Origin: Chloroflexota bacterium
Lineage (GTDB): Bacteria; Chloroflexota; Dehalococcoidia; JACPPY01
Direction: 5' to 3'
Assembly (NCBI GenBank): GCA_040754215.1
Contig: JBFMDE010000002.1
Coordinates: 1 to 61,446, forward strand
DNA length: 61,446 nt
Below, piece after piece: positions 1-61,446 of the stretch. Numbering within the stretch: position 1 is the stretch's first letter; each line of letters opens with the position of its first letter. Position numbers and translations under genes: made by a program. Under the pieces are notes generated by a model. That model did not search any database. It was not told the origin of the DNA and saw only the letters and a program-made list of their open reading frames with translations.

Positions 1-32
1 CCCTTGACGAGAGGGGGTCGGGGGTGACCTTG

Positions 33-1391
33 CTAGCCTGTCAAGAGGTGGTCCATGATCTTGTTCCTCAGGTCGTTTGAGGCTACAACACGGTAGTGGT
101 ATTCCATCTTCTCATCTTCGGAGAGGTTGCTCAACTTGATGGCCTTGTAGGCGTTGAATACCACCTCGCTCTGTTCCATCAGGCCGCGGTAAACGAGGTT
201 CACGTCCCACCATGGCCTCTTGCTGGCCCACCAGAACTGGTCGCTGTGCATTGCCCGGTCCAGGAGCGCTCTGGCGATGTCAGCATAACCCTTCGCCGGG
301 TCAGTGATGGCCGCCTCCTCTGCCTTTATGGTCATCTCAGTGGCTATTTTCATGTGTTGCCACTGTAACTGGTGGATGGGGTTGTCCCTGGATTTCCAGA
401 GGGGGTAGGGATTGTCAGCATAGATGTCCTCGAGGGACGTGCTCCAGGACGAAGGCCTTGGCTCTACGGGTTGACCGCTGGGTATGAGCCGCAGGAGCTT
501 GCTCAAGGTGACCACCCGTATATCAACCGTCTCGGCCAGCTCGACGGTACGCAGCATCTCGCCGTGTTCCTGTACCATGGTGCCAGGTCTGGGCGTGCTT
601 CTCGCACCGTTGCCCTCGCCCTGCAGGTCGCTTCGATAGACCCAGGGGTCCTCTGCGGGGGCCTCGGGGTTCAGCGCCTGGTAGACCTCCGAGAGGAACA
701 GCTCCTCCCAGTTCCGAATGTGGTGGCCAAAGGTCTCCGCGTCCATGGCCGTCACCACGTAGCTGTTCCTTCCTCTGCCGTTGTTGTGCACAAGGCTTCT
801 GATCTGGTCAATGAAGCCTCTGGCGTCGGTTTGCCTGAAGCTTATGCGGTTGCTCAGTATATCGTCGCGGAAAAATACGGCCAGTCCCTGGCCGTTGGAG
901 GATACCTGGTATATGACGTCGGTGGGCCAGGCCGTGGGGCAGGCGACCCCGGACAGGATCAGCCAGCGGTGCCCCGTGTCCATCACAGGCTTGAGGATGT
1001 TGCGGCCGTAGCACATCTCGGGCGGGAAGAATCCCTGAGGGGAGTAGACCTCGCCGAAGAACCTCCGGTTGGCCTGGTGGTTATGTACTATCTGCCGCAG
1101 CATCTCCTGCTGAGAGGTAAGAGGTAAGATGGCGTGGTATTTTGCCGAGCCGGTGAACTCCAGGCGTCCGGTCTCGGCAAGCCCCCTCAGCCCGGCAATC
1201 ACGTCGGACATCCCGTGTTCGGCCAGCATCTCGGTGAGCACCGCGTTGATATTCACGGTGACCTCGGCGTGGGAGCGTTGCTGGAGCACCTTCAACAGCG
1301 GCCGGTAGGACTCGTCGCACACCTTCCTCAACACCCAGTGGAGCTGGGTTGGTGGCTGATAGAAGTGCAGGAGCGGAGCCCAGTAGATCAT
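33..1391 (-). CDS. Glycoside hydrolase family 57 protein (alpha-glucan processing)
   Basis: 452-aa ORF. N-terminal APLLHFYQPP motif and length are typical of GH57 catalytic domains. Lies 27 nt downstream of the wHTH gene on the same strand. Confidence 0.75.
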   Translation of the reverse strand: MIYWAPLLHFYQPPTQLHWVLRKVCDESYRPLLKVLQQRSHAEVTVNINAVLTEMLAEHGMSDVIAGLRGLAETGRLEFTGSAKYHAILPLTSQQEMLRQIVHNHQANRRFFGEVYSPQGFFPPEMCYGRNILKPVMDTGHRWLILSGVACPTAWPTDVIYQVSSNGQGLAVFFRDDILSNRISFRQTDARGFIDQIRSLVHNNGRGRNSYVVTAMDAETFGHHIRNWEELFLSEVYQALNPEAPAEDPWVYRSDLQGEGNGARSTPRPGTMVQEHGEMLRTVELAETVDIRVVTLSKLLRLIPSGQPVEPRPSSWSTSLEDIYADNPYPLWKSRDNPIHQLQWQHMKIATEMTIKAEEAAITDPAKGYADIARALLDRAMHSDQFWWASKRPWWDVNLVYRGLMEQSEVVFNAYKAIKLSNLSEDEKMEYHYRVVASNDLRNKIMDHLLTG

Positions 1392-1418
1392 GTTATTCCC
1401 GGCTACCTCCAGAGCTGG

Positions 1419-1754
1419 TCATGCTGTTGTTCTCGCCCCTTCTTCTCCAGTCTGGGAAGCCTGTGACTGCCTGCGCCGACCTTTCCAGCCCAGTATCCTG
1501 AGGAAATCTCCGATGGCCGTGTCCTGATGTATTGTGTGACGCAATGGCAGGTCGGGATTGATGCGGTAGCGGATGCGCCGGCCCTCTCTCTTCTTCTTAA
1601 TGTATCCGGCGTCGTCGAGGTCGGCGATGATCTTGCGGGTAGCCCTCTCGGTGATCCCTATGGCCAGGGATACCTCACGGGCCGTGATCCGTGGGTGCCT
1701 GGCAAGGAAGCCCAGCACCAGGGCGTGATTGGTAAGAAAAGTCCACTCCGGCAT
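1419..1754 (-). CDS. Small winged-helix DNA-binding regulator (MarR/ArsR-like)
   Basis: 111 aa. LARHPRITAREVSLAIGITERATRKIIADLDDAGYI reads as a helix-turn-helix plus wing. Probable operon with the GH57 gene. Confidence 0.6.
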   Translation of the reverse strand: MPEWTFLTNHALVLGFLARHPRITAREVSLAIGITERATRKIIADLDDAGYIKKKREGRRIRYRINPDLPLRHTIHQDTAIGDFLRILGWKGRRRQSQASQTGEEGARTTA

Positions 1755-1801
1755 GGCACGTTACTCCTGAGAAAATCTCGGCACGGTTGCCGGAAAACCC
1801 C

Positions 1802-1830
1802 TTGACAATAGCAGAGAGTGGTGGTAAGGT
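1802..1830 (+). promoter_or_regulatory. Candidate sigma70-type promoter facing the KamA-like operon
   Basis: TTGACA (1802-1807), 17 nt spacer, TAAGGT (1825-1830). Perfect -35, weak -10. By eye only. Confidence 0.3.
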
Positions 1831-2186
1831 ATTCATGATGTCAAGTTCACTATACTGATGTCATGACTGAGAGTTCACAGTTGCCCCTTGTTTTATAGCA
1901 TAAGCGGAGGGGGGATTGCAACCCTCCGCTTGTTCATAGGAGGGACGAGCAGGAGCACAAGATGTCAGAACAGGGGGGGAGCCATCACAAGAGTCACAGG
2001 CCCGGCTCTCAGCGCTGGTGCAGGGAGGCCCCGCTGGCAGCGGAGGTTGTCCCCTCAAATATTCTCAGCCAGCCCCTTCAAGACCCTCTTGACTACTGGT
2101 TGTGTTAGTGGTATATCATTACACAACGGGATGTGTTTGTCAGGCACGGAGCTTGGGTGCAAAAGTAAAGGAGAAGTAAGCGGGAG

Positions 2187-3548
2187 ATGAGAGTGATAGC
2201 AGGAAGCAAAGGGCAAGGAGTTGGTGTGGTAGAAGAAGAGCCTCCCTCGGGGGCTGGGCTGGTGGTGAGAGAGGTAGAGGAAGAACCTCCGAGTACTGGC
2301 GCCACTTCCGTGAGGGGGAGGTGGTTTGGTGGGGTGAGTGATGTGGAGTGGTGTGACTGGAAGTGGCAATTTCGCAATCGGATCATGACGGTAGAAGGGC
2401 TAGCGAAGTACATACCTCTTAGTGTCAAGGAACAGACACGGCTGAAGCTGGTAACCTCCAAGTATCCCCTTTCGGTGACCCCCTATTATCTATCCCTCAT
2501 AGATGCATCTGACCCTGAGGACCCGATAAGGAAGCAGGCGGTACCCTCGTTTGCTGAGGTAGGGCTTTCTGGCGTAGGGCTGGAGGACCCGCTGGATGAG
2601 GAGAGAGAGTCGGTGGTACCGGGGCTGGTGCATCGGTATCCAGACCGGGTGTTGATGGTACTGACAGACATCTGTCCGGTATTGTGCCGGCACTGCACCC
2701 GGAAGAGAGAGTGGAGGAAGGGAAGGTGGATGAGGAACGAAGAAGAGGTAGAGACGATGCTGGCGTACATACGGGAGCATCGAGAGGTGAGGGATGCGAT
2801 CATCTCTGGCGGAGACCCGTTGACGCTGTCGACGAGGCGGTTGGAGGGGGTAATAAAGGGGTTGAGGGGGATAGGGCATGTGGAGGTGATACGGATAGGG
2901 ACCCGCTATCCGGTGGTGATGCCGCAGCGAGTGGATGACGAGCTATGCGGGATGCTCTCGAAGTACGGGCCGATATGGGTGAACACGCATTTCAATCACC
3001 CACGGGAGGTGACGGAGGAGGCTGCTGAGGCCTGTGAGCGGTTGTTGCGGGCGGGGGTGCCGGTGAACAATCAGTCTGTGCTGCTCCGTGGGGTAAACGA
3101 CAGTGTTGGGGTGATGAGGGAACTCTGTCACCGTTTGCTCAAGGCGAGGGTGAGGCCGTACTATCTGTTTCAGTGTGATGAGGTGAGGGGCACGGAACAT
3201 TTGAGGACGCCGGTAGAGGTGGGGATAAAGATAATAGAAGGAATGAGGGGGCACACTTCAGGGTTGGCGGTACCGGCGTTTGTGGTGGACCTGCCTCGTG
3301 GTGGTGGGAAGGTCTCGTTACAGCCGGAGTATGTGGTATCGTGGAGTGAGAGTGAGGTGGTGTTGAGGAACTATGAGGGACGGCTATTCCGCTACCGGAA
3401 TCCTCGTGGTGCCGGCGTGTCTAGGAACGGGCATCGCAATGGGAATGGGAATGGGAATGGGAATGGTATGGTAAGCCACAGGACTCAGGAGCATCGGGAA
3501 CCACAGCTTCACCTCAGACATGAAGATAGGGCTGGCGTACGACCTTAA
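2187..3548 (+). CDS. KamA-family radical SAM aminomutase (lysine 2,3-aminomutase-like)
   Basis: WCDWKWQFRNR N-terminal motif, CPVLCRHC (CxxxCxxC) cluster and GGGK PLP-lysine region. The start is uncertain: ATG 2187 has AAGGAG about 11 nt upstream, and in-frame GTG 2334 has GGAGGTG 10 nt upstream. Confidence 0.85.
   Translation: MRVIAGSKGQGVGVVEEEPPSGAGLVVREVEEEPPSTGATSVRGRWFGGVSDVEWCDWKWQFRNRIMTVEGLAKYIPLSVKEQTRLKLVTSKYPLSVTPYYLSLIDASDPEDPIRKQAVPSFAEVGLSGVGLEDPLDEERESVVPGLVHRYPDRVLMVLTDICPVLCRHCTRKREWRKGRWMRNEEEVETMLAYIREHREVRDAIISGGDPLTLSTRRLEGVIKGLRGIGHVEVIRIGTRYPVVMPQRVDDELCGMLSKYGPIWVNTHFNHPREVTEEAAEACERLLRAGVPVNNQSVLLRGVNDSVGVMRELCHRLLKARVRPYYLFQCDEVRGTEHLRTPVEVGIKIIEGMRGHTSGLAVPAFVVDLPRGGGKVSLQPEYVVSWSESEVVLRNYEGRLFRYRNPRGAGVSRNGHRNGNGNGNGNGMVSHRTQEHREPQLHLRHEDRAGVRP
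3438..3466 (+). repeat. Hexanucleotide microsatellite (AATGGG)x4 plus a partial unit, encoding an (NG)n run
   Basis: Direct reading: aatggg aatggg aatggg aatggg aatgg inside the 3' tail of the KamA-like ORF. Translated as NGNGNGNGNG. Confidence 0.9.
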
Positions 3549-4527
3549 GGGAGAGGTGCCCCTGGGCGAGGGCCAGCCCGACGATGCTCTGGAGGAGTAT
3601 GACTCACTGGAGACAGTGGATGGCTTGGCGATGGCCATTGAGGCCAGGGGTCATTCTGTGGTCAAGCTGGGGGGTGGCAAGGCCTTCCTCGTCAATATCC
3701 TGAAGGAAAGGGTAGACCTGGTATTCAATGTGGCCGAGGGCTGGGGGAGCTACCGCAGCAGAGAAGCCCAGGTGCCATCTGTCCTTGAGATGCTGGGGAT
3801 ACCGTATTCTGGGTCCGACCCCCAGTGTTTGACGGTGTGTCTGGATAAGTCCCTTACCAAGAAGCTGGTAAGTCTGACCGGTGTATGCACACCGCGTTGG
3901 GAGGTGGTGAGGAGTCTTGGGGACCTGCAAGAGATATGCTGGGACAGTTTTCCGTTCCCGGCCTTCGTGAAACCGGCATGTGAGGGGTCGAGCAAGGGCA
4001 TTCGCGCTGGCTCCCGTGTGGAGAACCGGGAGAGAATGGCCGATGTAGTTGGGGGGCTGTTGGATGTTTATCGGGAGTCGGTGATGGTTGAGGAGTTCAT
4101 CGCTGGTGACGAGGTCACGGTAGGGATTGTGGGCAACTCACCACCCAGGGTCCTGGGAATAATGCGTGTGCTGCCCAAGGGTTGTGCTGGCAACTTTGTC
4201 TATTCTCTGGAGGTTAAGCGGGATTGGGAGAACCTGGTCGAGTATGAGTGTCCTGCACAGCTCGAACCAGGAGTGCTGCGGAGAATCGTTGAATCGAGCC
4301 TGAAGGCCTTCGAAGCACTGGGGTGCAGGGACTTTGCGCGTTTGGACTTCAGGGTGAATGCTGAGGGCATTCCCTATTTTCTGGAGATAAACCCGCTGGC
4401 CGGGTTGAACCCGAGGAGCAGCGACCTGCCTATCATGGCACGTAAGCTGGGCTTGAGCTATGGGGACCTGGTCGCGGCCATACTTGATTCTGCCGTGGAG
4501 AGATATCCCGCATGCGCCCCAGGGTAG
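3520..4527 (+). CDS. ATP-grasp ligase, D-alanine--D-alanine ligase family (paralog 1)
   Basis: 335 aa. Ddl-family layout: N-terminal MKIGLAYDL start, central ATP-grasp and C-terminal EINPLAG motif. The start overlaps the KamA-like ORF by 29 nt. Confidence 0.8.
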   Translation: MKIGLAYDLKGEVPLGEGQPDDALEEYDSLETVDGLAMAIEARGHSVVKLGGGKAFLVNILKERVDLVFNVAEGWGSYRSREAQVPSVLEMLGIPYSGSDPQCLTVCLDKSLTKKLVSLTGVCTPRWEVVRSLGDLQEICWDSFPFPAFVKPACEGSSKGIRAGSRVENRERMADVVGGLLDVYRESVMVEEFIAGDEVTVGIVGNSPPRVLGIMRVLPKGCAGNFVYSLEVKRDWENLVEYECPAQLEPGVLRRIVESSLKAFEALGCRDFARLDFRVNAEGIPYFLEINPLAGLNPRSSDLPIMARKLGLSYGDLVAAILDSAVERYPACAPG

Positions 4528-5525
4528 CCACCATCTACAATCATCCAGAACCTGACCGCTATGGCGACATGGGCGAGGCCGAGGCGGTTCTTGGCATTAT
4601 GGAGACGGTGGAGGCAGTGGGTGGGGCATTGTCTGGCCTTGGCTACCCGGTGACACGAGTCCCATTGCAGCCACCGCTGGAGCACGCCCTGGGAGCGCTG
4701 AACTTCCTGAGCACTGATGTGGTCTTCAACCTCTTCGAGGGTTTCGACGGCCGTCCGGAGACGGAAGCCGTCGTGGCCGATGCCCTTTCGAGCCTGGGAT
4801 TGACCTTCACCGGCTGTCCCGGTAATGCACTGGCCCTGGCGCTGGACAAAGCTAGGGCCAAGTCACTGCTGAAGGCAGCAGGGATTAGTACACCCGCGTA
4901 CTGTGTCCTCAGCCCTGGAGCTATCTCCAGATTCAATCTGAACTATCCGTGTATCGTCAAGCCTCTGCGGGAAGACGCCAGCCATGGCCTCTCCGAAGAG
5001 AATGTGGTCCGCGACCAGGTCTCACTGGAGAGACAGGTGGCCAGGGTGAGCGAGTTCTTCGGTGGTGAGGCGCTGGTAGAGGAGTTCGTCGGGGGGCGGG
5101 AGTTTAACGTTACTGTGCTCGGTGACCGCGAGCTTTCTGTCCTCCCGGTCTCGGAGATAGTCTACTCGCTGCCGCCCGAGATGCCGCGCGTCCTCACTTT
5201 CGCTGCCAAGTGGGAACCAGGGAGCCTCTACTTTCGTCGTACCAAGCCCGTCTGCCCTGCGAGGATAGGTGCTGAAGAGAGGGAACGCATCGGCTCTATT
5301 GCCCGGGCGGCATTCACGCTGTTCGGTTGCCGTGGCTATGCCAGGATGGACATGAGGTTGGACCGGAATGGCGTGCTCAACGTCCTGGAGGTAAATCCCA
5401 ACCCGGACATATCGCCCGGGACCGGAGCGGCCCGACAGGCCGAGGCGTCCGGGCTGACCTATGCTCAATTTATGGAGAAGATACTGCTCCTAGCCTTGGA
5501 GAAAGATTTAGTTATGGCGGTATGA
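4512..5525 (+). CDS. ATP-grasp ligase, D-alanine--D-alanine ligase family (paralog 2)
   Basis: 337 aa, with the same architecture as the preceding ORF (EVNPNPD C-terminal motif). GGAGAG lies 9 nt upstream. Overlaps the upstream gene by 16 nt. Confidence 0.8.
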   Translation: MRPRVATIYNHPEPDRYGDMGEAEAVLGIMETVEAVGGALSGLGYPVTRVPLQPPLEHALGALNFLSTDVVFNLFEGFDGRPETEAVVADALSSLGLTFTGCPGNALALALDKARAKSLLKAAGISTPAYCVLSPGAISRFNLNYPCIVKPLREDASHGLSEENVVRDQVSLERQVARVSEFFGGEALVEEFVGGREFNVTVLGDRELSVLPVSEIVYSLPPEMPRVLTFAAKWEPGSLYFRRTKPVCPARIGAEERERIGSIARAAFTLFGCRGYARMDMRLDRNGVLNVLEVNPNPDISPGTGAARQAEASGLTYAQFMEKILLLALEKDLVMAV

Positions 5526-6001
5526 CAGTAGTGGTACGGGCTATGACGGCGGAGGACAAGCCAGCAGTGATGCGCATCCTGCGGGCTATACCTGAGTTTC
5601 TGTCCGTCGAGGTTGCGGTGGCCGAGGAGGTCATTGACTGCTATCTGGGTGACCCATCTGGGTCTGGTTACCTCGCGCTGGTAGCAGAGGCAGCCCTTGG
5701 GGTCGTGGGCTATGTTTGCTACGGCCCGACTCCATTGACCCAAGGCACCTGGGATATTTACTGGATTGCGGTGGCTCGAGAGCAGCAGGGGTATGGCATA
5801 GGGAAGAAGATGCTGGCGGTCGCTGAAGAAAGGATGAGCGAGGCTGACGCTCGGCTCCTCCTCGTCGAGACATCTTCGAAGCCGGAGTATGAGAAGACGT
5901 GGGGCTTCTACCGCTCTCAGGGCTACGAGGTTATCTGTCGTATCCCCGATTTCTATGCCCCGGGTGATGCCATGCTGGTCTTCCATAAGAGGCTGAGGTG
6001 A
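5522..6001 (+). CDS. GNAT-family N-acetyltransferase (159 aa)
   Basis: The internal ATG at 5522 forms an ATGA overlap with the stop of the preceding gene. QQGYGIGKKML acetyl-CoA-binding motif. The track ORF 5327..6001 extends upstream into the ATP-grasp gene in another frame. Confidence 0.8.
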   Translation: MTVVVRAMTAEDKPAVMRILRAIPEFLSVEVAVAEEVIDCYLGDPSGSGYLALVAEAALGVVGYVCYGPTPLTQGTWDIYWIAVAREQQGYGIGKKMLAVAEERMSEADARLLLVETSSKPEYEKTWGFYRSQGYEVICRIPDFYAPGDAMLVFHKRLR

Positions 6002-6041
6002 TCCCGGCATGGGGAACATGGGCCTAGTCTGGTGGGCCGGA

Positions 6042-7799
6042 TTATGCGCCTCTGACGTGGCCTTGCGGGTCAAGGTTTCGGAGTAACATCAGCTCCCTGG
6101 GAGTGGGTGGGGGGACGAGGGCGAGTGCGGGGGCGGCCCTCGGTTGCCAGCCACAGTTCTTCCTTATCCGTGCTAGGGCTGCTGTAGCATCGGCCTGTCC
6201 GTGGCCGGTGAAGTAGCGCACAAGCATGAACTCGGCGCCGCTGCCGTGCTTCTCGAAGATGCCCATGTCGGATACCAGGGTCTGTACCCTGACTCCCGGG
6301 GTGGTGATGTAAGGAAGGCGTTCCACGAAGCGTTCGGCGGACTGTGGTATGACCACCAGCACATCCGGGGCATTGGCGGCGTCGTTGGCGCCACCCGAGC
6401 CCACCAGCAGGGCACCCTCTGCGGTCAGGGAGGAGTTGAGGTTGCCGAACCTGTCCACCTGAGCTGCATTCAGGACTGTGAGGCACCTGCTGTTCCGTCC
6501 GCCCACGAACACGCCCTGACAGTCCACGATGTCAGTGACCATCTTGGAGGTGGCGAGGTTGGACATGCTGAGTGGCAGTGTGTCGCCGGGCCGTGGAGCA
6601 AAGCCGACGAACCCGGTCCCGGTCATGAGGTCTATGTCTATGCCCTTGTTTCGGAGTTGATAGTATGCCAGCCAGGAGACAAGGGACGGCAGCCCCAAGC
6701 CGCTGATTATCAAAGCGTACCCTCGCTCCATGACCAGCCTCTCGACCTCTCTGGCCGCTGCAACCAGCATCATCTCCGTGTCATTCCACCCCTCCTGGCG
6801 TGGTATCTGGGCCAGCGCGACTGAGCCCTGTGCCTGTCTTTGCAGTGCGGATATCCTCTCTGCTCCCAGTTTGCGAATGTAGTTTTCATGTGGACAGTCC
6901 AGGACCCACTCTCTTAACCAGGCATCCAGTGACCGGGGGTTGAGGCTCGCATTACGGCAGTCACGCAGGAATTCGAAGTCATGCTCATAGGCCCTGAGCC
7001 CCTCCACACCTACCCGGACCATGGCTTCAGGATGAGCCCCCATGCTTGCTTCGCATACTGCTGCCACCATGTGTCCAGGAATGGTCACCAGTGGTGCGTG
7101 TCTCCGTATGAAATCAGTGGATACCACCTTTTCTACGCTCACCACCGCACCGCCCTTGCTGGCCTTTGTGCCCCAGAGACAGTCACCACTCTCTATTGCT
7201 GGCGCGGTGATGGTGAAGCCATAGTGGTCGGCGGCCCAACCGTGTACTAGGGCGATGTCAGGATTCAATGCTTTCACCGCCCCCACCTCTATCCCGCTGC
7301 CGAAGGGGTCTTCTATCAGTGAGAAAGACCTCTGGTTCTCCTCAGCCATGCTGCTGCCCTGCAGGGAGCGGGTGGGCAAGAATGGCAGACCCAGTGCCCC
7401 GGCCATCAGCCTCTGTGTCAGGGAGAGAAGGCTCCAACTCTCGAGTTCTACCTTGCCCTTGCGATTGAGCTCCTGTATGACCGGGCTGGGCCCGGTGGTG
7501 GGGTAGTATCCGGCCCCATAGTATGCGGTGACTATCCTCTTGACCAGTCCGGCATGCAGCAAGTGGATGGCGGAGAGGGAGAGTGCTGGCATCACCAGAG
7601 TGAATTCCGGCTTGGTGCCATGAAACTGTCGCAGCAGGGCACGCAGAGCGGCGTTGGCACCACTGCCGATATACAGGACCATCCCGGGCTTCACTGTCTG
7701 CCTGATTGCCCTGTCCAGAGCGTTGACCTTGCTCCGCCCTTCGTGCTCCGGCAGCTGGAAGTCCTGTGTGCGCCAGGGCTTGGGCCTACGGCGTTCCAA
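6042..7799 (-). CDS. Family I CoA-transferase-like protein, fused GctA-like and GctB-like halves
   Basis: 585 aa. The N-half resembles the glutaconate CoA-transferase A subunit (GSGANA, PFLPTR, LVHGW). The C-half resembles the B subunit (AAQVDRFGNLNSS, GSGGANDAA). Confidence 0.7.
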   Translation of the reverse strand: MERRRPKPWRTQDFQLPEHEGRSKVNALDRAIRQTVKPGMVLYIGSGANAALRALLRQFHGTKPEFTLVMPALSLSAIHLLHAGLVKRIVTAYYGAGYYPTTGPSPVIQELNRKGKVELESWSLLSLTQRLMAGALGLPFLPTRSLQGSSMAEENQRSFSLIEDPFGSGIEVGAVKALNPDIALVHGWAADHYGFTITAPAIESGDCLWGTKASKGGAVVSVEKVVSTDFIRRHAPLVTIPGHMVAAVCEASMGAHPEAMVRVGVEGLRAYEHDFEFLRDCRNASLNPRSLDAWLREWVLDCPHENYIRKLGAERISALQRQAQGSVALAQIPRQEGWNDTEMMLVAAAREVERLVMERGYALIISGLGLPSLVSWLAYYQLRNKGIDIDLMTGTGFVGFAPRPGDTLPLSMSNLATSKMVTDIVDCQGVFVGGRNSRCLTVLNAAQVDRFGNLNSSLTAEGALLVGSGGANDAANAPDVLVVIPQSAERFVERLPYITTPGVRVQTLVSDMGIFEKHGSGAEFMLVRYFTGHGQADATAALARIRKNCGWQPRAAPALALVPPPTPRELMLLRNLDPQGHVRGA

Positions 7800-7812
7800 T
7801 CTGACCTCCGTA

Positions 7813-8976
7813 CTAGTAGGGGAGATAGTCGCGCCCCAGTAGCTCGCGGGTGATGACTACCTTCTGTATCTGGGCTGTACCATCTGCCAGTTCATGGCCG
7901 ACCACATCGCGCAGGCGTTGCTCCAGTCCGAATTCCTCGCTGTAGCCCGTGTGGCCGCAGACCAGGATACAATGGTGGATGATCCTGCCGGCGACCTGGG
8001 GTACCCACCACTTGGCCATCGCAGTCTCCTTGGAGTGACGCCTTCCCTGGTCACGCAGCCACAGCGGGCGGTAGGACATCATGCGTGCGGCTTCCAGTAA
8101 CGTGGCTGCTTCGGCGAGCTGGAAGGATACCCCCTCCCAGCGTGCTATGGGCTGTCCGAAGGCCCTGCGCTGTTTGGCATACTCGATGGCCTCCTCCAGG
8201 CTGACTGCGGCCGCGCCGAGGGTCATCAGGCACAGTATCACACGGGCGAAGTCGAAGAATTCCATGGCCAAGTAGAATGCCTGTCCTTCCTGTCCCAGCC
8301 GGTACCTTTCGTGAAGTCGCACGTTGTCCAGGATGAGGGAGGCTGAGCCGTACGACTTGCACCCGGAATAGGGGATGTGTGACCTCACCACCCCTGGCAT
8401 GTCGGCAGGCACCAGGAAAGCGGTTATTGTCTTCGGGCTCCTGCCGGTGGCAGTCTTGGCAGTTATGTAGAACGCCTTGGCCTGCATCCCCATGGTGACG
8501 GCGGTCTTTTCACCTTTGATCAGGTAGTGGTCGCCCTCTCGCACTGCTTTTGTCTCTATGGCTGCCGCGTCAGAGCCGCAGCCGGGCTCGGTGTTGCCGA
8601 AGGCGATTATGGTCTCTCCCCGGCAGACGGGCGTCAGCCACTCGTGAACGAAGTCTCCGGGGTTGGTCTTGATGGCAGCATGCAGCAGCGTGGGGTATGT
8701 GAAGAGGATGGACTCGCTCATGTTTCCGCGGGCTACCTCTTCGGCTGCTATGCCCGCTGATAGAGAGTCACCGGGCTGTCCCCCGTATTCCTCCGGCATG
8801 TTGATGCCCAGTAGGCCCATCTCTCCCAGCCTTCTCACTACCCACGGCTCCACGAAGTCCTGCTTGGCACGCTTCCTGGCTGTGGCAAGCAACTCGCGAC
8901 GGACAAACTGCCTCACGTTGTCGCGGAGCATCAGGTGCGCTTCGGAGAGGCCAAACTCTGCTGTTCTCTCGGTCAT
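7813..8976 (-). CDS. Acyl-CoA dehydrogenase
   Basis: 387 aa with the typical ACAD three-domain pattern (FGNTEPGCGSD, C-terminal IYEGT-like AQIQK region). Confidence 0.9.
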   Translation of the reverse strand: MTERTAEFGLSEAHLMLRDNVRQFVRRELLATARKRAKQDFVEPWVVRRLGEMGLLGINMPEEYGGQPGDSLSAGIAAEEVARGNMSESILFTYPTLLHAAIKTNPGDFVHEWLTPVCRGETIIAFGNTEPGCGSDAAAIETKAVREGDHYLIKGEKTAVTMGMQAKAFYITAKTATGRSPKTITAFLVPADMPGVVRSHIPYSGCKSYGSASLILDNVRLHERYRLGQEGQAFYLAMEFFDFARVILCLMTLGAAAVSLEEAIEYAKQRRAFGQPIARWEGVSFQLAEAATLLEAARMMSYRPLWLRDQGRRHSKETAMAKWWVPQVAGRIIHHCILVCGHTGYSEEFGLEQRLRDVVGHELADGTAQIQKVVITRELLGRDYLPY

Positions 8977-9027
8977 GCAGTCCGTTCCTTCCCTTCATTG
9001 GGTGTATGCCATGGCTAGCGAGACCCC

Positions 9028-10581
9028 TCACATCTGCAGGTTGCCGTGCTTTTTCTCTGGCCTGTGGTCCTGCTTATTCTGCAGTACCTCCAGAGTCGCG
9101 ATCAGCCTGGCGCGCGTCTCCTCTGGCTCGATGACATCGTCAATGTAGCCCCGTTCGGCGGCTACATATGGATTGACGTAATACTCAGCATACTCGGCTA
9201 TTCTTCTTGCTTTGACCTCCTCCGGGTTGGCCGCGGCGGCGATCTCCTTGGCGTAGAGCACGCTGGCGGCGGTAGCGGGGCCAACCAGGGCTATCTCTGC
9301 GGTGGGCCAGGCGAACATGAGGTCTGCCCCGATAGGCTTGTTGCACATGGAGAGCTGTGCCCCGGCATAGGAATGGCGGACCACCAGTGTAACCTTTGGC
9401 ACCGTGGCCTCGGTGTAGGCGTAGAGCATCTTGGAGCCGTGGCGTATGATCCCTTTGTACTCCTCGTCCCTCCCTATCATCACTGCTGGCGAGTCCTGGA
9501 ACTGGACCAACGGAACGTTGAAGGAGTCGCAAATACGGACGAACCTGGCCAGCTTGTCCGAAGCGTCAACATCTATGACGCCGCCTTTCACCGTTGACTG
9601 GTTGGCCACGATACCCACAGAATGCCCGCCGAGGCGGGCGAACCCGGTGATCATGTTGGGGGCGAAGTCGCGTTTGACCTGCAGCATGTGGCCGTTGTCC
9701 ACGACCTGGAGGATGAGCTTGCACATATCGAAAGGCGCACGTGAGTCGTCAGGCAGCAGCCCAAGGATGCCCTTGTTAGCACGTGGGGCTGTATCTCCTG
9801 TGTCCAGCCATTGGGGCCTCTCGCCGCTGTGTGAGGGCAGATAGGAGAGCAGTTCCTTAGTGAGTTCCATGGCATGGGCATCGTCCTCCGCCACCAGGTC
9901 GGCCAGCCCCGTGATCCTGCTGTGCACCTCAGCGCCACCCAGTTCATCGGCGGTGGCCTCGTAGCCGAGCATTGTTTTGACAAAAGCAGGCCCGCCCATA
10001 TACATAAAAGCTGTCCTCCTGGCCATGATGATGAAGTCGGTAAGCGCTGGCCCATAGGCTGCTCCACCACCACAGTGCCCTAGCAGCAGTGAGACCTGCG
10101 GGATCACCCCGTTGCATAGCGTATGACGCCGGAAGAGCAGGGCGTACCATTCGCTGGAGTCCTGTCCTTCCTGGAGTCTGGCGCCGCCGGAATCGATCAT
10201 CATGATGAAGGGACATCGGGCGGCGAGGGCGAGGTCAATCGCCTTACATGCCTTCTTACCGTGCATCTCTCCGTATGTGCCGGCGGCTACGGTGAAGTCC
10301 TCCGCAGCGACGAATACAGGCCGTCCCGACACCTTGCCATATCCAGTGACGATGGCATCTGCTGGTAGTTCCTTCCCCTCCATGCCGAAGGCCGAACACC
10401 GATGCTTCACCAGGGGGTCAATCTCCTGGAATGTCCCGGAATCCAGGAGCCTATCTATGCGCTCACGCGCGGTCAACTTTCCCATGGAGTGCTGTTGTTC
10501 AGTCTGTCTGGCTCCGCCCATCTGGAGTATCCGAGACTTCCGTCTTCTCAGCTCCTCCAGCTTTCGTAGATTTGAGTCCAC
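9028..10581 (-). CDS. Acyl-CoA carboxylase carboxyltransferase subunit (PccB / methylmalonyl-CoA decarboxylase alpha-like)
   Basis: The track ORF runs to 10884, but homology starts at LRKLEELRRR..GKLTARERI. GTG at 10581 follows AAGGAGAGGAG. The upstream extension overlaps the neighbouring ACAD gene. Confidence 0.85.
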   Translation of the reverse strand: MDSNLRKLEELRRRKSRILQMGGARQTEQQHSMGKLTARERIDRLLDSGTFQEIDPLVKHRCSAFGMEGKELPADAIVTGYGKVSGRPVFVAAEDFTVAAGTYGEMHGKKACKAIDLALAARCPFIMMIDSGGARLQEGQDSSEWYALLFRRHTLCNGVIPQVSLLLGHCGGGAAYGPALTDFIIMARRTAFMYMGGPAFVKTMLGYEATADELGGAEVHSRITGLADLVAEDDAHAMELTKELLSYLPSHSGERPQWLDTGDTAPRANKGILGLLPDDSRAPFDMCKLILQVVDNGHMLQVKRDFAPNMITGFARLGGHSVGIVANQSTVKGGVIDVDASDKLARFVRICDSFNVPLVQFQDSPAVMIGRDEEYKGIIRHGSKMLYAYTEATVPKVTLVVRHSYAGAQLSMCNKPIGADLMFAWPTAEIALVGPATAASVLYAKEIAAAANPEEVKARRIAEYAEYYVNPYVAAERGYIDDVIEPEETRARLIATLEVLQNKQDHRPEKKHGNLQM

Positions 10582-10616
10582 CAGTTGTCTCCTCTCCTTA
10601 CCGGGATTTGATATCC

Positions 10617-11828
10617 TTACTTTGAGGGCAACCCCAGTCCCCTGAGTGCCACGATGTTGCGGAGGATTTCCGACGTCCCTCCGCCGATGGTCTGCATTAC
10701 GGACCTCAGGTAGCAGGTAGCCGGTAGGCCATGGAACAGCCTGTGTTTCGACGAGGGTAGTAACTGCCCGTGAAGGCCAAGAATCCGGGTCGCTGTATTG
10801 GCCAGACGCTGCTGGAACTCCGCTCCGTATGTCTTGGCCATAGCCGCCTCGTAGGTGGGCACCTTTCCCTCCGTGAGTATCCATGCGACCCGGTAGATCA
10901 ACAAGCGTCCAACCTCCATCTCCACCGCAAGCTCCGACAGCTTGGCCCTGACAACTGCGTCCGCCACCGGCTGCTCCCGTTTGCCATGCGTTTTCAGGAC
11001 ATAGGCCATCACGTCGCCGAACAAGAGGTAGTTGCCCATCAGGCGTTCGATTCCGGCACGCTCGTAGTCGAGTTGTTTCACTATCTGGTTCCAGCCCTGG
11101 TTCCGCTGTCCCAGCAGCGTGCTGCCGGGAAGCCGCACGTTATCCAGGTACACTTCGTTGAAGTCGTGACCGCCGGCCATGTCTAACAGCGGACGGACGG
11201 TGATCCCTGGCAGTCCAAGTTCTACGATGAACTCGCTGAGGCCGCGGTGTTTTGGCACACTCGGGTCGGTGCGGGCCACCAGGTACATGAATGAGGCGCG
11301 GTGCGCGTTGGTGATGTACGTCTTCTGACCGTTGACTATGTAGCCGCTGCCATCCCATTGTGCGCGTGTGGTGAGTGAAGCCAGGTCCGAGCCTGCCCCT
11401 GGTTCGCTCATGCCGATGCAGAAGCTGACCTCTGCCTGACTTATGCGCGGCAGGAACCATTGTTTCTGGTCTTCGCTCCCATGGGCCAGGATGGCTGGGC
11501 CCACCTGACGGTCGGCATGCCAGTGGTATGCCACCGGGGCGCCCGCACGCATCATCTCCTCTGTCAGGACCAGCCGGTCTAGGTATGTACGTCCCTGTCC
11601 CCCGTACTGCGCCGGCCAGGTCATGCCGATCCAGCCTCTTGCAGCAAGCTTGTGTGAGAGTTCCGGCGACCATCCTATTAGCCAGCCATCGTACAATGGC
11701 GTGAAGGAGCCACGAGCGTGCTCGGCGCTGAGGAACCGCCTTGCTTCGTCGCGGAAGGTTTCTTGCTCGGGCGTGAGACCGAACCTCACGTTTACATGCT
11801 CCCCTTCCGGCTTGCTAGCTGTACACAT
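10617..11828 (-). CDS. Acyl-CoA dehydrogenase
   Basis: 403 aa with an ACAD pattern (GMSEPGAGSDLAS, GGTSEILRNI). The exact start is uncertain. Confidence 0.9.
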   Translation of the reverse strand: MCTASKPEGEHVNVRFGLTPEQETFRDEARRFLSAEHARGSFTPLYDGWLIGWSPELSHKLAARGWIGMTWPAQYGGQGRTYLDRLVLTEEMMRAGAPVAYHWHADRQVGPAILAHGSEDQKQWFLPRISQAEVSFCIGMSEPGAGSDLASLTTRAQWDGSGYIVNGQKTYITNAHRASFMYLVARTDPSVPKHRGLSEFIVELGLPGITVRPLLDMAGGHDFNEVYLDNVRLPGSTLLGQRNQGWNQIVKQLDYERAGIERLMGNYLLFGDVMAYVLKTHGKREQPVADAVVRAKLSELAVEMEVGRLLIYRVAWILTEGKVPTYEAAMAKTYGAEFQQRLANTATRILGLHGQLLPSSKHRLFHGLPATCYLRSVMQTIGGGTSEILRNIVALRGLGLPSK

Positions 11829-11914
11829 GTTGCCCCCGGCTCGCAGGGTGAGTGCCCCTGCTCTCCGAAAGGCAAGGTTGATTCCCCCTGTTGATACCTG
11901 TTACACTGTGCGCC

Positions 11915-12415
11915 ATGAATAAGTCAAAATTCGACGCATTAGATTGGGCCATAGCCTCCCAGTTGTCGGAAAACGCGAGGTTGTCCACGAGGAAGATTGC
12001 CGCTAAGTTGCCGCTCAGCGAGGCGACGGTGCGCAGAAGGTTGAAGCGCCTGGTAGATGCCGATGCTATCTGCCTGCGGGCCTTGATCGACCCGGTGTTC
12101 TTGGGTTTTAACATCTGTGCGCTGGTTGGACTGAGCGTGCGCATGGACAATGTAAGCAAAGTCGTCGAGTTCCTGCGCCGGTGTGACAACGTAGTCTATG
12201 TGGCCATCGTCTCTGGCCGCTTCGATGTTATGCTCATGGGTGTGTTCCAGTCGGTGGATGACCTGCTCAAGTTCATGGAGACCGAGGTCGGGACTCTGGA
12301 TGGAGTCAAGGGGACTGAGACTCTCATATCCCTCCGCATTGAGAAAGGAAAGCACATATACTTGGGCGCCCAGGCAAAGCGGCGCGCTCACCACCAGCCC
12401 GATTCCAAGGCCTGA
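11915..12415 (+). CDS. Lrp/AsnC-family transcriptional regulator
   Basis: Starts at ATG 11915 (MNKSKFDALD). N-terminal HTH (ARLSTRKIAAKLPLSEATVRRRL) plus a C-terminal RAM-like domain. Divergent from the ACAD gene. Confidence 0.85.
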   Translation: MNKSKFDALDWAIASQLSENARLSTRKIAAKLPLSEATVRRRLKRLVDADAICLRALIDPVFLGFNICALVGLSVRMDNVSKVVEFLRRCDNVVYVAIVSGRFDVMLMGVFQSVDDLLKFMETEVGTLDGVKGTETLISLRIEKGKHIYLGAQAKRRAHHQPDSKA

Positions 12416-12420
12416 TTCGC

Positions 12421-13650
12421 TCATGGAGCTCCTATTATGGTGACGCCGGCGACGAACTTGCCGGGGTGTCCACCCTGGTTGTGCGCCAGTCCCAGGCGGG
12501 GGTTCTTGAGCTGTCTTGATGGTTTCTCCGCCTTTCCCTGGTATTGCTTGTAGAACTCGTACACCTCCCGGCAGCCGCTGGCCCCTAGCGGATGGCCGAA
12601 GGACTTGAGGCCACCACTGATGTTGATCGGTATTTCTCCCTCCTGTGTCCAGGCCCCGGACTCAATGTCCTCCCGGCCGTGGCCCTTCTCGCAGATTCCC
12701 AGAGACTCCACGGCGATGACCTCGGCGATGGAGAAGCAGTCGTGTACCTCAGCCAGGTCCAGTTCTTTGCGGGGGTCCCTTATCCCGGCCTCCCGGTAGG
12801 CGTACCTGGCGGCATACTCTGTCTCCGGCCAGGAGGTGTAGTCGTAGTCAGTCCTCTCTTTGCCCCAGCCGGGCCCGGCGGCGATGCCGAGGCCTTTGAT
12901 GGTGATGTAGTCCTTGCGGAAGCTCTTGGCCTCTGAGGCGCGACAGAGCACGGCGGCGGCGGCGCCATCGGTGACGCCGCAGCAGTCGAACAGGCCTAGG
13001 GGCCAGGCGATGATGGGGGCACTCATGGCCTGCTCAACGGTTATCTCCCTCTGTAGGTGCGCACGCGGGTTCCTGGCGCCATTGTGGTGGCTTTTCACCG
13101 AGACCATGGCGAGCATCTTCTTCCCTTGCTCTGCGCTGAGGCCGTAGCGGGCGAAGTACCTTGTGGCTGCCATGGCATAGCGACCGGGTGCGGTGCCTCC
13201 CATGCCGTACACCGGGCTGTAGCGCCCGGGCTGGATGACGCCCAGGCCACCGAACCCGACGTCCTTGAGCTTCTCCACGCCGATGACCAGCACTACGTCA
13301 TAGGCCCCGGCCCCGATGGCGTAGGCAGCGCCCCTGATGGACTCGGCGCCGGTGCCACAGGCGTTCTCCACCCTGGTCACCGGCAAGTACTGAAGGGAGA
13401 GTGCCGCGGAGGCCAGGCTACCGGTGACGATGCCTCCGCCCTCTGCCGACTGGCTACCCCAGACCGACCCCAGCCATACCGCCTGGATGTCCTTGATGTC
13501 GGCCCCGGCATCCTCCAGGGCTTCAAAGGTCGCCTCATAGATGAGGTCGTTGATGTCCTTGTCCCAGTGCTCCCCGAACCTGGTGCAGCCCATGCCCACG
13601 ATAGCTACTTTATCTTTTGTGCTCTCGGCCATCTTCTGCTCCTTTCTCAC
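12421..13650 (-). CDS. SCP-x-type thiolase (acetyl-CoA C-acyltransferase family)
   Basis: 409 aa. VAIVGMGCTRFG, NACGTG (nucleophile Cys) and GHPLGASGC motifs. ATGA start/stop overlap with the upstream gene. Confidence 0.85.
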   Translation of the reverse strand: MRKEQKMAESTKDKVAIVGMGCTRFGEHWDKDINDLIYEATFEALEDAGADIKDIQAVWLGSVWGSQSAEGGGIVTGSLASAALSLQYLPVTRVENACGTGAESIRGAAYAIGAGAYDVVLVIGVEKLKDVGFGGLGVIQPGRYSPVYGMGGTAPGRYAMAATRYFARYGLSAEQGKKMLAMVSVKSHHNGARNPRAHLQREITVEQAMSAPIIAWPLGLFDCCGVTDGAAAAVLCRASEAKSFRKDYITIKGLGIAAGPGWGKERTDYDYTSWPETEYAARYAYREAGIRDPRKELDLAEVHDCFSIAEVIAVESLGICEKGHGREDIESGAWTQEGEIPINISGGLKSFGHPLGASGCREVYEFYKQYQGKAEKPSRQLKNPRLGLAHNQGGHPGKFVAGVTIIGAP

Positions 13651-15065
13651 TGTTCCCGGCAGGGGCGCAGCTTCCAGAAGTAGTTGTGGATGCCCAGGGC
13701 ATCGTGTATCCTGCGGAAGGTGGGCTCCATACGCATGCCCACCTTTATCTTCGCCGGGTCACGGTCGGTGACCTGACCATAGAGCCTGCCCCCTCCATCC
13801 AGGTCCACTGCCGCCAGTACGTTGGGCGGGTCTGGCACCGGCGTCCGCTCGTCCAGGCTGAAGGTGAACAGAGAGCCCTTCTTATCTGAGAGCCTGACCT
13901 CGTCGAAGTCCTTTCTCGCCTGGCAGTAGATACACACGTTCTGCATCGGGAACTGGATATTGCCGCACTGGCGACACCTGTGCCCTCTCAGACGGTACAC
14001 CATCTTGCGGTCCCGCCACAGTAGCGGCAGCGAGGTGCGAAAGCGGTACTCCAAGCTGGGTTCGGGCTCCATCAGGTTGCGGAAGCGGATGTACTTGCCG
14101 TAGTTGGTGAGGAGGTCTTTAGATGATAGATGACGCTTCACGCCACGGCGGTCGCGCACCGCTTCGACCTTCCCTGTAGTGCGGAAGGAGAAGGCAGCGG
14201 CCCCGTCCCCGTAGGTGCCGAAGAGCACCCTGTCCCCGGCCCTGGCCTCCTCCAGGGCGGCCACCAGAAGCATCGGGGCGAAGGCGGCCCCTGTGTTGCC
14301 CAGGACATCGAATAGGGGGTTCTGCACCTGTTTATTCGCATCCAGATTCAGCGTGCGGGCCATTGCGGTGTGCGTACGGGCGTCGGGCGCGTAGAAGACG
14401 GCTTTGGCGAAGTCTTGTGGACTGGCATTGAGCTTCTTCAGCAGGCCGGACACGGCCGCGGGCAGTAACCTGTTGTAGCCTTCCTCAATGATGAACCGTT
14501 CCTCCCAGGTGCGCGGGCCGGCATCGGTGTCCAACCGCCACACGTCTAGGAACTCACTGGAGAGGGCATGGCTGCCCTCGACCTCGGCTATGACGCCGTC
14601 CTTACCGACGATGAAAGCGGCGGCGCCGTCGCCGAAGAGGAGCTCCGATGCCGAGCCGGGGTGTGGCAGTCGCGAATCGGAGGCCACCACCAGCACCTGG
14701 CGTGCCGACCCCGCGGTGACGGCGTCTAGGGCTGCCTGCAGCGCGCTGGCTGCGGCGCGCAGGGAACTGGTGAAGTCCGCGCTGTGAAGGTCATCGCGCA
14801 GGTCGCAGGCAGCAGCCACTATGCTGGCGGAGAGCTTCTCCTTATAGGGCAGCGTGGTGGAGGCGAGGTAGAGGGCATCTATCTGAGTGCGGTCAATGCC
14901 GTTCAGGCAGTCGAGGGCTGCCTCCACCGCCATGGTGATGCTGTCCTCGTCTACGTTGGCCACCGCCCGCTCGCCCTTGCCCCTGCTGCCCCAGACCCGT
15001 GACAGCACCTCACCGCTGAGTCGGTATATCGGGACGTAGGCCCCGTAGCTGACTATGCCTGACAT
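13647..15065 (-). CDS. HMG-CoA-synthase-like domain fused to a DUF35-type zinc-ribbon/OB-fold domain
   Basis: ATG 15065 is preceded by AAAGGAGG. The N-terminus IVSYGAYVPIYRL..VWG is archaeal-HMGCS-like. The C-terminus has CRQCGN..CIYCQ plus an OB-like tail. The track ORF extends spuriously to 15341. Confidence 0.8.
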   Translation of the reverse strand: MSGIVSYGAYVPIYRLSGEVLSRVWGSRGKGERAVANVDEDSITMAVEAALDCLNGIDRTQIDALYLASTTLPYKEKLSASIVAAACDLRDDLHSADFTSSLRAAASALQAALDAVTAGSARQVLVVASDSRLPHPGSASELLFGDGAAAFIVGKDGVIAEVEGSHALSSEFLDVWRLDTDAGPRTWEERFIIEEGYNRLLPAAVSGLLKKLNASPQDFAKAVFYAPDARTHTAMARTLNLDANKQVQNPLFDVLGNTGAAFAPMLLVAALEEARAGDRVLFGTYGDGAAAFSFRTTGKVEAVRDRRGVKRHLSSKDLLTNYGKYIRFRNLMEPEPSLEYRFRTSLPLLWRDRKMVYRLRGHRCRQCGNIQFPMQNVCIYCQARKDFDEVRLSDKKGSLFTFSLDERTPVPDPPNVLAAVDLDGGGRLYGQVTDRDPAKIKVGMRMEPTFRRIHDALGIHNYFWKLRPCREQ

Positions 15066-15088
15066 TGTGATGCCTCCTTTTGTTAGGT

Positions 15089-16006
15089 TCAGTTGGCCTT
15101 CAGTTTGAACACCTTGAGGGCGTTCTCCCGCAAGACCTTCCTCTTGGTCTCGTCCTTGATGGGCAGCTCGAGGAACTCCTTCTTGCACCGCGTCAGGCCG
15201 AACCCGTTGCTGGCCCAGAGTACCTTGTCCTGGCCGCGGACGCTGTCCATGAACCGCACCTGTGCGGGGTCGAGGGAAGACGGATAGTAGGCGCCGATGT
15301 TGCCGTAGACATTGGGGTGCTTCCAGACCATTGACATCCACTCCTCGACCCAGGGCCAGCCGGTATGGGTGAGCACCAGGGTTAGCTCGGGAAAGTCCAG
15401 TGCAACCTCGTCTGCATACATGGGGCGCCCCGGTTCACTGGGCAGAGGCTCTGCCGACTGTCCCGACTGGTAGCAGCACGGTATCCCGAGTTCGATGCAC
15501 TTGGCGTAGAGCGGGTACATCTGCTTGTCGTTGGGCCTCAGGCCGAAGGTTATCGGATGAGCCCACACATACTTGAACCCATAGTCCTTGACCGCCCGTT
15601 CTACGGCCTCCAGGCTCTCCTTGATTCGGAACGGGTTGTACCCGGCACCTCCGACCACCCTGCCTTTCGTTTCCCTGCTTATCTCGGCTAGGGTTTCGAT
15701 GGTGTAGTTGCCCCATAGCCTGTGTTCACGGCGTGACCAGCCAATCATCTGGTCCATGAACACATACTCCACCCCGATGGCGTCCATCTCCTTGAGCATC
15801 TCCTGTACTGAGCCCTTGCCCATTGCGGCCAGCACCTTCCATTCCTCGCCAGGACCCGCACCGATGCGCTTCAGCACCCCGCCGAAGGTGCTCACCGCCA
15901 TGACCTGAAACTCATAGAAGTGGAACAGCTCCTTGGTCTTTTCCGGGGGCAGGCAGTAGAATGGGCGGCACATCGAGTCAATGGCCTTGATTTCACCTAG
16001 CTCCAT
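15089..16006 (-). CDS. Amidohydrolase-2 family metal-dependent hydrolase/decarboxylase
   Basis: 305 aa. TIM-barrel amidohydrolase_2-like pattern (VLTHTGWPW, HP near the centre). Family-level call only. Confidence 0.7.
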   Translation of the reverse strand: MELGEIKAIDSMCRPFYCLPPEKTKELFHFYEFQVMAVSTFGGVLKRIGAGPGEEWKVLAAMGKGSVQEMLKEMDAIGVEYVFMDQMIGWSRREHRLWGNYTIETLAEISRETKGRVVGGAGYNPFRIKESLEAVERAVKDYGFKYVWAHPITFGLRPNDKQMYPLYAKCIELGIPCCYQSGQSAEPLPSEPGRPMYADEVALDFPELTLVLTHTGWPWVEEWMSMVWKHPNVYGNIGAYYPSSLDPAQVRFMDSVRGQDKVLWASNGFGLTRCKKEFLELPIKDETKRKVLRENALKVFKLKAN

Positions 16007-16078
16007 GGTCGCACCTCCATACTTCGTGTTGACATCTGCTGGACAGCCTCGCGCTATGTCCCTTGTGGGCAGTGCACT

Positions 16079-17206
16079 CTACCTACCGGCTTCGTCCCGC
16101 AGCAGGCCCGACTTCTTGGGGTGGGGGTAGGGATGGCGCCATTTGGGAGCAGCGTAGAGGTCTTGCAGCCTGCGGATACTTCTCTTGTATGCTCTGATGA
16201 GCCGGTCCTCAGCCTCGTAGTCGAATGGGTCCCTGAGCCGCTGTTCTATCTCGCCACCGCGCTCCGGTTGGTTTTCAAGGTACCACTGGACTGTGCGCCT
16301 CAGCGCTTCTGCTGCGGGCACGATGTCCCTGTACCCCAGTTCCCTCTTGACCTTGGTGAGGTCCATGACGCGATGGTTTAGCGCGCCGGACTCGGTTATG
16401 CCGGGTCGGGCGAACATGGCGTAGGGGACAGCAGGCCGGGCCAGTATTGCCGGCATGCTGACCAACTCCCAGTCATGCCCCATGGCACGGGATATGAGCT
16501 GGACCCACTGCCTCACGCTGTGGGCCTGTTCGTCGGCTATGTTGTATATTTGGCCCGCTGACCGCGTTGGCTGTTCTACGCAGAGCAGCACTGCATGGGC
16601 CAGGTTCTCCGCGTAGCCCCTGCTCTCCATCACCAGGCCGCCATCAGGGATGATGATGTGTTTTCTGCCATCCAGGATGCGTCGCAGGATGCTCCACTCG
16701 CCAGGGATAAGCTGCCGCCCGCCATAGACCATGGGGAAGCGGAGTACGGTGGCGTTGTAGTGGCCTTCTTTGTGTCCCTCCATCACCGCCTGCTCTGCCT
16801 GGACCATGAGGCAGGCAAAGCTATCCATGGCGGGGTCGGTTACCAGTGGCGCATCCTCCGGGATGGAGTAAGGTAGGCCCTCGGGAGAATGATTCGGGGC
16901 AAACCAGTTCTGGTATACGGCGACTCCACCGGCGCCGATGAACCTCCTGGTCCTGCCACGCAAGGCCTCTGCCACGTGCCGCAGACGCCCGTACATGGCT
17001 ATCGCCAGGTCGAAGGTGTGAGAGCCCAGGGCTTCAGCGAGCGTTTCTGGGAAGTGGGCATCACCGTGGATGTGTGCTACCTCGGTGGGCAGGTCTATTT
17101 CATGCGTTCCACGGTGGAGGATCGTCACATGGTAGCCACGTTCAAGTAGCCCCCGGATGAGGAACGGACCGGTGGGACCGGTGCCACCGATCACCAGTGC
17201 CTTCAC
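16079..17206 (-). CDS. NAD-dependent epimerase/dehydratase (extended SDR)
   Basis: 375 aa with the N-terminal Rossmann motif MKALVIGGTGPTGPF. Confidence 0.8.
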   Translation of the reverse strand: MKALVIGGTGPTGPFLIRGLLERGYHVTILHRGTHEIDLPTEVAHIHGDAHFPETLAEALGSHTFDLAIAMYGRLRHVAEALRGRTRRFIGAGGVAVYQNWFAPNHSPEGLPYSIPEDAPLVTDPAMDSFACLMVQAEQAVMEGHKEGHYNATVLRFPMVYGGRQLIPGEWSILRRILDGRKHIIIPDGGLVMESRGYAENLAHAVLLCVEQPTRSAGQIYNIADEQAHSVRQWVQLISRAMGHDWELVSMPAILARPAVPYAMFARPGITESGALNHRVMDLTKVKRELGYRDIVPAAEALRRTVQWYLENQPERGGEIEQRLRDPFDYEAEDRLIRAYKRSIRRLQDLYAAPKWRHPYPHPKKSGLLRDEAGR

Positions 17207-17247
17207 TTCTCTTCCCTTTTTCTAGAGCAGGCGATGGGCATTATGAA

Positions 17248-17281
17248 GGGGTGGGTGTCGGACAACCTCGCCTCCCACCCC
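17248..17281 (-). terminator. GC-rich hairpin downstream of the lipoprotein gene
   Basis: GGGGTGGG (17248-17255) pairs with CCCACCCC (17274-17281) around an 18-nt loop. Only a weak T-rich tail follows on the minus strand. Confidence 0.3.
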
Positions 17282-17326
17282 TCGTTTGTCACATTCGCCG
17301 TGGTTGTGCAGAAGCCCCGGGTCGCC

Positions 17327-17887
17327 CTACCGTTTCAGGGAAAGGGTGAACCTGGCGTCCTGCTTCTGGCCGTCGCCCATCACATAGGCCGTCCCGGATA
17401 CGTTCCAGGTTACACCCGCCGGGACCTCGTCCCACACCGGTTTCAGCGCGTCGGCGGGGAGCACTCCCCCCATCTTCTTCCAGTAGGGCAGTACCGCTTT
17501 GGTGGCATCTCCTGAGGTCATCCCCTTGCCCATCAACAGCTCGGCGACCATGTTGGAGAAGGGGACCACGGTGACTCCGGAGACAGCTATCTCACCCCCT
17601 GCCGGGATGTAGTAGTCGTTCGGGTTCTGCACATAGCCCACGTTCTTGTCTTCGCAGGCCAGGGTGAACTCGAACGAGTCCAGCTTTACCTCGACATTGC
17701 TCGGGTTCTTGATGGTGAAGTCTGCCTGGATAGTCGTGCTCTCCTTGCCGCCGAAGACAGCATAGACCTCAGAGAGGGCTACCTGGGGGGCTTTGACCTC
17801 TACCGGTGTCGTGCCCCCGGCACATGCGGCCAGGACCAGTGTGGAAAGGGACAGTACCGCCATGGCTATCATGATGGCTCTTCGCAT
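17327..17887 (-). CDS. Lipoprotein of unknown function
   Basis: 186 aa. Signal peptide with lipobox LVLAAC. The mature part is beta-rich (FTIKNPSNVEVKLDSFEFTL, loosely LEA14-like). Confidence 0.6.
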   Translation of the reverse strand: MRRAIMIAMAVLSLSTLVLAACAGGTTPVEVKAPQVALSEVYAVFGGKESTTIQADFTIKNPSNVEVKLDSFEFTLACEDKNVGYVQNPNDYYIPAGGEIAVSGVTVVPFSNMVAELLMGKGMTSGDATKAVLPYWKKMGGVLPADALKPVWDEVPAGVTWNVSGTAYVMGDGQKQDARFTLSLKR

Positions 17888-17988
17888 CTCTGTACCTCCT
17901 CCAGTGAGTTACTACTAAAGACTCTTGCCACCGGCATGGTGCTGTATCGGACCAGCTTGCTCTACCGGTCTCTTGGGCGACCATGTCG

Positions 17989-19254
17989 CTACTTCACGAA
18001 CCTGAGCATGGCCTTGGAGACCTCGATCCAGTCACTGACAGGCTGTACCACACCTCCCTTGATAGTGCCTACCTTCACGTACCCAGAGCTTACCGGGTAC
18101 GCCGTGGTTGTGGTGATTGGCTTTGTCAGCCCCATGGGGTCGAAGTTAGTTAGACTGTGCAAGGCGTCGTTCACCGCGCTCGGCGTCAGCGCCTCTGCCC
18201 CCACCTTCCCTAGAGCCTGCCTGATGCCCTCGACTGCCACCATGGAGGTCAGGACACCCTGCACGTTGGTGGCGCTGGCCTTTCGAGCGTAGTACTTCTG
18301 CATGGCGTCGTGGGCCAGCTTGATCCCCGGGATCGTGGCCTCGGACGGATAGGACCAGCACAGTGCGCCATACAGCCCCTCGCTGAGGTCTCCTAGTACC
18401 GGGATGAGGTCCTCGCCGAAGACGTAGGTGATTGTGGCGAGGCGGGTCTTGGGCGTTATCCCCAACCTCTGTGCGTCCTTCGCGATGGTGCTAACGCCGC
18501 TGGTGACGTTAGCGATGTATATCCAGTCCGGGTTGCCAGCTTTAAGCCTGGTCATCTCTATGCTCGAGTCGGTTACCCCGGCGGGGACCCATTCCACTCC
18601 CACGAGCTCGCCGCCGAACTCCTTGACCAGCTCTGCTGATAGTCCACCACCGCCGCCCGATGCCCTGTGGGTGGGAAGGTCCATCAGTATGAAGCCGACC
18701 TTGGGTGGCGTTGCCTGCTGTTGGCTGGTCCACTTCACGAAGGTGAGCATCTGGTCCAGGTAGCTGCCGTAAAGGACGGTTATGTACCTGGGTTCGGGCT
18801 TTATCGAGGTCTCGGTGATGTTGCCCACGGACATGATGGGCACCTGGCTTCTGCTGGCGGTATCAGCGATCACGTCAGGGCTCATCACCAGTACCTGGAG
18901 CAGCATGCCCCAGTCCTTCTGTCTCTTGTAGATGGAGAGCGTCTTGGCCGCGCTGTAGGCGTTGTCCTCCCAGGCTATGTCCAGCAAGGCCTTTTCCGTC
19001 TTGCCGGTCTTGGGGTCACGGTATTCTATCCCCCCCTGGTCATTCACCCACTTCATGTAGGCCAGTGCTCCCTGTGAGATGGGCGCCACCGTGGAGGCGA
19101 GGGAGCCGGTGAGCCCGAGAGAAAGGCCGACCTTGACCTTTACTGCACCGGCTACCGGGCTCTGGGCTGCCGGGGCACATGCTGTGACAGCGCTCAGAGC
19201 CAAGAGCAACGATAAGATGCCGCAAATGATACGTACTGAGACCTTGACCTTCAT
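17989..19254 (-). CDS. ABC transporter substrate-binding lipoprotein (type 1 PBP, branched-chain amino acid-like)
   Basis: ATG 19254 is preceded by GGGAGGA. Signal peptide with lipobox VTAC. LivJ-like length and pattern. Confidence 0.8.
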   Translation of the reverse strand: MKVKVSVRIICGILSLLLALSAVTACAPAAQSPVAGAVKVKVGLSLGLTGSLASTVAPISQGALAYMKWVNDQGGIEYRDPKTGKTEKALLDIAWEDNAYSAAKTLSIYKRQKDWGMLLQVLVMSPDVIADTASRSQVPIMSVGNITETSIKPEPRYITVLYGSYLDQMLTFVKWTSQQQATPPKVGFILMDLPTHRASGGGGGLSAELVKEFGGELVGVEWVPAGVTDSSIEMTRLKAGNPDWIYIANVTSGVSTIAKDAQRLGITPKTRLATITYVFGEDLIPVLGDLSEGLYGALCWSYPSEATIPGIKLAHDAMQKYYARKASATNVQGVLTSMVAVEGIRQALGKVGAEALTPSAVNDALHSLTNFDPMGLTKPITTTTAYPVSSGYVKVGTIKGGVVQPVSDWIEVSKAMLRFVK

Positions 19255-19611
19255 CCGCAGTTCCTCCCTTCTTCTTAATTGGTGGTCAAGACGACTGTGG
19301 TCGGGCATGTTGGCTCTGCTGTACCGTGGCTATGTGTAGCTGCCGTGTACTCGGCCACGGCTGGCTTTGCGGGTATTGGATAGCACCACTGCTCACTGGC
19401 CGCCGCCCACCAACTGAGATTATACGTTGGGACGGTGGAAAGTCAATAGCCTGTCGTACCTCTGAGCATCATGTTGACGGATGGAGTCGCTGTCTTGGCG
19501 CTGTTGGTCAAAACTAACACGTCTCAGGACGCATTTGGCAAGCGCTGAGTGTGCTGTCTTTTGAGGTTGTGTCAGGAGGAAGTGGACAGCTGCTGTAACG
19601 GTGTGGCATGG

Positions 19612-19686
19612 TGGAGCCAGCGGTCGGATTCGAACCGACGGCCGGCGGTTTACGAAACCGCTGCTCTACCCCTGAGCTACGCTGGC
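19612..19686 (-). tRNA. tRNA-Thr (anticodon CGU) with encoded CCA
   Basis: The reverse complement folds as a cloverleaf: acceptor GCCAGCG/CGCUGGC, anticodon stem GCGGU/ACCGC with loop UUCGUAA, T-arm GUCGG-UUCGAAU-CCGAC. Confidence 0.9.
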
Positions 19687-19696
19687 CTGGCGCCAT

Positions 19697-19702
19697 ATTG
19701 TA
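19697..19702 (-). promoter_or_regulatory. Candidate -10 box (TACAAT) for the tRNA-Thr gene
   Basis: TACAAT on the minus strand ends 10 nt upstream of the mature tRNA 5' end. No convincing -35. Confidence 0.3.
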
Positions 19703-19766
19703 GCGCACTTCCCCCGACGCCTGCCAGCTTGTGAAAGGTGTGTCCTGGGAGCTGCAGACTTGATGA

Positions 19767-20198
19767 CTAGGCAGCGACCTCCGATGGTACCAGATAGTGG
19801 ACGATGTGCACTATCTCCTCTGCAGCCATCTCCTGGAAGTTAGTCAGCGCGCCGGGCAACCTCAGTGTCTTTATCAGGTCGACCACAATGCTGGGCGTCG
19901 TCCGGTTGACTATCTCTGCCACCCCGGGCTTGGCCAGAACCTTTACCAGTTCAACGAGCTGCGAGGAGGGCACGTCTTTCACGGAGGCGAGCACTCCAGG
20001 CTTGGCCAGTGCGGAGATGAGGGCATGAGTACCTGGAGAGAACCTCAGCAGCCCGGAGCGGGCCACCAGCCTCAGTACCGGTTCGGCGGCCGGGCGCAAG
20101 GGGCCTTTCACTAATGTCAGTAAGCCGGTGCTGGACATCATGCTGAATAGCTTCACGACCAGATTGGGGACCCCTGGAGCGCGTTGCTGGATAGACAT
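19767..20198 (-). CDS. Hypothetical protein with about five 17-18-aa helical repeats
   Basis: 143 aa. Recurring L-x-x-LAKPGV-like units (LISALAKPGVLASV, LVKVLAKPGVAEIV, LIKTLRLPGALTNF). No family recognised. Confidence 0.45.
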   Translation of the reverse strand: MSIQQRAPGVPNLVVKLFSMMSSTGLLTLVKGPLRPAAEPVLRLVARSGLLRFSPGTHALISALAKPGVLASVKDVPSSQLVELVKVLAKPGVAEIVNRTTPSIVVDLIKTLRLPGALTNFQEMAAEEIVHIVHYLVPSEVAA

Positions 20199-20216
20199 AG
20201 CTACCCCCCCCGCTAC

Positions 20217-21296
20217 TTACTTATAGAAATGCCTTCTGCCCCTCTCGTGGGCGATTATGGTCATCAGTTCGTCCCAGTCAACCGGTGGTTCCTTGACCTT
20301 GGACTCTGCCTTGCGCCTCATCAGGATGGCACCGCTGGAGCATGCGGTGGCACAGAGGCCACAGCCGATGCACTTGGTGCCATCCATTTTGGCCTTCCCC
20401 TGGACGAGCGAGAGGGCATGCATGGTGCAGGCCTTGACGCAGTCGGGGCATCCGTTGCAGGACTCCTTGTTGATGACGGGGACGTAGTTGGAGTGCTGGA
20501 TGGCTGTTGACTGGCCGAACTCCACCATGCCTCTCATTATGCCGCAGCAGCAGGAGCAGCACTGACACATGAAAAGGTGGTTCTGCCTGACGTTGGTGGC
20601 AAGACGTACCAGCCCTGCTTGTTCTGCCTGGTCAATGGCCTTGAGGGCCTCGTCAACGGTTGCCGCCTTGGCGATCCCTCTCTCGACGTAGAGCTCTGCC
20701 CAGGGACTGAAGATGAGGCATATCTCGTCCTTGGGCCTGTCGCAGACACGGCCTATGAGCTTCCTCTCCTTGCGGCAAATACACTCCGCGAGGGCGACCT
20801 TCTTGGTTCCCTTTACGATCTCGGAGGCCCTCTCGTAGGGGGCGACTTCTGTACTTACCGGCAGTGACCTCTCTGCGGGGATGACCCAGGCCCATGGCGG
20901 CTTGGTGCCGAAGAGCTCGGGTGCGTATTCGGGTAGGAAGACCTCGAAGAGGCGTGCCACGACCTCGTTATATATCCCGACCTGGAACTCGTACACACCA
21001 GGGACGAACAGCTCAATGGAATACACCTTCTCGCCATCCTTCTCCCTGCGTAGTATCAGGCCCTTGCGCACCATGGTCTCAAGCAGTTCGAGGACTTCCT
21101 TCTCGCTCCTTCCCAGCTTGCGGGCCACCTCTTGTGGGGCCTGTCCTTGGGGTGTCATGTGCAGGGCCGCGTGTGCCTCCTCTTCGGTGAACAGCACGTT
21201 GAGGAAGGCACGTTCCAGCCGGCTGGGCACCTCCGGCAGCCCTATGGGCAGCATGTTATAGTGTTGCCGCAGAGCGTTGAGGGTATGCTCGTGCAT
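20217..21296 (-). CDS. Winged-helix domain fused to a Cys-rich / 2x[4Fe-4S] ferredoxin domain protein
   Basis: 359 aa. wHTH-like EVARKLGRSEKEVLELLETMVRKGLILRRE. Cys clusters CICRKE..C, CQCCSCCC, CNGCPDCVKAC and CIGCGLCATAC. Confidence 0.7.
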   Translation of the reverse strand: MHEHTLNALRQHYNMLPIGLPEVPSRLERAFLNVLFTEEEAHAALHMTPQGQAPQEVARKLGRSEKEVLELLETMVRKGLILRREKDGEKVYSIELFVPGVYEFQVGIYNEVVARLFEVFLPEYAPELFGTKPPWAWVIPAERSLPVSTEVAPYERASEIVKGTKKVALAECICRKERKLIGRVCDRPKDEICLIFSPWAELYVERGIAKAATVDEALKAIDQAEQAGLVRLATNVRQNHLFMCQCCSCCCGIMRGMVEFGQSTAIQHSNYVPVINKESCNGCPDCVKACTMHALSLVQGKAKMDGTKCIGCGLCATACSSGAILMRRKAESKVKEPPVDWDELMTIIAHERGRRHFYK

Positions 21297-21449
21297 CCTG
21301 CCTCACCTCCTCCGTTGTTTCTCAGCACGAATCCCGAGGGGTACTGAGAACGAACGCTCGTTCGTTGGCTGCAGTATAGGGCCAGTGGGGGCACTTGTCA
21401 AGGCGCTGGTTTTGGCAACTGCTCGGTTGCGGTCTCCGCGAGAGGGACT

Positions 21450-22403
21450 TCAGGTGGAGATCGTCTTATGGGGCCTGTGGGGCTGGTGGTAGGGAGGAGT
21501 GGTCAACCATCCCGGGCTGTATTCGGAGTCCAGGCCCTGTCGGTCGAGGTCGGCGGTGAGGATGCGCTCAGCCGGGATATTGGAGAGTCCTTCGGTCTGG
21601 CGCAGGTCAATGGCCTTCACATAGTTTCGGCAGACGTCGCAGACGTATAGGCGGTATCGCTGAGAATCGTCGGTGAAGTAGGAAAGAGACTTGGGGTCCT
21701 GGTTCTCACAGAAGGGGCATTTGAGTCGCAGGAATAGCCACTGGCCATCGCATCTGGAGCACACCAGCCAGCGGTTGCCCACCTCCTTCTCAAGGAAGGC
21801 GAAATCTGCCCTGCCGCCACAGACCGGACAATAGTTGCGGCGCCATTTCTCCTGGACTATGAGTGGGGACAGTACCCCGGCCCAGGCATTGAGAAAGGGG
21901 TGCATGCTGATGCCGATGACGTCGGCCAGCACCTCTGAGGCGACCTTGCTGACCCTTGGAGTACTGGGCAATGAACCGCGTTCGTACCATCGTTTGGCAT
22001 ATCGGCGTAGGACGTTGATATTCCCGGCGATGGTGGCGAGAGTCGTTTCGGCACGGGGTGGCAGGATGGAGTACCTGTGGAGAATGGCAACGGATTTCTG
22101 TGACAGGTTGGAGAACAGTGGCCAGTCTGTCCCTATGTAGGAGAATAACACCAGCAGCGGAACGCCTCTGCTGAGGCGTTCCGCTGCTACCTTGGCATCT
22201 ATGGTGCTCGTTGCGGGGTGGAAACCGGCTCCTGCCTCGGACTGAGCGGTCAGCAGTTCCTCATGGAACTGGATGAACTTAGAAGGGCCTGCCTTCTCTT
22301 CCCAGCGGCGAAGCTCTTGAATGGTGTCAGCATACTTGCTTGCTATCTCAGCGCTCCCCTTATTTTCCGCCCGAGGGTTTCTCCTCTTTCGCCTTCTCCT
22401 CAT
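21450..22403 (-). CDS. fdhE: Formate dehydrogenase accessory protein FdhE
   Basis: 317 aa with four CxxC pairs (CPVCGG, CSRCDG, CPFCEN, CDVCRN) in FdhE spacing. Overlaps the end of the gamma-subunit gene by 44 nt. Confidence 0.8.
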   Translation of the reverse strand: MRRRRKRRNPRAENKGSAEIASKYADTIQELRRWEEKAGPSKFIQFHEELLTAQSEAGAGFHPATSTIDAKVAAERLSRGVPLLVLFSYIGTDWPLFSNLSQKSVAILHRYSILPPRAETTLATIAGNINVLRRYAKRWYERGSLPSTPRVSKVASEVLADVIGISMHPFLNAWAGVLSPLIVQEKWRRNYCPVCGGRADFAFLEKEVGNRWLVCSRCDGQWLFLRLKCPFCENQDPKSLSYFTDDSQRYRLYVCDVCRNYVKAIDLRQTEGLSNIPAERILTADLDRQGLDSEYSPGWLTTPPYHQPHRPHKTIST

Positions 22404-23022
22404 ACCACTTGGCGTAGTGGGCCTGGGCGAACTCCTTCGTTACCTTGCCGTTCGTCATCGAGCTGAACACGCCGGACATCAGTGGATGCAGTACCGAGAG
22501 GTAGATGTGCACGAAGAAGAAGCAGACGGTGGCGATGAAGGAGACATCGTGAGCGAAGACGCTCCACTGGAACACTGCACTGGGCAGCGTGTCCTGGAAG
22601 AACCACATCAGTATGCCTGTGATCACGAACACAGGACCCGTCAACATGAGTAGCAGGAACCAGAGTTTCTGTCCGGAGTTTACGCGCCCCTGTGGCGGCA
22701 TTGCCGCCTCATCGCCGAGGAAGTAGTATCGTGGGGCCGCAGCTACCCAACCGAAGTCCTCCTTACCCCAGGTAAGGCCTTCCTTAATCGTTTCGATGGC
22801 GCTGCGCGGCCGGACCAGGAAGAACAGTATGGGCATGCCCATGAAGAGCACTGCCCCGATACGGTGTATCACCCTGGTCCAGGAGTCTTGAGCAACGGCG
22901 CCTATCCAGGGTACATACAGGAAGATGCCGGTAACCACCAGAGTGATGAAGGCGGTGACGTGTACCCAGTGGAAGACACGTGCCATCACGCTATAGCGTT
23001 CTACTCTTTCTGTTTTCTTCAT
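22360..23022 (-). CDS. fdnI: Formate dehydrogenase gamma subunit (cytochrome b556-type)
   Basis: 220 aa with four hydrophobic helices carrying conserved His (FHWVHV, HRIGAV, AHDVSF, VHIYLSVLHP). Confidence 0.8.
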   Translation of the reverse strand: MKKTERVERYSVMARVFHWVHVTAFITLVVTGIFLYVPWIGAVAQDSWTRVIHRIGAVLFMGMPILFFLVRPRSAIETIKEGLTWGKEDFGWVAAAPRYYFLGDEAAMPPQGRVNSGQKLWFLLLMLTGPVFVITGILMWFFQDTLPSAVFQWSVFAHDVSFIATVCFFFVHIYLSVLHPLMSGVFSSMTNGKVTKEFAQAHYAKWYEEKAKEEKPSGGK

Positions 23023-23055
23023 TTCCAGTTCGCCCTCCTGAAGCCTTCTGGCGGA

Positions 23056-23844
23056 CTATCCTTTGCCATGGCTCTTGACGTTGGCCCGAGCAACAAGGTA
23101 GTTCAGACCCAGTCCCAGCACGGTGAGGCCTGCCAGGACGTAGCCCGCGGGTTGCAGGATGCCCTGCCATACGGTGGTGCTGGCGGGCAGCCTCGGGTCT
23201 GCTGGCAGGCCATGGACCGTGGGCTTGTGCGGGAGCACATACATCACGTGCAGGCCTCCCAGCTCATCCTCCCCGTAGAGGTAGGCGTCCGGGTACTTGG
23301 CCTTGAGTTCCTTCACGCGTTGTCTGCCTAGAAGGAGCATCTGGTCCTGGTCGCCGAACTGAAGCGCGTGTGGGGGACAGGTCTTGACGCAGGCGGGTAT
23401 CAGGTTATTGGTCACCCTGTCGGCGCAGAAGAGACACTTGGATGCCTTGCGGATGCCGGTGATGCTGCTGCCGCTCATCCTCGGCACCTGGAAGGGACAG
23501 AACTGGGAGCAGTAGCCGCAGCCGGAACAGAGGTCTTCGTTGTAGTCAATGAAGCCGAGGGGATGGTGTGACAGGGCCCCTGTGGGGCACACCTCCACGC
23601 AGGCCGCGTTCGTGCAGTGCATGCAAGACCGCCTGGTGAATAGCCATTCCAGAGACTTGTCGTACTCCAACTCCTTGAAGCGCATCTTGATGTAGGTGTT
23701 GGGCGAGAGGTCGGGGGGGTTCTCGTAGCTGCCAAGGTTGACAGTTGGCACAGCCTCGAGCTCGTTCCACTGCTTGCAGGCGACCTGACAGCCGCGGCAG
23801 GCGGTACACTTTGTTGGGTCGAAGAGGATCGCTTTTTCAGCCAT
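23056..23844 (-). CDS. fdnH: Formate dehydrogenase iron-sulfur (beta) subunit with C-terminal membrane anchor
   Basis: 262 aa. Several 4Fe-4S motifs (CTACRGCQVAC, CMHCTNAAC, CSGCGYC, CLFC..CVKTCP) and a hydrophobic C-terminal helix. Confidence 0.9.
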   Translation of the reverse strand: MAEKAILFDPTKCTACRGCQVACKQWNELEAVPTVNLGSYENPPDLSPNTYIKMRFKELEYDKSLEWLFTRRSCMHCTNAACVEVCPTGALSHHPLGFIDYNEDLCSGCGYCSQFCPFQVPRMSGSSITGIRKASKCLFCADRVTNNLIPACVKTCPPHALQFGDQDQMLLLGRQRVKELKAKYPDAYLYGEDELGGLHVMYVLPHKPTVHGLPADPRLPASTTVWQGILQPAGYVLAGLTVLGLGLNYLVARANVKSHGKG

Positions 23845-23875
23845 TAGTTACCTCCATTCTTGCTGTGCCATCGGA

Positions 23876-26800
23876 CTATGCCTTACGCACGTTGCACAGG
23901 AACGCCTTGTACTCGGGAATCATGGTGTTGGCATCGCCTATGTTTGGTGTCAGGACATTCGCACTGTCGCCGGTCGAGAGCCCGATGTAGCCCCAGTGCC
24001 AGGGCATGCCTATCTCGTGTATCACCTTGCCGTTCATGCGGAACGGCTTGAACCTCTTGGTGACCAATGCCTTGGCGGTCACCTTGCCGCGGGCCGTCTC
24101 GACCACTACCATGTCTTCGTTGGCGATGCCCTTCTCTGCCGCCAGCTCCTCGCTGAGCTCGATGAACATCTCGGGCATCAGCTCCACGGACCAGGGCAGG
24201 TTCCTGGTCATCTGCCCTGCCTGCCAGTGCTCCACGATGCGGTAGGTGGTACAGACGATGGGGTATTTGTCGGAGTCACCCTTGAAGTCCATTTCGCCTG
24301 CCCAGAGCTTGATGCACGGGTCGTTCTGGGTACCGGAGAGGGGGTTCTTCACCGGGCTCTCCCAGGGCTCGTAGTGCTCGGGGAATGTGCCGTCCGCCAT
24401 GCCCTTCGCAAGTAGTGGGCCGTTGGGGAGGGCCGCCGTGAAGAGGCGTGCCACGCCCTCCGCGGTCATGATGAAGGGGTACTTCCCGGCGTCGGCCGCC
24501 ATGGGCGGATATCCGCCGTCAGCGATGTCGCCCAGCCATTTCGCACCCGCGGCATCCCACTTGATCACCGGGTGTTCGCTATCCCAGGGGTTGCCGTTGG
24601 GGTCAACGGAGGCGCGGTTGTACACGATGCGCCTGTTGACCGGCCAGGACCAGGCCCACTTGGAGTACAGGCCGACGTTGAACGGGCTGTCGTCCAGGTC
24701 GCGGCGCGCCATCATGTTTCCGGCCTCAGTATAGGAGCCACTGAATAACCAGTTGCCGCAGGAGGTTGTGCCGTCACTCTTGAGTGCGGCGAAGCTGACC
24801 ATGAGCTTGCCCGTCGCCAGGTCGTAGCCGTTTATCTCCCTGGCCACCTTGTGCGGGTCGGCATGCGTGCCGTAGTCCCAGGTAAGCCTGGTGATTGCAT
24901 CGCGGTTGGGAGCGGCAGCATCGGCGTCGTAGAGTTTCTTTATCCTTATCATGAGGTCGTTTATGATGTCCAGGTCCGGTTTCGCCACACCGGGGGCGTC
25001 CGCGCCCTTATACCGCCACTGCGCCCAGCGACTGCTATTGGTGACGCTGCCCTCCTTCTCGAAGGAGGCAGCTGCCGGCAGCGCGAAGACCTCGGTCTTG
25101 ATGTCGGCGGGGTTCACCCTGGGGCGTTTCCAGAAGTTGCCAGTCTCGGTATGCCAGAGGTCCACCGAGACCAGCCAGTCCAGCTTTTCCAGGGCCTTGC
25201 GCGTCATGTTGGCGTTGGGGCCGCCGACGGCGGGGTTCATGCCCCAGACCATCAGACCCTTGATGATACCGTCGTACATGGCGTGGAACAGGGAGATGAA
25301 GGAGTAGTTATCGCTCCCCTTCGGCAGATACTGGTAGCCGAACTCGTTGTCCTTCGTGGCAGCGTCGCCGTACCATGCCTTGAGCATGCTCACCAGATAT
25401 TTGGGAAGGTTCTGCACCCAGTTCGCGCTTTTGGGGTCTGTCCACTTGGGCGTAGAGCGGTCCAGGTATTTCTGAAGCGTCTCGTCGGTGTTGAGTGGCC
25501 TCTCGAGGTAGCCGGGGAGAAGGTGGAAAAGCAGGGCGTGGTCGGTGGCGCCCTGGACATTGGACTCACCCCGCGCTGCGTTCACGCCGCCGCCGCAGAC
25601 GCCGATGTTGGCCAGCAACAGCTGCAAGACGCAATATGAACTGCACACCTGCGAGCCGTTAGTGTGCTGTGTGGTGCCCATGGCGTAGAGGATAGTCCCG
25701 GCCTTGCCCGGTGCGCCGGTGTCAGCGAAGGCGCGGCAGACCTCGAGGAACTTGTCTTTAGGTGTGCCGCACGTCTCCGACACCTTGTCAGCCGTGTAGC
25801 GGGCATACTGCTTCTTCAGCAACTGGAAGACGCAGTTGGGGTCGCTGAGGGTCATGTCCTTCTTGGGGATACCCTTGTCGTCTACCTGGTAGCTCCAGGT
25901 TGACTTGTCGTAGCTGCGCTTCGACGCGTCGTACCCCGAGAACAGGCCATCAAGGTCTGCCGGCCCTTTGAAGGCAGGGTTCACCAGATAAGAGGCGTTG
26001 GTGTACTCTTTGAGGTACACCATGTTGTAGTTCTGCGGATTGGCCAGCATGTCGTCAATGACGTATTTGATCATGCCACCAATGAAGGCGACATCGGTGC
26101 CCGACCTCATCGGGGCGTAGACGTCTGCCTTCGCGGCGCTGCGGCTGAACCGCGGGTCAACGACGATGAGCTTGCCGCCTCGCTCCTTCGCCTTCGTGAT
26201 GTGTCCGAAGGCCGCCGGGTGGTTCTCTGCGGGGTTGCCCCCGATGATAAACACGCAGTCGCTGTTGGCGATGTCGTTCCAGTGGTTGGTCATCACTCCT
26301 CGACCAAAGTTGTTGCCCAGACCGGCAACAGTGGAGGAATGTCATATGCGGGCCTGGGTCTCGATGTACACCATGCCCAGGCTCCGCAGCATCTTTATCA
26401 GGAGGTAGCACTCCTCGTTGTCCAGTGCTGAGCTCCCGACTTCGGCGATGGCCTCAGTGCGGTTGACCGTGTAGTTGCCGTCCTTGGCCTTCCAGTTGGC
26501 GTCGCGGGTCTGCTTGATGAGCTGGGCGATGCGGTTCAGGGACCAGTCCCAGTCTTTCGCCTCCCAGTCGGCGGCCCCCGGCGCGCGGTATAGCACCTTG
26601 CTCAGCCGCCTCGGGTTGTCGGCGGATAGTTGCCGCATCGAGGCCCCCTTGGAGCAGGCTGCGCCGCGGTTGACTGGGTGGTCCGGGTCGCCCTCGATGT
26701 TGACCACCTTGCCGTTGACCGCGGCCACCAGAAAGCCGCATCCGCTGCCATCGTACGGGCATATCGTCGGCGACTCCCCGACTTTCTTATGCAGGGGTAT

Positions 26801-26914
26801 CGTGCGGGGTGACGTGGCGCCGAGGGCGGCACCTCTGCTGGCAATACTGTACAGTAATGCGCCGCCGGCGCCGGCTCCAGATAGCTTGAGAAATTGCCTG
26901 CGATTCAGTTCCAC
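23876..26914 (-). CDS. fdnG: Selenocysteine-containing formate dehydrogenase alpha subunit (molybdopterin, Tat-exported)
   Basis: Track ORFs 26342..26914 and 23876..26296 are in frame across TGA 26342-26344. The read-through sequence is ARI-U-HSSTVAGLGNNFGRGVMTNHW. Twin-arginine signal RRQFLK. GTG start is preceded by AAAGGAGG. Confidence 0.9.
26298..26341 (-). promoter_or_regulatory. SECIS-like hairpin immediately 3' of the in-frame UGA
   Basis: On the minus strand GUUGCC (26329-26324) pairs with GGCAAC (26317-26312) around loop GGUCUG. An outer UCCUC/GAGGA pairing extends the structure. The hairpin starts about 12 nt after the UGA. Confidence 0.6.
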
Positions 26915-26984
26915 AAGCTACCTCCTTTCTCTGACCCTGGACTGGTTATGATGGATGCTAAGCCCAAAGGCTATCACAACCAAG

Positions 26985-27013
26985 TTGTATTATTGAATAA
27001 AAAAGGGTATCAA
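26985..27013 (-). promoter_or_regulatory. AT-rich candidate promoter region for the fdn operon
   Basis: Minus strand has TTGATA (27013-27008) followed 15-17 nt later by TAATAC/ATACAA. This is the only AT-rich patch upstream of fdnG. Weak -10. Confidence 0.25.
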
Positions 27014-27100
27014 TCCGGTTGATGACGCGTGTCAGTTTGCGATGCAGATGCCATTCTGGGCTCGCGTGGCTTGTGGGGGTACAGGGCACGCCTGGCGGAC

Positions 27101-27796
27101 TCAGGCAGGCGGTTTGGCAAAGCGGTAGCCGATGCCTCTCTCAGTAAGTATATGGATGGGATTGCTCGGGTCCTTCTCTATCTTCTGGCGCAGGCGGCGG
27201 ATGTATACTTTCAGCGAAATGAGGTCTGCACTGCTCTCATGGCCCCACACCTTTGTTACTAGGGTGTTGTGTGGCAACACCCTACCGGCGTTGCGTACCA
27301 GGTGGAACAGCATGTTGTATTCAATTGGCGTGAGCTTGACCGGTTTCCCACCTACGGCGACCTCGCGCGTGGTGAAGTTCATTGAGAGGTCGCCGCTGAT
27401 GAAGGAGGGGTATGCTGCTGGTGGTGGTGGCATCTCCGCGCGTCTCAGTATGGCTCGAATCCGTGCCATGAGTTCCAGTGAGCCGAAGGGCTTGGTGATG
27501 TAGTCGTCTGCGCCCATCTCCAGCGCCTTGACCTTGTCCATCTCCTCACTCTTGACCGTCAACATGAGTACCGGCACGTCCGATACCTCGCGAATCCGGC
27601 GCAGCACCTCATAACCGTCCATCTGTGGCATTGAGATGTCCAGAACCACGACATCCGGCGTCTCCCGATTGAAGATGGCGAGCCCTGTCTCGCCGTCTAG
27701 CGCCGTGAGCACCTCCCAGTTCTGCCATTGCAGGTTGAAGGCCAGTGCCAGCGCTTCTACTACATCGGGTTCGTCGTCAATGATGAGTACTTTCAT
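27101..27796 (-). CDS. OmpR-family response regulator
   Basis: 231 aa. Receiver domain (MKVLIIDDEPD, phospho-acceptor-like VVLDISMP) plus a winged-helix output domain (GIGYRF). Confidence 0.9.
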   Translation of the reverse strand: MKVLIIDDEPDVVEALALAFNLQWQNWEVLTALDGETGLAIFNRETPDVVVLDISMPQMDGYEVLRRIREVSDVPVLMLTVKSEEMDKVKALEMGADDYITKPFGSLELMARIRAILRRAEMPPPPAAYPSFISGDLSMNFTTREVAVGGKPVKLTPIEYNMLFHLVRNAGRVLPHNTLVTKVWGHESSADLISLKVYIRRLRQKIEKDPSNPIHILTERGIGYRFAKPPA

Positions 27797-30166
27797 CTAC
27801 GTCTCCTTAGCTAGAGGAATGGTAAAAGTGAACTCGCTGCCATGTCCGGGCTTGCTCTTGACCGATATCGCTCCGCCGTGCAACTCCACCAGCGCTTTAG
27901 CTATGGAAAGCCCCAGGCCCATCCCGCCTTTGGTCCTCCCCCTGGAGGACCTGTAAAAGCGGTCGAAGATGCGCCCTAGTTCCTCTTCTGGTATTCCGAT
28001 ACCGGTGTCCACAACACTCACCTGCACCAGACTGCCATTGGACGCTGCCGCCACTCTTATCGAGCCACTGTTCGGGGTGAAGTTGACGGCGTTGGTGAGG
28101 AGGTTTATGAGCACCTGCACCAGGCGCCCGCGGTCGGCCCGGACGAAGAGGACATCGGCGGGTATCGACGTGCTGACAGTAAGCTGTTTGGCCTCGGCCA
28201 GCGGGCGCACGGTCTCAATGCTCTCCCGTATTGCCTCCTGAAGGAGTATCGGCTCAAGGCTCAGCTTCATGGCCCCTGTCTGCAGTTGGGATATGTCGAG
28301 CAGGTCGCCAACCAGCTTGTTGAGGCGCTCGGAGTTGCGACGGATGTTCTGTAGCAGCTTCGCCCTCGCTCCGTCTCCTCCGGTATCGGCGGTGAGAAGC
28401 GAGTCCGTTGATATCATGATCGAGGTCAGAGGGGTCCGCAGTTCATGGGAGATGTTAGAGAGGAACTCTGTCTTCACCCTGTCCATCTCGCGGAGGCTTT
28501 CCGCTTGCCTCGCTTCCTCGACCAGACGGTGGTGCTCGAGCATGGTGGCGGCGATGGCAGCGAAGGAGGAGATGAACTGGGCCTCATCCGCAGAGAATGC
28601 CGATGGTTGCTGATAGCTGCTGAGCACCAGGCTACCCAGTGTGGTCCCCTTGAGCTCCAGCGGGACACCTATCATGCTCAACGGGTTCTTGCCTCCCCTT
28701 GCCTCCAGCAGGGATAGCCTGTTTGCCTCGTTCAGGGTCTTGAGCATCGTGATGGCCTCGTCCTCGGTGTTGCAGATGATAGGCCTTCCTGTGGTGAAGA
28801 CCATCCCTGCCAGGCCTTCGTTAGAGGCCAGCCTCACGTATGACAGCATCTCCCAGTCATATCCGATGGCAGACTTTGGCACCAGATGGCCAGAGTCCGG
28901 CTCGCGCAGGAACAGCACCCCGCTGTCAGCCTTCTCCAGTGTGTCCACGGCGGTAGCCACGACGCTGTTGAGCAGTTCCGTCAGGCCCAGCGTCGAGGTG
29001 AGGCTCTGCGAGGCCCGTACCAATGCTGCCAACTCGTGAGTTCTCTGACTGACCCTCCCTTGCAACTCCTGCCGCGACTGCTGGAGCTTCAGCCGCATCT
29101 CATCAAGGCTCTGGCTGAGGGCGCCTATCTCGCCATAGCCGGTCTGCGGGATGCCAGTCTCGAGGTCGCCGCGGGCAATCCTGCGAGAGGAGGCCTCGAG
29201 CGTCTGGAGTGGCTTGAGGATGCTCCTCAGGCCTACCCAGGAGAGAGGGACAGCGGTGACGAGCACGAGAAGGCCTGCCAGCAGCATTCTGGATTGGAGC
29301 TCCCGGAGCGGGGCTGTGGCCTCTTCCTCGGACTGGGCTATCATGATGCCCCAGCGTGCTGCGGAAAGTGGTGCGAAGGCCAACAACTCCTCGGTCCTGG
29401 CAGTTTCGCCTGCTCCCGAGACATGGCAGTCGTGGCACATGCCTTTCGTGGTCTGTCCTTGGGCGATGAGCACTGCGAAGCGTCCGCTGTGTGCACCTTT
29501 GGTGAACAGAGGTACGTCCTTCTTGGTGGCGGCCAGGATGACTCCGTTGCTGTCTACGACCTGCGCGTAGCCTGTCTCACCGAGGCGCAGGGGCTCGACG
29601 AACTCGGCTATATTGGTGGTACCCAGGTCAATCGTTGCCACGGCGAGTGCCTGGACAACTCCCTGCGCGTCTTTCATCGGGGCGCCTAAGTAGACTACGT
29701 AGCGGTCATAACCTACATCGCGCAGGACATCGCTCACAAATGGTTTCCCCGTCCTCAATGTGTAACCCAGTGACTCGATGGCAGACAGGTCTCTCCCCAC
29801 CAGGTCTGGAGAATATGGGCTCGTCCACAGTATTTTCCCGTAGACGCTGACCAGTGAGACATATGCTGGCGCGATAGCCAATGTGCGGTAGATGGAGTCA
29901 ATCAGACCCTTTCCAGCATCGGAGGGTTCTTCTGAAGGCGTGATGATAGGGCTCGGGGCAACCTGACCGAGCTGGAGCAGGGACTGGTTAATGGCGTCGT
30001 CCAGGTGTTCTCCTGCTAGCTGGCTCAGGATGACGCGCTCCTCCAGCATTCTCTCGGAATTCTGCCTTACCGTGGCTGTTGCCAGGAGGCTGAAGACACT
30101 TGCTAGGACGACGATGCCCACTGTGATGGCAAGGAAAAGCCTGAACTGGAGCGATGGTCTTCTCAT
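27797..30166 (-). CDS. Sensor histidine kinase (periplasmic sensor, HAMP, GAF, HisKA, HATPase)
   Basis: 789 aa with two TM segments flanking an extracytoplasmic domain. H-box SHELRTPLTSI, and N/G boxes NLLTNAVNF and GMGLGLSIAK. Abuts the response regulator start codon. Confidence 0.9.
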   Translation of the reverse strand: MRRPSLQFRLFLAITVGIVVLASVFSLLATATVRQNSERMLEERVILSQLAGEHLDDAINQSLLQLGQVAPSPIITPSEEPSDAGKGLIDSIYRTLAIAPAYVSLVSVYGKILWTSPYSPDLVGRDLSAIESLGYTLRTGKPFVSDVLRDVGYDRYVVYLGAPMKDAQGVVQALAVATIDLGTTNIAEFVEPLRLGETGYAQVVDSNGVILAATKKDVPLFTKGAHSGRFAVLIAQGQTTKGMCHDCHVSGAGETARTEELLAFAPLSAARWGIMIAQSEEEATAPLRELQSRMLLAGLLVLVTAVPLSWVGLRSILKPLQTLEASSRRIARGDLETGIPQTGYGEIGALSQSLDEMRLKLQQSRQELQGRVSQRTHELAALVRASQSLTSTLGLTELLNSVVATAVDTLEKADSGVLFLREPDSGHLVPKSAIGYDWEMLSYVRLASNEGLAGMVFTTGRPIICNTEDEAITMLKTLNEANRLSLLEARGGKNPLSMIGVPLELKGTTLGSLVLSSYQQPSAFSADEAQFISSFAAIAATMLEHHRLVEEARQAESLREMDRVKTEFLSNISHELRTPLTSIMISTDSLLTADTGGDGARAKLLQNIRRNSERLNKLVGDLLDISQLQTGAMKLSLEPILLQEAIRESIETVRPLAEAKQLTVSTSIPADVLFVRADRGRLVQVLINLLTNAVNFTPNSGSIRVAAASNGSLVQVSVVDTGIGIPEEELGRIFDRFYRSSRGRTKGGMGLGLSIAKALVELHGGAISVKSKPGHGSEFTFTIPLAKET

Positions 30167-30191
30167 ACACCGCCGACCTGAAGCGGATTGG

Positions 30192-30220
30192 AGTATAGCA
30201 CTGAGGAAGGAAAGTTACAA
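30192..30220 (-). promoter_or_regulatory. Candidate sigma70 promoter for the kinase/regulator operon
   Basis: Minus strand: TTGTAA (30220-30215), 17 nt spacer, TATACT (30197-30192), about 25 nt upstream of the kinase ATG. Confidence 0.4.
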
Positions 30221-30295
30221 ATGTGGTAAAAAGTGTAACCGACCTGCTGAAGGTCAGGGTAGTGCTCTATATCTCTATATGGGCGGTGTGGTTAA

Positions 30296-31339
30296 CTAGG
30301 GATATAGGGCGTGTGCTTCGAGGGAGGTGGTCTCGGGGAACCCTAGCATGAGGTTCATGTTCTGCACTGCCTGTCCTGCTCCGCCCTTCACCAGGTTGTC
30401 CAGGCAACTGACCACCATGAGCGTGCCCGTTCGCACGTCTATGGTCGGGTAGATGAGACAGAGGTTGGTGCCCAGAGTGTATTTTGTCTGCGGTGGGTAG
30501 TCCACGACCTTCGTGAAGGGGGCTTCTCTGTAGAAGTCCTTGTAGAGTGTCCTTACCTCCTGCTCTGCTTTGCCGGACGAAGGCAAGGCGCCTTCCTTCA
30601 ACCTGCCGTAGCATGAGCTCAGCAACCCCCGGGTCATGGGTATCAGGTGTGGCAGGAAAGTCACGGATATCCTGTCGCCTTTGCCAATAGCATTCAGTTC
30701 CTGCACCATCTCCGGGAGGTGTCGGTGCCCTTTGACAGAATAGGCTGAGACGTTTTCATTGGCTTCAGAGAAGTGCGTGGTAAGGCTTGGCGTCCTCCCT
30801 GCGCCAGATATCCCGGACTTGCTGTCAATGATGATATTGCCCTCGATGATGTGGCTCTTGACCGCCGGTGCTAAGGCCAGAATAGCAGAGGTGGCGTAGC
30901 AACCAGGGTTGGCGACCAGGCGTGCCCGTGGGATCAAAGTCCCGTGGAGCTCTGGAAGTCCGCATATCGCTTCGGTGAGCAATTCCGGCGCTGGGTGGGT
31001 GAACTCGTACCAGAGGGAGTATTCGGATGCGTCCTTGAGACGGAAGTCGGCGCTGGTATCCACGACCTTGATGCCACGGTCGAGCAGCGGCTTGACCGCC
31101 TCTGCACTTGCCTTGTGTGGGAGGGCGGAGAAGGCCAGGTCCACCTCTCCGAGGTCTGCCTCTATCTTTAGTGTCAAAGCAGAAAGGTGAGGGAACACCT
31201 CGCTCACCCTCTTCCCAACTGCGCCGCGTCCGGTGACTGACGTGATCTCCACCAGCGGATGTTGTAGCAGTATGCGGGCCAGCTCGGAGCCGACGTAGCC
31301 GGTCACATTGACAATGCCGACCTTTATTCGTGCCATCAT
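30296..31339 (-). CDS. argC: N-acetyl-gamma-glutamyl-phosphate reductase
   Basis: 347 aa. N-terminal VGIVNVTGYVGSEL and the active-site NPGCYATS motif. Confidence 0.9.
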   Translation of the reverse strand: MMARIKVGIVNVTGYVGSELARILLQHPLVEITSVTGRGAVGKRVSEVFPHLSALTLKIEADLGEVDLAFSALPHKASAEAVKPLLDRGIKVVDTSADFRLKDASEYSLWYEFTHPAPELLTEAICGLPELHGTLIPRARLVANPGCYATSAILALAPAVKSHIIEGNIIIDSKSGISGAGRTPSLTTHFSEANENVSAYSVKGHRHLPEMVQELNAIGKGDRISVTFLPHLIPMTRGLLSSCYGRLKEGALPSSGKAEQEVRTLYKDFYREAPFTKVVDYPPQTKYTLGTNLCLIYPTIDVRTGTLMVVSCLDNLVKGGAGQAVQNMNLMLGFPETTSLEAHALYP

Positions 31340-31375
31340 GGCCCTTTCCCTTCGTGTGCAGGTTGCGGTGAGATG

Positions 31376-31404
31376 TTGATAAACGCGGTCGCATTATATA
31401 CAAT
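31376..31404 (+). promoter_or_regulatory. Candidate sigma70 promoter for speH-speE
   Basis: TTGATA (31376-31381), 17 nt spacer, TACAAT (31399-31404), about 115 nt upstream of the speH start. Confidence 0.45.
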
Positions 31405-31518
31405 TTGCGCTGCGGTTTTAAAGGCCGCCTGGCGGTGTGGGTTCAGGAGGTGATGGTCGTACAGTGGGCCTTGTCCAGGGAAAGGGGTAAGGCTAGTCTC
31501 GCTAAGGAGGGAAGGTGA

Positions 31519-31875
31519 TTGAATGCGCTAGGATATCATGTGCTTCTGGAACTGAAGGGCTGTAACAAGGAGACCCTGAATGACCTGCAGAAGTTGGAGG
31601 CCATACTGGTAGGGGCAGCAAAAGAGGCGGGAACGGCCGTGGTGGAGAAGGCATTCCATCAGTTCAATCCTCATGGCGTCAGTGGTGTGGTCATAATCGC
31701 TGAGTCGCACCTGTTCATCCACACCTGGCCTGAGCATGGCTATGCCGCGGTGGATATCTTCACCTGTGGTGACTCCATCAGGGCTGATAGGGCGGTCGAA
31801 AGGCTGGCAAGGGAACTGGAATCGCCTAACTTCTCCATGATAGAGCTGAGGAGAGGAGTGCTGCCCGGAATCTGA
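31519..31875 (+). CDS. speH: S-adenosylmethionine decarboxylase proenzyme (pyruvoyl type, class 1)
   Basis: 118 aa. Self-cleavage/active-site motif AESHLFIHTWPEHGYAAVDIFTCG. TTG start follows AAGGAGGGAAGG. Confidence 0.85.
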   Translation: MNALGYHVLLELKGCNKETLNDLQKLEAILVGAAKEAGTAVVEKAFHQFNPHGVSGVVIIAESHLFIHTWPEHGYAAVDIFTCGDSIRADRAVERLARELESPNFSMIELRRGVLPGI

Positions 31876-31916
31876 TAAGGATGCCTCGTAAGGAGAAATG
31901 AAGCACCGCCGAGCTC

Positions 31917-32855
31917 ATGAGTATAGAATCAGGCGACCCAGACAATCCAGACAAAGCCAACTGGTTCAGAGACGCGCTCAGTCCCGACCTGGTGCAGTTT
32001 CACCGCGTCAGGGGCAGGCTGTATTCTGGCCGGACCAGATTTCAGTCCGTTGACGTCATTGAGACCGGCGGCTTTGGCCGGTGTCTTGTCCTCGATGGAC
32101 GGGTCCAGTCCACTGAGGGGGACGAGTTCATCTACCACGAGGCGCTGGTGCAGCCCGCGATGCTTGTGCACCCGGGACCTCGGTCTGTGCTCATCGCCGG
32201 TGGTGGTGAAGGAGCAACCCTGCGCCAGGTGCTTTTGCATTCGACAGTGACCAGGGCGGTCATGGTTGACATTGATGAGGAAGTGATCAGGGTCTCTCGT
32301 GAGTATCTCCCTAGTCTTCATGGTGGCTCATTCGATGACCCGCGGGCTGAACTGGTGATGGGCGATGCCAGGAAGTACATAGAGACAGGCAGGCGGAAGT
32401 TCGACGTGATTGTCCTTGACCTGCCGGAAGCGCTGGAGCAGGGGCCGGCTCGTCTTCTCTACACTCACGAGTTCTACAGCGTAGTGCAGAAGAGGCTGGA
32501 ACCCGGTGGCATCCTAGCATTGCAGGCGGACAATGCTTCGTGGGGTTGTCTCAATGGTTTCCCGGCTATCATCAATACTCTGAAAAGCGTATTTCCTGTT
32601 GTCCGCCCTTATCAGGCACACATACCTTCCTTCGGGGGCTCATGGGGTTTTGCCACTGCGTCTCAGGGCCTCGACCCATTGACTCTGTCCGCGGAGCGGG
32701 TTGACCGAGTTATCGCCGAGAGGAGAGTCAATGGCCTGAGGTTCTACGACGGGCTCACACACGTTCACCTCTTCTCACTGCCCAAACACCTGCGCAACCG
32801 CCTTGACCAGGAGCAGCGGGCCATCTCCGATGCTGCCCCTCTGTCTGTAGCGTAG
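31917..32855 (+). CDS. speE: Spermidine synthase (aminopropyltransferase)
   Basis: 312 aa. LVLDG..Q..E.DEFIYHE and GGGEGATLRQVL motifs. Adjacent to speH. Confidence 0.9.
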   Translation: MSIESGDPDNPDKANWFRDALSPDLVQFHRVRGRLYSGRTRFQSVDVIETGGFGRCLVLDGRVQSTEGDEFIYHEALVQPAMLVHPGPRSVLIAGGGEGATLRQVLLHSTVTRAVMVDIDEEVIRVSREYLPSLHGGSFDDPRAELVMGDARKYIETGRRKFDVIVLDLPEALEQGPARLLYTHEFYSVVQKRLEPGGILALQADNASWGCLNGFPAIINTLKSVFPVVRPYQAHIPSFGGSWGFATASQGLDPLTLSAERVDRVIAERRVNGLRFYDGLTHVHLFSLPKHLRNRLDQEQRAISDAAPLSVA

Positions 32856-32897
32856 TAGCCGCTCCACTGCCTGTCTTCGCCCCACCATACCCGCTGG

Positions 32898-32906
32898 TGC
32901 TATAAT
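32898..32906 (+). promoter_or_regulatory. Extended -10 promoter element upstream of pcrA
   Basis: TGcTATAAT (32898-32906) ends 13 nt before the pcrA ATG. No Shine-Dalgarno lies between them, so the leader may be very short or absent. Confidence 0.35.
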
Positions 32907-32919
32907 CTTCTACACTCGC

Positions 32920-35082
32920 ATGGATATTCTGTCAGGCCTCAATGTTGCCCAGAGAGAGGCCGTGGAGGCTATAGAGGGTCCTCTCCTGATCCTGGCAGGC
33001 CCCGGCAGTGGCAAGACCAGGGTCATCACACACCGCGTTGCCTATCTGGTAAAGGTCTGTGGCATTAAGCCGTACCGCATCATGGCTGTCACCTTCACCA
33101 ATAAGGCAGCCAGGGAGATGTCGGAGCGACTGGAGCAACTGCTGGGCGGCTCGGCGGGTGAGTTGACCCTGGGCACCTTCCATGCTATTTGCGCCCGCAT
33201 CCTGCGCCAACGGGGGCACGAGGTCGGTGTTGACCCACACTTCGTCATCTACGACGACGAGGATCAATTGAACTTGATGAAGCAGGCTGTGCTGGATGTG
33301 GGATTAGACCCGAGGCGGTACTCCCCACGCGTCTTCCTTGCTGCTGCTTCTGCCGCCAAGAGCCAGTTGACCACTGCCGCGCAATACGGGGAGCGGGCGC
33401 ACAGCTATTTCGAGAAGCTGGTGCATCAGGCCTACGGAAGGTATGAACAGCTTCTCAGCTACAGTAAGGCCCTGGATTTCGATGACCTGCTGGTAAAGAC
33501 GGTACAACTGTTCAATGAACGCCCTGAGACCCTCGCAAAGTACCAGTCCCGGTATATGCATCTGCTGGTGGACGAGTTTCAGGATACCAATGTGGCTCAA
33601 TATGCTTTGACCAAGCAACTGGCCGGGCGGTATCGCAATATCTGTGTGGTCGGGGACCCTGACCAGTCCATATACACCTGGAGACAGGCTGACATCCGCA
33701 ACATCCTCAGCTTTGAGAACGATTATCCTGATGCCAGGCTGGTGGTGCTTGAGCAGAGCTATCGCTCTACCAAGACCATTCTGGAGGCGGCACATCGGAT
33801 TATCTCGGTCAATGTTCAGCGCAAGCCCAAGAACCTCTGGACCGAAAATGAGGTGGGCGTTCCCATCTCCGTGGTGCAATGTTACGATGAGGACGAGGAG
33901 GCACAGTTCGTCGTCGCTGAGGTAGAGCGGCTGGTGAAAGAGGGGGAGGTTTCCTTGAAGGACTGCGCAGTGATGTACAGGGTGAACGCGCAGTCGCGCC
34001 CGCTGGAAGAAGCCCTCCTTCGCTACGGGGTCCCATACCGACTGGTGGGTGGGACGCGCTTCTACCAGAGGCGAGAGGTCAAGGACATCATAGCCTATAT
34101 GAGATTGGTCTATAATCCCTACGACGGGGTCAGCCTGCGCCGTGTGGTCAATGTTCCTCCCAGGGGCATCGGACCGCGGACTGTAGATGAGCTGTGGCAG
34201 TGGGCCAAGGGGAAGGATATAGCCGTTCTTGACGCGCTCGAGCTCATCGCTGGTAGGAAGGAGGGGGTGCCGTTTGCGGGGCGAAGCTGCCGGACTCTCG
34301 CTGACTTCTACTCCTTTGTGCAGCAACTCGTGGCCGAGGGCAGAGAGCTGAAGGCCAGTGATGTCATCGAGCTGGTGTTGGAACGTACGGGCTACCGAGA
34401 CTACATCCTGGGTGATGAAGAGGGGGAAGAACGCTGGGAGAACATCCTGGAGTTACGCACGGTTGCCCGGCAGCACGACCACCTTGAGAAGCGCGAGAGC
34501 CTTTCTGCCTTCTTGGAGGGCGTGACGCTGGTCTCTGACGTGGACAACTACGATGAGAGGGCCGATGCCGTGACCCTGATCACACTGCACCAGGCGAAGG
34601 GCCTGGAGTTTCCCGTGGTCTTCATCGTTGGAATGGAGGAAAAGGTATTCCCCCATGCCAGGTCCTTTGACGACCCGTCAGAGATGGAGGAGGAGCGGCG
34701 GCTGTGCTATGTGGGGGTGACACGGGCGAAGAAACGGGTATATCTGATACGTGCACTGCGCCGGAGCTTTCTGGGGAGTACCAGTCACAACGAGGAGTCG
34801 CGTTTCCTCAGGGATATCCCGTACGACCTTGTGAGTCGCGTTGATGCCTCTTCCCGATACGGGAGTAGTGGTGTGGCGTGGGCTTCTCAGGCGCGGGACC
34901 TGCCGCTGCCTGCGCAGCTCGACATCGGGCCGGGGAGCCGTGTACGTCATGCCAGGTTTGGATACGGGGTTGTACTAGGGCTGTCGCCTGCGGGTACGGA
35001 CCATGAGGTGACTGTGGCCTTCGCTGACGTAGGTCCGAGGAGGCTGCTTTTGAGCTATGCGCGACTGGAGAAGGTGGAGTAG
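32920..35082 (+). CDS. pcrA: ATP-dependent DNA helicase PcrA/UvrD (SF1)
   Basis: 720 aa. Walker A AGPGSGKT, DEFQDT, VGDPDQSIY, and YRS and VTRAK motifs in SF1 order. Confidence 0.9.
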   Translation: MDILSGLNVAQREAVEAIEGPLLILAGPGSGKTRVITHRVAYLVKVCGIKPYRIMAVTFTNKAAREMSERLEQLLGGSAGELTLGTFHAICARILRQRGHEVGVDPHFVIYDDEDQLNLMKQAVLDVGLDPRRYSPRVFLAAASAAKSQLTTAAQYGERAHSYFEKLVHQAYGRYEQLLSYSKALDFDDLLVKTVQLFNERPETLAKYQSRYMHLLVDEFQDTNVAQYALTKQLAGRYRNICVVGDPDQSIYTWRQADIRNILSFENDYPDARLVVLEQSYRSTKTILEAAHRIISVNVQRKPKNLWTENEVGVPISVVQCYDEDEEAQFVVAEVERLVKEGEVSLKDCAVMYRVNAQSRPLEEALLRYGVPYRLVGGTRFYQRREVKDIIAYMRLVYNPYDGVSLRRVVNVPPRGIGPRTVDELWQWAKGKDIAVLDALELIAGRKEGVPFAGRSCRTLADFYSFVQQLVAEGRELKASDVIELVLERTGYRDYILGDEEGEERWENILELRTVARQHDHLEKRESLSAFLEGVTLVSDVDNYDERADAVTLITLHQAKGLEFPVVFIVGMEEKVFPHARSFDDPSEMEEERRLCYVGVTRAKKRVYLIRALRRSFLGSTSHNEESRFLRDIPYDLVSRVDASSRYGSSGVAWASQARDLPLPAQLDIGPGSRVRHARFGYGVVLGLSPAGTDHEVTVAFADVGPRRLLLSYARLEKVE

Positions 35083-35327
35083 GTGGTGGAGCTGTCCGGT
35101 AGTGGCGGCCGGCATCGTCTGTTCTCAGTGTGCCCGGAAGGGCTTCCCAATTTCACCTGGAGCGTATATAATTGTTGTTGGTCGCACACCCCGTTTTTCC
35201 CGCCGACAAGACTGTCTGAATGAGTCAACGGCGATACCGCTTGCAAACCACGAGACTGGGCCCCTCTATATGGCTTTTTTGTCTCCTCTTACGCTTACGT
35301 GAAGCGTGCTCTGGGCTTTGTGTTATG

Positions 35328-35361
35328 AGACGACTGCCGGGAACTGCCAGCAGTCGTTTTT
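35328..35361 (+). terminator. Intrinsic-terminator-like hairpin with T-run
   Basis: ACGACTGC (35330-35337) pairs with GCAGTCGT (35350-35357) around a 12-nt loop, followed by TTTTT. It lies 55 nt upstream of the carboxyltransferase start. Confidence 0.45.
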
Positions 35362-35415
35362 CATATCTCAGGATTCCTATAGAGAGGTCGGGGCACTTCG
35401 CGAGAAGGAGGCGTT

Positions 35416-37035
35416 ATGACGGATAGACCAGCACTCGACCAGTTGTCGAAAGAGAACAGGGAACATTGGGAGAAGGAGGAGGCGGTACTGCTGGCCCATC
35501 GGCAGGAGGCCTATGATATCGGGGGCCAAAAGCAGATAGAAAGGCTTGCCAAGCAGGGTAAAAAGCCCGTCCGCCAGCTCATCGCACAACTGGTAGACCC
35601 GGGAGCCGAATTCTTTGAGCTGGGGCTGGATGCCGGCTACCACATTGGATATGAAGAGCAGCCCCACATACCTGGGGGGGCGGTGGTCACCGGCGTGGGC
35701 AAGATACATGGCAAGGACTGCATGATCATAGCCAATGAGAGCAGGATGACCGCTGGTACGTACTATCCCATCACGCTGAAGAAGCACCTGCGCGCACAGA
35801 CCATAGCCGATGAGTGTGGGTTGACCTGCGTCTACATAGCAGACTCGGGCGGTATCTTTCTCCCCATGCAGGCCCAGTGCTTCGCCGATGAAGGCATGTT
35901 CGGTTCGATGTTCTACAACATGTGCAACATGTCGGCCAAGGGCATGAAGCAGTACACCCTGAGCACAGGCGGCAACACCGCGGGCGGGGCGTACATCGTA
36001 TACCTGGCTTGCGAGTCCATAATGATAGAGAAGCTGGCTTTCGCCTTCCTTGCTGGGCCTCCCATGGTCAAGGCAGCTATCGGTGAAGACGTGAGCATGG
36101 AGGACCTTGGTGGTGCCTATGTCCACACCAAACACTCCGGCGGCTGCGACCACTTCGTGAGGACACAGGAGGAGGGGATAAAGAAACTGAGGGAGTTGAT
36201 CGAGTTCGACCCGCCTCAGAGATGTTACATAGAGCGCAGGGAGCCAAAGGAGCCGAAGGTCCCGCCGGAGAGACTTTACGAGGTCTTGCCCAGGGATACT
36301 TACAGGGGCATCAATGTTCGCGAGGTCATAAGGTGTATCGCTGACGATAGCTACTTCTCGGAGTACAAGAAGGAGTACGCCCCCGGAAGGGGAGAAACGA
36401 TCGTGTGTGGCAAGATGTGGCTGAAGGGTATTCCGGTGGGCGTGGTCGCCTCTAATAGCAACGGGGTGATATTCATCGAGGCGGCAAGGAAGGCGGCGGA
36501 GTGGATGATCCGGTGCGGCACCAGCCATATTCCTCTGCTGTTCATTCAGAACGCGCCGGGTTATATGGTGGGTAAGAACGAAGAGTGGGGTGGGATTGGC
36601 AAGTACGGGTCGGACATGGTGCGGACGTGCAGCACAGTCAAGGTGCCGAAGGTACAGTGGGTCATCGGGCCCGACCACGGGGCAGCAAACTACGGGATGT
36701 GTGGCAGGGGCTACAAGCCCAGGTTCTGTTTCCAGACGATGAGGGCAAGGACCTCTGTGATGTCGGGGCGGACGGCTGCCTTCATCCTGACCAGCATTGA
36801 GCGCAGGAAGGCGCAGGATGCAGGAAAGGAGATGGATGAGGAGGCAGTCAAGAAGTTCGAACAGAAGATGGTGGAGAAATACGAGCACGAAGCACATCCA
36901 TTCTACACCGGAGCGCGCTTGTTCCATGACGGCGTAATCACCTTCCGCGAGTCGCGGGATGCGCTGGCCAGGGCATTTGAACTGGCGTTACGCCAGCCGC
37001 TCGAGGACTCGGTGTTTGGGAACGTGAAGTTCTGA
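35416..37035 (+). CDS. Acyl-CoA carboxyltransferase (MccB / GcdA-like)
   Basis: 539 aa. GTYYPITLKKHLRAQ, VYIADSGG and AGGAY motifs resemble the methylcrotonyl-CoA carboxylase beta family. AGGAGG lies before the ATG. Confidence 0.85.
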   Translation: MTDRPALDQLSKENREHWEKEEAVLLAHRQEAYDIGGQKQIERLAKQGKKPVRQLIAQLVDPGAEFFELGLDAGYHIGYEEQPHIPGGAVVTGVGKIHGKDCMIIANESRMTAGTYYPITLKKHLRAQTIADECGLTCVYIADSGGIFLPMQAQCFADEGMFGSMFYNMCNMSAKGMKQYTLSTGGNTAGGAYIVYLACESIMIEKLAFAFLAGPPMVKAAIGEDVSMEDLGGAYVHTKHSGGCDHFVRTQEEGIKKLRELIEFDPPQRCYIERREPKEPKVPPERLYEVLPRDTYRGINVREVIRCIADDSYFSEYKKEYAPGRGETIVCGKMWLKGIPVGVVASNSNGVIFIEAARKAAEWMIRCGTSHIPLLFIQNAPGYMVGKNEEWGGIGKYGSDMVRTCSTVKVPKVQWVIGPDHGAANYGMCGRGYKPRFCFQTMRARTSVMSGRTAAFILTSIERRKAQDAGKEMDEEAVKKFEQKMVEKYEHEAHPFYTGARLFHDGVITFRESRDALARAFELALRQPLEDSVFGNVKF

Positions 37036-37097
37036 GGACTGCCGCGCCAGCTTGGCGTGTTACGACCGTTAGACAGCGATAAAGGAGGATATGCAAG

Positions 37098-37886
37098 ATG
37101 ACAGACGTATTGTTGACTGAACGCAAGGGCCATGTCCTGGTGCTGACACTGAACCGCCCCGAGGCCATGAACTGCTTCAACTTCGCGTTGCTGAATGCGC
37201 TCAGCAGTGCTGTCAAAGCAGCACATTTCGATGCAGAGGTCAGGGCGACGGTCATCACCGGGGCATCGGGGTCGTCGAAGCCGTCCTTCTGCACCGGGGC
37301 CGACCTCGCTGAGAGGAGGACGATGTCGGAGGACGACGTCCGCAGGTTCATATTCACCATAAGCTCGACGTTCGCGGAAGTGGAAAACCTCAGGATGCCC
37401 GTTATCTGTGCCATAAATGGTTTTGCCTTTGGCGGCGGCCTGGAGTTGGCCCTGGCCTGCGACATTCGTGTGGCGGCCTCCAACGCGGTGGTGGGTCTGA
37501 CAGAGACAAGCCTGGCGGTCATTCCAGGTGCCGGCGGCACGCAGCGACTGCCTCGCATAATCGGGGTTGCCAGAGCCAAGGAGATGATATTCATGGCCAA
37601 GCGCATCTCGGCCCAGGAGGCGTTGTCCTATGGGCTGGTGAGCTATGTGGTAGAGCCAGACCAGTTGATGCCGACGTGTCTCGACATGGCGAACAAGATA
37701 GCCAGGAACGGCCCCGTCGCTGTTCAACAGGCGAAGTTCGCCATTAACAAGGGGGCCGAATGCAGCCTGGACATCGGGTTGAAACTGGAGTCAAATGCAT
37801 ACTTCTTGACGATACCCACTGAGGACAGGCTCGAGGGACTCAATGCCTTTAAGGAGAAGCGTGAGCCGGTCTACAAAGGTAAATAG
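37098..37886 (+). CDS. Enoyl-CoA hydratase (crotonase family, methylglutaconyl-CoA hydratase-like)
   Basis: 262 aa. INGFAFGGGLELALACDIRVA and PGAGGTQRLPR motifs. Confidence 0.85.
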   Translation: MTDVLLTERKGHVLVLTLNRPEAMNCFNFALLNALSSAVKAAHFDAEVRATVITGASGSSKPSFCTGADLAERRTMSEDDVRRFIFTISSTFAEVENLRMPVICAINGFAFGGGLELALACDIRVAASNAVVGLTETSLAVIPGAGGTQRLPRIIGVARAKEMIFMAKRISAQEALSYGLVSYVVEPDQLMPTCLDMANKIARNGPVAVQQAKFAINKGAECSLDIGLKLESNAYFLTIPTEDRLEGLNAFKEKREPVYKGK

Positions 37887-37959
37887 TGGGCGTCTCGGAT
37901 GAGCCCGCTGTCACGGAACGAGTGGTCAGGAAGCAAAACCTAGGAGGTAATAAGAAGGA

Positions 37960-38982
37960 ATGGGTCTGAACTACCCGAAGAAGGTAAGACTGGCGGACAT
38001 CACTGTAAGGGATGGCCTCCAACACGAGGAGAAGACCATCCACACGCGAGCAAAGTTGTGGATAGTGGAGCAGGCGGTACTGGCTGGCTTCAAGCGCATT
38101 GAGGTGACGAATCTGGGCAATCCAGTTGGGATGCCACAGTTCGCCGATGCCGACCAGGTGCTGAAGGGGATCAGGCAGAGCAAGACGTTGAAGGACAAGC
38201 TGGCTGGTGTGGAGATCACCGCAGTCACCATAAGGGAACGGGCCATCGAGCGAGCCATAGAGGCGAGGAAAGAGGGCTGGGGCCCAGACCGCATCCTGTT
38301 GATGGTCTCCACGAGCCCATCCCACCACAAGACCAACAGCGGCCTGACGCTGGAAGAGTACTGGGCTATGGCTGAGAAGTACATCCCGCTGGCCCATGAT
38401 GCTGGCATGAAGGTCTGTGGCACGGTGAGCACCATCTGGGGATGCCCCATTGAGGGGCCCACGGAGCTGAAGAAGGCGGTGGAGTTCACCCAGCGCTGGC
38501 TGAAGATCGGAGCCGATGACATCGAACACGCCGACCACGACGGCTCCGCACCGCCCAACAAGGCCTATGAGTACTTCTCCATGGTCCTGGATGCGATGCC
38601 CAACACCGACCTGCACATCGCTCATTTCCATGTGAGCAGGGGCTGGGGTCTGGCCAACGTCCTGGCGGCGATGCATGCCGGCATAGACATCTTCGAGGGC
38701 ACCTTCGGTGGTATTGGCGGGCAGCCGGCGAACTTCGTTGACGGGTATCCGGTGGCCGGCACCGGCAAGTACTACTACGAGGACCCCAACAGGGTGGGGC
38801 TGACGGCGTTGGAAGACATGGTGGTGATGATGGACGAGATGGGAATAGAGCTTGGCCTGGACGTAGACAGGGTGCTGGACATCGGCCGCATGGTGGAGAA
38901 GATCGTGGGTAGGCAGCTCCGCTCTGAGTCCGTCTACCAGGGACGTATCCCGAAGAAGCCGCGGCCACAGTTTGCCAAATAG
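37960..38982 (+). CDS. HMG-CoA-lyase-like DRE-TIM metallolyase (atypical)
   Basis: 340 aa. VRDGLQHE and the HFH metal motif are present, but the usual GGCP signature reads GIGGQPA and is followed by an insertion. Confidence 0.75.
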   Translation: MGLNYPKKVRLADITVRDGLQHEEKTIHTRAKLWIVEQAVLAGFKRIEVTNLGNPVGMPQFADADQVLKGIRQSKTLKDKLAGVEITAVTIRERAIERAIEARKEGWGPDRILLMVSTSPSHHKTNSGLTLEEYWAMAEKYIPLAHDAGMKVCGTVSTIWGCPIEGPTELKKAVEFTQRWLKIGADDIEHADHDGSAPPNKAYEYFSMVLDAMPNTDLHIAHFHVSRGWGLANVLAAMHAGIDIFEGTFGGIGGQPANFVDGYPVAGTGKYYYEDPNRVGLTALEDMVVMMDEMGIELGLDVDRVLDIGRMVEKIVGRQLRSESVYQGRIPKKPRPQFAK

Positions 38983-39004
38983 CTTGAGCTGCAACGCGTA
39001 TGAA

Positions 39005-39035
39005 GGGGGCAGCCCGCCGAGCGCGGGCTGCCCCC
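39005..39035 (+). terminator. Perfect 13-bp GC-rich hairpin after the lyase-like gene (no U-tract)
   Basis: GGGGGCAGCCCGC, loop cgagc, GCGGGCTGCCCCC, located 22 nt after the stop codon. Confidence 0.5.
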
Positions 39036-39072
39036 ATTGACGTTCGGTGTATTGCTATGCCCCGCTCAATCC

Positions 39073-39101
39073 TTGTACCGCTCCTTCTACTTTGGTAACA
39101 T
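39073..39101 (+). promoter_or_regulatory. Candidate promoter for the M50 protease gene
   Basis: TTGTAC (39073-39078), 17 nt spacer including TGG, TAACAT (39096-39101). About 50 nt upstream of the start. Confidence 0.3.
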
Positions 39102-39151
39102 ACGAGAAAGGCGACATTTAACTCCGCTCGTCAGACATGTGAGGCAGGTCA

Positions 39152-40279
39152 ATGCTGGGAAGGTCATTCAGGCTCTTCAGGCTCCTTGGGTTTGAGGTCA
39201 AGGTTGACCTGAGCTGGCTTGTCATCGCAGTGCTCGTCGCATGGTCTCTGGCCCAGGGCCTGTTCCCCTTATGGGCAAAAGGCCTTTCAACAGCCGCATA
39301 CTGGTGGATGGGTGTGGCTGGAGCGCTGGGGCTTTTCGTCTCGATCGTCTTCCATGAGCTTGTCCACTCCCTTGTCGCCAGAAGGTATGGCATCCAGATG
39401 AAGGGGATCACCTTGTTCATCTTCGGTGGTGTTGCCGAGATGGGTGAAGAGCCCGCCAGCCCCAAGGCCGAGTTCATGATGGCTGTTGCCGGCCCGGTCT
39501 CGAGCGTGGCGCTCGGCCTCGTTTTTTGGGGATTCTATCTTATGGGTAGGGCAGTGGCCTGGCCGGTGCCGATAAACGGGGTGCTGGCATATCTTGGGAT
39601 GCTCAATGGCCTCCTGGCCGGGTTCAACCTGCTCCCCGCCTTCCCTCTGGACGGCGGGCGTGTGCTGCGAGCTGGGCTCTGGAAGTGGAAGAAGGACCTG
39701 CTCTCGGCTACCCGCATCGCCTCCTGGGTGGGGTCGGGGTTCGGCATCGTGCTGGTCGGGCTGGGCGTTTTGAGTGTGATCCAGGGGGACTTTATCGGTG
39801 GCATATGGTGGTTCCTGATCGGGATGTTCCTGCGTGGCGCGGCACAGTCCTCCTACCAGCAGGTCGTGATGCGCCATGGTCTGGAGGGCTTAAAGGTCAG
39901 GCGGTTCATGGAGCCGAATGCAGTTGCAGTGCCACCGCATACTACGGTGGCCCAGTTGGTGGACAACTACATCTACAGACACCACTTCAAGATGTTCCCC
40001 GTGGTGGACGATGGCAGGCTCGTAGGCTGTGTCACCCTGCGACAGGTAAAGGATATACCCCGTGCGGAGTGGGACCTTCGCACTGTGGGGGAGCTTGCCA
40101 GGAGTTGCTCTCCGGATAACGCCATCAGTCCGGACGCCGATGCCATCCAGGCCTTGTCCATGATGAGCCGTTCGCAGTCCAGCAGGCTCATGGTAGTGGA
40201 GGGCGACCGCCTTGTCGGCATAATCGCCCTCAAGGATATGCTGGGCTTCCTGTCCTTGAAGAAGGAACTTGAAACGTAA
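39152..40279 (+). CDS. Site-2 protease family (M50) zinc metalloprotease with a CBS-domain pair
   Basis: 375 aa. HELVHS (HExxH) in a membrane helix, a later LPAFPLDGGRV motif and two C-terminal CBS-like repeats. Confidence 0.85.
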   Translation: MLGRSFRLFRLLGFEVKVDLSWLVIAVLVAWSLAQGLFPLWAKGLSTAAYWWMGVAGALGLFVSIVFHELVHSLVARRYGIQMKGITLFIFGGVAEMGEEPASPKAEFMMAVAGPVSSVALGLVFWGFYLMGRAVAWPVPINGVLAYLGMLNGLLAGFNLLPAFPLDGGRVLRAGLWKWKKDLLSATRIASWVGSGFGIVLVGLGVLSVIQGDFIGGIWWFLIGMFLRGAAQSSYQQVVMRHGLEGLKVRRFMEPNAVAVPPHTTVAQLVDNYIYRHHFKMFPVVDDGRLVGCVTLRQVKDIPRAEWDLRTVGELARSCSPDNAISPDADAIQALSMMSRSQSSRLMVVEGDRLVGIIALKDMLGFLSLKKELET

Positions 40280-40332
40280 GACGGTTGGAATGGCTCCGGC
40301 CTGTTTTTGATGTTCGTTAGGAGGTCTTCAGA

Positions 40333-40512
40333 ATGACAACGGAGAAAGAGGATGTGAAGTGCCCTTGGTGCGGAACGGTTCAGCCAGTGGCTGAGTTCAA
40401 GGTCAACACCAAAGACCATGGACATGGGGCCATAACGGAGAGAAGGTGCGGCAGGTGCGGGAAGGTGATGGCGGCCTACCTGGAGTCAGAGGGAAGCTTC
40501 CTACCAAGATAA
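40333..40512 (+). CDS. Small zinc-ribbon protein (59 aa), absent from the ORF track
   Basis: ATG 40333 lies 10 nt after AGGAGG. Translation is MTTEKEDVKCPWCGTVQ...RRCGRCGKVMAAYLESEGSFLPR, with two CxxC pairs. It fills the gap between flanking genes. Confidence 0.55.
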   Translation: MTTEKEDVKCPWCGTVQPVAEFKVNTKDHGHGAITERRCGRCGKVMAAYLESEGSFLPR

Positions 40513-40540
40513 GGACGTTCTAGCGTTGAGAGGAGAGGCC

Positions 40541-41770
40541 ATGCCTGATTACACAGACATCCAGGCGGCAAGGGTCGCTGAGAGTGTAATTGACGATAAG
40601 ACGCTTGCCGAATGGCAAGAGAGGGTCGGGCTCGAGCTGCGGGTGAGCAATACCTGGAACCAGAACGTCTCGTATGAGTCGGTGAGGAGGTTCGCCGATG
40701 GCATTGGCGACGCCAACCCGTTGTACCGGGACGAGGCGTATGCCAGGGAGACGAGGTATGGGGCGCTGGTGGCATCGCCGGCGTGGACAGCCAGCGTGTT
40801 TCCCCACTGGGTGCTGCAGGGTCTGCCTGGCATTCATGCCGACCACTCGGCTTCAAACTGGGAGTTCCTCAGGCCGGTATACGTGAATGACAAGATCACG
40901 CCCAAGTGCTACTTCGTCGGCTTCGACGTCAAGACCAGCAGGTTCGCTGGCAAGACGGTGTTCGAATACCAGAGGTTTGAGTACTGGAACCAGCGAGACG
41001 AGTTGGTCAGCCGCGGACACAACCTCTTGGTGCGGTACGAGAGGCAGGCGGCTAGAGGCGCGTCAGACAAGGGTGCCGGCAAATATGACCACATCCAGTT
41101 GCCTCACCCCTGGACGGACGAGGAACTCGAAAAGGTAGACCGGGATACCCTGGCGGAGGAAATACGGGGTGCGAAGGAGCGTTACTGGGAGGATGTGAAG
41201 GTGGATGATGAACTCGTGCCTGTGGTGAAAGGACCGTACGGCATGACCGACATCATCGCCTACTGCGCCGGCGCCTCCCCGGTACAACTCGGGGCGCACG
41301 GCGTCCAGCTCCGGCTATACAAGAAACACCCAGCATGGGGCTTCCGCGACCCGGTGAGCCGTGCCTGGGAGCCCATCTATGGTGTCCACTACCTGCATTC
41401 GGCGGCCAGGGGGGTTGGCGCTCGATACGCTTATGATGTAGGCATCCAGAGGCACTGCTGGCTGGTCAACCTGCTCACCAACTGGGTTGGCGATGAGGGT
41501 TGGGTCAAGAAATGCTACGCGGAGTACCGCCAGTTCGTGTACCATTCGGACGTAGTGTGGCTCAAGGGCAAGGTAGTCCGCAAGTATGTGGACGAAGACG
41601 GAGAGCACTGCGTGGACATCGAGACGCACGGCATCAACCAGAGGGGAGATGACACCATGCCCGGCGAGGCTACAGTGGCTCTGCCTTCGAAGAAGGGTGA
41701 TAGTCCGGTGCAGCGGAGGTTGCCTTCATCCGAGTACCGGGGCACGGGCAAGGGCGTGTACTTCCCATAG
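40541..41770 (+). CDS. Double hot-dog fold MaoC-like acyl-CoA (de)hydratase
   Basis: ATG 40541 follows GAGAGGAGAGG. 409 aa. The N-half has a FAS1/MaoC-dehydratase-like motif (VRRFADGIGDANPLY) and the C-half resembles a second hot-dog domain. Confidence 0.65.
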   Translation: MPDYTDIQAARVAESVIDDKTLAEWQERVGLELRVSNTWNQNVSYESVRRFADGIGDANPLYRDEAYARETRYGALVASPAWTASVFPHWVLQGLPGIHADHSASNWEFLRPVYVNDKITPKCYFVGFDVKTSRFAGKTVFEYQRFEYWNQRDELVSRGHNLLVRYERQAARGASDKGAGKYDHIQLPHPWTDEELEKVDRDTLAEEIRGAKERYWEDVKVDDELVPVVKGPYGMTDIIAYCAGASPVQLGAHGVQLRLYKKHPAWGFRDPVSRAWEPIYGVHYLHSAARGVGARYAYDVGIQRHCWLVNLLTNWVGDEGWVKKCYAEYRQFVYHSDVVWLKGKVVRKYVDEDGEHCVDIETHGINQRGDDTMPGEATVALPSKKGDSPVQRRLPSSEYRGTGKGVYFP

Positions 41771-41960
41771 GGCCGATTGCCTGCCGACGAACGCATGCCG
41801 CGGGCATGAAGTTCAGTGAAGGCAATATCAGTCAACGGACTTTGAAGTGTCCGCTGCATGTCCTCGGTCTCCTCTTCACGACCTATGTCTGTCACCTGCG
41901 GTTTCATGAGGTTAATACCCCCTGTGGTCTTGGGACATCAAGACTTATGTCCAACAAGTA

Positions 41961-41989
41961 TTGACGCGTCCCTCCTGGAGTGGTAGTCT
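41961..41989 (+). promoter_or_regulatory. Candidate promoter for the Rhs gene
   Basis: TTGACG (41961-41966), 17 nt spacer ending in TGG, TAGTCT (41984-41989). GGCAGGAGGTGG lies before ATG 42056. Confidence 0.35.
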
Positions 41990-42055
41990 GATATGGTCTG
42001 CATCGGCTGACGCCCCCACAGACCACCCGACAGTGACTCGGCAGGAGGTGGTTCG

Positions 42056-45000
42056 ATGTCCAGGTGGTGTCCGCGGTGGTCGAAGTGTCTCTCTATCGTC
42101 CTGGTCTTAGCCCTGGTAGTCCAGCTCATCCCCTCTGTCGCAGGGGCATCTGTCGTATCCCGCGTTGCATCCTCGGTCCATTCCCTGCTGACCAGCGCCT
42201 CTGGAGATGGCCTCCAGCTTACCGACGGTCCTGCTAGCTCAGCCGGATTGGCGCGCCAGAGGCTACCCAAACCACCGAGCCCGCCAAAGCCACCGCAGCC
42301 AGCAATCCCGCCCGAACCCTCGGTCTCCGTGGAGGTGCTGCCCGACCAGCCCGCCGAGCTTGTCTCCACCACCGGACAGGTCAGGGTCTCCTTCCCCACC
42401 GGGGCGGTCGCCGAGAAAGTGACGGCTACATACACCCCCGTGCCATCCGAGTCCACGGCCGGCCCCGTACTCTTCAAGGTATTCAGGCTCGAGGCCATGT
42501 CGGCCAGCGGCGCCACCGCCGTCACCAGCTTCGGCAAGGAGCTGGAGATAAGCCTCAGCTACACCGACAAGGACATCGCCGGTCTCGACCCCAGGACGCT
42601 GATGCTCTACTACTTCGACGAGGTCAAGGCGGACTGGGTACAGCTGCCTTCCAAGGTAGACGCCTCGGCCCATAGGGTGACCGCCAGCACCGATCACTTC
42701 ACCGTCTATGGCGGAGGCGCCATACCTGCCTACTCCATCCCCGGCACCATCATGGACTTCCAGGCCGACCTGCATTCGGGGACCGCGACGGCCAGATACC
42801 CCATCGAGCTTCCACCGGGCCCCGGCACCTTCCAGCCCGAGCTGACGCTCACCTACAACTCCGGCTCTGTGGACGAGATGAAGAGCAAGCGGGACGTCGG
42901 CTCCTGGGTGGGCATGGGCTGGACGCTGCACTGGAGCCGCGTGTTCTACAACGAGGACGAGGACAAGTACTTCCTGGAGTTCAACGGTGCCTCCTACGAG
43001 CTGATACTGGGCACGGACGGCATATACCGGATGCAGGGCCAGTTCTGGAAGATGACCAAGCCAAATGGCACCACCTTTGAGCTGTGGGACACCGACGGCA
43101 CCTACTACCGCTTCGGCGGCACCACGGACTCCGTCCAGTACCGTGTTACCGATGGCAATACCGTCAACTATAGGTATGACCTGAGCCTGGCCGAGGACGT
43201 CCACGGCAACCAGATGACTGTCACCTACTCCCAGGACGTGTGGAACGGGGACGTGCGCTCGGCCTACCCCCTGGACATCCACTACGGCGTGGGCAGCGCG
43301 GTCAACGTGCACTTCAACTCCAGCTTCGACATCACCGGCGACCCCACCGACGGCAACCTGAGAGACGACAACCCCAGGAGCACCCCGGCCAACCCGGCGC
43401 CCGAGATAATGGAGAACAAGAAGCTGACCTCCATCGAGGTCAAGGTGAGCGGCAGCCAGGTGCGCAAGTACGAGTTCGCCTACAACACCACCGACAGCTA
43501 CTACTCCGCCGACTACGGCGGCATTTACTATGCCGGCACGCACACTCTCTCCTCCATCACGCAGAAGGGCACCGGCGCCGAGTCCCTTCCCGCCATGACC
43601 TTCTCCTACCAGAACAAGTACATCCGCTACTACAACTCCTCGGGCAGCGTCACCGCTTCGCTGAGCTGGCCTCACCTCTATCAGGCCAACAGCGGCTTCG
43701 GCGCCACGGTCAGCTACACCTATGCCGAGAGGCCGAGCGCCCCTGCCTACAGCATCTGGACGCGGGAGGTGGTGACCCAGAGGCAGCTGAACCCCGGCAT
43801 CGGCTCCACACAGATCACCGCCTATACCTACGTCGGCTACCCCAAGATATACCTCGACCCTGCCCTGCCCGACTACTCCAACATGGCATACCGTGGCTTC
43901 GACCAGGTGGAGGAGGCGGACGCCGCGGGCAACGTCACCAGGCACTTCTTCTACACCAACGGCTACTACTTGGTAAACAACCCCCTGGGCTGGCCGGAAG
44001 AGAAGTGGGCTTTCGACCTTCCAGGCCGGGAGTACCAGACCCACTGGCTGGAGAAGGGGCTGGTGGTGAGGACGTCCTTCCGCGACTGGACGACCGTCTG
44101 GGACGGCACTGTGGACCACCCCATCCTGCATGGCGTCGGAGAGGTCCAGGGAGACGAGGTGGCCTGGACCTACTACTGGTACGACGCCTATGGCAACGTC
44201 GTCCGGGAGCAGCGGTACGGCGACGCGGAGCAGAGCGGGGACGAGAGCACCGTCTTCCGCGTGTACTACCCCAACACCACCGACTGGGTCGTCAACAGGG
44301 TGGCCAGGGAGAGCATCTACAGCGGGGAGCTGTCCACCGAGCCGCCCGACGGCATCGGGCTGAAGCAGCGGACGTACTACTACTATGATGGCAACAACAG
44401 CGACCCGACCGTGCCGCCCACCAAGGGCGACCTCACCAGAGTCGCGCAGTGCCTCAGCGCCTCGATCCTGGGGCCCTCGTTCTACTATACCTACGACAGC
44501 TACGGGAACAGGACGAGCGAGCAGGACCCCAATGGCAACACCACCTCCTATACCATAGATACCACCTACTATACCTATGTCGCCAGGAAGACCTACCCCG
44601 CCGTGGGGGGCTCGCCGGCCATGTACGAGGACTACACCTGGGACTACGTGCTGGGCAGGCCGCTGAGCGTGACCGACGTCAACGGCCAGGTCACCTCCTA
44701 CGAGTACGACACCCTGGGCCGGAGGACCAAGGAGATACGGCCGGGCGACAGCTCCGCCAGCGCCACCGTGAAGTACACCTACGTCTCCTGGGGCACCATC
44801 AACTCGCAGCACGTCAAGTCGGAGCAGAAGGTGGCGGAGGGCGACTACCTGTGGCAGAAGACCTACTTCGACGGGGCGGGCCGCGTGGTGCAGGTGCAGG
44901 CCCGAGCCGAGGACAACAAGAGCATAGTCTCCTCCACCACCGCCTACAGCAACCGCGGCCTGGTGGAGAAGAGCTACGCCCCCTGGATGCTGGCCTCGGA

Positions 45001-48000
45001 GCAGAGCCAGTACCAGGCGCCCGGGAGTTCCCAGCCCTACGACTCGTACGAGTACGATGCCCTGGGCAGGGCCGTCTCGACGGAGAAAGCGGACGGCACC
45101 ATATCTGGCACCGACTACATGGGCCCCTGGGAACAGGCGGCCACCGACGAGAAGGGGGCCAGGAAGAGCTACAGCTACGACGCCTTCGGCCAACTGGCCC
45201 AGGTGAAGGAGTACGACCTGCCACCGACGTACCTCAGCCAGTTCGGCGGCCCGGCAGAGCTATCCGGCCCTCAAGGGATATCCGCGGTCAGGGGTGGGCT
45301 GACCTTCGTCGCCGACACCGGCAACCACCGCGTCCAGAAGTACTCCGGCGGCGTGCTCAAGGGGTCGGTGGGCAGCTATGGCAGTGGCGACGAGCAGTTC
45401 AAGTCACCCTACGATGTGGAGGTCACCGGCGACGGGCGGTACTTCTATGTCGCCGATACCACCAACAACCGGGTGGCCCAGTGGTCCAACGAGGTCTACG
45501 AGCTCCTCCAGTTCGGCAGCTACGGGGAGGCCTCCCGCCAGTTCAACACTCCCAGGGGCGTGGCGCTGAACTCGGCTGGGAATGTGGTGTTTGTTGCGGA
45601 TACCTACAACAACCGCGTTGTCAGGTATAACTCCGCCGGCACCTACTACACCAAGTGGGGCAGCTCTGGCGAGGGCGACGGGCAGTTCAACTGGCCCTAC
45701 GATGTCGCCGTGGACAGCTCCAGCTACGTGTACGTCGTTGACAACGGCAACAACCGCATCCAGAAGTTCAACGTCATAGGCGGCTTCATCGCCAAGTGGG
45801 GCGAGTACGGGAGCGGGGACGGCCAGTTCTGCTATCCCGAGGGCATCGCCTTCGGCAACAGCTACATCTACGTGGTCGACACTCAGAACTTCCGCGTGCA
45901 GTACTTCACCACCTCGGGCACGTATGTGGGCCAGTGGGGCAGCGAGGGCTATGGCGAGGGAGAGTTCGTATGGCCAACGGACGTCGCGGTGGCCCCCGAC
46001 GGCTATGTGTACGTGGCCGACTGGTGGGGCATACAGAAGTTCACCTCCACGGGCGGCTTCGTCGCCAGGTGGCTCAACGACACCCCCATTGACGGCGAGT
46101 ACTGGTACCCCCAGCACATCGCCGTGGACGGCAGCGGGAAGGTCTACGTGACGGACTACGGCAACCGGGCCCTGGTCTTCGACTCCAGCGGAAACTTCAT
46201 CGAGAAATGGGGCAGGCCGGGCTACGACGAGGGCGAATTCAACAGGCCCCTTGGCATCGCCTACGACCGGACGAACGACAAGGTCTGGGTGGCCGACAGC
46301 AACAACCACCGGGTGCAGAAGTTCGAGGCCGCCACCAGGTTCGTCAGGAAGTGGGGCAGCTATGGCACAGGCAACGGCTATTTCAGGTCTCCCAAGGGTA
46401 TCGGGGTAGACGATGCCGGCAACGTCTACATGGCCGATACCGACAACAACCGCATCCAGAAGTTCGATTCTGCGGGCACCTATGTCACCAAATGGGGCAC
46501 CCTGGGCTCCGGCAACGGGCAGTTCAACAAGCCCTGGGACGTGGCCGTGGACTACAGCGGCTACGTGTACGCGGTGGACAAGGACAACAACCGGGTGCAG
46601 AAGTTCACCTCAACGGGGACCTTCATCACCAAATGGGACGTCACCAACCCTACCAGGCTCGCCATTGATGGCGCGGGCTACGTCTACGTGTCCAGCGCCT
46701 CGGCGAACCAGGTGCAGAAGTTCACCCCGGAAGGGGGCCTGCTATTAACATGGGGCACCGGTGGCACTGGCAACGGCGAGTTCAACAGCCCGCAGGGCAT
46801 CACCCTGACCGGGGACAGCCTGAGCGAGCTCCAGGTGGTGGACAGCGGCAACAACCGCGTGCAGTGCTTCGACGGCATGGGTACGTCCTACTCCACAACG
46901 AGCTACTCCTACGATGTGCTGGGCAACCTCACCCAGGCGGTGGACAACGCCAGCAACACCACCACCATCAGCTACAACATGCTCTCCCGCAAGACGGGGA
47001 TGTCAGACCCCGACATGGGGAGTTGGAGCTACGCCTACGATGACAACGGCAACCTCACCAGCCAGACCGATGCCAGGAGTCAGACGCTCACCTTCGAATA
47101 CGATGCCCTGAACCGTTTGACAGCGAGGAAGAACGGTGCCAACACCCTGGCGAGCTACACCTATGACAGCACCACTGGCGGGAACATGGGCAAGGGTCGC
47201 CGCACCGGAATGACGGACGCCGGCGGCTCGGCCACCTACGTCTACGATGCACGCGGGCGCACGACCAAGGAGGACCGCGTCATAGATAGCGTCACCTACA
47301 CCACGGAGTACGCCTACGACCCGGCGGACCGCGTCTCCACTATTACCTACCCCACCAACGAGGTGGTGACGCAGGCCTACAACGCCCGCGGGCTGCCCTA
47401 CTCCCTGTCAGGCTCGGTGGCGGGGACGCTGGTGAGCGCCGCCTCCTACAACCAACTCGGCCAGACGGGCCAGGTAGACCTGGGCAACGGGCTGCGCACG
47501 GTGTTCAACTACCATGGGCTGGACACGCTGGACGGGGGCGACCCCTCCAGCTACTACGGCAAGCTCTACCGCATCAAGGCATACAAGGTCTCCGACAGCA
47601 CCGAGCGCCTGCACCTCAAGTACTGGTGGGACGCCGCAGGGAACCTGACTTCGCGCAAGGACGTGATGGCCTCCGAGACAGAGGGCTTCTCCTACGACTT
47701 CCTCGACCGGCTCACCGGCGCCAGCGGGCCGTACACGGAGTCGTACGCCTACAACGCCATAGGGAACATGACGAGCAAGAACGGCGTGAGCTACACCTAT
47801 GGCACAAAGCCCCACGCTGTGACCGGCGTGGGCAGCTACACGAATACCTATGATGCCAACGGCAACATGCTCACCCGCCAGAACGCCACCGGCAGTCAGG
47901 CGCTGACCTGGGACGTGGAGAGCCACCTCTCCCGGGTAGAGGGCACAGGCGGGGGCTACTCGGGCACCACCACCTTCGTCTACGACGGCGACGGCAACCG

Positions 48001-49042
48001 CATCAAGAAGACCGAGGGCGGCCAGACGGTGGTGTACGTCAACAGGTACTACGAGAAGAACACCACCACGGGCGAGGCCACCTCCCACTACTACCTGGGA
48101 GGCCAGGAGGTAGCGATAAAGAAGGGCGCCGTCCTCGAGTACCTGCACCAGGACCACCTGAGCAGCAACTCCCTGAGCACGGATACGGCCGGGGCGCAGG
48201 TGTCCACCCTGAAGTTTTATCCCTTCGGGGCCACGAGGTCATCGAGTGGCACCCTGGGCACCAACAAGATGTTCACCTCGCAGAGGCTGGACACGGGGGC
48301 CGACCTCTACTTCTACAACGCGAGGTACTACGACCAGGGGCTGGGGAGGTTCATCTCTGCGGACACCGTGATACCGGACTTCAGGAACCCCCAGGCCTTG
48401 AACCGCTACACATATGTGCTCAACAACCCCTTGAAGTACATTGACCCCACGGGGCACAAGTGGTTGGACGATGTTGATGAACCCACGCCGGTGTCTCCCG
48501 CGCCGCCTGCACCGCCCACCCCAGACCCCTTTACTGGTGCCCCCGATCCTACCCCACCCGGTGTGCCGGATGGCGGGGCTACTCAGCCATCGCCGATAGA
48601 GACGGTGCCGGGAGTGCCCGACGTTGGGGCTGGTGCTCCAGGTGGCCACCCGGTTGATGACCCGGGCTTGCCTGTCACGAACGCGCCGGATGCTGGCCAA
48701 GAAATAAACCTCGGCGTGGTCAGGATAACTCACGTGTCGGATCAAGCGGAGCTTTACTTAGACGCCGCCGCTGTCCTTGGCGATGTCGTATCTTTTATCC
48801 CGACTCCTTATACAGTTGTCGGAGGCTTTGTGGTGTCTCTCGTGAGCAGTTACGCTGGAATGATCCGTACAGGTGTTAAGTACGGCCGAGGGGAAGCCAC
48901 TGCAGAAGACCTCGACATTTCCGTTGCAACTAATTTCACCGGAATGTTACCCTGGGTTGGTGTCATACCGGCTCTCATACAGTTGAACCATGACGCAAAG
49001 AATCAGGGGGTCAAAGTACAATGGTTCTGGAGTAGCGACTGA
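42056..49042 (+). CDS. Giant secreted Rhs/YD-repeat protein (TcB/TcC- or teneurin-like) with an internal NHL block and a variable C-terminal tip
   Basis: 2328 aa. Signal peptide, proline-rich spacer, SpvB/TcB-like N-region (GTFQPELTLTYNSGS..GMGWTL), many YD repeats, 12 NHL repeats and an Rhs core ending in NNPLKYIDPTGH. Confidence 0.9.
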   Translation: MSRWCPRWSKCLSIVLVLALVVQLIPSVAGASVVSRVASSVHSLLTSASGDGLQLTDGPASSAGLARQRLPKPPSPPKPPQPAIPPEPSVSVEVLPDQPAELVSTTGQVRVSFPTGAVAEKVTATYTPVPSESTAGPVLFKVFRLEAMSASGATAVTSFGKELEISLSYTDKDIAGLDPRTLMLYYFDEVKADWVQLPSKVDASAHRVTASTDHFTVYGGGAIPAYSIPGTIMDFQADLHSGTATARYPIELPPGPGTFQPELTLTYNSGSVDEMKSKRDVGSWVGMGWTLHWSRVFYNEDEDKYFLEFNGASYELILGTDGIYRMQGQFWKMTKPNGTTFELWDTDGTYYRFGGTTDSVQYRVTDGNTVNYRYDLSLAEDVHGNQMTVTYSQDVWNGDVRSAYPLDIHYGVGSAVNVHFNSSFDITGDPTDGNLRDDNPRSTPANPAPEIMENKKLTSIEVKVSGSQVRKYEFAYNTTDSYYSADYGGIYYAGTHTLSSITQKGTGAESLPAMTFSYQNKYIRYYNSSGSVTASLSWPHLYQANSGFGATVSYTYAERPSAPAYSIWTREVVTQRQLNPGIGSTQITAYTYVGYPKIYLDPALPDYSNMAYRGFDQVEEADAAGNVTRHFFYTNGYYLVNNPLGWPEEKWAFDLPGREYQTHWLEKGLVVRTSFRDWTTVWDGTVDHPILHGVGEVQGDEVAWTYYWYDAYGNVVREQRYGDAEQSGDESTVFRVYYPNTTDWVVNRVARESIYSGELSTEPPDGIGLKQRTYYYYDGNNSDPTVPPTKGDLTRVAQCLSASILGPSFYYTYDSYGNRTSEQDPNGNTTSYTIDTTYYTYVARKTYPAVGGSPAMYEDYTWDYVLGRPLSVTDVNGQVTSYEYDTLGRRTKEIRPGDSSASATVKYTYVSWGTINSQHVKSEQKVAEGDYLWQKTYFDGAGRVVQVQARAEDNKSIVSSTTAYSNRGLVEKSYAPWMLASEQSQYQAPGSSQPYDSYEYDALGRAVSTEKADGTISGTDYMGPWEQAATDEKGARKSYSYDAFGQLAQVKEYDLPPTYLSQFGGPAELSGPQGISAVRGGLTFVADTGNHRVQKYSGGVLKGSVGSYGSGDEQFKSPYDVEVTGDGRYFYVADTTNNRVAQWSNEVYELLQFGSYGEASRQFNTPRGVALNSAGNVVFVADTYNNRVVRYNSAGTYYTKWGSSGEGDGQFNWPYDVAVDSSSYVYVVDNGNNRIQKFNVIGGFIAKWGEYGSGDGQFCYPEGIAFGNSYIYVVDTQNFRVQYFTTSGTYVGQWGSEGYGEGEFVWPTDVAVAPDGYVYVADWWGIQKFTSTGGFVARWLNDTPIDGEYWYPQHIAVDGSGKVYVTDYGNRALVFDSSGNFIEKWGRPGYDEGEFNRPLGIAYDRTNDKVWVADSNNHRVQKFEAATRFVRKWGSYGTGNGYFRSPKGIGVDDAGNVYMADTDNNRIQKFDSAGTYVTKWGTLGSGNGQFNKPWDVAVDYSGYVYAVDKDNNRVQKFTSTGTFITKWDVTNPTRLAIDGAGYVYVSSASANQVQKFTPEGGLLLTWGTGGTGNGEFNSPQGITLTGDSLSELQVVDSGNNRVQCFDGMGTSYSTTSYSYDVLGNLTQAVDNASNTTTISYNMLSRKTGMSDPDMGSWSYAYDDNGNLTSQTDARSQTLTFEYDALNRLTARKNGANTLASYTYDSTTGGNMGKGRRTGMTDAGGSATYVYDARGRTTKEDRVIDSVTYTTEYAYDPADRVSTITYPTNEVVTQAYNARGLPYSLSGSVAGTLVSAASYNQLGQTGQVDLGNGLRTVFNYHGLDTLDGGDPSSYYGKLYRIKAYKVSDSTERLHLKYWWDAAGNLTSRKDVMASETEGFSYDFLDRLTGASGPYTESYAYNAIGNMTSKNGVSYTYGTKPHAVTGVGSYTNTYDANGNMLTRQNATGSQALTWDVESHLSRVEGTGGGYSGTTTFVYDGDGNRIKKTEGGQTVVYVNRYYEKNTTTGEATSHYYLGGQEVAIKKGAVLEYLHQDHLSSNSLSTDTAGAQVSTLKFYPFGATRSSSGTLGTNKMFTSQRLDTGADLYFYNARYYDQGLGRFISADTVIPDFRNPQALNRYTYVLNNPLKYIDPTGHKWLDDVDEPTPVSPAPPAPPTPDPFTGAPDPTPPGVPDGGATQPSPIETVPGVPDVGAGAPGGHPVDDPGLPVTNAPDAGQEINLGVVRITHVSDQAELYLDAAAVLGDVVSFIPTPYTVVGGFVVSLVSSYAGMIRTGVKYGRGEATAEDLDISVATNFTGMLPWVGVIPALIQLNHDAKNQGVKVQWFWSSD
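45240..46875 (+). repeat. Twelve tandem NHL-type beta-propeller repeats (about 45 aa each) within the Rhs ORF
   Basis: F-x-x-P-x-G-[IV]-A-[VL]-D...[VY]-[VA]-D-x-x-N-[NH]-R-[VI]-Q-K-F recurs 12 times. The DNA-level 21-mer aacaaccgcatccagaagttc recurs. Confidence 0.85.
48443..48457 (+). other. Rhs core C-terminal DPxG motif (expected aspartyl autoproteolysis site)
   Basis: DPTGH follows YYNARYYDQGLGRFISADTV...NRYTYVLNNPLKYI, the canonical Rhs-associated core end. Confidence 0.6.
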
Positions 49043-49287
49043 TGAAAGTAGTGGGCATCATTTTTCTCGCAGCTTGGACCGTACTGGTGCTGTACCTGTC
49101 CCATGGTGCGTTCTTCAGGGATTTCGCGAGGAGGACCTATGAGATCGGCACTACCTACTTCCCCACCTTTCTCATATGGCCGAAAGGATTGCGGCTATTT
49201 TCGGTGGTGTACAAGGCACTGGTGCTGCTTTTCTTGCTGTCGACCGTCGCATTCTATGTGCTGATGCTCTTGGCAATCCTTTCATAA
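49042..49287 (+). CDS. Small polytopic membrane protein, putative immunity partner of the Rhs tip
   Basis: 81 aa with 2-3 hydrophobic helices. The ATG shares one base with the Rhs stop (TGATG), and GGAG lies 9 nt upstream. Same lower-GC composition as the Rhs tip. Confidence 0.55.
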   Translation: MKVVGIIFLAAWTVLVLYLSHGAFFRDFARRTYEIGTTYFPTFLIWPKGLRLFSVVYKALVLLFLLSTVAFYVLMLLAILS

Positions 49288-49512
49288 AAGGTGATAGACA
49301 TGGGTTAACGGGGCCGTGGCACACCGACCTTTGGTGTCGAGTTGCTGTTCCTGTCAGGCAGGCCGCTGTGGTGGTCATCAACGTTTACGACGTTTGTGGC
49401 GGTTCCCAGCCCATTTCTAAGTCAGCTCGTGCTCCAGTTTGCTAGCTCCGCCGGCATGATCTCCGGTGAATCCGGCCAGACGGGAGCGGAACGGGAATCT
49501 GGCCACGCGGCT

Positions 49513-50064
49513 TCATAAACTCAACAGCTGCTTCAGCGGACTCGCCTTTTCACGCATCCACACCGATGGCTCTTGCTCGGATCGCTCCCATCTTGCCAGC
49601 GTGCCCGGGTCGATGCCTGCCAACCTCGCAGCCTGTTCCTGTGTGAAACCCTTCATAAATCTCGCCTTCCTCAACCTTGCCCCGAAGCCTCTGAGGTCGT
49701 GGACCGACGGATGGCATAACCTCGCCACCAAGTCCCCATAGTCAACCCCAAGAAGTTCGCAGAGGGACTTCACCTTGAAATAACCCCTCTTGGGGAGTCC
49801 TCCCAACTTCTCCCAGTTCACGACAGTCATCTCGTCCACTCCAATGGCCTTCGCCACATCCACCTACCTCAGCCCTTTCTCCAACCTTGCTTTCCTGATA
49901 TACTCTCCGAAGGTAGAGGAAGGATAACGGGATGTGCTGAATGACAGTACAAGCGGTTTCACAAACGAATCTGGCTGGTGGTTGTGGATTGCGACTGCGT
50001 GGTTGCTCACTGTGTTTCCACAGCAGCCGGAACTCTGAGCGCTTGCCGACAGGAACGTTGACAC
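49513..50064 (-). pseudogene. Tandem XRE-family HTH regulator interrupted by an in-frame TAG
   Basis: Track ORFs 49864..50064 and 49513..49863 are contiguous and in frame. FGEYIRKARLEKGLR-TAG-VDVAKAIGVDEMTVVNWE reads as one XRE HTH. A second HTH follows (FGARLRKARFMKGFTQEQAARLAGIDPGTLARWE). Confidence 0.6.
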
Positions 50065-50085
50065 CTGTCAGTCGGTTTGCCTAGA

Positions 50086-51024
50086 ATGCGGCTGCTGGTG
50101 GCAGGAGGCCGTGCCACAGTAGTTATGTGCGGAGGACGGACTTTGAAGCACGAAAAGCACGACAGGGTCATCTATCAGGCAGGAGAACACATCGCGCATA
50201 TCACCCTCAACTACCCGGAACGTCTGAACGTGTGGGACTTCCCCGGGCAGGGAGGGCTCACTGACCAGTTCTTTGCAGCGTTGAAGAAGGCCGAGGATGA
50301 CGACGACGTCAAGGTGATAATAATCAAGGCGGCGGGGAGGGCCTTTTCCGCAGGCCATGACCTGAATACAGTGGGGTTCATCTACGGGATGGGGACGGGC
50401 AAGCCGGGGGAGCGCCGTGCCAGCGAACGGATTCGGTTACAGGTGGACAGGACGTGGATGGAGAACCAGAGGGGCCTTTTCCTTTGCCGTAAGATCACTA
50501 TCGCACAGGTACATGGCTATGCTGTGGGTGAAGGATTCTACACCGCACAGCTCTGCGACCTGGCCTATGCCGCTGAGGACGCTCAACTGGGACATGCTGA
50601 GCAGAGGCTGGGGTTCTCCGGCAGCGGCATCCCATCCATCCCTGTGCTCATCATGACGGTAGGTTTGAAGAGGGCGCTTGACCTCCTCCTCACAGGGAGG
50701 CTTATAAGTGGGAAAGAGGCGGAGCAGATGGGTCTGGTAAACAAGGCGTTCCCTGCCGAGAAGCTGGAGGCGGAAGTAGAGAAGGTGGCCAAAGCTGCCA
50801 CTCTGCTGCCCCGGGATGGCATAGCCATCGGCAAAGCGACGCGGCACCTCATCTACGATAGCCTGGGGCTGACCGCCGGCTTTGCCCAGGGCTACTACTC
50901 CCATACCATGTTCACCAACCTGCGATGGGAGGAGGACGAGTACAGTTTCTTCAAAGAGAGACGTGAAAAGGGCACCAAAGCCGGATTTCACGGTAGGGAC
51001 GAGCGCTTCGCTGGCTTGGTGTAG
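50086..51024 (+). CDS. Enoyl-CoA hydratase/isomerase family protein
   Basis: Crotonase fold pattern (ITLNYPERLN, GRAFSAGHDL, VHGYAVGEG). The start is uncertain: TTG 50077, ATG 50086 or ATG 50125. Confidence 0.8.
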   Translation: MRLLVAGGRATVVMCGGRTLKHEKHDRVIYQAGEHIAHITLNYPERLNVWDFPGQGGLTDQFFAALKKAEDDDDVKVIIIKAAGRAFSAGHDLNTVGFIYGMGTGKPGERRASERIRLQVDRTWMENQRGLFLCRKITIAQVHGYAVGEGFYTAQLCDLAYAAEDAQLGHAEQRLGFSGSGIPSIPVLIMTVGLKRALDLLLTGRLISGKEAEQMGLVNKAFPAEKLEAEVEKVAKAATLLPRDGIAIGKATRHLIYDSLGLTAGFAQGYYSHTMFTNLRWEEDEYSFFKERREKGTKAGFHGRDERFAGLV

Positions 51025-51049
51025 TACAGGTCACGGCGTCCAGTGAGGC

Positions 51050-51083
51050 AACAGGGCGGGTACAGGAACGTACTCGCCCTGTT
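51050..51083. terminator. Hairpin between convergent genes (possible bidirectional terminator)
   Basis: AACAGGGCG (51050-58) pairs with CGCCCTGTT (51075-83). It lies between the enoyl-CoA hydratase and stomatin-like genes. Confidence 0.4.
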
Positions 51084-51106
51084 CTGTTGCTGTGTGGACG
51101 GCGTAC

Positions 51107-51877
51107 CTATTCCTTGCTGCTAGCCTGCTGTCCCTTCTGCGCCAGGAAAGGCTTCAGGAGGTCTATGGGCAGAGGGAATACCACGACCGTGCTTCTTTCC
51201 GTGGCGATCTGGCTGATGGTCTGTAGATAGCGCAGTTGCAGGGCCTGCGGCTCGCCGGCGAGGACATGGGCAGCCTTGGTCAGCCGCTCTGAGGCCTGGA
51301 ACTCGCCATCGGCGTGCACGATCTTCGCCCTGCGGTCCCTCTCTGCCTCAGCCTGTGCCGCCATGGCCCGCTGCATGGTCTCGGGCAGCTCCACGTCCTT
51401 GATCTCCACTAGGCTGACCTTGATGCCCCAGGGGTTGGTGCCCTCGTCAATGATCTGCTGGAGTTTCAGGTTCAGTTTCTCCCTCTGCGACAGCAGCTCG
51501 TCCAGGTCGGACTGTCCGAGCACGTTCCGCAGCGAAGTCTGAGCGAGAAGGGAGGTGGCCCTGATGAAGTCTAGCACCTTGATCACGGCGTCTTCGGCCT
51601 GCATCACGCGGAAGTACACGACCGCATTCACCTTCACCGTCACGTTGTCCCGGGTGATGGCTTCCTGAGCGGGCACGTCCATGGTGATGACTCTGAGGTC
51701 TACCTTGACCATGCGTTCTACGAAGGGGATGAGGAAGATAAACCCCGGTCCTCTCACACCCACGTAGCGCCCCAGGCGGAATACGACGCCTCTCTCATAC
51801 TCCTGTACGATCCTGATAGCGGCGGCGGCAAGTATCAGCAGGATGACGACGATGACCACAATGGTATACAGCTCCAT
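51107..51877 (-). CDS. SPFH/band 7 (stomatin-like) membrane protein
   Basis: 256 aa. N-terminal TM helix followed by an SPFH domain ([20 protein letters not shown]) and a coiled-coil tail. Confidence 0.9.
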
Positions 51878-51886
51878 GCTTTCCTC

Positions 51887-53197
51887 CTACGACAGTTTTT
51901 GCTTCTTGGCTACGGTGACCTTCAGCCCTTTGACACCAGTGACTAGCACTTCTTCTCCCTGCTCGACCCCCTCCCCGATGGCTGTGGCTGCCCAGCGTTC
52001 CCCTTCGACCAACACTATCCCGTCGGGGTCCAGCCGTGTGACCGCCGTGCCTGTTTGCCCGACCATGCCCTCCCGTCCGGTCACCGCCCGGCGGCGCTGT
52101 GCCCTTACTACGGCTGCGATGACGAAGACAAAGAAGGCAGTTACGGCGATCACTACCCCTGCGATGAGCCCCCGGCTGACCTGGAGCGCTTGAGGATTGC
52201 CGCTGAAGAGTATGAGTGAGCCGATGCTGAGGGTGGCGACGCCTCCCACTGCGAGCAGTCCGTGGCTGGTAACGAAGAGCTCGGCGATGAAAAGCGCGAA
52301 GGCGAGTAGGATCAACAGCACCCCACCCCAGTAGGCGTTGAGCACGCCCAGCGAGTAGAAACCCAACAGGAGGCTCGTCCCTCCGATGACCCCCGGGAAG
52401 ACTGTGCCCGGGTTGTAGAGCTCGGCGATGATCCCGATGCTGCCTATGGAGAGCAGTACGTATGCGATGTTAGGATTGCTGACCACCTGCAAGAACCGTT
52501 CCACCCGGCTCATGCCGGTGTCATGGAGCACGGCACCTGAGATGTTCAGTATGACCTCCTGTCCTCCGGCCGTTGTCACCTTTCGCCCGTTGACCTGGGA
52601 GAGGAGGTCTTCCATGGTTTCGGCACGGATGTCAATCAGGTTGGCCTGGAGGGCCTCGGCGTCGGAGAACGACCTGCTCTGGCGCACTGCCGACTCGGCG
52701 CGTTCAGGGTCCCGGCCGCGCAGTTGGGCTATGCTTCGTATGAAGGCAGCAGCATCCTCGGTCACCTTCTCTTCCTGGGCCGTGGTGAGTTCGCCCCCAC
52801 CGGATACAGGGTGGGCGGCGCCGATGCGGCTGCCTGGAGCCATGGCAGCGACGTGTGCAGCGAGCGTTATGAATGTCCCTGCAGAGCCGGCCCAGCCACC
52901 GGCGGGGGATACGTATACGATGACCGGCACCCTGGCGTTGAGGATGCGCTCCACTATCCTCTGCGTGGTGTCGTACAGGCCTCCGGGGGTGCTCAGTTCA
53001 ATGACCACTGCTGCGTCGTGCCGGGATTCGGCAGCGCTGATGCCGCGTTCTATGTAGTCGGCGACCACGGGCACGATCGCTCCCTCCACGCGGAGCAATG
53101 TGATGGGGGGCGAAGCGCCTCCAGCACTGGACACGGGCGCCAGTGCGGCCAGGACGAGCCCGGCAAAGAACGTCAACAGCTTGAGGAGCCGGAACAT
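51887..53197 (-). CDS. NfeD-family membrane-bound ClpP-class serine protease
   Basis: ATG 53197 (MFRLLKLL signal peptide). ClpP-like domain, four TM helices and a C-terminal OB-like NfeD domain. Classic partner of the downstream stomatin gene. Confidence 0.85.
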   Translation of the reverse strand: MFRLLKLLTFFAGLVLAALAPVSSAGGASPPITLLRVEGAIVPVVADYIERGISAAESRHDAAVVIELSTPGGLYDTTQRIVERILNARVPVIVYVSPAGGWAGSAGTFITLAAHVAAMAPGSRIGAAHPVSGGGELTTAQEEKVTEDAAAFIRSIAQLRGRDPERAESAVRQSRSFSDAEALQANLIDIRAETMEDLLSQVNGRKVTTAGGQEVILNISGAVLHDTGMSRVERFLQVVSNPNIAYVLLSIGSIGIIAELYNPGTVFPGVIGGTSLLLGFYSLGVLNAYWGGVLLILLAFALFIAELFVTSHGLLAVGGVATLSIGSLILFSGNPQALQVSRGLIAGVVIAVTAFFVFVIAAVVRAQRRRAVTGREGMVGQTGTAVTRLDPDGIVLVEGERWAATAIGEGVEQGEEVLVTGVKGLKVTVAKKQKLS

Positions 53198-53349
53198 ATG
53201 GTTCGTTTTGTCATTTATTCGCGAGACCTTGGGGAACGCTCGCTCGCAGCAGCCATTATAGTGGAGGCATACCCGGCAATCAAACCTCCCGTACTTGAGG
53301 GACAATAGAAAAGGATGTAGAATTGGCCATCTTTGAATATGGTGAAGGT

Positions 53350-54603
53350 ATGAGTGATTCAGGACAGGACCAGGGTCGCAGGTGTCGGGGAATGCGTGAC
53401 ATGCTTCCCGCAGATATGGCCTTGTTCCGCCATGTAGAAGGGGTCTTCCGCGACTGTTGTCTGAAGTGGGGCTACCGAGAGGTCAAGACGCCCACCGTGG
53501 AGTACATGCACCTCTTTACCTCCACGGGCACGTTGACCCCCGGCATGCTGGGCAAAGTCTACTCCTTTCTCGACTGGGATGGGTGGAGTGGCGAGAGGGT
53601 CGTGCTTCGCCCTGATTGCACCATACCCGTGGCCCGGCTCTACATCGAAAGCAGCCAGGGCCGGAGCAGCCCTGCCAAGCTGTTCTACGTGACCAACGTG
53701 TTCGCCTTCGAGGAGACGGGGAGGGAGTCCCGGGAGAGGTGGCAGTGCGGTGCCGAGTTCTTGGGCGGCCGCGCGCCGGGCACAGACGCAGAGCTTGTGG
53801 CGCTGGCGCTGGAGGTCGCCCGTCTCCTGGGACTGTATGGAGCGGAGGTACGCCTGTCCCATGTGGGTGTGCTACGTGCCCTGCTCCGTCAACTGGCATT
53901 GACGGAAGAAGAGGAGAGCGAGGTGCTGGACCGGGTGCTGGACGGGAATGTGGAAGCCCTGTCGCGTCTCAGTTCCCAGAAGAGCGAGCTGGGCGGAGCA
54001 CTCTCGTTGTTGCTTGGGCAGAGCGGTGGCTCCAGAGGGTCGCTGAAGAACCTGCGCTCCCTGTGTGGTGCGGGGATGAAGGAGTTGGCCCGTGAACTGG
54101 ATGACTTCGTGGCACTGGTTGATGTCCTGGAGGCGGTGGGCTGTCCGTATCGGGTGGATATGGGTTCAGCGAGGGGTTTCGAGTACTACACCGGCGCCAC
54201 CTTCCAGTTCATGTGCCGTGGCAGGAGGATAGGGGCTGGGGGCAGGTATGATGCCCTCGTCCCGATGATGGGCGGGGGCGATGTCTCGGCTTGCGGGTTT
54301 GCCCTATATCTGGACTGCCTCATGCCGCTGCTTCAAGCAGGGGTGGGACAGGTCCCCTCCTGGAAGGGCATTTACATAACGTTGGCGGGAGACCCCGCGT
54401 CGCTCAAGGCGGCGTTCGGCGTGGCCAGGGTGCTGCGCGAGGCCGGGTTCGTGGCGGACGTTGACCTCTCGGGTGGGGGCAAGACGGGGTGGGACTGGAG
54501 GCTCGACGTTCAACCCTCGTCCTTTACCTTGAAGAACTCCAAAGGCGAAAGCTTCAGCGTGGCCTCGGTGGCAGAACTTCTGCGACTCCTGGAGGCTCGA
54601 TGA
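53350..54603 (+). CDS. hisZ: ATP phosphoribosyltransferase regulatory subunit (HisRS paralog)
   Basis: A GMRDMLP motif begins the HisRS-like class II core. There is no anticodon-binding domain. ATGA overlap with hisG. Confidence 0.85.
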   Translation: MSDSGQDQGRRCRGMRDMLPADMALFRHVEGVFRDCCLKWGYREVKTPTVEYMHLFTSTGTLTPGMLGKVYSFLDWDGWSGERVVLRPDCTIPVARLYIESSQGRSSPAKLFYVTNVFAFEETGRESRERWQCGAEFLGGRAPGTDAELVALALEVARLLGLYGAEVRLSHVGVLRALLRQLALTEEEESEVLDRVLDGNVEALSRLSSQKSELGGALSLLLGQSGGSRGSLKNLRSLCGAGMKELARELDDFVALVDVLEAVGCPYRVDMGSARGFEYYTGATFQFMCRGRRIGAGGRYDALVPMMGGGDVSACGFALYLDCLMPLLQAGVGQVPSWKGIYITLAGDPASLKAAFGVARVLREAGFVADVDLSGGGKTGWDWRLDVQPSSFTLKNSKGESFSVASVAELLRLLEAR

Positions 54604-56015
54604 GGCGTCTGAGGCTGGCGTTGCCCAAGGGCAGGTTGCTCCGGCCGACCAGAGTGTTGCTGGAGAAAGCCGGGCTTGGCCTTGATGGCTACACCGAGGG
54701 CAGCCGGCAGTACCGGCTGGAGTCGCAGAGGATACCAGGCCTCTGCGCCAAGGTGTTTCAGGAGAGGGACATCCCGGTCCAGGTAGCTATCGGCAACTAC
54801 GATATGGGTATATGCGGGCGGCAGTGGGTGGAGGAGCTACTGGTGCGGTACCCCCTCAGCGGGCTGGTGCTGGTGAGAGACCTGGGATATGCCAGAGGAA
54901 GGGTGGTCGCTGCAGTCGCCGGGTCCAGCGGCTTCAAGTCGGTGCGGGACCTGGCGCATGATAATGGCACACTGCGTATCGTCAGCGAGTACCCCAACCT
55001 GGCCGAGTCTCTGGCACTGGGGCTCCGGATAAGGAGGTTCAAGGTGTTCCCCGTGTGGGGCGCGGCGGAGGCCTACCCGCCGGAGAACTCCGAGGTTGCC
55101 GTCCTCTGGCGTGATTCGGAGCGGAACACTTTCTTTCCGGGCATCGTGCCGCTCAAGGTCGTCCTTGAGGGCGGTGCCTGCCTGGTGGCAAACAGGGAGA
55201 GCTGGGAAAGACTCGACATGGGGGAGGTGCTGGGACTGCTGTGCCAGGCGATTGGCCCTGGTGGGGAGGAAGTGGTCTCCACCATGCCCGAGCCCCCCGT
55301 GCAGACATCCTGTACGGTTGCCCCCTCGAAGTCCGGGGATGAGTGCGTCTGGCTGGCCCTGCCCGATGGGCACCAGCAGGCACATGTTGTGCGATTCCTC
55401 AGCAGGACGGGGGTCGCCGTTGAGGGCTACTCCGGCAGGGAGTCAGGCCGTTGTCCCAGCATCAGCCTGCCCGGTGTGAGGGTCAAGGTGGTCCGTCCGC
55501 AGGACATGCCGCAGCAGGTCGCCAGTGGCAACTTCGACCTGGCGGTCACGGGCCAAGACTGGCTGACCGACCACCTGTGTCGTTTCCCCTCGAGCCCGGT
55601 GGAGGAGGTGCTTGACCTGGGCTTCGGTCGGGTCAGGCTGGTGGCCGCGGTCAACGGTGATATGGGGGTTGAGAGCGTGTCACAACTGAAACAGTGGGGA
55701 CGTAACAGGTCGGCACTGCGGATAGCCTCCGAGTATGTCAACCTCGCGGACAGGTTTGGCCGTGAGCATCACCTGGCGCCCTACAGGGTGGTCCCCACGT
55801 GGGGTGCTACTGAGGCCTTTCTCCCGGAGGACGCAGACCTGCTCATAGAGAACACGGAGACAGGACGCACCCTCGCGGAGCATAACCTGAAGGTCATTGA
55901 TACCCTGGCGGTGTCAACGGCTTGCCTCATCGGCAACCGCCATGCCCTGGCCTCGCCGGCACGGCGGAAAAAGCTCCTGGCAGTAGCGGACGCGTTCAGG
56001 AAGGGGCTGGGCTAG
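54600..56015 (+). CDS. hisG: ATP phosphoribosyltransferase, tandem-duplicated short-form HisG (471 aa)
   Basis: Two HisG-S-like halves. Half 1 has LRLALPKGRL but no PRPP loop. Half 2 (from about 55347) has VRPQDMPQQV, RIASEY and the canonical ENTETGRTLAEHNL loop. Confidence 0.8.
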   Translation: MRRLRLALPKGRLLRPTRVLLEKAGLGLDGYTEGSRQYRLESQRIPGLCAKVFQERDIPVQVAIGNYDMGICGRQWVEELLVRYPLSGLVLVRDLGYARGRVVAAVAGSSGFKSVRDLAHDNGTLRIVSEYPNLAESLALGLRIRRFKVFPVWGAAEAYPPENSEVAVLWRDSERNTFFPGIVPLKVVLEGGACLVANRESWERLDMGEVLGLLCQAIGPGGEEVVSTMPEPPVQTSCTVAPSKSGDECVWLALPDGHQQAHVVRFLSRTGVAVEGYSGRESGRCPSISLPGVRVKVVRPQDMPQQVASGNFDLAVTGQDWLTDHLCRFPSSPVEEVLDLGFGRVRLVAAVNGDMGVESVSQLKQWGRNRSALRIASEYVNLADRFGREHHLAPYRVVPTWGATEAFLPEDADLLIENTETGRTLAEHNLKVIDTLAVSTACLIGNRHALASPARRKKLLAVADAFRKGLG

Positions 56016-56016
56016 G

Positions 56017-57348
56017 ATGAAGCTGGTGCGTGGCATGGATGCAGCCCGTGCAGCCCTGGCGAGAGAGCCCGGGAGCGAGCCGCTCGAGGTGCCTCCCGGT
56101 ATACGGGAGGGCATCAGGCGGGTTTTCGGCCAGGAGTTGACTGTTGAGCAGGTCGTGTTGCATGTCCTGGACGATGTCGGGCAGCGCGGAGATGCTGCCG
56201 TTATCGAGTACTGCAAGAAGTTCGACGGCGTGGACCTCACTTCACTGGAGGTAAGCGAAGTGGAGTTCGGGGCTGCACGCAGGGGAGTTTCGGATGAGTT
56301 GGTTGCAGCGCTCGAGTACGCCGCCAAACGCATCTACGATTTCCACCTGTCGCGCAAGGGCGAGGTGGGCCTTCGCCTGGATGCACAGGGGGTGGGTTAT
56401 ATGATACAGCCGCTGGGGCGGGTGGGGGTCTACGTCCCCGGTGGCCGTGCCTGCTATCCGTCCACGGTGCTCATGACCGCGCTCCCTGCGCATGCGGCAG
56501 GTGTGTCTGAAGTAGTCATGTGCACTCCGCCCGGCAGGGGTGGTCATGTTCCCGCCCCGACGCTGATGGCAGCCCGCATAGCCAGGGTGGACCGGGTCTT
56601 CAAGATAGGCGGTGCACAGGCCATCGCCGCCATGGCCTTCGGCACGGAGTCTGTACCGGGGGTGGACAAGGTCTGCGGCCCGGGCAACGTCTTCGTCACC
56701 CTGGCCAAGAAGGCTGTCTACGGCGTGGTGGATATTGATGGCCTTCAGGGGCCCAGTGAGCTGGTGGTGGTCGCTGACGACTCTGCCGAGCCGGCCTTCT
56801 GTGCCATTGACCTGTTGGCCCAGGGCGAGCACGACCCGATGGCCAGGGTGGTGCTGATAGCCACCTCTGAGGAGATGGCGCACCTGGTGGAAGGAGAGGT
56901 ACGGCGGCAGATGAAGGCGGTGGGCCGCCACAGCATTCTCGCCAGGTCGGTGGTGCAGAATGGCATGGTGGTGGTCGTTGATGGGCCTGAGCAGGCCATC
57001 GAGCTGGTCAACCTGTATGCCCCGGAGCATGTCCTGCTCATGGTGCGTGATGCCGATACCTATTTGCCTCGTATCCGGAACGCCGGGTGCATCTATGTTG
57101 GTGCGGGGACACCCCCGGCGATTGGTGACTTCGTGGCTGGTCCCAGCCATGTCCTGCCCACCGGCGGGACGGCCCGCTTCGGCTCGCCGCTGGGCACCAG
57201 CGCCTTTCTCAAGGTCACCAGCGTGGTGGCCATGTCCCAGGGTATTCCCCCGGAGATGGCCTCTGCGGCCCGTGCCGTTGCGGAGGCCGAGGGCTTTGAG
57301 GCGCACCGCCGCTCGGTGCAGTTGAGGACAGAGGGCCATGACAGGTAG
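56017..57348 (+). CDS. hisD: Histidinol dehydrogenase
   Basis: 443 aa with the YPSTVLM, GPGN.FV and QGEHDP motifs. Confidence 0.95.
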   Translation: MKLVRGMDAARAALAREPGSEPLEVPPGIREGIRRVFGQELTVEQVVLHVLDDVGQRGDAAVIEYCKKFDGVDLTSLEVSEVEFGAARRGVSDELVAALEYAAKRIYDFHLSRKGEVGLRLDAQGVGYMIQPLGRVGVYVPGGRACYPSTVLMTALPAHAAGVSEVVMCTPPGRGGHVPAPTLMAARIARVDRVFKIGGAQAIAAMAFGTESVPGVDKVCGPGNVFVTLAKKAVYGVVDIDGLQGPSELVVVADDSAEPAFCAIDLLAQGEHDPMARVVLIATSEEMAHLVEGEVRRQMKAVGRHSILARSVVQNGMVVVVDGPEQAIELVNLYAPEHVLLMVRDADTYLPRIRNAGCIYVGAGTPPAIGDFVAGPSHVLPTGGTARFGSPLGTSAFLKVTSVVAMSQGIPPEMASAARAVAEAEGFEAHRRSVQLRTEGHDR

Positions 57349-57355
57349 GTGGTAC

Positions 57356-58432
57356 ATGGAGAAGCTCATACGTCCAGACTTGGCCCGTGCCGGGGCTTAC
57401 ACCCCTATCCGACCGCTGGATGTGCTCAGCGAGCGCAGCGGCGTGCCGCTGTCCGAGGTCATCAAGCTGAATGGGAACGAGAACCCCTATGGGTGTTCGC
57501 CCCGGGTGCAGCGTGCCCTGGCTGCGTATGGCTACTATCACATCTACCCGGACCCTGAACAGCAGGAGCTGAGGCTGGCGCTGCAGAAGTATGTCGGCGT
57601 TGATGCGGAGCACATAGTCGCCGGCGCTGGCTCCGATGAGCTGATCGACCTCATCCTGAGGCTGCTCCTGGACCCGGGGGACGAGGTGGTGAGTTGCCCG
57701 CCCACCTTTGGCATGTACCAGTTCAGCACCGGCGTGTGTGCAGGCAAGGTGATAGATGTGCCCCGTGGCGGGGGGTTCGCCGTGGACGTTGCTGCGGTGA
57801 AAAGGGCCGTCACCCCGCGGACCAAGGCCGTCTTTCTGGCCTCGCCCAACAACCCCACGGGGAACATCGTCCCTGAGGGCACGGTAAGGGAACTGCTGAG
57901 ACTGGGCATAGCGGTGATAGTGGACGAGGCCTACTACGAGTTCAGCGGCGTGACGGTGGTGCCGCTGGTAGCGGAGCATGACAACCTCATGGTGCTGCGC
58001 ACCTTCAGCAAGTGGGCGGGGCTGGCGGGACTGCGCGTCGGCTACGGCATCTTCCAGCCTCAGCTTGTGGCCTACCTCATGAAGATAAAGCAGCCGTACA
58101 ATATCAGCTCGGCGGCGCAGGTCGCAGCCCTGGAGTCGCTGGCGGACCTCGATTATCTTCGGGGTACCGTCGGGGCGCTGGTACGGGAGCGGGAGCGGCT
58201 GCTCTCGCTTCTGCAGCGATTGGACTTCCTTTGTCCGTACCCTTCACAGGCCAACTTCATACTGTGTCGCGTGACCAACGGCAGGGCGAAGGAGATACAC
58301 CAGGAGCTGCAGCGGCGGGGCATATTCCTGCGCTACTTCGACACGCCCTTGCTCCAGGACTGCATACGTATCAGCGTGGGCAGGCCGGAGCATACCGATG
58401 CCCTCATGCGCACGCTTGAGGAGATGGGATGA
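57356..58432 (+). CDS. hisC: Histidinol-phosphate aminotransferase
   Basis: NGNENPYG, SPNNPTG and the SKWAGLAGLRVGY PLP-lysine motif. The alternative ATG 57338 overlaps the hisD stop. Confidence 0.9.
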   Translation: MEKLIRPDLARAGAYTPIRPLDVLSERSGVPLSEVIKLNGNENPYGCSPRVQRALAAYGYYHIYPDPEQQELRLALQKYVGVDAEHIVAGAGSDELIDLILRLLLDPGDEVVSCPPTFGMYQFSTGVCAGKVIDVPRGGGFAVDVAAVKRAVTPRTKAVFLASPNNPTGNIVPEGTVRELLRLGIAVIVDEAYYEFSGVTVVPLVAEHDNLMVLRTFSKWAGLAGLRVGYGIFQPQLVAYLMKIKQPYNISSAAQVAALESLADLDYLRGTVGALVRERERLLSLLQRLDFLCPYPSQANFILCRVTNGRAKEIHQELQRRGIFLRYFDTPLLQDCIRISVGRPEHTDALMRTLEEMG

Positions 58433-58456
58433 TACGAGTGGTGAGATTGCCACGTT

Positions 58457-58474
58457 GCCCCGACCAGTCGGGGC
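58457..58474 (+). other. Short GC hairpin in the hisC-hisB spacer
   Basis: GCCCCGAC-ca-GTCGGGGC within a 123-nt intergenic gap. No T-run. Confidence 0.3.
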
Positions 58475-58555
58475 TCCTCGCAATGACGAAAAGAATCGGA
58501 TTGCTGGGCACCCCTAAGTGGTGTCGAGAACTCTTGTGGACTAAAGGAGAGTGAC

Positions 58556-59146
58556 ATGGCCGGAAGGATAGCCACGGTAAAGCGCGAGACCAAGGAGACC
58601 ACCGTCAAGGCGGAGTGGAACCTGGACGGCAGCGGTGTTTTTGACATAAGTACTGGCATCAGGATGCTGGACCACCTGGTGTCGCAGCTTGCCCAGCACG
58701 GCGTGTTTGACATAAGACTGTCGGCCACCGGCAGTGACAGTCACCACGTGACGGAGGATGCGGCCATCTGCCTGGGGAAGGCCCTGAACCAGGCGCTGGG
58801 GGACAAGCGCGGGATAGCGCGCGCCGGACACTCGGTCGTCCCGATGGACGATGCCCTGGTGCTGGTGGCCGTGGACATCGGCGGCAGGCCGTACGCTGTG
58901 GTGGATGCCAGCTTCGGCGGCGCGGCCATCGGCGGCCTGCCGGTGGAGCTGTTGCGGCATTTCCTGGTCTCCCTGTCGAGTGAGGCCCGAATCAACCTCC
59001 AGGTGCGGGTGCTCGAGGGCGTTGACGACCATCACAAGGCGGAGGCGCTGTTCAAGGCCCTGGGCCGCGCCCTGGATGCCGCCACCCGCATTGACCCCCG
59101 GCTCTCCGGCCGTATCCCCAGCACCAAGGAGGTCATTGAGGGATAG
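58556..59146 (+). CDS. hisB: Imidazoleglycerol-phosphate dehydratase
   Basis: 196 aa with RETKET, HH..E and DDHH motifs. Confidence 0.95.
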   Translation: MAGRIATVKRETKETTVKAEWNLDGSGVFDISTGIRMLDHLVSQLAQHGVFDIRLSATGSDSHHVTEDAAICLGKALNQALGDKRGIARAGHSVVPMDDALVLVAVDIGGRPYAVVDASFGGAAIGGLPVELLRHFLVSLSSEARINLQVRVLEGVDDHHKAEALFKALGRALDAATRIDPRLSGRIPSTKEVIEG

Positions 59147-59214
59147 GCAGCCTCAATCCGTGCGTGCAGGTTCAAAAGGCTCATCCTCGGGATAGACCTT
59201 CGCCCTCACTCTGG

Positions 59215-59270
59215 CCCTCTCCCATCAAGGGAGAGGGAATGGCGTTTCTCCCTCCCCTGGCGGGAGGGAG
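59215..59270. repeat. Two adjacent 9-bp-stem/5-nt-loop hairpins built from CCCTC/GAGGG motifs
   Basis: CCCTCTCCC-atcaa-GGGAGAGGG (59215-59237) and CTCCCTCCC-ctggc-GGGAGGGAG (59248-59270), followed by a third G-rich tract. Confidence 0.6.
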
Positions 59271-59320
59271 TCAGAGGGAGGGGGAGAAACACGGGTCGAG
59301 ATGAAAGTGGGATAAGGTCT

Positions 59321-60151
59321 GTGGAGTTCAGGATAACCACCCTTAGCGAGAACACGGCGTCGTGGGGCCTCGTCGGCGAGTGGGGCCTGAGCATGCTGGT
59401 GGAGGCCGACGGCCTCAGGGTCTTGATGGACTGTGGCTTCAGCTTCTCCGCCGCCTACAATGCCAGGACTCTCGGCGTTGACCTCGCCTCCCTCGACCGC
59501 ATCGTGCTCAGCCACGGACACGCGGACCATACGGGAGGCCTGGACGTGGTGCTGAAGAGTACCGGCCGGAGAGAGGTCGTCGGGCACCCGGACATATGGG
59601 AGAAGAAGTACGCGCGCACCCAGGACGGTGGTGAGCGCTACGTGGGCATGCCGTCGGTACGGGAGGGGCTCGAGGCGCTGGGCGCCGGGTTCGTCCTGAC
59701 CAGGGAGCCGGTGAGGCTCTCCGACAGGGTGATGACCACCGGCGAGATACCGGTCACCGTGGACTACGAGGGTATCGAGCCGGAGCTGTACGTTCGTCGG
59801 GGCGCGGAGAGCATGCCGGACAGGCTTGCCGACGACCTGGCGCTGGTGATTGATGCCGACTTCGGCCTGGTGGTCGTTCTCGGCTGTGCCCACCGCGGCA
59901 TCGTGAACACGCTCCATCACGCCCTCAGGCTGACAGGCGGGGAGTCAATCTACGCCGTGGTCGGCGGCGCCCACCTGTTCCGCGCCTCGGAGGAGCGCCT
60001 GGAGAGGACGGTAGCGGACCTCCGTGAGATGGGTATCCAGAAGCTGGCTCTGTGCCACTGCACCGGATTCAAGGCCCTGTCGCGGCTGGCCCAGGAGTTC
60101 GGCGACGGGTCTCTACAGAACAACGCCGGCACCCGAATCGTCCTGCCCTAG
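59321..60151 (+). CDS. MBL-fold metallo-hydrolase (COG1237-like)
   Basis: 276 aa with a GTG start. SHGHADHTGG (HxHxDH) motif and the N-terminal ITTLSEN pattern of this subfamily. Confidence 0.8.
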   Translation: MEFRITTLSENTASWGLVGEWGLSMLVEADGLRVLMDCGFSFSAAYNARTLGVDLASLDRIVLSHGHADHTGGLDVVLKSTGRREVVGHPDIWEKKYARTQDGGERYVGMPSVREGLEALGAGFVLTREPVRLSDRVMTTGEIPVTVDYEGIEPELYVRRGAESMPDRLADDLALVIDADFGLVVVLGCAHRGIVNTLHHALRLTGGESIYAVVGGAHLFRASEERLERTVADLREMGIQKLALCHCTGFKALSRLAQEFGDGSLQNNAGTRIVLP

Positions 60152-60223
60152 AGACCGCTCGGTCGTAATTTCCAGCGTGTTGGCCCTTCCCCGTCCCTCT
60201 CAGGGTGCCGGGTGAACTACATC

Positions 60224-60252
60224 TTGCCTTTCCGTTCATCGCTCACTATAAT
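60224..60252 (+). promoter_or_regulatory. Candidate promoter of the nucleotidyltransferase/HEPN cassette
   Basis: TTGCCT (60224-60229), 17 nt spacer, TATAAT (60247-60252), 33 nt upstream of ATG 60286. Confidence 0.5.
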
Positions 60253-60285
60253 GAGCATATACTCAATCTTTGGAGCTATGTTTGA

Positions 60286-60852
60286 ATGCTGGGTTCACAT
60301 ATTACTACGACCATCAGTCAGAAGGTTCTGAGCTTCCTTGCCAAGTTCTCGGACAAAGAATTCTACGAGCGGCAAGTTGCTCGCAGGCTTGGTATAGCTT
60401 ACGGCTCGGCAAACCGGTCCTTGAATGAGCTGTATTCGACAGGCGCTATCACACGGAGGCGAGAAGGGAAGATGTACTTTTACTCCGTGAATGCTTCCAA
60501 TGCAGCCATAGCAGAGTACAAGAAGCTGGTAAACCTGATACTCGTTGAGCCATTAGTAGAGAAGTTGAAGGGCATAGCGGACCGCATAATACTCTATGGA
60601 AGCTGTGCCCAGGGCACGGATACTTCCCAAAGTGACCTTGACTTGTTTATCGTCGCGGATAACAGAGAGGATGTGGCTGGTGTGGTCGGCGAATTCAGCC
60701 TGCCGAAAGGCTATGAAGACCTGCATATCCAACCGGTAATCAAAACCCCTGTTGAGCTTCTGCAGATTGGGGAATTGGAACGCGCCTTCATTGAAGAAGT
60801 GGAGCGCGGGATCGTTCTCTGGGAGAGGGCTGCCAGTGAATCAAGAGTTTAA
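60286..60852 (+). CDS. wHTH-fused minimal nucleotidyltransferase (MNT-type antitoxin-like)
   Basis: 188 aa. N-terminal wHTH (RQVARRLGIAYGSANRSLNELYSTGAI) and the NTase motif LYGSCAQGTDTSQSDLDLFIV. Confidence 0.8.
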   Translation: MLGSHITTTISQKVLSFLAKFSDKEFYERQVARRLGIAYGSANRSLNELYSTGAITRRREGKMYFYSVNASNAAIAEYKKLVNLILVEPLVEKLKGIADRIILYGSCAQGTDTSQSDLDLFIVADNREDVAGVVGEFSLPKGYEDLHIQPVIKTPVELLQIGELERAFIEEVERGIVLWERAASESRV

Positions 60853-61267
60853 GCAGTGTCTTGAGAGCAAGAAAATAATCCCTTTTGAACGGGGCAAAGG
60901 ACTGATCAAGAAAGAACTCTCGACCGCTGAGAGCGACCTTTCCGATGCCAAAGCCGGCTATCAAGACAAACGCTTCAAGTGGTCAACCATCCAGGCCTAC
61001 TATTCCATGTTCCACGCAGCCAGGGCGCTCATCTATTCCAGAGGCTATCGCGAGAAGAGTCACTATTGTCTTGCCGTCGCATTGAGAGCCTTGTATGTGG
61101 AGGAAGGCAAGTTGGATGCTCAGGCAGCGCGAGACTTCCTCAGTGCTATGAACCTACGAGAGGCAGCGGACTATGAGGCCAAGTTTTCTGATTCTGGAGA
61201 TCGAGTAGTCATCGCTTCTGCCGAGAACTTCATAGGAAAAGCAAAGGTTGTCCTGGGTGTTGGCTGA
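60836..61267 (+). CDS. HEPN-domain protein (toxin-like partner)
   Basis: GTG 60836 follows GGGAGAGGG and overlaps the NTase end by 17 nt. All-helical, with YYSMFHAARALI and LREAADYE HEPN-family signatures. I did not see a canonical Rx4-6H motif. Confidence 0.7.
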   Translation: MNQEFKQCLESKKIIPFERGKGLIKKELSTAESDLSDAKAGYQDKRFKWSTIQAYYSMFHAARALIYSRGYREKSHYCLAVALRALYVEEGKLDAQAARDFLSAMNLREAADYEAKFSDSGDRVVIASAENFIGKAKVVLGVG

Positions 61268-61272
61268 CTGTT

Positions 61273-61371
61273 AACCACAAGGCCGGGTCCCGCGCCTCGG
61301 CGTGGCTGGCCCGGGAGTTCGGCGACGGATTCCTCCAGAACAACGCAGGCACCCGCATGGTCCTGCCCTAA
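61273..61371 (+). pseudogene. Orphan 3' fragment of an MBL-fold hydrolase gene
   Basis: Translates to NHKAGSRASAWLAREFGDGFLQNNAGTRMVLP-stop, colinear with the last 32 codons of the intact MBL gene (CHCTGFKALSRLAQEFGDGSLQNNAGTRIVLP-stop). No upstream coding sequence. Confidence 0.65.
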
Positions 61372-61446
61372 GGACTGCGGCACGCTCAGGTCTACCAGGC
61401 CGTGGCCCTGCTTGAACAAACCGTGAGCCTGTTTGGTAAACAGTGA

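Follow-up and report, generated by a model that had tools for sequence, protein, structure and literature searches.

Toxin-antitoxin (TA) pairs are among the most mobile prokaryotic genes and, to our knowledge, the movement of chromosomal TA copies without transposases or integrases is largely unexplained. Restriction-modification (R-M) genes inserted by long target duplication (Nobusato et al. 2000; Furuta, Abe and Kobayashi 2010, PMC2853133) form a published class in which an addiction module without a mobility gene lies within a direct repeat of 30-400 bp, sometimes overlapping a gene 3' end or a tRNA, and the repeats of described cases are near-identical (44/46 and 417/423). In integrative elements that target 3' ends, such as phages, ICEs and the ssrA islands of Dehalococcoides (PMC3146451), attP includes a surrogate 3' end, and integrons, known for their cassette arrays and CALINs, occur in some Chloroflexi (Cury et al. 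2016, PMC4889954). Here we describe a locus of an uncultured bacterium of the Dehalococcoidia (Chloroflexota) at which a self-contained, horizontally acquired TA cassette of 1,045 bp has probably integrated behind an MBL-fold gene, bringing with it a surrogate end of that gene.

The window, meaning the whole stretch of DNA analysed (61,446 nucleotides), is an entire contig (C2) and the right-hand context of the locus is therefore missing, as the preliminary description had pointed out; the contig stops 66 nt past the second gene-end copy. The features of the locus are as follows.

59321-60151, plus strand: intact MBL-fold gene, the insertion target, 276 aa, GTG start (ORF; Pfam Lactamase_B / Lactamase_B_2).
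60086-60160, plus strand: direct repeat copy 1, the last 21 codons, stop (TAG) and ~9 nt of the live MBL gene (blastn 84.6%, E 3e-18; codon table).
60161-60222, plus strand: locus-specific GC-rich spacer from gene end to cassette (alignment of 13 cassette 5' edges; pairwise alignment).
60224-60252, plus strand: cassette promoter, TTGCCT (-35), 17 nt, TATAAT (-10) (promoter scan, 10/12 match; alignment A3).
60241-60264, plus strand: putative operator, overlapping palindromes (GCTCACTATAATGAGC, GAGCATATACTC) that span the -10 box and extend past it (invariant columns of alignment A3).
60286-60852, plus strand: wHTH-nucleotidyltransferase (NTase) of MNT type, 188 aa (Pfam Polbeta 6.7e-8, NTP_transf_2 4.9e-7, weak TrmB/MarR).
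60836-61267, plus strand: HEPN-domain protein, 143 aa, GTG start, 17-nt overlap with the NTase gene (Pfam HEPN PF05168, 7.3e-13).
61268-61305, plus strand: GC-rich spacer with a decayed MBL-like stretch, HKAGSRASAW (codon table; 120 homolog C-termini).
61306-61380, plus strand: direct repeat copy 2, orphan MBL 3' end of 21 codons, TAA stop at 61369-61371 and ~9 nt beyond (alignments; codon table).
61381-61446, no strand: GC-rich, host-like right flank to the contig end (blastn against the whole genome).

All elements named in the preliminary description are present at or near where it had placed them, including the cassette's own promoter and the overlapping wHTH-NTase and HEPN genes, which are the only genes in the ~1.1 kb between the repeats. 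The lower GC reported for the insert was also borne out (60200-61200 has 0.465-0.53, the left flank 0.62-0.70). The module has a GC of 0.50 and a GC3 of 0.56-0.58 versus 0.63-0.67 and 0.76-0.87 for the host, and related cassettes from lower-GC Dehalococcoidia have a GC of 0.42-0.46; judged by composition, the module is foreign to its host. Comparison with at least 22 relatives sets the mobile unit at 60223-61267, with the -35 box at one edge and the HEPN stop at the other, and nucleotide homology with 22 of them is confined to about 60212/60242 to 61244/61261. The promoter is nearly invariant in 13 related cassettes and conservation starts exactly at the -35 box (alignment A3), while the spacer before it shows no conservation in cassette relatives and is unlike the sequence to the right of copy 2. 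The palindromes over the -10 box are probably the binding site of the wHTH domain.

The claim that the end of the MBL gene reappears behind the cassette survived formal alignment, since blastn aligns 60081-60158 with 61301-61378 at 84.6% identity across 78 nt (E 3.4e-18), with register and frame both kept, and local alignment of the copies scores z 34-39 against shuffles. The 86% over 66 nt estimated earlier corresponds, at the codon level, to the last 22 codons including the stop, which are 86.4% identical. Copy 2 follows the MBL reading frame at 86% identity to copy 1, the copies differ at 9 positions, 7 of them third codon positions, and the similarity runs ~9 nt beyond the stop. A repeat search extends it to an in-register repeat of 116 nt (60043-60158 and 61263-61378, 75% overall), in which the 10 codons upstream of the core, back to a His codon (60056 and 61276), are 57% identical; against 120 homolog C-termini this decayed stretch nevertheless retains the family-consensus R-A-S-A, and the orphan is a genuine MBL-family C-terminus. 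The preliminary description was right that no MBL coding sequence lies upstream of the orphan, whose His codon begins 8 nt past the HEPN stop (61265-61267). By hand count the copies have GC3 values of 0.86 and 0.90, which do not distinguish the native one. The last 75 and 151 nt overlap no other contig of the assembly (blastn, whole genome). Homologs of the MBL gene have been named by JGI as dihydropterin-aminobenzene-phosphate synthase of the methanopterin pathway, and the closest is 67% identical in a search of 5.8e9 proteins. As in att-type integrative elements, the target ORF is intact and 3'-end repeats are present at both borders.

The NTase is the presumed antitoxin and autoregulator of the pair and the HEPN protein its presumed toxin. 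The NTase, with 708 homologs at E<=1e-40, has an N-terminal wHTH similar to ArsR/CadC and a Pol-beta motif, YGSCAQGTDTSQSDLDLF, that fits the G-[GS]-x9-13-D-x-[DE] pattern of type VII antitoxins, and it scores 28 bits on NCBIfam NF047752 (MntA_antitoxin), below the curated MntA cut-off of 60 bits. The HEPN protein has no match in NCBIfam; its nearest solved structure is AF0298/UPF0332 (2HSB, E 5.5e-7), and it belongs to PF05168 rather than to the HepT (DUF86) toxins of type VII. Its invariant motifs are GYREKSH and NLREAADYE (alignment A4), the first of which holds R-x3-H (G-Y-R-E-K-S-H), not the canonical R-x4-6-H, and the position of R at His-6 varies (R/K/Q). From what is known of these families, the NTase would repress its own promoter through wHTH binding to the palindromes over the -10 box and would hold an RNase-type HEPN toxin inactive, which would make the pair addictive, so that cells losing it would be selected against.

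Similar layouts were found around related cassettes. Among 18 distinct related loci, 7, only about 40% of them, are bracketed by a significant repeat (empirical p<=0.007) whose copies adjoin the -35 box at one end and the HEPN stop at the other, and the bracketed targets differ: the end of selB, the 3' end of tRNA-Pro, where tandem accretion is seen in one relative (L124), a conserved 65-nt site that we call X, and another intergenic site. At X, one relative (L135) has MFS-X-SDR contiguous, an empty site; in a second (L122) the same flanks, 93% and 89% identical, are separated by 3.1 kb of modules; and in a third (L114) those modules (86-94% identical) stand in a different order between the same flanking genes. 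Such variation in array content and order was seen in these relatives only. The arrays consist of small modules in shuffled order, many of them TA pairs, and their inner X copies travel along with the modules. Element X has no Rfam match and its 13 copies give no consensus structure; a suspected resemblance to RNase P RNA was not borne out.

The same genome holds two further TA pairs laid out as gene end, pair and orphan gene end: a FitA/PIN pair (contig C12) within a 35-nt repeat of the last 11 codons and stop of the upstream gene, and an RHH/MazF pair (contig C32) within a 108-nt repeat. Its remaining direct-repeat pairs are internal gene repeats or copies of REP-like elements, not TA brackets. 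Other organisms show the layout too, in independent assemblies, with one case inside a 1.3-Mb contig. As a background control, orphan gene ends were found in none of 80 MBL loci and 0/68 selB loci, and hisB-MBL synteny, an orphan or an adjacent TA pair in none of 40 class-level relatives and the 80 MBL-homolog loci. No empty site was found for the exact MBL locus, and no strict one for selB, scanned as the target of the closest cassette, in a metagenome scan whose best match was 75% identical. Searches for proteins identical to the MBL, NTase and HEPN products (V or M first) turned up no further assembly of the organism. The recurring layout points to a cassette-type insertion route without a visible integrase.

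The orphan ends themselves look like displaced functional alleles rather than decaying duplicates, a reading that follows from their retained frame and stop codon and from differences that are nearly all synonymous. Pooled over loci, live and orphan ends differ by 16 synonymous and 4 non-synonymous codons (P 4e-7 under neutrality; 1e-3 under a model in which one copy is neutral). The orphan of contig C32 encodes an identical 33 residues, every difference being synonymous, and that of selB an identical DERVLR-stop with 5 synonymous changes. Taken by itself, the MBL locus gives a modest codon-position signal (P 0.008 with a uniform null and, by hand calculation, ~0.04 under the one-copy-neutral model). 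Its orphan shares the rare residues G17, L19, Q20 and V28 with the live gene and keeps family-consensus states at sites that are derived in the live gene. Together with the foreign composition, the defined homology edges and the recurrent brackets, these allele-like orphans support the initial proposal of a minimal integrated TA cassette that regenerates the 3' end of its target.

We infer the insertion mechanism from this anatomy and from the comparison with relatives. An allelic version of the final ~75 nt of the MBL gene would have arrived with the incoming DNA, and recombination inside this gene-end segment would have left the live gene with a complete end and the second copy orphaned on the far side of the cassette; the flanking repeats would permit precise excision, restoring an intact gene. 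No integrase is encoded between the repeats or on the contig, and no known att or attC site was found. Since the cassette encodes no recombinase, a trans-acting enzyme or host recombination would have to do the joining. Only two Xer-type tyrosine recombinases, on contigs C17 and C1, and one large serine recombinase, on C7, are encoded in the genome, and none of them shares a contig with the cassette. No shared core is obvious among the repeats. It was also observed that unrelated sequences bracket one cassette family, which is awkward for a single sequence-specific recombinase. Borders of dif-like Xer type, as in IMEX or dif-module arrays, are unlikely because the repeats are coding gene ends. 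It is possible, though we advance this only tentatively, that Dehalococcoidia have an integron-like gene-capture route without attC sites or a cassette-linked integrase, in which promoter-bearing, mostly TA cassettes carry a surrogate end of their target gene, tRNA or site, stack in reshuffling arrays and can leave again, restoring the target. If so, occupied and empty alleles would be exchanged often within the population, and this exchange would have left its mark in live and orphan ends that differ almost only at synonymous sites.

The alternative that survives best, although we consider it unlikely, is long target duplication as described by Nobusato and Kobayashi, in which staggered breaks ~75-110 nt apart would be filled in, copying the gene end, and the initially identical copies would diverge in place. 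This locus has the architecture of the published class. The insert (~1.1 kb) is well under the 20 kb of Furuta 2010, carries an addiction-type module and no mobility gene or linked recombinase, and has direct repeats longer than 30 bp (78 nt at 85%, 116 nt at 75%); a single target copy is seen at the X hot spot of relatives only. The variable repeat lengths (29, 35, 78 and 108 nt), with a right edge always 3-12 nt past the stop codon, also fit this reading. However, decay of an untranslated orphan predicts mostly changes of the non-synonymous type, and the observed 16 to 4 split would arise with a P of about 1e-3 even when all changes in the live copy are taken as synonymous. Orphans that retain frame and stop, an MBL orphan with ancestral residues gone from the live gene, inner X copies that move with modules in arrays, and an identity of 85% here against the near-identity of published repeats all weigh against duplication in place.

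That the TA insertion deleted all but the last ~32 codons of a second, tandem MBL gene, the other reading offered in the preliminary description, is very improbable. The orphan is indeed of the MBL family and a second MBL paralog exists in the genome (contig C35), but the orphan is nearer to the adjacent gene (85%) than to that paralog (77%), and there is a steep fall in identity at codon -22, from 86% to 57%. None of the 80 homologous loci has a tandem pair of the target family; the second MBL-fold gene at one of them (L087) is distant (25% identity). The layouts on C12 and C32, at selB and at tRNA-Pro would each need a separate relic, and the reading is disfavoured because three independent relics would be needed in this genome.

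We give equally little credence to an integron-type gene cassette or CALIN remnant moved by an integron integrase encoded elsewhere. Integrons of some Chloroflexi, the TA-rich arrays of small, shuffled modules in relatives and a GTTRRRY-like motif at the 5' edge of several X copies would fit this explanation. However, folding the DNA of both strands gave no attC-like hairpin for the two repeats in the window or for X (z -0.8 to +1.3). X also lacks a conserved fold, the cassette has its own promoter, and the repeats correspond to gene ends and not to attC sites. Both tyrosine recombinases are Xer-like, with best matches to XerD/XerC and 79 and 115 bits on TIGR02249 against the integron-integrase cut-off of 265, in an assembly that is 90% complete. 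Least credible of all is a chimeric join at a metagenomic contig end, for although the feature lies in the final 1.3 kb of a MAG contig and GC changes abruptly, the copies are only 85% identical and so share no k-mers of assembler length, GC-rich host-like sequence returns on the right, and the layout is repeated inside C12, C32 and independent assemblies.

In the literature we found no account of TA pairs that lie between allelic gene ends. The arrays of relatives, together with this locus and the two sister loci in the same genome, provide a concrete and testable anatomy: the module has exact edges (the -35 box and the stop codon), it is inserted just past a stop codon, and the two copies of the duplicated target end act like distinct functional alleles. 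If confirmed, it would extend to TA cassettes the long-target-duplication route of restriction-modification genes, link that route with integron-like arrays, and make orphan gene ends with synonymous-only divergence a simple signature of recent insertions in metagenomes.

Compared with known systems, the genes resemble MNT/HEPN pairs (Anantharaman et al. 2013, PMC3710099; type VII MntA/HepT) in their antitoxin-first overlap, in the Pol-beta NTase with a G-S...D-x-D motif and HEPN partner, and in high mobility. They differ in a HEPN protein of the PF05168/UPF0332 (AF0298) rather than HepT/DUF86 type with an R-x3-H motif, and in an NTase with an N-terminal wHTH that falls below the MntA cut-off. 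Integron arrays and CALINs (PMC4889954) share with the cassettes described here the small single-function units, many of them TA pairs, stacked in genome-dependent order with a repeated site between them; here, in contrast, there is neither an attC hairpin nor an integron integrase, cassettes have their own promoters, and what is repeated is the end of a gene or tRNA, or a conserved sequence of 65 nt. Like 3'-end-targeting integrative elements (PMC3146451), the locus has a target 3'-end repeat at both borders, an intact target gene and a displaced orphan end, and tandem accretion is paralleled at tRNA-Pro. Unlike them, the element measures only 1 kb and has no integrase gene, its cassette family occurs at targets unrelated to one another, and the identical runs between copies are short (15 nt at the MBL locus, 9 nt at selB). 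With R-M long target duplication (PMC2853133) the locus has in common a small addiction-type module of deviant GC without a mobility gene, a direct repeat of >30 bp that at times overlaps a gene 3' end or tRNA and, for the X-type hot spot of relatives only, a single-copy target in an empty genome. It departs from that class in that the cargo is a TA pair and not an R-M system, relatives form multi-module arrays in shuffled order, and the repeats, diverged (85-94%) and nearly all synonymous in their differences, look like two alleles.

The cassette locus occupies the final 1.4 kb of contig C2, which is the full window and belongs to a MAG of 122 contigs (1.68 Mb, 90% complete, whole-genome GC 0.61). 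Upstream are hisD-hisC-hisB and then an MBL-fold gene, and C2 stops 66 nt beyond the orphan, the displaced copy of the MBL 3' end. The features of the locus are as follows.

59321-60151, MBL-fold gene, an ORF whose 3' end is duplicated behind the HEPN gene
60224-60252, sigma-70-like promoter TTGCCT-17-TATAAT, the sole such site in the region by promoter scan
60286-60852, NTase ORF with Polbeta and NTP_transf_2 matches
60836-61267, HEPN ORF with GTG start, matching HEPN PF05168 (E 7e-13)

The preliminary description had claimed a duplicated MBL 3' end behind the HEPN gene, and formal alignment upholds it: blastn aligns 60081-60158 with 61301-61378 at 84.6% identity over 78 nt (E 3e-18), the local alignment score lies above shuffled controls by z 34-39, and a repeat search of the window returned a 116-nt repeat (75%) in register. 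The roughly 86% identity proposed for the best 66 nt corresponds to the final 22 codons including the stop, which are 86.4% identical by codon count with differences of 0/2/7 at the three codon positions. Identity is only 57% in the ten codons preceding this block (6/4/3), and the likeness stops about 9 nt beyond the stop codon, which is TAG in the live gene and an in-frame TAA in the orphan. A separate match of 13/14 nt between the MBL interior (59977-59990) and the decayed spacer before the orphan (61287-61300) is 90 nt out of register and probably due to chance. The near-consensus promoter and the overlapping wHTH-NTase/HEPN pair were likewise recovered, as ORFs with Pfam matches in the latter case, and so was the lower GC between the copies (0.47-0.53, against 0.62-0.70 on the left). 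GC3 is 0.58 and 0.56 in the cassette genes, compared with 0.76-0.87 in hisD, hisC, hisB and the MBL gene.

Judged from its sequence, the gene pair looks like an MNT/HEPN toxin-antitoxin (TA) module. Residues 1-70 of the NTase gave weak TrmB/MarR matches and can also be aligned to ArsR/CadC wHTH structures, and the protein scores under the curated MntA cut-off. The HEPN protein has no NCBIfam match; its closest solved structure is AF0298/UPF0332, and GYREKSH and NLREAADYE are invariant in ten HEPN homologs. Its motif is R-x3-H, unlike the canonical R-x4-6-H of type VII, and membership of that type is therefore not established. In about one third of related cassettes an intact NTase gene accompanies a HEPN gene that has suffered truncation, internal deletion or a frameshift (L114, L116, L117, L121, L122, L123, L125, L131); decay of the toxin half is the usual fate of toxin genes. 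Two loci (NTase 76% identical) carry a second, minimal NTase gene without a HEPN partner after the pair (L140:4103-4393 and L141:2474-2890), and no bracket repeat was found at either.

NTase homologs number 708 at E<=1e-40, and the pair is present in 22 loci of species-representative genomes, mostly Dehalococcoidia, with a cassette GC of 0.42-0.46. Nucleotide homology of these relatives to the window extends only from about 60212-60242 through 61244-61261. When 13 upstream regions were aligned, the -35 hexamer (60223/60224) marked the exact start of conservation, the promoter was nearly invariant, and palindromes lay across and after the -10 box. These conservation limits define a mobile unit of 1,045 bp (60223-61267), with locus-specific spacers of 62 nt on the left and 38 nt on the right.

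Relatives also provide an empty and an occupied site. In L135, an MFS gene, a copy of the conserved site X and an SDR gene are contiguous, both genes being on the minus strand. In L122 the same flanks (93% and 89% identity) are 3.1 kb apart, with about 21 nt at the X 3' end covered by both flank alignments. L122 shares three modules with L114 at 86-94% identity, ordered MNT/HEPN, amidohydrolase, MazEF in the former and amidohydrolase, MNT/HEPN, MazEF, plus a RelB-ParE pair, in the latter. Comparison of these three loci shows that members of the cassette family insert and reshuffle as units at repeat-marked joints. X is non-coding, 65-85 nt long, and was found in 13 copies over six loci (L114, L115, L118, L119, L122, L135; e.g. 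L118:3068-3131). Several Dehalococcoidia contain 2-5 copies each, without exception at joints between modules. GTTRRRY-like motifs occur at the 5' edge of several copies, and the copies compared showed neither an Rfam match nor a conserved fold.

A position-anchored test, comparing 170 nt upstream of the -35 box with 150 nt downstream of the HEPN stop, found a significant repeat at 7 of 18 distinct cassette loci (empirical p<=0.007), and the bracket sequences are unlike from locus to locus. The repeat is X in L114, L118 and L122, and X occurs on the right side only in L115 and L119; in L116, on a 1.3-Mb contig, it lies 17 nt beyond the stop codon of a small gene in the same orientation. The L124 bracket repeats the tRNA-Pro 3' end, and the order there is intact tRNA (2633-2709), Asd gene, 95% tRNA-end copy, MNT/HEPN, a copy that has diverged further, HicB-like gene with an RHH-MazF pair, and a fourth tRNA-end copy. 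The Asd gene, coding for aspartate-semialdehyde dehydrogenase, normally a housekeeping enzyme, lies exactly between the intact tRNA and the 95% copy (L124:2633-3848), placed as if it were itself an array module. The closest cassette (L136-L139, NTase 82% identical) is 12 nt behind selB. Its HEPN stop is followed by GAC GAA CGG GTG TTG AGG TAG, where selB reads GAT GAG CGG GTT CTC AGG TAG: one peptide, with 5/5 differences synonymous.

Scanning the same genome for direct repeats 300-6000 nt apart revealed further cases; its other repeat pairs are either repeats within genes or copies of REP.

C12:8931-10751, FitA-RHH/PIN (VapBC-like) pair behind an acyl-CoA-dehydrogenase-like gene
C32:14676-16244, minus strand, RHH/MazF pair behind a nitroreductase-like gene
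C4:20764-22745, HicAB-type modules with 91-270-nt repeats in between, including a REP-like palindrome

The C12 bracket (35 nt, 94%) is the last 11 codons plus stop of the target gene, with TAG in the gene and TAA in the orphan, as at C2; further TA-like pairs lie downstream (C12:10832-11839). At C32, where the target gene is partly masked with N and the insert GC is 0.51, a 108-nt repeat (93.5%) gives the orphan 33 C-terminal residues identical to the gene, all differences being synonymous. The TA operon is co-oriented with its target gene in 3/3 of C2, C12 and C32, and the repeat ends 3-12 nt past the stop codon; its left end varies (7, 11, 22 or 33 codons, selB included). A REP-like palindromic element (CTCCCTCCCCTGGCGGGAGGGAG, translation ..SPSPGGREIEGGG..) stands in the hisB-MBL spacer (59190-59290); it has about 21 sites on 16 contigs and also occurs inside the C4 270-nt repeats.

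The simple explanation for this anatomy is a long target duplication whose copies then diverged in place, and the layout fits it. It is at odds with the pattern of divergence: in the four protein-gene cases taken together, 16 codons differ synonymously and 4 non-synonymously, and third positions account for 18 of the 23 nucleotide differences, although only 26% of the single changes that these stretches allow are synonymous. This excess has P 4e-7 under neutrality, and P 1e-3 if the live copy changes synonymously only and the orphan decays freely (expected synonymous share 0.44). Against 120 family C-termini, the C2 orphan shares the rare residues G17, L19, Q20 and V28 with the adjacent gene and keeps the consensus R-A-S-A and F18 where that gene is derived. 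The synonymous bias and the consensus residues imply that, for most of the time since divergence, the orphans belonged to functioning genes, and displaced alleles are the best reading of them. The drop to 57% before codon -22, where the sequence still looks MBL-like, fits a decayed non-coding arm of incoming DNA. Since GC3 is host-like in both C2 copies by hand count, the immediate donor was probably a related GC-rich lineage, in agreement with the intermediate GC of the cassette.

An assembly artefact is unlikely, because the two copies are diverged and the layout also occurs within other contigs as well as in assemblies of independent origin. The earlier suggestion of a tandem MBL paralog relic is contradicted by the abrupt identity break, by 0/80 loci with tandem MBL genes of this family and by recurrence of the layout at other genes; in the control sets, 0/80 MBL loci and 0/68 selB loci had an orphan gene end or cassette. 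An integron or CALIN origin fails for lack of attC structure and integron integrase.

The module at C2 is foreign, with defined edges; in relatives it moves as a unit, and allele-like copies of its target's end flank it. It probably integrated by recombination inside the terminal ~75 nt of the MBL gene, the incoming DNA bringing a surrogate end, and excision may be possible through the two repeats. The longest identical runs (15 nt at C2, 9 nt at selB) are too short for efficient RecA recombination, and the varied target sequences argue against one sequence-specific integrase. The genome encodes two Xer-type tyrosine recombinases and one large serine recombinase, none on C2, and in a search of genomes G041-G047 tyrosine-recombinase matches were never on contigs with mapped X copies (G042-G044, G046). 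The serine recombinase (548 aa, C7:1057-2703) is at the very start of its contig after a 306-aa ORF, with the 3' end of its gene entering tRNA-like sequence; the assembly was probably broken at this point by an integrated element.

Deletion-prone, repeat-flanked inserts would persist because TA pairs are addictive, an argument already made for R-M systems (PMC2853133). The literature searches turned up no description of TA cassettes with allele-like gene ends on both sides. The nearest published frame is the 'insertion with long target duplication' of R-M complexes (PMC2853133); also close are integron arrays and att-type integration in which the element supplies a surrogate 3' end, for example at the Dehalococcoides ssrA islands (PMC3146451).
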